Shown: piece by piece, positions 1 through 32,000 of the stretch | How the letters are laid out: every line of letters begins with the position of its first letter | Numbering within the stretch: position 1 is the stretch's first letter | Source of the DNA: Bdellovibrionota bacterium | Lineage (GTDB): Bacteria > Bdellovibrionota > UBA1018 > CAUJDS01 | DNA length: 32,000 nt | Reading direction: 5' to 3' | NCBI GenBank assembly: GCA_963169695.1 | Contig: CAUJDS010000062.1 | Coordinates: 75,022-107,021, forward strand | The notes under the pieces: model-generated | Seen by the model: the letters and a program-made list of their open reading frames with translations, nothing else | Database searches by the model: none | Told to the model about the DNA's origin: nothing | Translations under genes and position numbers: made by a program

Positions 1-157
1 GACGAGGTCAATGTTCCAATCTGCCACTTTTGGCCCACGCTTCTTTAAACTGCGGGAATCTTTAGCCAATCGATTCAGCTTTTTTAACTGTAGCGCTAGG
101 TAGCGAGGGCTAACCTTTGGTTTGGATGATCGCATCTTGGCATGCTATCACAACCCA

Positions 158-976
158 ATGGCTGATTCGATCCGTGACGTGCTTAAGACAGTCCAACAAC
201 TTCGTAGTCCTGAAGGTTGCCCTTGGGATCTCGCACAGACGCATCAGACGTTGCGACCTTATCTCATTGAAGAGGCTTATGAAGTACTTGACGTCTTAGA
301 CGAAGTTTCTCAATCAGATTCTCTAAAAGACCCCGACATCAAAGGGCGATTGATCGAAGAGCTTGGCGATTTACTTCTCCAAGTACTCCTTCATTCAGAA
401 ATAGCCGATCAAGAAGGCCACTTTAGTTTCGCGGAAGTTGCGAAAGTTCTGAACGAGAAATTGATTCGCCGACACCCGCATGTATTTGGCAATGAAACGG
501 CCTCGAATGCGGGAGACGCCTACAAAAAATGGGAAGAGTTAAAAGCTAAAGAGAAGGAAAGGAAGATCGGCAAGGAAGGTCTGCTTTCTGGTTTGCCTCG
601 GGCCCTGCCAGCTCTCCAAAAAGCGGGAAGGGTCATAGAAAAAGTTTCGCGCGTCGGCTTTCAGTGGAAGGACCTTGAAGGGCCTCTTCTGAAGGTTAAA
701 GAAGAGCTTCAAGAACTCGAGGAAGAAATCCAAGAGCCCTCTCCACAAAAGGAGAAGATCGAAGATGAAATGGGCGATCTTCTATTCAGTTTGTGCAATT
801 TGTCACACCACCTCAAAATTGAACCAGAAAATGCACTAAGAAGGACACTCGAAAAGTTTCGGATTCGTTTTTCGTACGTGGAAGAAGGACTTCGAAAGCG
901 AGGGAAGAATGCGGAAGAAAGTACGCTAGAAGAAATGGATGGCTTGTGGCAGGAAGCAAAAAAGAAGCTACGATAG
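158..976 (+). CDS. mazG: MazG-family nucleoside triphosphate pyrophosphohydrolase
   Basis: N-terminal LRSPEGCPWDLAQTHQTLRPYLIEEAYEV and a second EExGDLLFSL repeat are the tandem MazG signature. The ORF track starts at TTG 122. ATG 158 (MADSIRDV...) gives the N-terminal length usual for MazG, but neither start has a good SD. Confidence 0.85.
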   Translation: MADSIRDVLKTVQQLRSPEGCPWDLAQTHQTLRPYLIEEAYEVLDVLDEVSQSDSLKDPDIKGRLIEELGDLLLQVLLHSEIADQEGHFSFAEVAKVLNEKLIRRHPHVFGNETASNAGDAYKKWEELKAKEKERKIGKEGLLSGLPRALPALQKAGRVIEKVSRVGFQWKDLEGPLLKVKEELQELEEEIQEPSPQKEKIEDEMGDLLFSLCNLSHHLKIEPENALRRTLEKFRIRFSYVEEGLRKRGKNAEESTLEEMDGLWQEAKKKLR

Positions 977-1548
977 AATCGCAAGTCTGGGGACTCACTG
1001 GGGGAATCGCCTCTGGAAAAACGACCGTTGCTCAATGCCTTGAGTCCCTTGGTGGAAGCGTTATCTATGCCGATCGTATAGGCGCGGCACTTCGACAAAA
1101 AGGTGGCAGGGCTCATTCACTCTTAATTAGAAAATTTGGTACCGCAGATACCGAAGTCCTACGTGAGCGAACCTTTTCAGACCTCAACTTCAAAGCAGAA
1201 TTAGAAGGCTTGCTGCATCCATTGATTTTGGAAGAAAGCCTCTCTCAAATGAAGGAGGCGCTTCAAGGTGCCCAAGGTCCAGTATTCTACGAATCCCCAC
1301 TTCTCATAGAGAAGGGACGAGCCTCCCAGTTTCGTGGTCTCATCGTAGTACTTGCTTCCACGGAATTGCGACTCCAGCGACTCCTCACACGCTCTGGAAT
1401 GACCTCGGAACTTGCCCGGCGTATACTCCAAACTCAAGCAACCGATGCTGAGCGAAGAAAGCAAGGCACCTATATCTTAGAAAACCAGGGCAGCCTCCCC
1501 GACCTCCAGAAGGCCACTCAGGAACTGTATAAAAGCCTCAAGTATTAA
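946..1548 (+). CDS. coaE: dephospho-CoA kinase
   Basis: P-loop GLTGGIASGKTT close to the N-terminus and ~200 aa length are typical of CoaE. GTG start at 946 overlaps the mazG 3' end, and no other start codon lies before the P-loop. Confidence 0.85.
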   Translation: MAGSKKEATIESQVWGLTGGIASGKTTVAQCLESLGGSVIYADRIGAALRQKGGRAHSLLIRKFGTADTEVLRERTFSDLNFKAELEGLLHPLILEESLSQMKEALQGAQGPVFYESPLLIEKGRASQFRGLIVVLASTELRLQRLLTRSGMTSELARRILQTQATDAERRKQGTYILENQGSLPDLQKATQELYKSLKY

Positions 1549-1634
1549 TAAATATTAACTATTTAGGAAAATGAAGATTCAAACAGCGGTTAACTATATG
1601 TATTTATTGAACTTAATTGGATATTTAGGCTTAT

Positions 1635-2114
1635 TTGCAATTAGACGCGCTGGGCCAGATAATGGAACTTGAGGTACGTTGCGTGTTTACTCCATCACCA
1701 GTCCCCAAGAAGCCACAAAAGAAGGCCCGCAAAGGTCACTCCTTCCATCTCAAGCGGGCTACCGGACAGCTGAGAACAGTGGACGGGCCGCTTGGCAGCA
1801 AGCCAATCACCGCCATGATTCGAGTGATGCTCAATGACTTTAAACCCTATGAAGTCGATTTCTTTTCTAACGTCAAGCTCCCCCAAGGAGAGATGGCCGC
1901 CTTAACAATGGAAGCGCCCGCGCGCTTTTTTCAGAAAGGTAAAGTCATGCGATGCGAGGAGGCTATCCCGTCGAGTAAGATTGTTACCGACACTGCCTTC
2001 AAATATCGACTGACCTTGAAGTTTCAATTTGAATCGCCCGAGCAAGAGTCCACCGTAAAGGCGTTTGTCATGGCGATCAGAAATGAACACCTAAAGGTTG
2101 ATGCAGCTGCTTAA
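1635..2114 (+). CDS. hypothetical protein, possibly a degenerate PilZ-like beta-barrel
   Basis: 159-aa ORF (TTG start; ATG alternative at 1662). The C-terminal pattern YRLTLKFQFESPEQESTVKAFVMAI resembles PilZ C-termini, and NVKLPQGEMAAL loosely resembles the D/NxSxxG region, but no clean RxxxR is present. The functional call is weak. Confidence 0.4.
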   Translation: MQLDALGQIMELEVRCVFTPSPVPKKPQKKARKGHSFHLKRATGQLRTVDGPLGSKPITAMIRVMLNDFKPYEVDFFSNVKLPQGEMAALTMEAPARFFQKGKVMRCEEAIPSSKIVTDTAFKYRLTLKFQFESPEQESTVKAFVMAIRNEHLKVDAAA

Positions 2115-3163
2115 CTCATGAGGGCAAGGAATTCGTCCCAGTGATTGCGAAGCTTCCCTTTGAGTCGAAGGACAGCCTGAGTATGAAGCTGACTAACTCG
2201 TGATTCAGTCACATCCAGAACTTTTCCGATTTCTTTGAGGTTCAAGTCTTCGTAATAATACAGAGATAAAACCAGACGCTGCTTTTCGGGGAGTTCCTTG
2301 ATTGCTTCGGCAATCATCCGCTTGAGCGATGCCAAATTGACTTCACTAAAAGGATTGGCAACACGTGGACTACCATCCATCATATTCTGAAGGCTTTTTT
2401 TGTCCGCCTTTGAAAAGCTGGTTAGGTCATCAAACGATAAAATAGAAACACTTCGAACTTGATTGAGAAGGTCATGGAACTCTTCTTTCGAAAGGTTTAG
2501 CTCGCTACAAATCTCATCATCCGATGCCTGACGCCCTTTGTCCTGCTCAATTTTTGCATAAGCTCTTTCCAACATCTTGGCCTTCTCACGAACAGAGCGA
2601 GGCACCCAATCCTGAGCACGCAGTTCGTCTAGTATCGCGCCACGAATTCGAAACTCAGCATAAGTCTTAAACTTATTGTCTCGACTGGAATCGTATTTAT
2701 CAATGGCATCCATTAATCCAATAACGCCGGAGCTAATAAGATCATCCAATTCAATATTTGCTGGCAATCTCGCCGCAATTCTCTGAGCGATGTATTTTAT
2801 CAAAGGAGCAAATTCAATAATAAGGCTTTCACGACCTGTATTTGCTGGTGAGCAATCATCTTTTACAAAAGAGCCAGTCGTGCGATCCCGCTCCATCTCT
2901 CTTCTGATTTCTGCCTGCAGCTCCTCTTCTTGGCGCTTTCGCTCCTCGAGCTCTTTCAATTCTTCAACTGCAGCTTCCATCTTTTCAGCTTTGGTCAGTT
3001 CTCGCTTTGGTCTAACTCTGGCTTTCGCAGTCGCAGGCTTGCTCACCCCACTTTTTGCAGCAGCCTTCACAGGAGGCTTGCTCAGCTTTTCTGGCTTCGT
3101 CGGAGTCGACTTCTTTGCTGGTTTACTGACTTTTGATCGAGATTCCTTCTCAGGCACTGCCAT
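2111..3163 (-). CDS. fliA: flagellar sigma factor sigma-28 (FliA/WhiG family) with a ~110-aa N-terminal extension
   Basis: Region 2 (DLISSGVIGLMDAIDKYD, FKTYAEFRIRGAILDELR) and region 4.2 (LSLYYYEDLNLKEIGKVLDVTESRVSQLHTQAVLRLK). It is the last gene of the fla block, after flhF-flhG. The start overlaps the flhG stop by 14 nt. The N-terminal 110 aa are K/P/A-rich followed by a charged helix. Confidence 0.9.
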   Translation of the reverse strand: MAVPEKESRSKVSKPAKKSTPTKPEKLSKPPVKAAAKSGVSKPATAKARVRPKRELTKAEKMEAAVEELKELEERKRQEEELQAEIRREMERDRTTGSFVKDDCSPANTGRESLIIEFAPLIKYIAQRIAARLPANIELDDLISSGVIGLMDAIDKYDSSRDNKFKTYAEFRIRGAILDELRAQDWVPRSVREKAKMLERAYAKIEQDKGRQASDDEICSELNLSKEEFHDLLNQVRSVSILSFDDLTSFSKADKKSLQNMMDGSPRVANPFSEVNLASLKRMIAEAIKELPEKQRLVLSLYYYEDLNLKEIGKVLDVTESRVSQLHTQAVLRLKGKLRNHWDEFLALMS

Positions 3164-3902
3164 AACTGAGCCCCACTTCCATCCTAGAATGCATCAATCT
3201 TTGATGCCAATCCACCATGCGTCTTGTCGCCAACTCGGCGCAAGCACCTGGTGAAAACCCATTCCTTAATTCTATCAGGTTTTTATTTCCTGCGATAACT
3301 TTGGAAACATTTTTTATTCGAGGAAACGCGCCTAAGTAATCAAACTCAAGTTGCGGAACCGCTCGCACTTCTCGCTGCAATAAATAGAATTGAGACCTCG
3401 CCTCTGTCTGAGATGCCACCTGATTGACGATAACTCCCACGCTGCTTCTTAGATCTAACTGCGGGACTTCATTCGTCAAAAATATGCCGTCCTCTAATAA
3501 ACTAAAGCGGTCCCCTGTCGTCACAAGAATTTGGCGATCCACACCAGTAATCGACCTTTTCGACTCGACCAGTATATTGTCATAGGTTGCGTGGGATTCG
3601 GCCCTACCAATCCAATCTGCCAAAGTGACCTGGCTCAATGCTCCGAGAAAAGGCGCTACACATAGACGATCGATCGATCCTTTGAGCATTCTAGGGATCG
3701 AAGCGTAGCCCATGGGATTTTGAACTTCCTCTACTACCAAAACACTCTTACCCTCAGAAACCAACTGCGCCGCAATTGCACTAATAATTAGGCTCTTACC
3801 CGCACCTGGTCGACTACTCAAAAAGGAGGTCGTACGACCCAAAATCGCCACATTGGAGTGTTCGGCCACCATTTTTCTTAGCTTCTCGGCTTGATCCATC
3901 AC
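3150..3902 (-). CDS. flhG: FlhG/YlxH (MinD/ParA-family) flagellar number regulator, divergent ATPase motifs
   Basis: N-terminal DQAEKLR matches the FlhG DQAxxLR motif, and the gene sits directly after flhF. The P-loop region reads SSRPGAGKS, whereas I recall B. subtilis YlxH as SGKGGVGKS. GTG 3902 or ATG 3899 overlaps the flhF TGA. Confidence 0.75.
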   Translation of the reverse strand: MMDQAEKLRKMVAEHSNVAILGRTTSFLSSRPGAGKSLIISAIAAQLVSEGKSVLVVEEVQNPMGYASIPRMLKGSIDRLCVAPFLGALSQVTLADWIGRAESHATYDNILVESKRSITGVDRQILVTTGDRFSLLEDGIFLTNEVPQLDLRSSVGVIVNQVASQTEARSQFYLLQREVRAVPQLEFDYLGAFPRIKNVSKVIAGNKNLIELRNGFSPGACAELATRRMVDWHQRLMHSRMEVGLSYGSA

Positions 3903-5182
3903 AAGTCCATCAAGAGTGAAGCAACGCGCTCAGCGGTTACCGGCTCGATATCATCGGGAACATTTTGACCGGTTGTAAAATAAGCTAAGGGTAACTTTGC
4001 CCGATGAGACAAATTGTAAACTGATCCATAGGTCACGGCCTCATCGAGCTTTGAGAAAATAAGCGCGGTGGGATGAAAAAGCGAGTAGCGGTTCACAACA
4101 TCCATCATTTCCCGATCCCGCGTAGTAGCCGAAACGACCAAAAAGCTTCGTAAGTCTGGAATGTTTTCCAAAAGCGCTGCTTGTTCATCTAGGGCTTCCA
4201 CATCCCTCTGTGACCGACCAATCGTATCTATAATAACTAGGTCGTAAGAGGCAAAGTCCTTGATCGCTGCATCCAGCTGCTCTCTGCTTTGTACTTGCTT
4301 GACCGGAACCTTAAGGATTTTAGCGTAAGTCATGAGTTGATCCACAGCACCCACTCGAAAGAAGTCTAAGTTGATCAGGCCGACTTTCATTCCACGCTTC
4401 AAGGCGGATTCACTTGCGATCTTTGCAACAGTGGTCGTTTTCCCCACGCCGGTAGCTCCAATAAAAGCCATAATCTTCGGGCCGGTACCTCGCTTTGCTT
4501 CCAAAGGGTCGATGACTTCCGTGCTCTCCATTATCGTCAAAGCCACCTGATCAGTGGTGTCATCCACACTCTTCAGCCCTTCTGCATCTAAATCAAAAGC
4601 CACTTTCTTACATACTTCATAGGCAAAGCGAGTTTCTAGGCCATTCAAAATCAGTTGCTCAAATCGATCCTTTAGAATTTCTGAGGAGAAAAGCCCTAAA
4701 TCAGCCCGCGCCACTTGAGCGCCAGAGCTTCGAGCCTCTACGGCCTCTTTTTCTAATCTTCCAACTTTTTCCTGCAAGTCTTTCACCAGTGCCAAAACTT
4801 GGTGGTCTGCAGGTGCCGGTCTTGCATCTTTCACCTCAACATACGGAATCCGAGATACCGATGGATACTGCCCCTTTGGCTGCTTGGCAGGAACTTCATC
4901 TCTAGGACCGGCATACCGATCGTAAACGGCGTTGATCGCCTTTGCAGGCATTTGATAGAGCTGATCTTTGGCTTCCTCTGGAATTCGCTTTTCATAGGCC
5001 GTCTTCTTACTCAACTCTTTATCAGGCACAGCAGCTGTCACTTCAAAGGATCCCCCAGACATAAGCCCGAATCCTTTTTTATTTTTCTTCGTCTGAAGGA
5101 TGATCGCCTGCGGTCCTAATTCCCGCTTAATGGTATCTAGGGCCTCCTGAATGGTCGGTGCTTCAAATTTTTTAATATGCAT
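3899..5182 (-). CDS. flhF: flagellar biosynthesis SRP-type GTPase FlhF
   Basis: N-terminal B-domain MHIKKFEAPTIQEALDTIKRELGPQAIIL. G1 GATGVGKTTT, G3 DTIGRS, G4 SKLDE. Positioned after flhA. Confidence 0.93.
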   Translation of the reverse strand: MHIKKFEAPTIQEALDTIKRELGPQAIILQTKKNKKGFGLMSGGSFEVTAAVPDKELSKKTAYEKRIPEEAKDQLYQMPAKAINAVYDRYAGPRDEVPAKQPKGQYPSVSRIPYVEVKDARPAPADHQVLALVKDLQEKVGRLEKEAVEARSSGAQVARADLGLFSSEILKDRFEQLILNGLETRFAYEVCKKVAFDLDAEGLKSVDDTTDQVALTIMESTEVIDPLEAKRGTGPKIMAFIGATGVGKTTTVAKIASESALKRGMKVGLINLDFFRVGAVDQLMTYAKILKVPVKQVQSREQLDAAIKDFASYDLVIIDTIGRSQRDVEALDEQAALLENIPDLRSFLVVSATTRDREMMDVVNRYSLFHPTALIFSKLDEAVTYGSVYNLSHRAKLPLAYFTTGQNVPDDIEPVTAERVASLLMDL

Positions 5183-7253
5183 GACTAATCCTCACGGTAT
5201 CAAGTGCCCGAATGTTTACGTTCGACGTTATTTCATTATGAGAAAGAATGACGATGTTTGGAATAAACCGATCCACAAGTGTTTTGAGGTGGAATCTAAT
5301 CATCGGAGAGCAAAGCACAATTGCCTGGGCTGACTCTTGCGCCATTTGGGATACTTTTTGATTCAACTCTCCAATAAACTTCCGAACAAATTCGGGATCT
5401 AATGAGAGCTGAGGGCCGTGCTCGGTTTGAATGATTCCACTTGCTACTGTTTCCTCAATATCCTTCTCTAGGGTAAGAAGCGTCAAGTTGCCATCGCCGC
5501 CTACCAGCTTTTTGGTGATAGTGCGTGCAAGGTTGGTTCGAACGAATTCGGTCAATAGAACCGGATCCTTTGAGGTCGAGGCATATTCGCCAAGGGCCTC
5601 TAAGATACTCTTGAGATCGCGGATAGAGACCGCCTCTTTCAGAAGATTCTTTAGCACCTTCAGCACAGTCCCGACAGGAAGAAGGTTTGGAATGAGGTCC
5701 TCAATAACCTTGGGCGCCGTCTCTTTAAGTTGGTCCAACAATACTTGCAACTCTTGCCGGCCAAACAACTCATGTCCATGCTGACGAACAAGTTCAGTGA
5801 GATGGGTGGCAACAACTGTGGAGAGATCCACTACCGTGTATCCAGCGAAGGTAGCTTCTTCCTTTTGATGCTCGCTAATCCAAATGGCATCAAGGCCAAA
5901 GGCAGGTTCTTTCGTTTTAATTCCAGCAATACGCTTCGTCGTATTTCCAGGGTCCATCGCTAAAAGATGGGCGACCATGAGAGATCCCGAACCAATAGCA
6001 ACCCCCTTGAGAAGCACTTGGTAGTCGCCTGGCTTTAATTCGAGATTGTCTCGAATTCTCAGTGGCGGTACGATAATGCCAAGATCCAGAGCAAACTGCT
6101 TTCGAATATTCGATATACGTTCAAGAAGATCGCCTTTCTGTTCGACGTCGACAATATTAATGAGCCCATAACCCACTTCGAGTTCTAGGAGATCCACACC
6201 CAATAGGCTCTCGAGTTTTTCTGGTTTCGGCTTAAGCTTCTCTCTTTCCTTCTCAGCATTATCTTTCTTTTCTTCCTGGGAACGCTTCGAATAAATCTGA
6301 TACCCAATGTAACCCAGACCGCTTCCTAAAACAGCAAAGGGTAAAAATGGTAGACCTGGAACAAGTCCAAGAAAAGACATCACGCCGGAAGCCGCAAACA
6401 TCGATCGGTGATTGGAGAACAACTGTCGGCCCATCTCACTACCCAAGTGTGATCCACCGCCGGATCGAGTAACCACGATACCTGCTGCTGTCGAAATAAT
6501 AAGTGCTGGAATCTGAGTCAAAAGACCTTCACCGATAGTGAGCAAGGTAAAGGTCTTGGCCGCGTCTCCTATAGACATCCCTCTTTGAAGGGTTCCGATA
6601 ATAATGCCGCCGAAGATATTGACCCCGACAATAAGCATCCCCGCAATGGCATCTCCTCGCACAAATTTCGAGGCACCGTCCATCGCCCCGTAGAAATCGG
6701 CTTCCTGGGATATTTCTTCGCGCCGTCGGCGGGATTCTTTCTCGTCGATAACTCCCGCATTGAGGTCAGCATCGATAGCCATTTGCTTACCTGGCATAGC
6801 ATCCAAGGTAAACCTAGCTGCCACTTCAGCGACACGACCCGCACCCTTGGTTATAACAACAAAGTTGATGATCACCAGTATCGTGAAGATCACAATACCT
6901 ACCGCGTAGTTGCCACCAACCACAAATTGACCAAAAGAGTGAATCAGTTGGCCTGCCGCCTCGGGACCATTGGGACCGCCGCGAAGTAGAATCGCGCGGG
7001 TCGTGGCAACGTTGACCGACAAACGAAACAAGGTCGTTACCAAAAGCAAGGTAGGAAAGAGACTAAAGTCTAATACTTTTGTTGTGTAGACTGAGGTGAG
7101 CAAAAGCACGACAGAAGTTGCAATTCCAAGGGCCAACAGTATATCGATTACAAAAGGTGACAGCGGAACGACCATTACGGCCAGCGTGCCAACAAGGCAT
7201 GCGGCCAAAAGCAAATCTGAATGTTTACTCAGACGACTCGTTAAGTTTGCCAT
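5172..7253 (-). CDS. flhA: flagellar type III export gate protein FlhA
   Basis: 693 aa. Motifs FPTLLLVTTLFRLSVNVATTRAILL, GGNYAVGIVIF, FVRGDAIAG, and the C-terminal cytoplasmic domain. Confidence 0.97.
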   Translation of the reverse strand: MANLTSRLSKHSDLLLAACLVGTLAVMVVPLSPFVIDILLALGIATSVVLLLTSVYTTKVLDFSLFPTLLLVTTLFRLSVNVATTRAILLRGGPNGPEAAGQLIHSFGQFVVGGNYAVGIVIFTILVIINFVVITKGAGRVAEVAARFTLDAMPGKQMAIDADLNAGVIDEKESRRRREEISQEADFYGAMDGASKFVRGDAIAGMLIVGVNIFGGIIIGTLQRGMSIGDAAKTFTLLTIGEGLLTQIPALIISTAAGIVVTRSGGGSHLGSEMGRQLFSNHRSMFAASGVMSFLGLVPGLPFLPFAVLGSGLGYIGYQIYSKRSQEEKKDNAEKEREKLKPKPEKLESLLGVDLLELEVGYGLINIVDVEQKGDLLERISNIRKQFALDLGIIVPPLRIRDNLELKPGDYQVLLKGVAIGSGSLMVAHLLAMDPGNTTKRIAGIKTKEPAFGLDAIWISEHQKEEATFAGYTVVDLSTVVATHLTELVRQHGHELFGRQELQVLLDQLKETAPKVIEDLIPNLLPVGTVLKVLKNLLKEAVSIRDLKSILEALGEYASTSKDPVLLTEFVRTNLARTITKKLVGGDGNLTLLTLEKDIEETVASGIIQTEHGPQLSLDPEFVRKFIGELNQKVSQMAQESAQAIVLCSPMIRFHLKTLVDRFIPNIVILSHNEITSNVNIRALDTVRISHAY

Positions 7254-8335
7254 GGATTCTTCCTCAATTTAAAGACGTAAGCTAGCACTTCAGCAACAGC
7301 CTGATAAAGAGCGCGAGGTATGGTTTTTCCAATTTTCACAGTCTTATAGAGCGTCCGCGCCAGCGGGACATTTTCGACCAATGGGATATTGTTATCAAAG
7401 GCGACCTGCTTGATTTTCTGCGCGAGGAAGTCTGCCCCCTTTGCCACCACTCTAGGCGCATCCATTTTTTCCCGATCGTAAACAATCGCCACGGCGATGT
7501 GGGTAGGATTCGTAATTACCACGTTGGCTTTTTTGACATCTTCCAACATTCGCTTGCGGGCCATTTCTTTCTGAACGGACCTAATACGAGCACGAATCAA
7601 GGGGTCCCCTTCGTGCTCTTTGTGCTCTTCTTTGGCTTCTTGCTTGGTTACTCGCGTGTTCTTAGAATACTCCCAGCGCTGCAACCAAAAATCTAATCCC
7701 GAAAAGACCAGGAGCGCACCACATAGAGCCATAAACATCGATTTACTATTTGCCCAAAGAGTTGCTGATAGATTTTCGGGATCCATGAAAACATGCATGC
7801 CACTATTCATTACGATGGGTTTGACCATGACATAGGCAACGAAGCCAACAACGAGGGCCTTGATGAGCATCCGACCGCTTTCAATGACCTGCCGAAAGGA
7901 CAAATAGCGCTGCAGTCCTGAGAGGGGGTTAACTCGATCAAAGTCAGGCTCAAGGGGGGTTGTCGAAAAAATGGATCCAATTTGTGCGAAGCTTGAAATG
8001 ACGCCGAAAACGAGGGCGCTGAGTGCGACTGGAAGGGCAAGCTTTGCCAAAATTCCTAGCGCTCGAAAAAGTGCATCGCTCAGCGTATCTTCCTTGCCGA
8101 AATCTAAATGAGCCGATTGGTCAGTTCTAAAAGCATCCTGCATAAGCGATAGCATATCCGGAGCATAGGCCTTTATAACTACCATCAAGGCAATTCCTGC
8201 TGCAATAAGACCCACCAATGAGTTGAGCTCGCGGCTTTGCGCAACTTTTCCTTGCTCGCGTAACTTCTCGAGTCGATAGGGCGACGCTTCGTCGGATAAG
8301 TCATCCCTATCTCGATTTTTTTCGCCTTCAGCCAC
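7241..8335 (-). CDS. flhB: flagellar export switch protein FlhB
   Basis: N-terminal EKNRDRDDLSDEASPYRLEKLREQGKVAQSRE, NPTH autocleavage site (VITNPTHIAVAI), 364 aa. Confidence 0.96.
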   Translation of the reverse strand: MAEGEKNRDRDDLSDEASPYRLEKLREQGKVAQSRELNSLVGLIAAGIALMVVIKAYAPDMLSLMQDAFRTDQSAHLDFGKEDTLSDALFRALGILAKLALPVALSALVFGVISSFAQIGSIFSTTPLEPDFDRVNPLSGLQRYLSFRQVIESGRMLIKALVVGFVAYVMVKPIVMNSGMHVFMDPENLSATLWANSKSMFMALCGALLVFSGLDFWLQRWEYSKNTRVTKQEAKEEHKEHEGDPLIRARIRSVQKEMARKRMLEDVKKANVVITNPTHIAVAIVYDREKMDAPRVVAKGADFLAQKIKQVAFDNNIPLVENVPLARTLYKTVKIGKTIPRALYQAVAEVLAYVFKLRKNPWQT

Positions 8336-8358
8336 AGCTCAATTCCCCCAAAGAATAT

Positions 8359-9168
8359 CTACGGCCCCTTCATGGTCCGCATCACAGACCCCATTTCTTC
8401 TCCGATTCGTCCAAGCGCCTCAGAAGTCGCTCCATAAAATTCTGGCAAACCTGTCAATAAAACTATGAATCCCACAAGGGCACTGATCGACAAAGAAAGA
8501 ACTAAGATATTCATCTGCGGAAGAGCTTTAGAAAAAACCCCATAGATAACGTTTACGACGAAGAGAGAAATGGCCATTGGTGCTGATAACTGGAGCCCAA
8601 GGCGAATCATCTCACCCGAAAAATGCATAAGCTTCTCGACAAAGGCGCCGCCGATCGTAACGTGTCCAAGGCCGACCATTTCATAACTACGAATAACGGC
8701 CTTCAACATCTGATGGTGGCCATCTATTGTTATGAAGAGCAATAGCGTCAGTGTGGTCAGTAGCCTTGCGACAAGCTGTGAGGAGCTTTCTTGCTGAGGG
8801 TCATATTGGCTAGCGGCCGAAAACCCCATGAAAGTACCCATTAACTCACCCGTAATCTGAAAGGCTGAGAATAACATTCGAACAAAAAGGCCGAGCGCAG
8901 CGCCAAACACAGCTTCCATACCAATAGTAGATATGAGGCTACCTGCTGTTGCCGACCACTTTTCTGCATCCTGTGGCACAACAATCTGATCAGCCACGAG
9001 TACAGGAAATACCGCTATCGTTACCGCCAGCGGCAACAGAATCTTCACTGGAGATGGAATCGCGTTATCTCCAAAGATGGGCAGAATGACCATAACCACA
9101 CTAAGACGCACAAGTACGGCAAAAAAAGTCATGATTTCGAATGCGTTAAACTCAAAAACTCCGGTCAC
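8359..9168 (-). CDS. fliR: flagellar export apparatus protein FliR
   Basis: 269-aa polytopic membrane protein between fliQ and flhB with FliR-like helices (LVRLSVVMVILPIFG...). Confidence 0.93.
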   Translation of the reverse strand: MTGVFEFNAFEIMTFFAVLVRLSVVMVILPIFGDNAIPSPVKILLPLAVTIAVFPVLVADQIVVPQDAEKWSATAGSLISTIGMEAVFGAALGLFVRMLFSAFQITGELMGTFMGFSAASQYDPQQESSSQLVARLLTTLTLLLFITIDGHHQMLKAVIRSYEMVGLGHVTIGGAFVEKLMHFSGEMIRLGLQLSAPMAISLFVVNVIYGVFSKALPQMNILVLSLSISALVGFIVLLTGLPEFYGATSEALGRIGEEMGSVMRTMKGP

Positions 9169-9434
9169 CTAATCCAATCTCCCATATTCCCAAATATCCC
9201 TATGGCGTACTCTTCTAGCGTATGAAGCATCCAAGGGGCCATTACGATGAGCACTACAATGACAGCAACCATTTTTGGAATGAAGGTCAGTGTTGCCTCA
9301 TTGATCTGGGTAATTGCCTGAATGATACTGATAACGATACCAATAAGCATAGCAGTAATGAGCAATGGGCCGGCAAGGTATATAATTGTCTTTATTGCTT
9401 CACCGCCAATATCTAAGACCATTTGCTCATTCAT
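9165..9434 (-). CDS. fliQ: flagellar export apparatus protein FliQ
   Basis: 89 aa, two TM helices, with the conserved stretch IIQAITQINEATLTFIPK. Confidence 0.95.
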   Translation of the reverse strand: MNEQMVLDIGGEAIKTIIYLAGPLLITAMLIGIVISIIQAITQINEATLTFIPKMVAVIVVLIVMAPWMLHTLEEYAIGIFGNMGDWIR

Positions 9435-9445
9435 TTAAAAATCCT

Positions 9446-10228
9446 CTATACTGCAAAGCTCTTCATAAGACTTCCAACCACCAATTCCCAACCATCCACA
9501 AGGACAAAGAGAAGGATCTTGAATGGCAAAGAGATCATCATAGGAGGAAGCATCATCATACCCATTGCCATAAGGACACTAGCTACGACCATATCCAGAA
9601 CCAGAAACGGCAGATACAACATGAATCCAATTTGAAAGGCAGTCTTCAATTCACTGATTACAAAAGCAGGAACCAGCGCATAAGTAGGAACTTCTGATCG
9701 GTTTTTGGGCTTGGCTTGCTTGGTCATGCCTAGAAAAAGTTCAAGGTCCTTTTCTCGTGTTTGGGCAAACATAAAGTCGCGAACTGGAACTTCTGCGAGT
9801 TTAAAAGCTGAACTTTGATCTAACTTTTCGTCTAAATAGGGCTGAAGCGCGGTGTCGTTGATCTTCTGCCAAGTGGGAGCCATAACAAAGAATGATAAAA
9901 ATAATGACAAGCCAACAATCAGTTGGTTAGGAGGCATCTGCTGAGTGCCGAGTGACTGACGGAGAAAACTCAGCACGACGACAATTCTGGTAAAAGAAGT
10001 CATCATTATAAGAATGGCCGGGGCAAGTGTCAGTACGGTCAGAAGAATGACTATCCTCAGAACGGACACCAACTCCGTTGGACTGGACCCATTGGGAAAG
10101 CTCATGCTGAAGTTCGGCAATCCTAGTCCACCAGCTACAGCAGATCCTTTCGATTGTGCGAAAGCTGATGCGGATAGGATTAATAGCCAACCCAGTAAGA
10201 AGGAAAGTTGCAGAAAGCGTTGCTTCAT
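9446..10228 (-). CDS. fliP: flagellar export apparatus protein FliP
   Basis: Signal peptide followed by FTRIVVVLSFLRQSLGTQQMPPNQ and ISELKTAFQIGF, MLPPMMISLPFKILLFVLVDGW. Confidence 0.96.
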   Translation of the reverse strand: MKQRFLQLSFLLGWLLILSASAFAQSKGSAVAGGLGLPNFSMSFPNGSSPTELVSVLRIVILLTVLTLAPAILIMMTSFTRIVVVLSFLRQSLGTQQMPPNQLIVGLSLFLSFFVMAPTWQKINDTALQPYLDEKLDQSSAFKLAEVPVRDFMFAQTREKDLELFLGMTKQAKPKNRSEVPTYALVPAFVISELKTAFQIGFMLYLPFLVLDMVVASVLMAMGMMMLPPMMISLPFKILLFVLVDGWELVVGSLMKSFAV

Positions 10229-11298
10229 AGTGATTTCATGCCTTCCATTCGCCGTCGAATACGCTCTCTTACAGAGGCCGAACCCTTGAGAGGGGTTTTA
10301 GGAGCATAATGGTCATGACTACTGACAAGAAGGTCGGCAAAAGAAGCTGAGCCAGCTGAAGTTGCTCCACTTGGAGCTTTTGCATTCTCAATAAAAGATT
10401 CCTCTTCTTTTTCTTCCTCTGACGAATGGTCGGTACTAATGAGATTGATACTTCCATTGGAGATTCCAAGGACCATTCTCTTTGTACCAATTTCTACAAC
10501 AGCGATCTGCGCGTTGGGACCGAGGGACTGAGTGGCAACAATTCGAATGTTTCCGGGCGCATTTCCATCTTGCGGAACCCAGCGCGTGAGCCATTTAAAT
10601 ATTCTTTGGTGGGATCGCCGACTCTCGCCCTTATGCTTAGTCTTTGATGCCTTCTTAAGAAAAGCTGCCACGAATACAAAGGCCATTATCACAATGAGAA
10701 GTAAAACGAGGATTCGTAGAGGAGATCCTTCTTCTTTTTTTAAACCGAGCGAAGTCGTGGACCCAGACGAAAGGTCTTTATTCAACACTTCCTTGAGAAG
10801 TGCCTTGTCGGTTAGAGAGACCGTAGGACTTACGAATTCGTTAGAAGGGGCGGGAGCCTTCATAGCCTGAGCTGCCTGAACACTAATCTTGTCACTCAGA
10901 ACGCGATCATTGGGCAAGTGAATGGAAAGTGTTCGTCCATTTAGGCTTACTTTGACTTGAGATTGCAATTGCTCGGCATTGCCTTTAACGGTCAGTCGGC
11001 ACCGCACCACGTTGGGAGTGTATTGGTAAGCAAATATTTTGCTAACCACACCCTCTTCGACGTTTACTATTTTAGCTGGATAAGTAGCGACTTCATCAAA
11101 AGAAACCTGGACGATATCTCGAAAAAACTCCGTCTTAAATTGGCTCTTTTTTAAGGCCCGGTCAAAAGACAGTTCAATGCGATTGGGCTCAGCAACTTTG
11201 ACCTCCCGTAAGATACTCATCGACCAGGCCTGACTTGCAGGATATGCAACCCAAAGGATGCCTAACCAAAACCACCGAAAACTTCCTGTTCCCATCAT
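10225..11298 (-). CDS. fliO: FliO-like protein with an N-terminal exported beta-rich (AMIN-like) extension
   Basis: Sits in the fliO position between fliN and fliP. Single TM at aa ~193-214, then a FliO-like core IRIVATQSLGPNAQIAVVEIGTKRMVLGISNGSINLI. aa 1-26 look like a signal peptide and aa ~28-129 show an alternating beta pattern. 357 aa, much longer than the FliO proteins I recall. Confidence 0.7.
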   Translation of the reverse strand: MMGTGSFRWFWLGILWVAYPASQAWSMSILREVKVAEPNRIELSFDRALKKSQFKTEFFRDIVQVSFDEVATYPAKIVNVEEGVVSKIFAYQYTPNVVRCRLTVKGNAEQLQSQVKVSLNGRTLSIHLPNDRVLSDKISVQAAQAMKAPAPSNEFVSPTVSLTDKALLKEVLNKDLSSGSTTSLGLKKEEGSPLRILVLLLIVIMAFVFVAAFLKKASKTKHKGESRRSHQRIFKWLTRWVPQDGNAPGNIRIVATQSLGPNAQIAVVEIGTKRMVLGISNGSINLISTDHSSEEEKEEESFIENAKAPSGATSAGSASFADLLVSSHDHYAPKTPLKGSASVRERIRRRMEGMKSL

Positions 11299-11331
11299 AC
11301 CGCCGTCCTGGCTTAAGTCAGCTTCGCAATC

Positions 11332-11727
11332 CTAGCGAAGCTGTTCAATTCTTTCTACTGGTGAAATAATATCTGTTAGCCTGATTCCAAATTTTTCGTT
11401 TACGACTACGACTTCACCGCGCGCAACTAGCTTTTCATTGACGAGAACCTCAAGTGGCTCGCCTGCCAATTTGCTCAATTCCACTACTGACCCTTGCCCG
11501 AGTTCTAGGATTTCTCGAATAGACATTCTGGTTCTACCAAGTTCCACAGTGAGGCGGAGAGGAATATCCAAAATGAAGTCGAGCGACTGAACTGGGCCCG
11601 TCGGAGCCTCGTTCCCTCCCCCTGGGGAAGGTGTCGGGACGCCGGATGGAGGCGCCGAGCCCGCTACCGCTGCTGCCGCTTCGGCTACTCCAGACATATC
11701 GATATTTGGTTCACCTGCCATTTGCAC
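11332..11727 (-). CDS. fliN: flagellar motor switch protein FliN
   Basis: SpoA-type C-terminus LDFILDIPLRLTVELGRTRMSIREILELGQGSVVELSKLAGEPLEVLVNEKLVARGEVVVVNEKFGIRLTDI. Confidence 0.95.
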   Translation of the reverse strand: MQMAGEPNIDMSGVAEAAAAVAGSAPPSGVPTPSPGGGNEAPTGPVQSLDFILDIPLRLTVELGRTRMSIREILELGQGSVVELSKLAGEPLEVLVNEKLVARGEVVVVNEKFGIRLTDIISPVERIEQLR

Positions 11728-11733
11728 TCCTCA

Positions 11734-12783
11734 CTAAGCTTCTTCGTCGATGACGCGTGTTATCTGTACCGCACGACTACCGCGCGATATTCCAAAAAAA
11801 GACTTAAACTTGGCTACGCCCTGTACCGTAACATTAAGCTCCGCATCAGAGTCCTGCTCCAATGGAATGATATCGCCAATATTGAGATTAACCAAATCTG
11901 ATACGGTGATTGTGGCTTCTCCCAATACTACCGACATATCCGCGCGTGTGTGCCGAATGTGGTATTCAACTTTCTCAGTCCACTCACGATCAACCTTGTC
12001 GGTCTCTGCTTGAAAGGACTGATTGAGTTTATTCTTGATGGGCTCAATCGTACTGTAAGGAATGACTAAGGCAATGGTACCGCTGGCATTTTCTAATTCC
12101 ACTTCGAACGTCGTAGAAATGATAACGTCGGAAGGAGGAACGACGCCGACAAATTGAGGATTCACTTCAATTCGATTAAAAGAAACATCGACGCGATGTA
12201 CGGGAGCCCAAGCCTCTTCGAGATCCTTCAGGCCGAGATCCATGACTTTTCGCATGATTGAAAGTTCGATACGTGTAAACTCTTTACCTTCAATCTTAGA
12301 ATACGGGCGATCGGTCCCACCGAAATAACTATCAACTAATGCGTAAGCGAGCTTGGATTCAAATACCAGCAATGCTGGACCTCTTAAGCTCTCGAAACGC
12401 ATAATGCACATGCAACTCGGGATGGGAAGGGTGTTTACGAATTCACCAAACTTTAAAAGATCCGTTGAAATAATACTGATTGCCGCAATTTTTCGTAAGG
12501 AGTTGGAAAGTGACATTCGAAAGAGACGAATAAATCGCTCGTAGATAATATCCAACGTCGGCATTCTACCACGAATGACTCGGTCTTGATTGGTAAGGTC
12601 ATAAGGAGTGACTTCAGGTTCAGCTTCATCGCTGACATTGCCGCCTGCAGATGAAATATCGCCTAATGCACCGGTCGGTGCGCCGCCACCAGCGGCTGCC
12701 CCAGCACCAGGTGCGCCGGATTCTCCATCCGATACGGCACTAAGGAGTGCGTCTACTTCTGCTTGTGTCAGTACCTGATTCAT
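11734..12783 (-). CDS. fliM: flagellar motor switch protein FliM
   Basis: N-terminal CheY-P docking-type motif LTQAEVDALLSAV, a middle FliM domain, a C-terminal SpoA-like domain, 349 aa. Confidence 0.95.
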   Translation of the reverse strand: MNQVLTQAEVDALLSAVSDGESGAPGAGAAAGGGAPTGALGDISSAGGNVSDEAEPEVTPYDLTNQDRVIRGRMPTLDIIYERFIRLFRMSLSNSLRKIAAISIISTDLLKFGEFVNTLPIPSCMCIMRFESLRGPALLVFESKLAYALVDSYFGGTDRPYSKIEGKEFTRIELSIMRKVMDLGLKDLEEAWAPVHRVDVSFNRIEVNPQFVGVVPPSDVIISTTFEVELENASGTIALVIPYSTIEPIKNKLNQSFQAETDKVDREWTEKVEYHIRHTRADMSVVLGEATITVSDLVNLNIGDIIPLEQDSDAELNVTVQGVAKFKSFFGISRGSRAVQITRVIDEEA

Positions 12784-12808
12784 AGTTTCGTCCTAGTTAC
12801 CTTCCTTA

Positions 12809-13456
12809 CTAACTGCTTAAAGCAAAACTGGTAAAGAAGACTCCCCTCACTTTTCCCGTAACAATAAAACTATTGAGTGCATTTTGGATTTGTTCCTTGA
12901 GAAGGTTTCGACTTTCTGGAGTTTGAAGATCCGATGGTTGCTTACTGTTGAAAAGATCAATGATGGTGTTTCTTACTTGGGGCATCTTTTGATTCACTTC
13001 AAGCTCAGTATCTTCGGATGGCACTTCGATAGACAAACTGACTCTCGCAAATTTAGGCTTCACCGTTCCTGTCGTCGCCAGATTGACCGTGAATTGCTCC
13101 AAAGAAATCATTTTACCAAAGTTGTGGTTGGTTTTTGCTTCTGACTTTGCACCGCCATGCCCGCCGCCGTGCTCTCCACCTTTGGCTTCGCTCTTGCCAC
13201 CACCATGCTCGCCGCCCTTGGCCTCGCCGTGGCCACCTCCGTGTCCACCTTCAGCTTCGGGACTGTCTCCTTCGGTAGCCATATCCTCTACTCGAGGGGC
13301 TGATTGTTCTTTTTTAAAGCCCAGAAATACAACAATGGCTATTCCTAACGAAATAACGACATTGGTAATGGTAAGAATCGTTACGAGCTTATTACTCCCA
13401 CCCGATTCTTCTTCCTCTTGCTCTTCTGCCGCTGGTTGTTGCCCTTCTTCAGCCAT
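12809..13456 (-). CDS. fliL: flagellar basal-body-associated protein FliL
   Basis: Single TM (LVTILTITNVVISLGIAIVVFLGF) and a FliL core (FTVNLATTG..KPKFARVSLSIEV...MPQVRNTIIDLF...LKEQIQNALN). I chose ATG 13456, preceded by GGGGAGGA, over the TTG 13519 of the ORF track. Contains a His/Gly repeat. Confidence 0.88.
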   Translation of the reverse strand: MAEEGQQPAAEEQEEEESGGSNKLVTILTITNVVISLGIAIVVFLGFKKEQSAPRVEDMATEGDSPEAEGGHGGGHGEAKGGEHGGGKSEAKGGEHGGGHGGAKSEAKTNHNFGKMISLEQFTVNLATTGTVKPKFARVSLSIEVPSEDTELEVNQKMPQVRNTIIDLFNSKQPSDLQTPESRNLLKEQIQNALNSFIVTGKVRGVFFTSFALSS

Positions 13457-13546
13457 TTTCCGCGCATCCTCCCCTACCCAATATTGTGCATGGGGAGAAT
13501 TTTCCGAACAAGTCGGCAAAAGAGACCGGGTTAGCTAATCTGAATG

Positions 13547-13588
13547 GAGGCAGCTGGGTGTCATCCATTTGACGACACCCAGCTCCTC
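13547..13588 (-). other. intercistronic stem-loop between flgE and fliL (no U-tract)
   Basis: Perfect 11-bp inverted repeat agctgggtgtc (13552-13562) / gacacccagct (13574-13584), extended by gagg/cctc with one bulged base, 11-nt loop. It starts 8 nt after the flgE stop. No T-run follows on either strand. Confidence 0.55.
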
Positions 13589-13595
13589 AAGAGAA

Positions 13596-14876
13596 TTAAG
13601 TACGAATATTGAGGACTTCTTGCATCATTTCGTCGGAGGTCTTAACCACTCGAGTATTTGCTTGGAAGTTTCGTTGCGCACCCATCAAATTGATGAATTC
13701 ATTCGCAATGTCCGTAGTAGAGGACTCAATAGACTTCGGTTGAATCGACCCGCGACCCCCTGTAGTAGGAGATCCAATGGTCGGTTGACCTGATAAACGA
13801 CTCTCTCGAAATCGATTTCCACCCATTTTGAACATCCCTTCAGGATTCTCAAACTTGGCTAAAACCAATTGTGCGAGATTGACGTTTTCACCGTTACTAA
13901 AAACGGCCGTCAAAGTTCCGTCATCATTGAAGGTCAAACCCTTCAACGTACCCGCAGTGTATCCATCCTGAGTCGTCTTATACGCCTCAGAAGCGGTACC
14001 GAAGGTTGTCACCTGGGTACCATCGCCACCAGCTGTTTTATCGTTTCCGAAATCAAAACGAATGTTTTGCTCAGGCGCCGCGCCCTTAGTGAAATTAAAG
14101 GCCGACTGGTCGGTCGTTTGAGAAAGCAGACCGCCATCACCATCGAAGGTCAATACCCCAGACGCCTGTTGGGCCATCTTACCAGGTTCAGCTCCAACGA
14201 TTTCTTCTCCTTTGGCCATTGCCCGCCATCTCCACACACGATCATCCTCTTTGTTGAAATAAAGAGTAACCACGTGAGCGGTACCGGCCGAGTCATAAAC
14301 AGTTGCCCCCGTCGCAAAATGTGCGGTTTCATCTGGACGAAGGGGATCAAACTGCAAACTCTTCTCCGCCTTGAGATCCAGGTTCATAAACATATTCACC
14401 TGGTCAGTTTTCTTCGCGTCGATTACAGTTCGATCAACTGATATATTGCCAAGCTTAGACGTAATTCGACCATTCTTATCTGCTTGAAACCCTAGAACGT
14501 GGAATCCATCAGCGTTGATTAGCTTTCCGTCTTTATCAAAGTGAAAAGATCCATTCCGGCTATAACTTCTGCCATCGATACCTTCCATTGCGAAGAAGCC
14601 ATCTCCTTGAATAGCAATATCGGTGGCGGAATCGGTCTGGATGACTGATCCCTGAGAGAAAATCGGATTTACTGCTTGTAAGCGAACACCACTACCTATT
14701 TGGTTACCACCCAGAAGTCCCTTGAGTGATTTTGCAACCACGTCAGAAAACTCTGGTCGACTGACCTTGAAGCCATTGGTGTTTGCGTTGGCTAGGTTGT
14801 CGGCGTAAATCGACAGAGCCTCACCTTGTCCACGAAGTCCGGTTATACCGGTATAGAGAGACGATAGAATACCCAT
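13596..14876 (-). CDS. flgE: flagellar hook protein FlgE
   Basis: N-terminal SLYTGITGLRGQGEALSIYADNLANANTNGFK and C-terminal LMGAQRNFQANTRVVKTSDEMMQEVLNI. Strong SD AAGGAGG upstream. Confidence 0.96.
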   Translation of the reverse strand: MGILSSLYTGITGLRGQGEALSIYADNLANANTNGFKVSRPEFSDVVAKSLKGLLGGNQIGSGVRLQAVNPIFSQGSVIQTDSATDIAIQGDGFFAMEGIDGRSYSRNGSFHFDKDGKLINADGFHVLGFQADKNGRITSKLGNISVDRTVIDAKKTDQVNMFMNLDLKAEKSLQFDPLRPDETAHFATGATVYDSAGTAHVVTLYFNKEDDRVWRWRAMAKGEEIVGAEPGKMAQQASGVLTFDGDGGLLSQTTDQSAFNFTKGAAPEQNIRFDFGNDKTAGGDGTQVTTFGTASEAYKTTQDGYTAGTLKGLTFNDDGTLTAVFSNGENVNLAQLVLAKFENPEGMFKMGGNRFRESRLSGQPTIGSPTTGGRGSIQPKSIESSTTDIANEFINLMGAQRNFQANTRVVKTSDEMMQEVLNIRT

Positions 14877-14982
14877 ATCAGGACGCCTCCTTGCGTCTTA
14901 CAGGTTATAAGTCAATGCCAACTCCTCAATCCATCAGAGTCGGCTAGGCTTCCCGATAGGGTCCAGCCTATTTCCTCACCAT

Positions 14983-15417
14983 CTAACTCACAACAACCGC
15001 GCCATCAATGTTCGTAAAAACATTTTCGGCTAAATTGTTGCGATCCATTGCAGTCACTACAGTTCTATTCTTCACATTCACAATAAAAGCTGCGTCGGGT
15101 GTAATGACTAATGTATCCTCGACGCCCTTACTTGCTGCTCGATCAATTGCTCCACTCATTTTTTGCATCAATTTCGGGCTTACCTCAATGTTACGATCTT
15201 TCAAACGCTGCATTGCATGACCCGAAAACTTCAAAGATTGTTTAACTTCATTAAGGTCTAAAGCCTGCTGCTGGCTGGCAAGCTGATCCAACAATTGATC
15301 AAATTCAGCCGGTCCATTCTTTTTAGGACCCTGAGGACCAGCCCCACGATCCATCTCTGTTCTGGGCTTAATTGGCCCAGTCACATTGGGATAGAGCACT
15401 GCTTTTCCAATACTCAT
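14983..15417 (-). CDS. small flagellar operon protein (TIGR02530-like) between flgD and flgE
   Basis: C-terminal half LKFSGHAMQRLKDRNIEVSPKLMQKMSGAIDRAASKGVEDTLVITPDAAFIVNVKNRTVVTAMD matches my recollection of the conserved 'flagellar operon protein' family found between flgD and flgE in Firmicutes/Thermotogae-type operons. Its start overlaps the flgD stop. Confidence 0.6.
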   Translation of the reverse strand: MSIGKAVLYPNVTGPIKPRTEMDRGAGPQGPKKNGPAEFDQLLDQLASQQQALDLNEVKQSLKFSGHAMQRLKDRNIEVSPKLMQKMSGAIDRAASKGVEDTLVITPDAAFIVNVKNRTVVTAMDRNNLAENVFTNIDGAVVVS

Positions 15418-16352
15418 GGCTTGTCACCTAACCCATTTGGAAATCCCTTAGTCACTGGCCGCTCGGCATGTTGTGCTTCGGGTTGCTTGTAACTCTTCAG
15501 AATATTTGCCACGGCAGGCTCCAAGTTATCGGGCCCAATGGCAGTTGAGCCTTTGCCCTTCTCAAAACCGAAAAACTTCTTCGTTGGATTATTGTCAATC
15601 AATCCCATTGGTTCGGTACTTCCGCCACCTGAGGCGGGTTGAGAATCCGCCGTCTCTACGCTAAGGATACTCTCGAAGCCGATTCGCTTTTGCTGCTTAG
15701 CATCTCCGACAAGAAAGAACGGCTCACTACCTTCAAAACTCACACCTATAATCTTAGATCGTGCGAGAGTACTCATTTGCACTGGGAGACCTTTTTCATT
15801 TTCCGCCTCGAAACGGACCGTGTAGTTTCCGTTGAGAGCGTCCGTGGTATTGGATTTCTTTCCGTCCCAGTTGATCGTATTAACGCCTGGCTTCATGTTG
15901 CCAAGTTCTTTCTCTAGTACGATTTCGCCCTTATCAGAAATGATCTGTAATTTTCCCTTGGCAATTTCTTCAGAGACCTTGAACTGAATGGAATCGACTT
16001 TACCTTGGACATGAACAAATCTATTTTCATCAATCGTAGCAATTTTTCCAATGAGATTGGTCATATTCATTCGTTCAAGAGGACGATTATTTTCCGTCAT
16101 CTTCTTCAGTGCGCTATTGACGTTTTGAAGCTGCTCCACCGATGTCATCTGCGCAATCTGAGCAGCCAGCTTATCGGCATCCATAGGACTGGTGGGATCC
16201 TGATGTTGCATCTGTGTAACCATGATTTTAAGAAAGTCATCCTTATCAAGCTGTTTATGGAGCTTTCGTTGCTCCTTTGGCTTCTCACCATACTTGGCTT
16301 GAATTTCTTTCCAAATGTTTCCATCGGTTTGATGGCTCGGCAACGTTTCCAA
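15414..16352 (-). CDS. flgD: flagellar hook capping/assembly protein FlgD
   Basis: DDFLKIMVTQMQHQDPTSPMD motif and an Ig-like FlgD domain (NWDGKKSNTTDALNGNYTVRFEAENEKG). TTG start at 16352 preceded by AGGGGA. Carries a ~90-aa C-terminal tail. Confidence 0.9.
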   Translation of the reverse strand: METLPSHQTDGNIWKEIQAKYGEKPKEQRKLHKQLDKDDFLKIMVTQMQHQDPTSPMDADKLAAQIAQMTSVEQLQNVNSALKKMTENNRPLERMNMTNLIGKIATIDENRFVHVQGKVDSIQFKVSEEIAKGKLQIISDKGEIVLEKELGNMKPGVNTINWDGKKSNTTDALNGNYTVRFEAENEKGLPVQMSTLARSKIIGVSFEGSEPFFLVGDAKQQKRIGFESILSVETADSQPASGGGSTEPMGLIDNNPTKKFFGFEKGKGSTAIGPDNLEPAVANILKSYKQPEAQHAERPVTKGFPNGLGDKP

Positions 16353-16373
16353 AAAATCCCCTAATCTTTATAA

Positions 16374-16400
16374 AACCCCGAGGCATCGAGCCTCGGGGTT
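16374..16400 (-). terminator. terminator-like hairpin inside the operon, between fliK and flgD
   Basis: Perfect 11-bp stem aaccccgaggc / gcctcggggtt with a 5-nt loop. On the minus strand it reads AACCCCGAGGC-TCGAT-GCCTCGGGGTT followed by TTATAAAG. It also has a T-run on the plus strand (CTTTTAT). Confidence 0.5.
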
Positions 16401-16409
16401 CTTTTATCA

Positions 16410-17987
16410 CTAAGCAATGACATCCAGTCTCTGGTTAAGCAAAGGTGTCGCCACCTTTCTCTCTGAGTGACCTTTGGTCAAATACTCTTTTGATTCTTGT
16501 CGCAATCCTTGATGGCCTTGCCGCTCTCTCTCTTGTTGTCCAGAAGGCTGATTCCATGAGTTGTTGGAATGATCACCCAACGATCCCATGAAGTCCTGCC
16601 TGTCAGGCATTGGAGCAGAAGACGGCGTCACATGGAAATCTACCTTCGAGAGCACTAGATTCTGACTGGCCAATTTCTCCGTCAAAGAAGAGAGGCTTTC
16701 CTCTAGGATCTTCCTTGAACCTTCGTCGGCTGCCGTAATCCTTAACCCTACGCGATTTCCAAAGGTGGTGACCTTGAGACTAACTTCTCCAAGGCTTTCA
16801 GGCTTAAGACGGATATGAACTTCACCTCCGCCCGTACCTGCCACTTGACGAATCTCTTGACCCAAATTCATCAGGCTTTCTGAAGACAAACGATTCTGCG
16901 CCATTGATCCCTGCACAACATGACCCACTACTTCCGACGGAGCCGGCCTTACAGGGTTTATTCCCCCTTCAGTAGCGAGGCTGTGCTGAGCCTGGATGGC
17001 CTGAGCCGTCGGCGAAAGAACATCTTCCACTGGAAGGAATTCTTTTTTCGAACGGTCCTGCAAGATTCCAATCTCTTGAGTCCCCGCAGAATTTCCTGGC
17101 AGATAGTTTTGGGCCAAAAACTCCTTAGCAGGAATCCCTTTAGTAAGAGGCAGCGGTTCAACAGTATCTCTTACAGACCTGGACTGATCCATGGCCTTCA
17201 GAAATTCCATTCCTCCCATGGGGCTCTTGATGGGCCCACTGGGACGCCCCTCTGACTTAGGATTGGGCTGAGCGAGAATCGCAACAGGCATAGATTCTGC
17301 CTGATAGAGTCCCTGAAGTTCTTTCAGAGCCGAAAGCGGAACTTCTTGCTGACGTGCTATCTCCATTGGCCGAGCTTCTGGGTTTGTAATAACCGCATTA
17401 GAATGACTTCCCTGAGAAGGGGCCTTGCCTTGTAAATGAGGCAAACTCGCGAGCAATTGTTCTAATTCTGGTGAAACAGCTGCTGGGGCTTTTCCTTCTA
17501 TCTTGGGTCCGGCCTTTTCTAATTCCGCGTTCGTGCGGATGCTTGGCTTAGGCGATATTCCATCTGCCAGTACCTGGCTTGGTACAAGGCCATCTGCTAC
17601 TTTGAGGTCAGGTTTGCTGGTTTTAGGAACAGGTTCCTTTCCAGCCGCAACTTCCATTGAGGCGGCCTTGACGGGCGCTTCCTCCGAAATCACTTCTCGT
17701 GGAATCAAAGTAGGCTGAGGCATTTGTACAACCACGGACTGAGCAAGATTCACCGGAGATCCAGAGGTTGGTACCTCTTCCTTCGGTGCAATCCACTGTG
17801 GCTGCTGAATCATTGTTATCAGCGGCAATGCGTCTTCCTCTACTTTTTTGAGCGCTTGCTCAAAAGAAGCATTGGACTCCGAATCGGACGCCTTAGACAA
17901 TGCTAGATCTTGCAGGTTCTCAATAGCCTGAGACTGTACTTGTGAAACAGGTACAGTCGGTATGTTGAGATTACCCATTAGATCCAT
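16410..17987 (-). CDS. fliK: flagellar hook-length control protein FliK
   Basis: P/Q/S/A-rich low-complexity N-terminal two thirds. C-terminal Flg_hook-type domain GGGEVHIRLKPESLGEVSLKVTTFGNRVGLRITAADEGSRKILEESL. Positioned between the ylxF-like gene and flgD. Confidence 0.88.
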   Translation of the reverse strand: MDLMGNLNIPTVPVSQVQSQAIENLQDLALSKASDSESNASFEQALKKVEEDALPLITMIQQPQWIAPKEEVPTSGSPVNLAQSVVVQMPQPTLIPREVISEEAPVKAASMEVAAGKEPVPKTSKPDLKVADGLVPSQVLADGISPKPSIRTNAELEKAGPKIEGKAPAAVSPELEQLLASLPHLQGKAPSQGSHSNAVITNPEARPMEIARQQEVPLSALKELQGLYQAESMPVAILAQPNPKSEGRPSGPIKSPMGGMEFLKAMDQSRSVRDTVEPLPLTKGIPAKEFLAQNYLPGNSAGTQEIGILQDRSKKEFLPVEDVLSPTAQAIQAQHSLATEGGINPVRPAPSEVVGHVVQGSMAQNRLSSESLMNLGQEIRQVAGTGGGEVHIRLKPESLGEVSLKVTTFGNRVGLRITAADEGSRKILEESLSSLTEKLASQNLVLSKVDFHVTPSSAPMPDRQDFMGSLGDHSNNSWNQPSGQQERERQGHQGLRQESKEYLTKGHSERKVATPLLNQRLDVIA

Positions 17988-18489
17988 TGTTTTTTTCCAC
18001 TCCTTTCTTGGTTTGTTTGGTTTTTCCTAACGCCATCAGCTCCGCGAGCCTCGAAGAGACCTGAGGATCCATGGCGGAAAGAACTTTAGCTAAAATAGGA
18101 GCGGACAATCGAGTCGCAGCAGGAACGCTCAATGCATCCTCTGTTTGAGCAAGAATTACTGCCGCTGCTTTTGGACTCATTTTTTCGAGCGTCTCGACCA
18201 TCTTCGAAATACGTTCTTCATTTTTTGCTTCAAATAATTCGGATGCGGCTTTCACTTGCTTTCGAAGTTCTTCGATTTTTTTTATTTCTTCCTGAATCGC
18301 AATTTCTCTCTGCTTGAGGTCTTCTTCTTTCTTGTTTAAAACCGCCTGCTGCTCTTTGAGTGATGCTTTTTGTCGGACCAAATCTTGTAGGGCCGTTTCA
18401 TCCACTAAACAGCGCTCCCCTTCAGATTCTGCGCGGGCTGCAAATCCAAAGAGAATCAATGTCAGTACAGGCCATTGAGAAATCCTCAT
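17971..18489 (-). CDS. YlxF/FlbB-like flagellar protein (MgtE-N-like helical domain) with N-terminal signal/anchor
   Basis: Hydrophobic N-terminus, then a coiled coil, then ISKMVETLEKMSPKAAAVILAQTEDALSVPAATRLSAPILAKVLSAMDPQ (MgtE_N-type pattern). It occupies the same position as B. subtilis ylxF, between fliJ and fliK. Confidence 0.65.
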   Translation of the reverse strand: MRISQWPVLTLILFGFAARAESEGERCLVDETALQDLVRQKASLKEQQAVLNKKEEDLKQREIAIQEEIKKIEELRKQVKAASELFEAKNEERISKMVETLEKMSPKAAAVILAQTEDALSVPAATRLSAPILAKVLSAMDPQVSSRLAELMALGKTKQTKKGVEKNNGSNG

Positions 18490-18938
18490 CAGAATTCTCC
18501 TCGGAATCTGTCGCGCATAACCATCATATCGTCAGATTCACGAATGAGGTCTCGATTACTTGTCTCAATGTATTTTTGATATTCCCGTTCGCGTAGCTTT
18601 TCGAACTTCTTGAGTTCTTGCTTTGCCTTGATATACTTTTGCATGGCTAGGTTTACTTTTTTCTGGGCACGAACGATGGCGCGATCAGCGTAGACCAATC
18701 GATATTTATTCCCAACAATGAAATCCTCTTCGGCCCGAAAATGGGAAGGCTTTGTTGGCTCAGTACCCAGGCTCTCTCTTCGATCCAATCCGGCGTGAAT
18801 TTGCGAAAGGATCTGCATCTTCTTCTGAATTTCTTTTTCTCGATCACGCTGAGCGAGCGCCAATTCACGAAGTGATTCTTCTTCTTTGAGTTTTCTTACT
18901 CGCTCAATGGTTGAAAATCGAGACACGAACTTCTTCAT
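18489..18938 (-). CDS. fliJ: flagellar export chaperone/stalk protein FliJ
   Basis: 149-aa all-helical charged protein directly after fliI. The N-terminal F-R-F..IERVRKLKEEE pattern is typical of FliJ. Confidence 0.85.
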   Translation of the reverse strand: MKKFVSRFSTIERVRKLKEEESLRELALAQRDREKEIQKKMQILSQIHAGLDRRESLGTEPTKPSHFRAEEDFIVGNKYRLVYADRAIVRAQKKVNLAMQKYIKAKQELKKFEKLREREYQKYIETSNRDLIRESDDMMVMRDRFRGEF

Positions 18939-18988
18939 CTCTCCATTTTCGCGCCTTTAGCTACGACGCAACAGGCTGAAAGTTTTAC

Positions 18989-20350
18989 CTAGGACGGCTG
19001 GGAAGTACCTGCCGAAGTGAGTGCCGAGAGGTAGGCAATTGTTTCTGGAAGGGTTCCTCGCTCTTGTGCCCCTTGCCTTAGAAATTGAATCATGCGGTCA
19101 TAGACCACTACGGCTTGATCCAACTTGGGGTTGGTTCCTTTGACGTAGGCACCGATTTCTATTAAGTCTCTGGCTTGCTCGTACACGGACAGCCATTCTC
19201 GAACCTGCTGCGCGGCCTTAAGATGCTCTTTGGTTGCCACAGCGGACATCACCCGACTTACGCTTTGTAAGATATCTACGGCTGGAAAATGCCCTCTCTC
19301 TGCCAGGCGCCTTGAAAGAACGATATGTCCGTCAAGTATAGCGCGTGCGGCATCTGCAACGGGGTCGTTAAGGTCATCCCCTTCCACTAGCACTGTATAG
19401 AGGCCGGTGACACTCCCGCCTCGGCTGTCTAGGCCGGCACGTTCCAATAGCTTTGGCATCAATGCAAATACACTAGGTGTGTAGCCCTTGGATGCGGGTG
19501 GTTCTCCGAGCGACAGGCCCATCTCTCGTTGGGCCATACAGAATCGAGTCAATGAGTCCATCAAAAGCAAAACCTGCTTGCCCTGGTCGCGATAGTACTC
19601 AGCCACCGTTGTGGCCAAAAAAGCCGCTCTAACTCTCAAGAGTGGCGCTGTATCAGATGTCGCCACTATGACGACCGAGCGAGCAAGTCCTTCTGGTCCT
19701 AAATCACGCTCTATAAATTCTCTTACCTCACGACCTCGTTCGCCGACGAGCGCGATGACATTGATATCTGCCGATGTATTTCGAGCTGTCATTCCCATTA
19801 AGACAGACTTACCGACACCAGACCCGGCCATGATTCCTACTCGCTGACCCCTGCCACAGGTGATGAGGCCGTTGATACTTCGAACACCCAAATCTAGGCT
19901 ATCCGAAATCATTCCACGATCTAGAGGATCCAGAGGAATGGCGTAAAGATTCCGGTCTTCGGATGGACCTGTATCTGCTATAGGCCCTTTTCCATCGATG
20001 GGTTCCCCGCGTGCATCAATCACGCGACCTAATAGACCACTTCTCACTCGATAGGATGAGCTTCGTTTCTTCAACACTACCAGGCTTCCTGGATTGATTC
20101 CCGCAAGCTGTTCAAAAGGCATCAGCAAAACCCGCTTGTCCCGAAATCCAACCACTTCGGCCTCTACCCTGTCCGAACTCTCGCCAATCAGGGGATCCGC
20201 AATCACATCGCAGAGACTTCCAACGGAAGCCCCCGGCAAGTAGGCCTCGTACATAACGCCCAGGGTTTTAGTGATCTTTCCCGCTTCTCCATAGAGAAGG
20301 GTCGTTGCGACCTGTGTTCGGATTCTTTTTTCATCTAATGGGATGTTCAA
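18989..20350 (-). CDS. fliI: flagellum-specific ATPase FliI
   Basis: Walker A MAGSGVGKSVL, Walker B VLLLMDSLTRF, F1-beta-like fold motifs, 453 aa. Confidence 0.97.
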   Translation of the reverse strand: MNIPLDEKRIRTQVATTLLYGEAGKITKTLGVMYEAYLPGASVGSLCDVIADPLIGESSDRVEAEVVGFRDKRVLLMPFEQLAGINPGSLVVLKKRSSSYRVRSGLLGRVIDARGEPIDGKGPIADTGPSEDRNLYAIPLDPLDRGMISDSLDLGVRSINGLITCGRGQRVGIMAGSGVGKSVLMGMTARNTSADINVIALVGERGREVREFIERDLGPEGLARSVVIVATSDTAPLLRVRAAFLATTVAEYYRDQGKQVLLLMDSLTRFCMAQREMGLSLGEPPASKGYTPSVFALMPKLLERAGLDSRGGSVTGLYTVLVEGDDLNDPVADAARAILDGHIVLSRRLAERGHFPAVDILQSVSRVMSAVATKEHLKAAQQVREWLSVYEQARDLIEIGAYVKGTNPKLDQAVVVYDRMIQFLRQGAQERGTLPETIAYLSALTSAGTSQPS

Positions 20351-21207
20351 ACAGAAGATCCCTGCGATAAGAGTGAATCGTGAATTCGCTTCAACTGAAC
20401 TTCGATTCTGGCATCAACGGTACTAAATTCTGTCTCTACAATACAACCACCTTCTGCAACCTTATCGGAAGGCTCCAACTGAAGATTCTGCAGTCCCGCA
20501 ATCTTTTCTTTAATTTTATCCCGTAACATTCCCATGGTCTCACTATCCTGGGGATTGATCTTGATTCGAATATTGTCTTTGACTCCAACTTTCTCAATGA
20601 TTTCCTGCGAAAGTCTGACTAGGTACTCCGGATCCTGCTTTGTTTCTTTAAGTAAAACCATTCTAGAAATCTGAGCCATCATCTCCAAGATAAATCGCTC
20701 ATTCTGTCGAAGAATTTCAATCTTGGCATTTTCCATGCCATCGATAAGCGCCTCCAGGGATTCCAATCGGCGTTGTCCCTCGGCTTGAAACGCCTTCCGA
20801 GCTTCTTCATGCCCGGTCTTCAGTCCCTCTGCATACCCTTGGTCATATGCACTCTTTGACACTTGCTCCTTCAAGGCTGCCACTTCACCTTGAACTAATT
20901 CCTGAATCGCGCGCTTTTCTTCCTTATCGATTGAAAGTGGGTCACGCAAAATAGAACTCAGCTTAAATTGCGTGTCACGGGTATTGGTTCGTTTCCGGTC
21001 GGGATCCGTAACAGCAAGTGGACCATAGTTCTTCTTTGTAAAGCTATAGTCGCCATCGCCCTTTTTTTTGATAGGCTTCATCACATGTTCACGAACATTG
21101 CTAGCCTTCGTAGCGCCGTCTACTTTATAAACACCTGGCTTAATAGAATTGGTCTTGTCTTCCCGTATCTCAATCTGCTGGGGCTTGAATTCCTTGATAT
21201 TAGACAA
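20347..21207 (-). CDS. fliH: flagellar assembly protein FliH
   Basis: Sits between fliG and fliI. Central EAR.AFQAEGQRRLESLEAL coiled coil and C-terminal GGCIVETEFSTVDARIEVQL, typical of FliH. Confidence 0.88.
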   Translation of the reverse strand: MSNIKEFKPQQIEIREDKTNSIKPGVYKVDGATKASNVREHVMKPIKKKGDGDYSFTKKNYGPLAVTDPDRKRTNTRDTQFKLSSILRDPLSIDKEEKRAIQELVQGEVAALKEQVSKSAYDQGYAEGLKTGHEEARKAFQAEGQRRLESLEALIDGMENAKIEILRQNERFILEMMAQISRMVLLKETKQDPEYLVRLSQEIIEKVGVKDNIRIKINPQDSETMGMLRDKIKEKIAGLQNLQLEPSDKVAEGGCIVETEFSTVDARIEVQLKRIHDSLLSQGSSV

Positions 21208-22219
21208 GCGCGTCCGCCTCTCCGCCGCGACTGATGATAATCTTTCCTTCGGCTTCTAGTCGCTTGGCCACGTTTACAATTTCTTGCTGGGCAGTTTCTA
21301 CGTCAGACAGACGCACTGGTCCCATTGAATCAAGATCTTCCTTAAGAATATCGGCAGCTCGCTTGGAAATATTCTTGAAGATCTTATCCTTGATTTCCTC
21401 CGGAGCCGTTTTAAGTGCAATGACCAACTTGTCATTAGCCACATCTTTCAACAGGGTCTGCATACCGCGATCATCAATGAAGACAATGTCTTCGAAGACA
21501 AACATAAGTTTTCGAATTTCTTCTGCCAACTGAGGATCTTTTTCTTCGACCCGCGACATGATGTTTTGTTCGGTATTCTTTTCCATGACGTTCAACATGT
21601 CAGCAATCGGCTGTACTCCACCTAGCTGCTGCGTATCGATAGATCCGAGTGTTGCCAACTCTTGCTTAAGAACTTCGTCCACCTGTGCAATGAGTGTCGG
21701 AGAGATATAATCCAAATTAGCTATTCTTAGAACAACTTCTGTTTGAATACCTTCAGGAAGGCGTTTGAGTACATCACACTTCTTGCCCGGCTCAAGGTGC
21801 GCCAATATCAAAGCGATTGTTTGGGGATGTTCGTTGACTAAGAAGTTGGACAAGGTTCGAGGATCGACCAGCTCAAGTGCTTCTAGAGTTCTACTGCCCT
21901 CGACCACGCTCAATTGTCCGAGAACGGTCTTCGCTCGCTCCTCGCCCAAGGTCTCAAGAACAAAGTCGCGTCCTTGTGCATGACCAAAGATCAAAGTATC
22001 TTCTTCAGAAACTTCAGCGTAGAAATGCTCGAGGACCTTTTTTACAATGGGAATCGAGACTTTAGAAACCTGCCCCATGGCGGTTACAAGAATCTTGACG
22101 TCATTGTCCTTCATACTTTTAAATATTTGAGCCGTGACTTGATTACCAAGCACATTCAAAAGAACGGCGGCTCGGTCTAATCCTGTCATTTCATCAAATT
22201 TCTCAAACTTAGCTGGCAT
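21200..22219 (-). CDS. fliG: flagellar motor switch protein FliG
   Basis: 339 aa. LTGLDRAAVLLNVLG, MFVFEDIVFIDDRGMQTLL and C-terminal torque-helix region SKRAADILKEDL. Confidence 0.97.
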   Translation of the reverse strand: MPAKFEKFDEMTGLDRAAVLLNVLGNQVTAQIFKSMKDNDVKILVTAMGQVSKVSIPIVKKVLEHFYAEVSEEDTLIFGHAQGRDFVLETLGEERAKTVLGQLSVVEGSRTLEALELVDPRTLSNFLVNEHPQTIALILAHLEPGKKCDVLKRLPEGIQTEVVLRIANLDYISPTLIAQVDEVLKQELATLGSIDTQQLGGVQPIADMLNVMEKNTEQNIMSRVEEKDPQLAEEIRKLMFVFEDIVFIDDRGMQTLLKDVANDKLVIALKTAPEEIKDKIFKNISKRAADILKEDLDSMGPVRLSDVETAQQEIVNVAKRLEAEGKIIISRGGEADALV

Positions 22220-22234
22220 TAGGCTTTCCTCTTC

Positions 22235-23917
22235 CTATTCTACTTTAGCTTCAGGATCCTTATTTGCGTCCTTGTTTGACTCACCTCTTACCCATTCACG
22301 CAGAATCAACGCTGCTTTCTGTGGGTTGGCATCAACCAAGGTGGTGACCTTCTCTTTGATCATTTCTCCTTCGACCTTTTCTGGATCGATACGCTCTGGG
22401 ATATCTGGAACAACATCCTCTAAACCAGGGAGACCATTCCCATGCTGCATGCGCTCTAGTTCCTCGATGGTCTGAGGTAAGAAGGTATCGACGCTGTCGA
22501 TGGTGTTTTCTGTTACCCACTTGATGAATGGCCGCACGACAAACAGGAAGAATCCTGCAATGATTAAGCCAATCAGAATATAGACCATCAGATTCTTGTA
22601 ATAAGTTCTGCGTTCGGCCTCTTCAATTTGCCGCTCAGCATCCTCGAAGTCCAGACGCGTAAATTCCATATTCTTGATTTCGAGAATGTCACCCCGTTTC
22701 GGATCCAACCCCACCGCCCTGGATACGACGGACTCAAATTCTTTGATGCGCTCAGGACCCCATAGTGCTGACTTCGATAGAACCTTGCCGTCCTTATCAG
22801 TCTCTTTGACTTCCTTTGCATCTACTACTACAGCGACGCTTAATTTCTTAACACCACCCACGGAGTGGGTAGTCTGTTTGATGGTTTTGGGTATTTCGTA
22901 ATTGACTGTTTCCTTGTTCTTGGTCGTTGACTGCGAAATGGTATTGGTCTCAGGCCCTGGCTGACCTGGCAGGTTTGAAGCAGCACCGGGCCGACCGTAA
23001 GGTCCTGGTCGCTTGCCTTCCATCGCATTGATATTCTTCTGCACCGATCGAATAGCTGATCCATCCGGATCGTAGAGTGTCTGAGTTTCCGAGGACCTTG
23101 AAAAATCTATTTCCGCAGTAACTCTAGCAACTACCCGTCCTTCACCCACGATCGGACCAAGGATTGCTTCGACGCGTTTCTCCATCTCGCGCTCGACATT
23201 CCTTTGGTAGTCTAGCTGATTGGCGGAGATCGCGACTGTCGAATCATGTACGTTTTTGGATAGCGTCTTTCCAGCAGAATTTACTATAACGACGTTCTCG
23301 GCGCTCAACCCTTCAACGGCGCTTGCAACCAAGTTTCCAATTCCGAGAATCTGCTTTTCTTCCAAAATCACGCCCGGCCTAAGATCCAAGAGTACCGAGG
23401 CAGTCGCGTCTTTTTGGTCTTCAATGAAGGCGCTCTTTTTTGGTAAAGCCAGGTGGACACGAGCTTTTCGAATTCCCTTCATCGCGCCAATGGTTCTCAT
23501 TAGCTCGCCTTCGAGTGCGCGTTTGCGATTGACCATTTGGACAAAGTTAGTGGTCCCCAGAGACTGTTTATCAAAGACTTCGTATCCGACAAAGCTAGAC
23601 TCGGGTAAACCAAGTGTTGCTATCTCCAATCGAAGTTCATCCATATTTTCAGGAGGAACTTCTATAGAACTCCCTCCGCGATCAACCTTAAACGGTATCC
23701 CCTTATCTCTAAGGATCCGAATGACGTTGGCAGAGTCCTCGGGCGATAGGTTGCTCATAATAGGCTGAAAGTTCTTTTGACCCGCCCAGATGAACATACC
23801 TACTATCCCGACCGTGATAGCGAAACCCGTCACGATAAGCGCTATTCTTCTACCAATAGACAACGACATAAAGAAGTCGTTGATCTGTTTGACAACCTTC
23901 TTCAGGTACTCTGCCAC
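22235..23917 (-). CDS. fliF: flagellar MS-ring protein FliF
   Basis: 560 aa with N- and C-terminal TM segments. Motifs GIPFKVDRGGSSIEVP, ELMRTIGAMKGIRKARVHLALP. Confidence 0.97.
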   Translation of the reverse strand: MAEYLKKVVKQINDFFMSLSIGRRIALIVTGFAITVGIVGMFIWAGQKNFQPIMSNLSPEDSANVIRILRDKGIPFKVDRGGSSIEVPPENMDELRLEIATLGLPESSFVGYEVFDKQSLGTTNFVQMVNRKRALEGELMRTIGAMKGIRKARVHLALPKKSAFIEDQKDATASVLLDLRPGVILEEKQILGIGNLVASAVEGLSAENVVIVNSAGKTLSKNVHDSTVAISANQLDYQRNVEREMEKRVEAILGPIVGEGRVVARVTAEIDFSRSSETQTLYDPDGSAIRSVQKNINAMEGKRPGPYGRPGAASNLPGQPGPETNTISQSTTKNKETVNYEIPKTIKQTTHSVGGVKKLSVAVVVDAKEVKETDKDGKVLSKSALWGPERIKEFESVVSRAVGLDPKRGDILEIKNMEFTRLDFEDAERQIEEAERRTYYKNLMVYILIGLIIAGFFLFVVRPFIKWVTENTIDSVDTFLPQTIEELERMQHGNGLPGLEDVVPDIPERIDPEKVEGEMIKEKVTTLVDANPQKAALILREWVRGESNKDANKDPEAKVE

Positions 23918-23935
23918 TGCTTACCCTCTTCCTAA

Positions 23936-24298
23936 CTACACTTGCATGCGCATGATTTCTCGATACGCATCCACCACTTTGTTTCTCACTTGCATCATGA
24001 GCTTCAACGAAAGATCAGCTTGTTCCAAAGCCAACATGGTTTCGTGAATATTCTTTGTGCGACCTGCAACTAAGTCCTTTACGGATTGATCCGCAGACAG
24101 CTGCATGTCATTGACTTTCGAAACAGAACTTTCAAGCATTTCCGCAAAAGTACCGTGCGGTACTGTTAGAGGTAGCGAACTCTCCGTCCCCTGCGCTTCT
24201 GCTAGGCTCTGTGCGGCTCGAGTTTCTAATCGATTGCTAAGGACGTCAGGACCAAGTCGATCAACTTGGCTCAATCCTTCGATCGAAAGTGTGCTCAT
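23936..24298 (-). CDS. fliE: flagellar hook-basal body complex protein FliE
   Basis: 120 aa with C-terminal VHETMLALEQADLSLKLMMQVRNKVVDAYREIMRMQV-type motif. Confidence 0.93.
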   Translation of the reverse strand: MSTLSIEGLSQVDRLGPDVLSNRLETRAAQSLAEAQGTESSLPLTVPHGTFAEMLESSVSKVNDMQLSADQSVKDLVAGRTKNIHETMLALEQADLSLKLMMQVRNKVVDAYREIMRMQV

Positions 24299-24308
24299 CT
24301 AATTCCCC

Positions 24309-24746
24309 TTACCTAACTATCTCAAGTGCTTTTTGTGCCATTGACTTTGCTGCACCCATTGCTGTGACATTCGCCTCATAGGCTCTCTGCGCACTAATCA
24401 TATTTGCCATTTCTTCAGCGGGATTGACGTTCGGCATAGCAACATATCCCTGAGGATCAGCATCTGGATGCGAAGGATTGTAAACCATGCGAGGACCTGA
24501 GGGATCTTCTTGAACATCCATTACCAATACCCCTTGGATATCCTCGTCTAATTCGCTTTCTAGAATTTCTCCGAAGCCTTCTCGGTCTGGTATGGCTCCA
24601 AATACTGGGTCCTTGCGCTTGTAGGGACCCCCCGCTTCCGTTCGCGTTGTATCGGCGTTGGCGAGGTTGCTGGAGATCGTATTCATGCGCTTCATTTGAG
24701 CGTCTAATCCGGATGAACTCACCCGCATTGAAGAAAAGAAGTCCAT
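24309..24746 (-). CDS. flgC: flagellar proximal rod protein FlgC
   Basis: SSSGLDAQMKRMNTISSNLANADTT N-terminus and MISAQRAYEANVTAMGAAKSMAQKALEI C-terminus. Confidence 0.96.
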   Translation of the reverse strand: MDFFSSMRVSSSGLDAQMKRMNTISSNLANADTTRTEAGGPYKRKDPVFGAIPDREGFGEILESELDEDIQGVLVMDVQEDPSGPRMVYNPSHPDADPQGYVAMPNVNPAEEMANMISAQRAYEANVTAMGAAKSMAQKALEIVR

Positions 24747-25162
24747 TATCGATTTCCTCCGCCTTCAGTGATGGCGTATCGAACCATACCCAGTTTTTTC
24801 TTCATTGCTTCCACTGAGGAAGAGTAAAGAATTTGATTCTCCGCTAGTTTTGCCATTTCAGCTGCTCGATCTACGGTATTCCCATCCAGAGACTCTACGC
24901 CATTGGGGTCGTCATATATTTCTGGGGATATGGGCTCGCCTTCGCGCGGAACGATATGATGAGGATTTTCTCCAGCAAGCTTAAGCTCATCCGTCTCTCC
25001 CAAAGCTTCTCGAAGCTCTTGTTCGAAATCAATTTCTTTTGCCTTAAATCCTGGCGTGTCGGCATTAGCTATATTGGAACTGACAACGTTCTGCTTCATG
25101 AGACGCAGATCCATGGATTGACTAAGGGTGCCTATTGTATTGTCAAAGACTCCTGAACTCAT
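24746..25162 (-). CDS. flgB: flagellar proximal rod protein FlgB
   Basis: RLMKQNVVSSNIANADTPGFKAK motif and LAENQILYSSSVEAMKKKL C-terminus. First gene of the structural block. Confidence 0.95.
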   Translation of the reverse strand: MSSGVFDNTIGTLSQSMDLRLMKQNVVSSNIANADTPGFKAKEIDFEQELREALGETDELKLAGENPHHIVPREGEPISPEIYDDPNGVESLDGNTVDRAAEMAKLAENQILYSSSVEAMKKKLGMVRYAITEGGGNR

Positions 25163-25203
25163 AGGTGATCTCCTCGACTATCTCTAAGATTAACGTCTCG
25201 CTT

Positions 25204-25247
25204 CCAAAATAAGTAGGTAGGGAGGAAATTGCCTAGCCTCCCTACCT
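25204..25247 (-). terminator. rho-independent-type terminator after the sigma-54 activator gene
   Basis: Minus strand, 9 nt after the stop: AGGTAGGGAGG-CTAGGCAATTT-CCTCCCTACCT (perfect 11-bp stem at 25215-25225 / 25237-25247), followed by ACTTATTTTGG. The T-tract is interrupted and short. Confidence 0.55.
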
Positions 25248-25256
25248 GCTTGCCAC

Positions 25257-26228
25257 TTAAACGTGAATCCCAAGGCGTCGATAATCGGCTAATTTATTTC
25301 GAAGTGTACGGATCGAAATTCCCAATGCTCGAGCCGTATGTGTACGATTTCCCTTGTGAAACTCAAGGGCTTCGAGAATCACGGAGCGTTCGATATCATC
25401 CAGCGTGCGTCCAGGAGCCCAATTGATCTTCTCGGATGGATCCGAAAGGAGGGAGGCTTCCATTACAGTATTTGAACGCTGACTTTCTATCTGGATATCT
25501 GTTGCTTCGACTAATGTCTGACTTGCAGTAATCACTGCGCGCTCAATAACGTTCTCTAGCTCTCGGATATTGCCTGGCCATCCATACTGATTTAGCTTTC
25601 CCATGGCATCCGGTGAGAAACCCTTAATCGGCTTCTGGTTTTTCTCAGCGTACTTTCGCATAAAGCTTTCAGCCAACAACTCTACATCTCCTAACCGGTC
25701 CTTAAGAGGAGGCAAAGTGAAATTGACGACATTCAATCGATAGTAGAGGTCTTCGCGAAAGCTGCCGTCTTTGATACATTCCGTGAGGTTCTTATTAGTA
25801 GTTGCTACAATTCGCACATCTACTGGAACGGGCCTTCGTCCGCCAATTCTATCGACCTCTCCTTGTTGGAGAACTCTCAATAACTTAGCCTGCAAACGGA
25901 TATCCATCTCTGATATTTCATCCAGAAGTAAGGTACCGCCATTTGCCAATTCGAATTTTCCGGCTTTGCTAGATACGGCTCCCGTAAAGGCACCACGCTC
26001 GTAGCCAAATAACTCTGACTCCAATAGGTTCTCTGGAATGGCAGCGCAATTTATTGCCACGAAGGGACGAGCGCTTCTATTGCTGCTTTTATGTACCAAC
26101 GCCGCCATGAGCTCCTTCCCAGTGCCGCTTTCACCCTGAATGAGTACGGTTGCCTTGCTTTGTGCCACTGTTTTTGCGAGTTGGATCAAATCTCGCATCC
26201 TGCGATCCGCGGTCACTATCTGACTCAT
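25257..26228 (-). CDS. sigma-54-dependent transcriptional activator (bEBP) lacking an N-terminal regulatory domain
   Basis: The AAA+ core starts at about aa 10 (ATVLIQGESGTGKE Walker A, LLLDEI Walker B, ERGAFTGA sigma-54 contact loop). Fis-type HTH GNRTHTARALGISIRTLRNKL at the C-terminus. An in-frame TAA lies two codons upstream of the ATG, so no longer N-terminus is possible. ATGA overlap with the upstream TPR gene. Confidence 0.92.
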   Translation of the reverse strand: MSQIVTADRRMRDLIQLAKTVAQSKATVLIQGESGTGKELMAALVHKSSNRSARPFVAINCAAIPENLLESELFGYERGAFTGAVSSKAGKFELANGGTLLLDEISEMDIRLQAKLLRVLQQGEVDRIGGRRPVPVDVRIVATTNKNLTECIKDGSFREDLYYRLNVVNFTLPPLKDRLGDVELLAESFMRKYAEKNQKPIKGFSPDAMGKLNQYGWPGNIRELENVIERAVITASQTLVEATDIQIESQRSNTVMEASLLSDPSEKINWAPGRTLDDIERSVILEALEFHKGNRTHTARALGISIRTLRNKLADYRRLGIHV

Positions 26229-28924
26229 GACTTACCCTCCTTGGTTTCTAGCGCCTCTTGCGCTAGTTTTTTCCAAAAGTCATCCTCCGGACTTTTTAGA
26301 ATTTCTTTTAAAGTACTGATAATTTCTGACTGTTTTTCGGATTTTCCAGTCTTTTCGAGCGCCCGGGCATACGAAAACAGCGTCCGATTGTCTTTCGTGC
26401 CTTCTTTTAAAATTTCTGAGTAGTAAGATGCAACCTCACCCCACTTAGCATTGGCCTCGGCCATTTCTATAAGAAGAGCATAGACGTCGCTTTTGCCAGT
26501 TAAGACGGGAAGGAGCGTGCTAGAAATGGAATCCGCTGGTTTAGGGTCTTCTTTTTTTATTTTTAGAAGCAAGTCTTGCAAAAGCTTCGTAGCGGTCTCA
26601 AAATCTTTTTGTTTTCGGTATAGCCTTGCAAGCCAAAACTTTAGCTTATTAGCATCCGCCACTGATGGCTTTCCAAGTAACTCTGCCTTCGTGCCGTGCT
26701 GAATGGCCGAACTAATAACGCCCGTCTCCTCCGCCAGCACGCCGAGAAGAAGTTCTTTTTCGTAGGAATGAGGAGATTCGGCATCTACTTTCTCTAGGTG
26801 CTCCACGATAGCTTTTTCTTCCTTTTCACCCGTACCCATCCACAAAGAGATTGCTTTAGTGAAGTGTTCCTCAGATTGACGGGCTCGGACGTCAGCGTCG
26901 CCTGGCTGACTCGAAGCTAACTCGCGTTTTCTCCAGTCGGCCGTCAGCTTTTCGTATTTTTCACTTAGATTTTGTGCAAATTCTCCTAACGAAAGTTTCG
27001 ATGCTGCTTGAGAGAGTCTTAGAAGAAAATCATAAAGAATGGCTGGAGATTTGTCAGAAAAAGCCCATTCGTATTTCTTATAGAAACTGACTGCCTCAAA
27101 GTCTTTTTCATGATCTAGCAGGGCCATGATATATCGCCGAAACACAAGATTGAAGGCCGCGGTCACAATCTCTCGATTGTTCTGACCGAGTTGACCACCG
27201 ATAAGACGCGCTCCCACTGAGATCGCCTCGGCGTCTTCACCAAGGGTCACGAATGTCCGAAATTCGCTCATTCCTTTCATGTCTTGATAGTCGCGCATGT
27301 CAATCTCGGACGATGCCTTCAGATTTGCGGCTTCGTCGTTGAAGAACTTTCGAGCTGAATCTAGGTTGAATCCGCCATGGTCTCCGCAGGGGGCCAATCG
27401 CAGGCGCGCTAGGGTTGCTCCCGAACTGAGTGGATTGTCATTGATGGCTTGATAGAGCCACTTCTGAAAGTCGGGCGTTACCCCGTTTTTTCTGCCTTCG
27501 ATTTCGCCTAGACGATAGCTTGCACGCCAGCTTGTAGGATGACTTCGATGACGAGAAAGGTAGTCCTTGAATTCCTTGTCAGAACGATCCCACTCTCCCA
27601 ACCAGTACAAAGCCTCGCCCCGATTGACGCCCACCTCGGCATATTTTTTTGCTTCAGTGGGAAAAGCCTGAACGGCTTTATAGTACTGCGCCAAAGCTTG
27701 GGCGTACTGATAGCGATCCAAAAAGAGATCACCCATCTTGAGCGCTGCTTCACCTTTGATTCGTGAATTGGGTCCCTTCTCGGCAACCCACTGGTAGGCT
27801 TCCATTGCACGTTCGGTTTGCTTCAACTCATAGGCCGACTCGGCGACGCCCATGTGGAAACTCCAAACAAGCCGATGCTCTGGATAATTCTTCACAAGCC
27901 AAAGAAAATGTTCCATGGCTTCTAAGGGGTTTTTTTGCACCATGCTTTGCCCGGCCAAATAGATTGCGCTGTGAAGTGCTACAGGTGAGCCAAAGGCCTC
28001 AACCATCAATTCCCTAAAAAGAGCTTTGGCTTTGTCGAAGTACCCGAGTTTAACTAAGGCATTGGCGTGGAGAAACTTCATCTGTCCGCGATGGGACGAC
28101 TTAGGGAAGTCCTTAGCAAAGAACTCGATGGTTCGGATGGCCAAGCCCTGCTGACCTCTCTCATAGAGCTCTAATGCCAAGCGAAGGTACTGAGACTCTT
28201 TGTCAGGCCCCGTGGGTTGCCAATAGGGGTAATCTGAGTCGGGATGCGTAAGTGGATAGATCTTCGAAAAGTCAACCGTGGCGTGAGCGGGGCGGAAGGG
28301 AAGAAAAACATCATACTCCGGGGAAAGTGGCCGCTTGCAAAATTGAGACGCATCAGCGAGTGCCGTATTCTCCTGAAGACTTGCCGTTCTACGCTGGATC
28401 CTGCTCTTGAGCCTTCGTTCCATCTCCTCGTAGGCGCGCTTGCGCTTGTCTGCGAGCTGCTTTTGGTGCACCTCTGCTACGGTTGGGCCTTTCTTCAACC
28501 AAAAATCTAAGACAAACTGCGAAGTCTCGGCAACACGATAGGAGAAAAACTCCATCTGCGGAACGGCGGGCGCATTGTTCCCTTTTGGGTATTTCCAACG
28601 CCCTACAACCCTAAGGCCTTCATCAGAGTCATAAAAGCGCAAAAGGCTTAAACGAGAATCCGAAAGATCTCGAAACTTCTCTACCCACTGGGACTCCAGG
28701 CCAAAAGGCGCCCCTAGATCCGACAAGGAGATGCCCTTAAAGGTTATTTCGAAACCCCCGGGAAGGTCTTTCCATTGATGGTCGATCCCGCTATTGACTC
28801 GGAGGCTCAAACGGCTGTGATCGTCAAAAGTTTGTAGGAAGACTGGAAGGGGCTCTTTGGATGCAGCAGTGAGCAAGAGCGTTGCTCCAATGCCAAATAC
28901 AAAAAATCTGAGCCTCCTGCTCAT
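26225..28924 (-). CDS. exported 899-aa tetratricopeptide-repeat (TPR) protein with an N-terminal beta-rich module
   Basis: Signal-peptide-like N-terminus MSRRLRFFVFGIGATLLLTAAS. aa ~30-150 are beta-pattern (RLSLRVNS..FEITFKGISL..RLSLLRFYDSDEGLRVVGRW..FVLDFW). The remainder is repeated TPR-like helices (e.g. YLRLALELYERGQQGLAIRTIEFF, ANALVKLGYFDKAKALFRELM, AALKMGDLFLDRYQYAQALAQYYKAV). SD GGAG upstream. Confidence 0.8.
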   Translation of the reverse strand: MSRRLRFFVFGIGATLLLTAASKEPLPVFLQTFDDHSRLSLRVNSGIDHQWKDLPGGFEITFKGISLSDLGAPFGLESQWVEKFRDLSDSRLSLLRFYDSDEGLRVVGRWKYPKGNNAPAVPQMEFFSYRVAETSQFVLDFWLKKGPTVAEVHQKQLADKRKRAYEEMERRLKSRIQRRTASLQENTALADASQFCKRPLSPEYDVFLPFRPAHATVDFSKIYPLTHPDSDYPYWQPTGPDKESQYLRLALELYERGQQGLAIRTIEFFAKDFPKSSHRGQMKFLHANALVKLGYFDKAKALFRELMVEAFGSPVALHSAIYLAGQSMVQKNPLEAMEHFLWLVKNYPEHRLVWSFHMGVAESAYELKQTERAMEAYQWVAEKGPNSRIKGEAALKMGDLFLDRYQYAQALAQYYKAVQAFPTEAKKYAEVGVNRGEALYWLGEWDRSDKEFKDYLSRHRSHPTSWRASYRLGEIEGRKNGVTPDFQKWLYQAINDNPLSSGATLARLRLAPCGDHGGFNLDSARKFFNDEAANLKASSEIDMRDYQDMKGMSEFRTFVTLGEDAEAISVGARLIGGQLGQNNREIVTAAFNLVFRRYIMALLDHEKDFEAVSFYKKYEWAFSDKSPAILYDFLLRLSQAASKLSLGEFAQNLSEKYEKLTADWRKRELASSQPGDADVRARQSEEHFTKAISLWMGTGEKEEKAIVEHLEKVDAESPHSYEKELLLGVLAEETGVISSAIQHGTKAELLGKPSVADANKLKFWLARLYRKQKDFETATKLLQDLLLKIKKEDPKPADSISSTLLPVLTGKSDVYALLIEMAEANAKWGEVASYYSEILKEGTKDNRTLFSYARALEKTGKSEKQSEIISTLKEILKSPEDDFWKKLAQEALETKEGKS

Positions 28925-28976
28925 CTTTCTCCATCTCCAAAACAGGACCCAGGTGTCCCGACTTACCTAGAGGCAA

Positions 28977-28992
28977 AGCAAGCCCAGTGCCA
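28977..28992 (-). promoter_or_regulatory. sigma-54 (RpoN) -24/-12 promoter of the TPR/EBP bicistron
   Basis: Minus strand reads TTGGCACTGGGCTTGCTT, i.e. TGGCAC-N5-TTGC with exact GG-N10-GC spacing. Its 3' end lies ~52 nt upstream of the ATG at 28924. Confidence 0.8.
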
Positions 28993-29026
28993 ATTTTTTC
29001 CTGGTTCAAAAATTTCCTCCCTCCTT

Positions 29027-29042
29027 CATTAAATATTTGATG
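29027..29042 (-). promoter_or_regulatory. IHF-like bending site between the candidate UAS and the sigma-54 promoter
   Basis: Minus strand CATCAAATATTTAATG fits WATCAANNNNTTR except for the first base. It is flanked by A/T tracts (AAATTTTT, GAAAAAATT). Confidence 0.35.
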
Positions 29043-29065
29043 TTGTTCCTTCTTTTTTCTACTCT
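29037..29065 (+). promoter_or_regulatory. possible sigma-70-type promoter for the lipoprotein/mla genes
   Basis: TTGATG-N17-TACTCT on the plus strand, ~30 nt upstream of ATG 29096. Match to consensus is only moderate. Confidence 0.25.
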
Positions 29066-29080
29066 GGTTATCAATCAACC
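29066..29080. promoter_or_regulatory. imperfect palindrome GGTT-N7-AACC, candidate enhancer/operator
   Basis: ggttatcaatcaacc, centred ~80 bp upstream of the -24 element and 16 nt upstream of the divergent lipoprotein ATG. It could serve either gene. Confidence 0.3.
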
Positions 29081-29095
29081 TGTAGATAGGAAAAG

Positions 29096-29737
29096 ATGAA
29101 TCACACTTTTTTGACCATCCGTCAGAGAATCTCCTTCTTTCGTTGGACCTTTGACTCTTTTGATAAATATTCACTAACGATTTTCATCTGTTTTCTAGCT
29201 GCGGTTTTGCTTTCTCAGGGCTGTAGCACGGTAGGCTATCTTGTTGGAAATGCTGATCCGGTTTCGCATAAAGCAAGGCTCTACCAAGTCAAACCAATGA
29301 CAGAAATGGGACCCCAGTGGAAAAAAATAGATCCAATCGAAACCAGCGACCGCAAAACTGAGGACGTCCCTCAGAACGAAATCTCGGATTTGGTGTATCA
29401 GAGTCAAAAGACTGCCTCCCTCGTGTCTCTCAACAGCTCTTGCCGAGGAGGAGCGCACTGGGAAGGCAAAACTTTGCAAGACCTTACCAATCTTCTTCTC
29501 ATTGGAATTCATGAATTGGGCGAACGCCAAGAGTCGACATTGCAGATCGACAAAGAGCCAGCCCTCAAGACCCAGTTGACGGGAGTGGTCGAAGGTCGAA
29601 AGAGGAAGATTGAAACCATAGTGATTCTCAGGGATCAGTGTGTCTACGACCTCATGTACTTTTCTTCCGAGAAAAATTTTGCCGTGGATCTGAATGATTT
29701 TGAGCAGTTTGTTGCTTCTCTCACCTTCGCTCGATAA
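29096..29737 (+). CDS. hypothetical lipoprotein
   Basis: Lipobox LLSQGC after the hydrophobic stretch LTIFICFLAAVLL. SD-like AGGAAAAG upstream. No recognisable family. The n-region before the signal peptide is unusually long (23 aa). Confidence 0.6.
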   Translation: MNHTFLTIRQRISFFRWTFDSFDKYSLTIFICFLAAVLLSQGCSTVGYLVGNADPVSHKARLYQVKPMTEMGPQWKKIDPIETSDRKTEDVPQNEISDLVYQSQKTASLVSLNSSCRGGAHWEGKTLQDLTNLLLIGIHELGERQESTLQIDKEPALKTQLTGVVEGRKRKIETIVILRDQCVYDLMYFSSEKNFAVDLNDFEQFVASLTFAR

Positions 29738-29749
29738 ACTAGTACAATC

Positions 29750-30580
29750 ATGATCCAATCTGAAGCAACTGCACCTCGTGAAGCCACTTTTCTTACTGTC
29801 CTGAGCCGACGCTTAGGTAAGCGGGTATTTGATGCTTTGCGATTTGCTGGCGGGTTTGGACTCCTTAGCATTCAAGTCTTTCGAGAACTATTCAAAGGTC
29901 CCTTTTATTTCTACCTTACCGTGGAGCAATTACTCTCGCTCGGAGTACGATCTGTGTTGCTGGTGGCGGTTACCGGACTTGCTACCGGTTCTGTTATGGC
30001 GCTTCAATTTGGTTATGGTTTGCAGAAATTTGGAGGAACCCTTTATGTGCCTAAGATTGTCGCACTTTCCATCCTTCGAGAAATGGGTCCAGTCTTTACA
30101 AGTTTGCTTTTAGCCGGAAGGATAGGGTCTGGAATTGCATCCGAAGTGGCTTCCATGAATGTGACTCAGCAAATCGATGCCATTCGAGCGCTCGGAACCA
30201 GCCCTATCAAGCGCATCGTGATACCGCGCTTGGTGGCAAGTCTTATCGCACTTCCGATTTTGACTCTTTTTGCGGACTTTATTGGGATCTTTGGTGCCAT
30301 GATGATTGCGAAGCACGAACTCAACATCAACACCGAGTTTTTTATCGCGAAAGCGCTTGAAGCCATTACTTTTCCGGACCTTTGGTCTGGAATGCTAAAG
30401 ACAATGGTATTTGCTTACTTCATATCAATCACGGCCTGCTGGAAAGGCTTTAATACAGATAAAGGAACCGTCGGAGTCGGTAACACCACAACTTGGGTAG
30501 TCGTTACTTCGAGTATTTTTATTATGATTAGTGACTTTTTTCTTACGAAGCTTTTTATTCTTGGAGTGTACAGAAACTAA
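29750..30580 (+). CDS. mlaE: MlaE-family ABC transporter permease (phospholipid transport)
   Basis: Polytopic permease with LREMGPVFTSLLLAGRIGSGIASEVASMNVTQQIDAIRALGTSPIKRIVIPRL, the conserved MlaE/YrbE core. Confidence 0.9.
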   Translation: MIQSEATAPREATFLTVLSRRLGKRVFDALRFAGGFGLLSIQVFRELFKGPFYFYLTVEQLLSLGVRSVLLVAVTGLATGSVMALQFGYGLQKFGGTLYVPKIVALSILREMGPVFTSLLLAGRIGSGIASEVASMNVTQQIDAIRALGTSPIKRIVIPRLVASLIALPILTLFADFIGIFGAMMIAKHELNINTEFFIAKALEAITFPDLWSGMLKTMVFAYFISITACWKGFNTDKGTVGVGNTTTWVVVTSSIFIMISDFFLTKLFILGVYRN

Positions 30581-31354
30581 ATGGTCAATCGAGTGGTTCT
30601 GGATGTTCGTGAAGTTCGAAAAAGCTTTGGTGAAAAAGTTGTGCACAAAGGTGTCTCTTTTCAGGTACATGAACGAGAAATTCTCGCGCTATTTGGCGGA
30701 TCAGGGACTGGAAAGTCTGTCATCCTTCGTTCAATCATTGGACTAGAAAAACCTGATTCAGGTGAAATTCTTTTTGAAGGCCATGACCTTACTAAAATGA
30801 CGGAAGACGAACTCAAACAAGTTCGACTCAAGATTGGATATGTTTTTCAGAATGGGGCACTTTTTGACTCCCTGACAGTAGAAGAAAATCTGTCTTACCC
30901 GCTAGAAGCGCATACTAAACTCTCGCCTTCTGAAATTCTCACAAAGGTTAACGCCATGCTCGAACTCATCGACATGAAGGGTTCTAATGATTTGTTACCG
31001 GCCGAACTCTCAGGCGGGATGCAGAAGCGGGCTGGATTGGCGCGGGCCATCATAATGGAACCCAAGATTATCCTCTTTGACGAACCCACGGCAGGTCTGG
31101 ACCCCACCAATACGAAAAGATTGATTCAGAACATAAACCGGCTTAAAACTCTCGGCATCACCGGGATCTTCGTGACGCATGACATCCCTTCCGCATTTGA
31201 GATAGCGGATCGCGTTGCCATTCTGTCTGAAGGCCGGATTCCCATTATTGACACAGTGGAGAATATCCGAAAGAGTAATGACCCACTGGTTCAATCCTTT
31301 ATCAGTGAGGCAATGGCTCAGGAAAAAATGAGCAGGATCCGACACGCCAAGTGA
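30581..31354 (+). CDS. mlaF: MlaF-family ABC transporter ATP-binding protein
   Basis: Walker A GGSGTGKSV, signature LSGGMQKRAGLARA, Walker B ILFDEPTAGLDP. Starts immediately after the mlaE stop. Confidence 0.92.
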   Translation: MVNRVVLDVREVRKSFGEKVVHKGVSFQVHEREILALFGGSGTGKSVILRSIIGLEKPDSGEILFEGHDLTKMTEDELKQVRLKIGYVFQNGALFDSLTVEENLSYPLEAHTKLSPSEILTKVNAMLELIDMKGSNDLLPAELSGGMQKRAGLARAIIMEPKIILFDEPTAGLDPTNTKRLIQNINRLKTLGITGIFVTHDIPSAFEIADRVAILSEGRIPIIDTVENIRKSNDPLVQSFISEAMAQEKMSRIRHAK

Positions 31355-31373
31355 ACCAACTAGGATTAAGAGA

Positions 31374-32000
31374 GTGAAAAAAGACCGCCTCGAAACTGAA
31401 GTAAAAGTGGGACTCTTCGTTGCCATAGGCATAGGGCTAACCATGCTCTCTATTGTTGTTGCAGGTGGATCCGCCATGTGGTTTCAAAGTCAATCTCGCT
31501 ATTACACCTACTTCAAAGACGCCATGGGGATGATCAATGGCGCTAAAGTCATCTTAGACGGTATCCACGTCGGTACGATCGATACGGTGGACTTCGATGC
31601 AGAACGGAAGCGAATCAAAGTTTCTGTCTTGATACAATCGCGCTATCAAAAGTGGATCCGAAATTCGACAGTCTCCGAGATCGCAACCCAAGGGGTATTG
31701 GGAGACAAATTTCTATCATTAAAAAATAATAGTGATAGCGACTCCACCCTATTGCCATCCAACTCTGAGATTCCTTCTGTTGAAGGCGGCGGACTGGGCG
31801 AAGTATTGTCAAGCGGCGGTCAAGTCATAGACAATCTGAAGGCCCTCAGTGCCAGCCTTTCAAGAATCACTCATTCTTTTGAGACCGGTCGGAGGAACGA
31901 TATCTTCTTTGAGAATCTCGCTTCGGCGATGAAGAACCTCAACTCCGTATCCAAAAAATTTGACGACCAAATGACCGACATTGAAATCAAAAGCGCCATC
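31374..32000 (+). CDS. mlaD: MlaD/MCE-domain substrate-binding protein (3' end truncated by window)
   Basis: My own translation from GTG 31374: VKKDRLETEVKVGLFVAIGIGLTMLSIVV (N-terminal anchor), then YYTYFKDAMGMINGAKVILDGIHVGTIDTVDFD (MCE core). The frame stays open to the window end and is not in the ORF track because no stop is reached. Confidence 0.8.
   Translation, partial: MKKDRLETEVKVGLFVAIGIGLTMLSIVVAGGSAMWFQSQSRYYTYFKDAMGMINGAKVILDGIHVGTIDTVDFDAERKRIKVSVLIQSRYQKWIRNSTVSEIATQGVLGDKFLSLKNNSDSDSTLLPSNSEIPSVEGGGLGEVLSSGGQVIDNLKALSASLSRITHSFETGRRNDIFFENLASAMKNLNSVSKKFDDQMTDIEIKSAI

Follow-up and report, generated by a model that had tools for sequence, protein, structure and literature searches.

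Gene content and conservation of the locus

We analysed a 32-kb stretch of Bdellovibrionota DNA, referred to here as the window, in which the following features were located.

28977-28992, minus strand: sigma-54 (-24/-12) promoter TGGCACTGGGCTTGCT, about 53 nt 5' of the ATG of the 899-aa gene
26225-28924, minus strand: 899-aa ORF with an ATG start; PflA-like, predicted to be exported
26225-26228, minus strand: ATGA stop/start overlap of the 899-aa gene and the activator gene
25257-26228, minus strand: 323-aa sigma-54 activator ORF with an ATG start
25206-25251, minus strand: hairpin with an 11-bp G+C-rich stem and an 11-nt loop, then UUAUUUU, in the gap between the activator stop and flgB
24746-25162, minus strand: flgB (TIGR01396 FlgB, 107.8 bits against a cutoff of 59)
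17971-18489, minus strand: 172-aa FlgY/FlbB/MotE-like E-ring candidate, between fliJ and fliK
2111-3163: fliA, the end of the flagellar gene run that starts with flgB

The 899-aa gene (the TPR gene) and the activator gene are the first two genes of a ~27-kb flagellar superoperon, flgB to fliA. The ORF pair, its ATGA overlap, the in-frame TAA two codons 5' of the activator ATG (AAGGAGGG lies directly 5' of this ATG) and the adjacency to flgB, which begins 94 nt after the activator stop, all agreed with an earlier sequence-only reading of the same DNA.

We compared this arrangement over about 70 related Bdellovibrionota loci, and promoter, paired genes and overlap all proved to be conserved. A receiver-less activator adjoins the TPR gene in 68 of the 68 loci that hold sequence 3' of the TPR gene; the exact 4-nt overlap is kept in 32 of the 68, and an 8-nt overlap is present in 4. 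The flgB-flgC-fliE-fliF series comes after the activator in all loci reaching far enough (~60), and the place of the TPR gene at the head of the flgB superoperon is kept in all informative loci; the sequence-only reading had proposed to check whether the pair recurs next to flgB. The TPR-activator-flgB order is also kept in three more distant lineages. In one related lineage flgB follows the TPR gene immediately, the activator gene being absent from that place, and each of the two has a sigma-54 promoter of its own. All relatives in the comparison belong to one phylum, and the conserved order is partly phylogenetic inertia; the synteny of the TPR gene nevertheless holds down to 22-35% protein identity and across several classes. 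ATGA overlaps are frequent in operons, and the overlap therefore implies no regulatory partnership between the two products.

The hairpin between the activator gene and flgB has an MFE of -23.2 kcal/mol (z = -2.2), and strong hairpins lie just 3' of the activator gene in related loci too. It may serve as an attenuator or stabiliser; together with the U-tract it could stop transcription ahead of flgB, in which case flgB would have no recognisable promoter.

A conserved sigma-54 promoter precedes the 899-aa gene

The element at 28977-28992, where the superoperon starts, was the only exact match to TGGCAY-N5-TTGCW in the window, where 0.03 matches were expected by chance. Of the about 66 related loci holding the region, about 58 have the same element 5' of the orthologue; it also recurs in three lineages at greater distance, and a fourth has a nearly matching sequence. 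The 899-aa gene and the flagellar genes run in the same direction, and the Mla genes are divergent. Transcription of flgB and of the remaining superoperon genes most likely depends on this promoter as well, which contradicts the earlier description of the TPR gene as the activator's only co-transcribed partner. In the relatives, a further motif, CGGCAGA/TTCTGCC, was enriched about 10-fold in the two regulatory regions and is a candidate shared enhancer there. The CGGCAGA motif was absent near the promoters of the window, as was the relatives' second promoter motif, and no activator binding site or target was identified within the window itself.

The activator lacks a receiver and resembles FlbD

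Pfam analysis showed that the 323-aa activator consists of Sigma54_activat (residues 4-169), AAA_lid_14 (177-253) and the Fis-type HTH_8 (275-316), with no domain N-terminal to Sigma54_activat, and both GESGTGKE and GAFTGA are present in its translation. This layout, with the TAA upstream of the ATG, bears out the sequence-only view that the activator has no sensory domain. The best curated NCBIfam family was Caulobacter FlbD (NF050807), at 438.8 bits against an equivalog cutoff of 750. The alignment begins only at position 119 of the 454-position model and runs to 445, which indicates that the receiver is missing. Orthologues are about 315-345 aa long in most related loci, and the receiver is absent across the clade. 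We conclude that the activator is most likely a flagellar regulator, FlbD-like but without a receiver.

FlbD of Caulobacter crescentus shares with it the AAA+ core with GAFTGA, the Fis-type HTH and a gene in an early flagellar operon. The activator differs in that the whole receiver is missing, its score stays below the 750 cutoff, the window shows no recognisable gene like fliX, whose product couples FlbD activity to basal-body assembly, and its gene lies at the operon head, whereas flbD lies at the operon end. FleT of Rhodobacter/Cereibacter sphaeroides has no known DNA-binding domain and is known to act only together with FleQ; the activator, unlike FleT, keeps its HTH. Both are short, second activators and early cistrons of a sigma-54-dependent basal-body operon. 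In the FleT system, fleT heads the sigma-54-dependent fleT-fliEFGHIJ operon (PMC7277832), whereas here the scaffold gene precedes the activator gene.

PspF and HrpR/HrpS, which had been correctly described as domain-less precedents, likewise lack a sensory domain and are made up of an AAA+ core and an HTH alone, although FlbD and FleT are closer. The activator is not orthologous to PspF (TIGR02974; 287.6 bits, below the cutoff of 443.55). Receiver-less activators such as PspF are controlled by partner proteins. The cytoplasmic antagonists PspA (for PspF) and HrpV (for HrpR/HrpS) had no counterpart among the window ORFs scanned, and the adjacent partner here is predicted to be exported.

The 899-aa protein is predicted to be an exported sandwich-linker-TPR protein

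The 899-aa protein was divided into the following parts.

28856-28924, minus strand: signal peptide, residues 1-23, with a basic n-region, a hydrophobic core and a TAAS|K-type site, read by eye
28496-28843, minus strand: AMIN-like beta-sandwich, residues 28-143, eight strands in both AF2 models
28202-28480, minus strand: long helix 149-190 and conserved extended linker 191-241, from DSSP of the model
26231-28201, minus strand: TPR superhelix, residues 242-898, about 34 helices in ~17 hairpins

The N-terminus is of the n/h/c type (MSRRLRFFVFGIGATLLLTAAS), residues 1-23 have low pLDDT in the model, and no membrane-spanning segment follows. Homologues across the family have signal-peptide-like N-termini followed by a conserved TF-THSRL strand. 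In the public annotation the protein begins 16 codons further in, at a TTG, which would cost it the signal peptide; the ATG start matches the homologues better. Judged by eye from its N-terminus, the protein is probably exported.

The AF2 model reached a pLDDT of 89 and a pTM of 0.70. When the N-terminal fragment was searched alone, its best PDB match was the AMIN-bearing E. coli AmiC (4bin), a marginal match (120 columns, rmsd 4.4 Å, E 3.6e-3). The Pfam AMIN model did not match the 899-aa sequence, and the AMIN likeness is at fold level only. Within the linker, C196, F207, L208 and D229 are invariant or near-invariant. Linker pLDDT was 83-94 in the full model and fell to 57-74 when the TPR body was absent, suggesting that the linker docks on a groove of its own TPR body. 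Multiple TPR Pfam families matched the protein, and C513 in the TPR body is invariant and could pair with C196 in the periplasm. The family comprises 346 representatives at E<=1e-30. The signal peptide, beta-rich N-terminal module and long TPR solenoid of the sequence-only reading were borne out.

The closest structural match is a Campylobacter motor scaffold chain

A Foldseek search with the AlphaFold model, which the sequence-only reading had suggested, was run against 350,542 PDB chains. The results showed that the top match was 9hmf_K (E 7e-14, 929 columns), with an E-value four orders of magnitude better than those of generic TPR proteins. The entry 9hmf is the flagellar periplasmic scaffold of C. 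jejuni, and chain K, whose 773 residues equal PflA 16-788, is by its length probably PflA. The TM-scores are low (0.28/0.32, with an rmsd of 51 Å), as expected for flexible superhelices, and the match is a ranking, not proof.

No sequence-level similarity of the 899-aa protein to PflA, AMIN or any solved chain was detected, and a PDB search with a profile of 51 family members gave no PflA chain at E<=1. PflA itself is not conserved in sequence (PMC11870540), and this missing homology therefore discriminates poorly. The published PflA architecture consists of an N-terminal beta-sandwich/AMIN, a linker and 16 TPRs (PMC12222027, PMC11870540), the sandwich being called AMIN by Feng et al. (PMC11870540), and the sandwich, linker and TPR superhelix of the 899-aa protein agree with it. 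PflA, a periplasmic proximal-disk spoke of C. jejuni and H. pylori on which stator assembly and motility depend, also shares the Sec signal, the ~16-17 TPR hairpins and the encoding with flagellar genes. The 899-aa protein differs from PflA in being about 110 residues longer, in a 42-residue helix between sandwich and linker and in a linker that appears docked on its own TPR body. Unlike pflA, its gene opens the flgB operon and shares an overlap with an activator gene. PflA binds PflB by way of its sandwich and linker, and no PflB-like partner gene was seen in the window.

The 172-aa ORF between fliJ and fliK may add a further likeness to PflA, namely the co-occurrence of the TPR gene with a FlgY-type E-ring candidate. 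Its sequence shows a signal peptide, a coiled coil and a C-terminal MgtE_N-like segment. The best NCBIfam match was collar_FlbB (E 4.5e-5), at 23 bits against a cutoff of 110, and Pfam MgtE_N gave no match to the ORF. Its size and fliJ/fliK-side position agree with FlgY as described (PMC13023049, PMC11870540). MotK of the Cereibacter sphaeroides Fla2 system and MotC of Sinorhizobium meliloti are periplasmic TPR proteins too, working with MotE and the stator. They are likened to the 899-aa protein by description, and their gene context differs (mot/fla2 clusters). MotK also carries an N-terminal AMIN domain (PMC13023049).

A Bdellovibrio counterpart has been listed as a potential PflA by Chaban 2018 (PMC5758724) and Feng 2025 (PMC11870540, Suppl. 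Table 5), and has been put forward as the component of the 12-fold inner-membrane ring that cryo-ET shows (PMC5758724). The Bdellovibrio bacteriovorus protein (WP_011165745.1 / WP_157865726.1, 926 aa) comes from the same phylum as the 899-aa protein, and the "potential PflA" TPR proteins of Bdellovibrionota, which are candidates by description, measure 882-951 aa, a similar size. In cultured Bdellovibrio (B. bacteriovorus, B. reynosensis), 10 accession numbers separate FlgY from the potential PflA of 926-929 aa, and the spacing between the TPR gene and the FlgY-like gene in the window is also 10 genes. Judging by size, by spacing and by distant members of the family that are full-length, we infer that the 899-aa protein is orthologous to the Bdellovibrio potential PflA. 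The protein is uncharacterised but has been noticed before, and the arrangement is interesting yet largely anticipated.

A probable PflA-type scaffold and a receiver-less activator in one superoperon

Taken together, the 899-aa protein is most likely a periplasmic flagellar-motor scaffold that is PflA-like. The sequence-only proposal of a periplasmic flagellar accessory resembling PflA/PflB is supported by the fold, the promoter and the operon position; the word "undescribed" in that proposal does not stand, the protein having already been flagged as PflA-like. We assign a probability of about 0.65 to the joint reading, in which a PflA-type scaffold and an FlbD-like receiver-less activator are made from one sigma-54 superoperon.

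According to this model, the 899-aa gene would be the first cistron of a sigma-54-dependent flagellar superoperon and the activator gene the second, overlapping by ATGA. The 899-aa protein would pass through the Sec pathway and become a PflA-type periplasmic spoke or ring. The AMIN-like sandwich and the conserved linker may form one end of the scaffold protein, and the ~17 TPR hairpins a radial arm. If it works like C. jejuni PflA, this arm may touch the coiled coil of the FlgY-like E-ring protein and help to place stator units. Because the activator has no input domain, it would be governed mainly by its amount, being made only once the sigma-54 promoter fires. It would then most likely boost its own operon, sigma-54 promoters of later flagellar genes, or both, in the manner of FleT and FlbD.

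A two-tier variant, which we hold as tentative and on balance unlikely, is that the TPR-operon promoter is fired by a second activator and that the operon-encoded activator acts later, alone or in a mixed hexamer (FleQ/FleT, HrpR/HrpS). Just outside the window, 5 kb away on the same contig and between metK and mlaD, lies a second receiver-less activator of 353 aa that is 41% identical to the 323-aa activator, carries GSFTGA and is preceded by a sigma-70-like promoter (TTGACA-17-TAGCAT). Three related loci (L079, L081, L082) have a metK-proximal activator of 373-405 aa beside Mla genes, with no receiver match on record. Where no activator is encoded in the operon (L080), the activator beside the Mla genes carries a receiver. 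A precedent is FleQ, which turns on the fleT operon and afterwards forms a pair with FleT (PMC7277832). However, the second activator is tied to flagella by proximity alone and could equally regulate the Mla-like genes or distant targets. Its best family matches were NifA, PrdR and NorR, which are not flagellar regulators, and no binding motif common to both activators was found in the window.

Another reading, which we consider improbable, makes the TPR protein a general component of the envelope (YbgF/CpoB-, BamD- or PilF-like) that plays no part in the motor and whose place before flgB was inherited within the phylum. The best sequence-family matches are indeed generic (YbgF, 70 bits against a cutoff of 90; PorW; BamD), the neighbouring Mla genes are envelope genes, and the single-phylum sampling allows for inertia. 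Against this, the gene has a conserved sigma-54 promoter, runs with the flagellar genes away from the Mla genes and overlaps an activator gene whose best score is FlbD. Its synteny survives at low identity and across classes, and its top structural match is the probable PflA chain rather than YbgF, BamD or PilF.

The sequence-only reading had also offered the TPR protein as an envelope sensor acting indirectly on the sensor-less activator, coupled as in PspA/PspF or HrpV/HrpS; the strongly conserved pair and overlap, the missing input domain and the precedent of partner control fit this, but we consider it very improbable. A protein with a predicted signal peptide and no later membrane span cannot touch the cytoplasmic AAA+ domain, and the 899-aa protein folds like a structural scaffold of the motor. 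The window ORFs scanned included none recognisable as PspA-, HrpV- or FliX-like. There is also a second receiver-less activator nearby, and in one related lineage the TPR gene and flgB adjoin without an activator.

Gene pair at the head of the flagellar gene string

We examined the activator and the probably exported 899-aa repeat (TPR) protein together with their surroundings:

25257-26228, minus strand, ORF of the 323-aa activator, overlapping the 899-aa ORF by ATGA
26225-28924, minus strand, ORF of the 899-aa protein
28977-28992, minus strand, sigma-54 promoter TGGCACTGGGCTTGCT, about 53 nt 5' of the ATG of the 899-aa gene

The results confirmed the sequence-only description of this pair: both ORFs, their ATGA overlap, a sensor-less activator and flgB as the next gene were all seen. 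A domain scan of the activator placed a sigma-54 interaction AAA+ domain at residues 4-169, an AAA+ lid at 177-253 and a Fis-type HTH at 275-316, with no further domain. The GESGTGKE and GAFTGA motifs were both present, a TAA lay two codons 5' of the ATG with a strong Shine-Dalgarno sequence just upstream of the start, and 94 nt separated the activator stop from flgB. Public gene calls give a protein of 883 aa, beginning at a TTG that lies 16 codons past the ATG; the segment lost (28877-28924, minus strand) would take the signal peptide with it, and the N-termini of homologues favour the ATG.

The pair heads one long co-directional flagellar gene string: flgB, flgC, fliE, fliF, fliG, fliH, fliI, fliJ, a 172-aa ORF, fliK, flgD, a TIGR02530 protein gene, flgE, fliL, fliM, fliN, fliO, fliP, (fliQ), fliR, flhB, flhA, flhF, a 250-aa weakly MinD-like ORF and a FliA/WhiG sigma factor gene. 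Junctions within the string were mostly overlaps or gaps of <60 nt. A lipoprotein-like gene and mlaE/mlaF run divergently from it.

Structural identity of the 899-aa protein

Sequence families matched the 899-aa protein only as generic TPR (for example YbgF, 70 bits, cutoff 90). We therefore turned to an AlphaFold2 model built on 51 homologues, which was confident (pLDDT 89, pTM 0.70) and comprised the following parts:

residues 1-23, signal peptide, disordered in the model
residues 28-143, predicted eight-stranded beta-sandwich
residues 149-190, predicted 42-residue helix
residues 191-241, predicted extended conserved linker
residues 242-898, predicted TPR superhelix of about 34 helices

The model was compared with 350,542 PDB chains using Foldseek. 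First place went to 9HMF chain K (E 7e-14, 929 columns), from the scaffold that the C. jejuni flagellar motor has in the periplasm; generic TPR proteins appeared from 5e-10, and 9HMF chain L was at rank 38. Chain K is probably PflA, since its length of 773 equals PflA residues 16-788. PflA consists of an N-terminal beta-sandwich, a linker and 16 TPRs that form radial spokes, with FlgY contacted at the inner tip of each spoke and PflB held by the sandwich and linker (PMC12222027, PMC11870540). Feng et al. call the sandwich an AMIN domain (PMC11870540). The 899-aa protein shows the same layout of sandwich, linker and TPRs. These results support the proposal that it is a periplasmic flagellar accessory and make it more specific, pointing to a PflA-type scaffold.

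When the N-terminal fragment was modelled by itself (pLDDT 86), its best PDB match was E. coli AmiC, the archetypal AMIN-bearing protein, though only as a marginal hit (E 3.6e-3 over 120 columns, rmsd 4.4 A). A Pfam scan of 25 N-terminal modules returned no AMIN match, and searches of PDB sequences with the family profile and the N-terminal module returned generic or designed TPR proteins or nothing. The linker had a pLDDT of 83-94 when modelled with the TPR body versus 57-74 without it, suggesting that it docks in the TPR groove of its own or of an adjacent molecule. Two cysteines, C196 and C513, are invariant and could form a periplasmic disulfide.

This structural reading was anticipated, because PflA-like Bdellovibrio proteins had already been proposed, though only proposed. 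In 2018 Chaban et al. drew attention to WP_011165745.1, a PflA-like protein from a flagellar operon of B. bacteriovorus, with the speculation that the 12-fold inner-membrane ring visible by cryo-ET is made of it (PMC5758724), and Feng et al. listed 'potential PflA' TPR proteins of 882-951 aa in cultured Bdellovibrionota (PMC11870540). The accession of the TPR protein lies 10 from that of FlgY in both B. bacteriovorus and B. reynosensis, which equals the window's gene spacing; the distance is 9 in Halobacteriovorax vibrionivorans, consistent with the lineage without the intervening activator. A word-based profile search for the TPR family did not reach the cultured Bdellovibrio proteins.

A candidate for FlgY, the partner of PflA, lies in the same string:

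17971-18489, minus strand, 172-aa ORF between fliJ and fliK

Its sequence shows a signal peptide and a coiled coil, and the segment at the C-terminus is MgtE_N-like. Its best curated family was the spirochaete collar protein FlbB (E 4.5e-5, well below the cutoff), Pfam MgtE_N gave no match, a homologue search returned two proteins, too few for a profile, and public annotation gives it neither a name nor a Pfam domain. FlgY/FlbB/MotE E-ring genes typically adjoin fliJ/fliK, and C. jejuni FlgY also has 172 aa and the layout of this ORF (PMC13023049, PMC11870540). The ORF is a likely candidate for a FlgY/MotE-type E-ring protein.

Conservation of the arrangement

With a profile of the 899-aa protein we collected 77 loci (L001-L077) from Bdellovibrionota assemblies, one genome per species. 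The results showed that the pairing near flgB recurs in relatives: a short activator adjoined the TPR gene in all 68 loci extending past it, and flgB-flgC-fliE-fliF continued in every locus long enough (about 60). Mla genes ran divergently on the other side of the TPR gene. The TPR and activator genes overlapped by exactly 4 nt in 32 of the 68 loci and by 8 nt in another 4. In most loci the activator was about 315-345 aa long, which makes the absence of a receiver a clade-wide trait. A sigma-54 promoter preceded the TPR gene in about 58 of the roughly 66 loci holding that region. An exhaustive profile search at E<=1e-30 gave 346 representatives of the TPR family, with full-length members down to 220-310 bits. 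Among the 77 loci are those of the magnetotactic genomes FG-1 and FG-2 (L009 and L063) of the UBA1018 class ('Bdellonasia'), whose cells bear a single thick polar flagellum (PMC13200544).

Three distant lineages (L079, L081 and L082) kept the order TPR gene, receiver-less activator, flgB. In L079 a 459-aa HD-GYP-type (HD_5) gene (L079:12998-14377) is inserted between activator and flgB, which hints at a c-di-GMP link to the operon. In a fourth lineage, L080 (6001-9117), flgB comes immediately after the TPR gene and a canonical sigma-54 promoter precedes each of the two; the activator situated past the Mla genes in this lineage does contain a receiver. The TPR gene is thus linked more widely to flgB than to the activator.

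Promoters and the activator-flgB spacer

TGGCACTGGGCTTGCT was the sole exact sigma-54 consensus match in the 32 kb (0.03 expected by chance). Before flgB in the window we found no sigma-70-like site, no sigma-28 site and, allowing one mismatch, no second sigma-54 promoter; a sigma-28 consensus search across the whole window also returned none. Between the activator stop and flgB lies a hairpin with an 11-bp G+C-rich stem followed by UUAUUUU (-23.2 kcal/mol, z -2.2), which may be a transcription attenuator or a stabiliser of the upstream RNA. Were it a full terminator, flgB would be left without a recognisable promoter.

In relatives, the activator-flgB spacers (for example L011:9873-10173, L046:9795-10106 and L009:9807-10050) were 80-310 nt long and formed very stable folds, down to -137 kcal/mol, with long hairpins at their start. 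A c-di-GMP riboswitch was suspected in this structured spacer; an Rfam search of the window and eight loci matched no family. The motif GGCAY-N5-TTGWA occurred in 28 of 53 relatives' spacers, 27-126 nt 5' of flgB (0.075 expected from shuffles), and is a sigma-54-like promoter whose -12 element is unusual in lacking the customary GC; it was not recognisable in the window. CGGCAGA/TTCTGCC was about 10-fold enriched in two regions of L001-L077, ahead of the TPR promoter and within the activator-flgB spacer (about 2 per kb in both regions versus 0.2 per kb over whole loci), making it a candidate shared enhancer. The heptamer was absent near the window's own promoters, and a tight TGCC-N4-GGCA palindrome was found in few loci only. 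A few loci arrange the heptamer as TCTGCCGATCGGCAGA.

Control of the activator

The best curated family for the activator was Caulobacter FlbD (438.8 bits, cutoff 750; next family 372 bits), in an alignment spanning only model positions 119-445 of 454. Because a sigma-54 promoter lies ahead of its gene, the activator can be made only where an enhancer-binding protein is active; that protein could be the activator itself, by positive feedback, or another activator. A second one was found on the same contig:

L083:1384-2445, second receiver-less activator, between metK and mlaD, about 1 kb past window position 32000

It has 353 aa, is 41% identical to the first, carries GSFTGA in place of GAFTGA and is preceded by a sigma-70-like TTGACA-17-TAGCAT. 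L079, L081 and L082 each have a short activator (373-405 aa, no receiver match recorded) at the corresponding metK-proximal site. R. sphaeroides provides a close precedent: there FleQ switches on fleT-fliEFGHIJ, a sigma-54 operon, and afterwards teams up with FleT (PMC7277832).

One joint reading links this regulation with the scaffold. The receiver-less activator would be made only from the sigma-54 promoter that it fires itself, perhaps helped by the second activator nearby, and the ATGA overlap would tie its translation to that of the first structural gene. Such a self-locking switch would yield an all-or-none commitment to a single polar flagellum in predatory Bdellovibrionota. In the absence of PflB, linker-in-groove contacts of the TPR protein itself would let it make up both the spoke and the rim of a minimal stator scaffold. 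We regard this combination as improbable, at roughly one chance in seven.

The sequence-only reading had also offered the TPR protein as an envelope input controlling the activator. This found no support: ATGA-type overlaps are ordinary operon features, the TPR protein, being exported, has no access to a cytoplasmic AAA+ core, the two genes can be separated in evolution (L080), and the second activator and the ORF at the FlhG position are other candidates for control. FleQ-type c-di-GMP control was set aside as improbable, the residues after Walker A being KELMAAL and not the KEVVARN of FleQ. The activator is not a PspF orthologue (287.6 vs 443.6 bits).

Significance

The TPR protein and the activator each belong to a known kind of protein, and both the motor and the regulatory ideas have clear precedents, so the value of these findings is confirmatory and comparative. 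To our knowledge, the literature searched describes no case in which a single sigma-54 promoter precedes a scaffold gene, a receiver-less activator gene and flgB; as a regulatory design it is compact. If the TPR protein is a PflA-type spoke, the E-ring with TPR spokes as an ancient, widespread motor part extends to a little-studied Bdellovibrionota group that includes magnetotactic, probably predatory members, and offers a simpler, PflB-free version for studying stator positioning.

Other genes in the window

Four further ORFs were noted:

2111-3163, minus strand, FliA/WhiG sigma factor of 350 aa, extended at the N-terminus by about 110 unmatched residues before region 2
3150-3902, minus strand, 250-aa ORF at the FlhG/FleN position between flhF and fliA, with weak P-loop/MinD similarity (CbiA, E 0.0018) that reached no curated family
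10225-11298, minus strand, FliO, unusually long at 357 aa, its FliO domain confined to residues 245-324
29096-29737, plus strand, 213-aa lipoprotein-like ORF without a family match, adjoining mlaE in nearly all loci

The annotated 5' end of the 213-aa ORF contains a conserved DNA motif, CTGACG-N4-5-GGTCAAAA (TTTTGACC on the gene's strand), suggesting a promoter there and a true start codon farther downstream.
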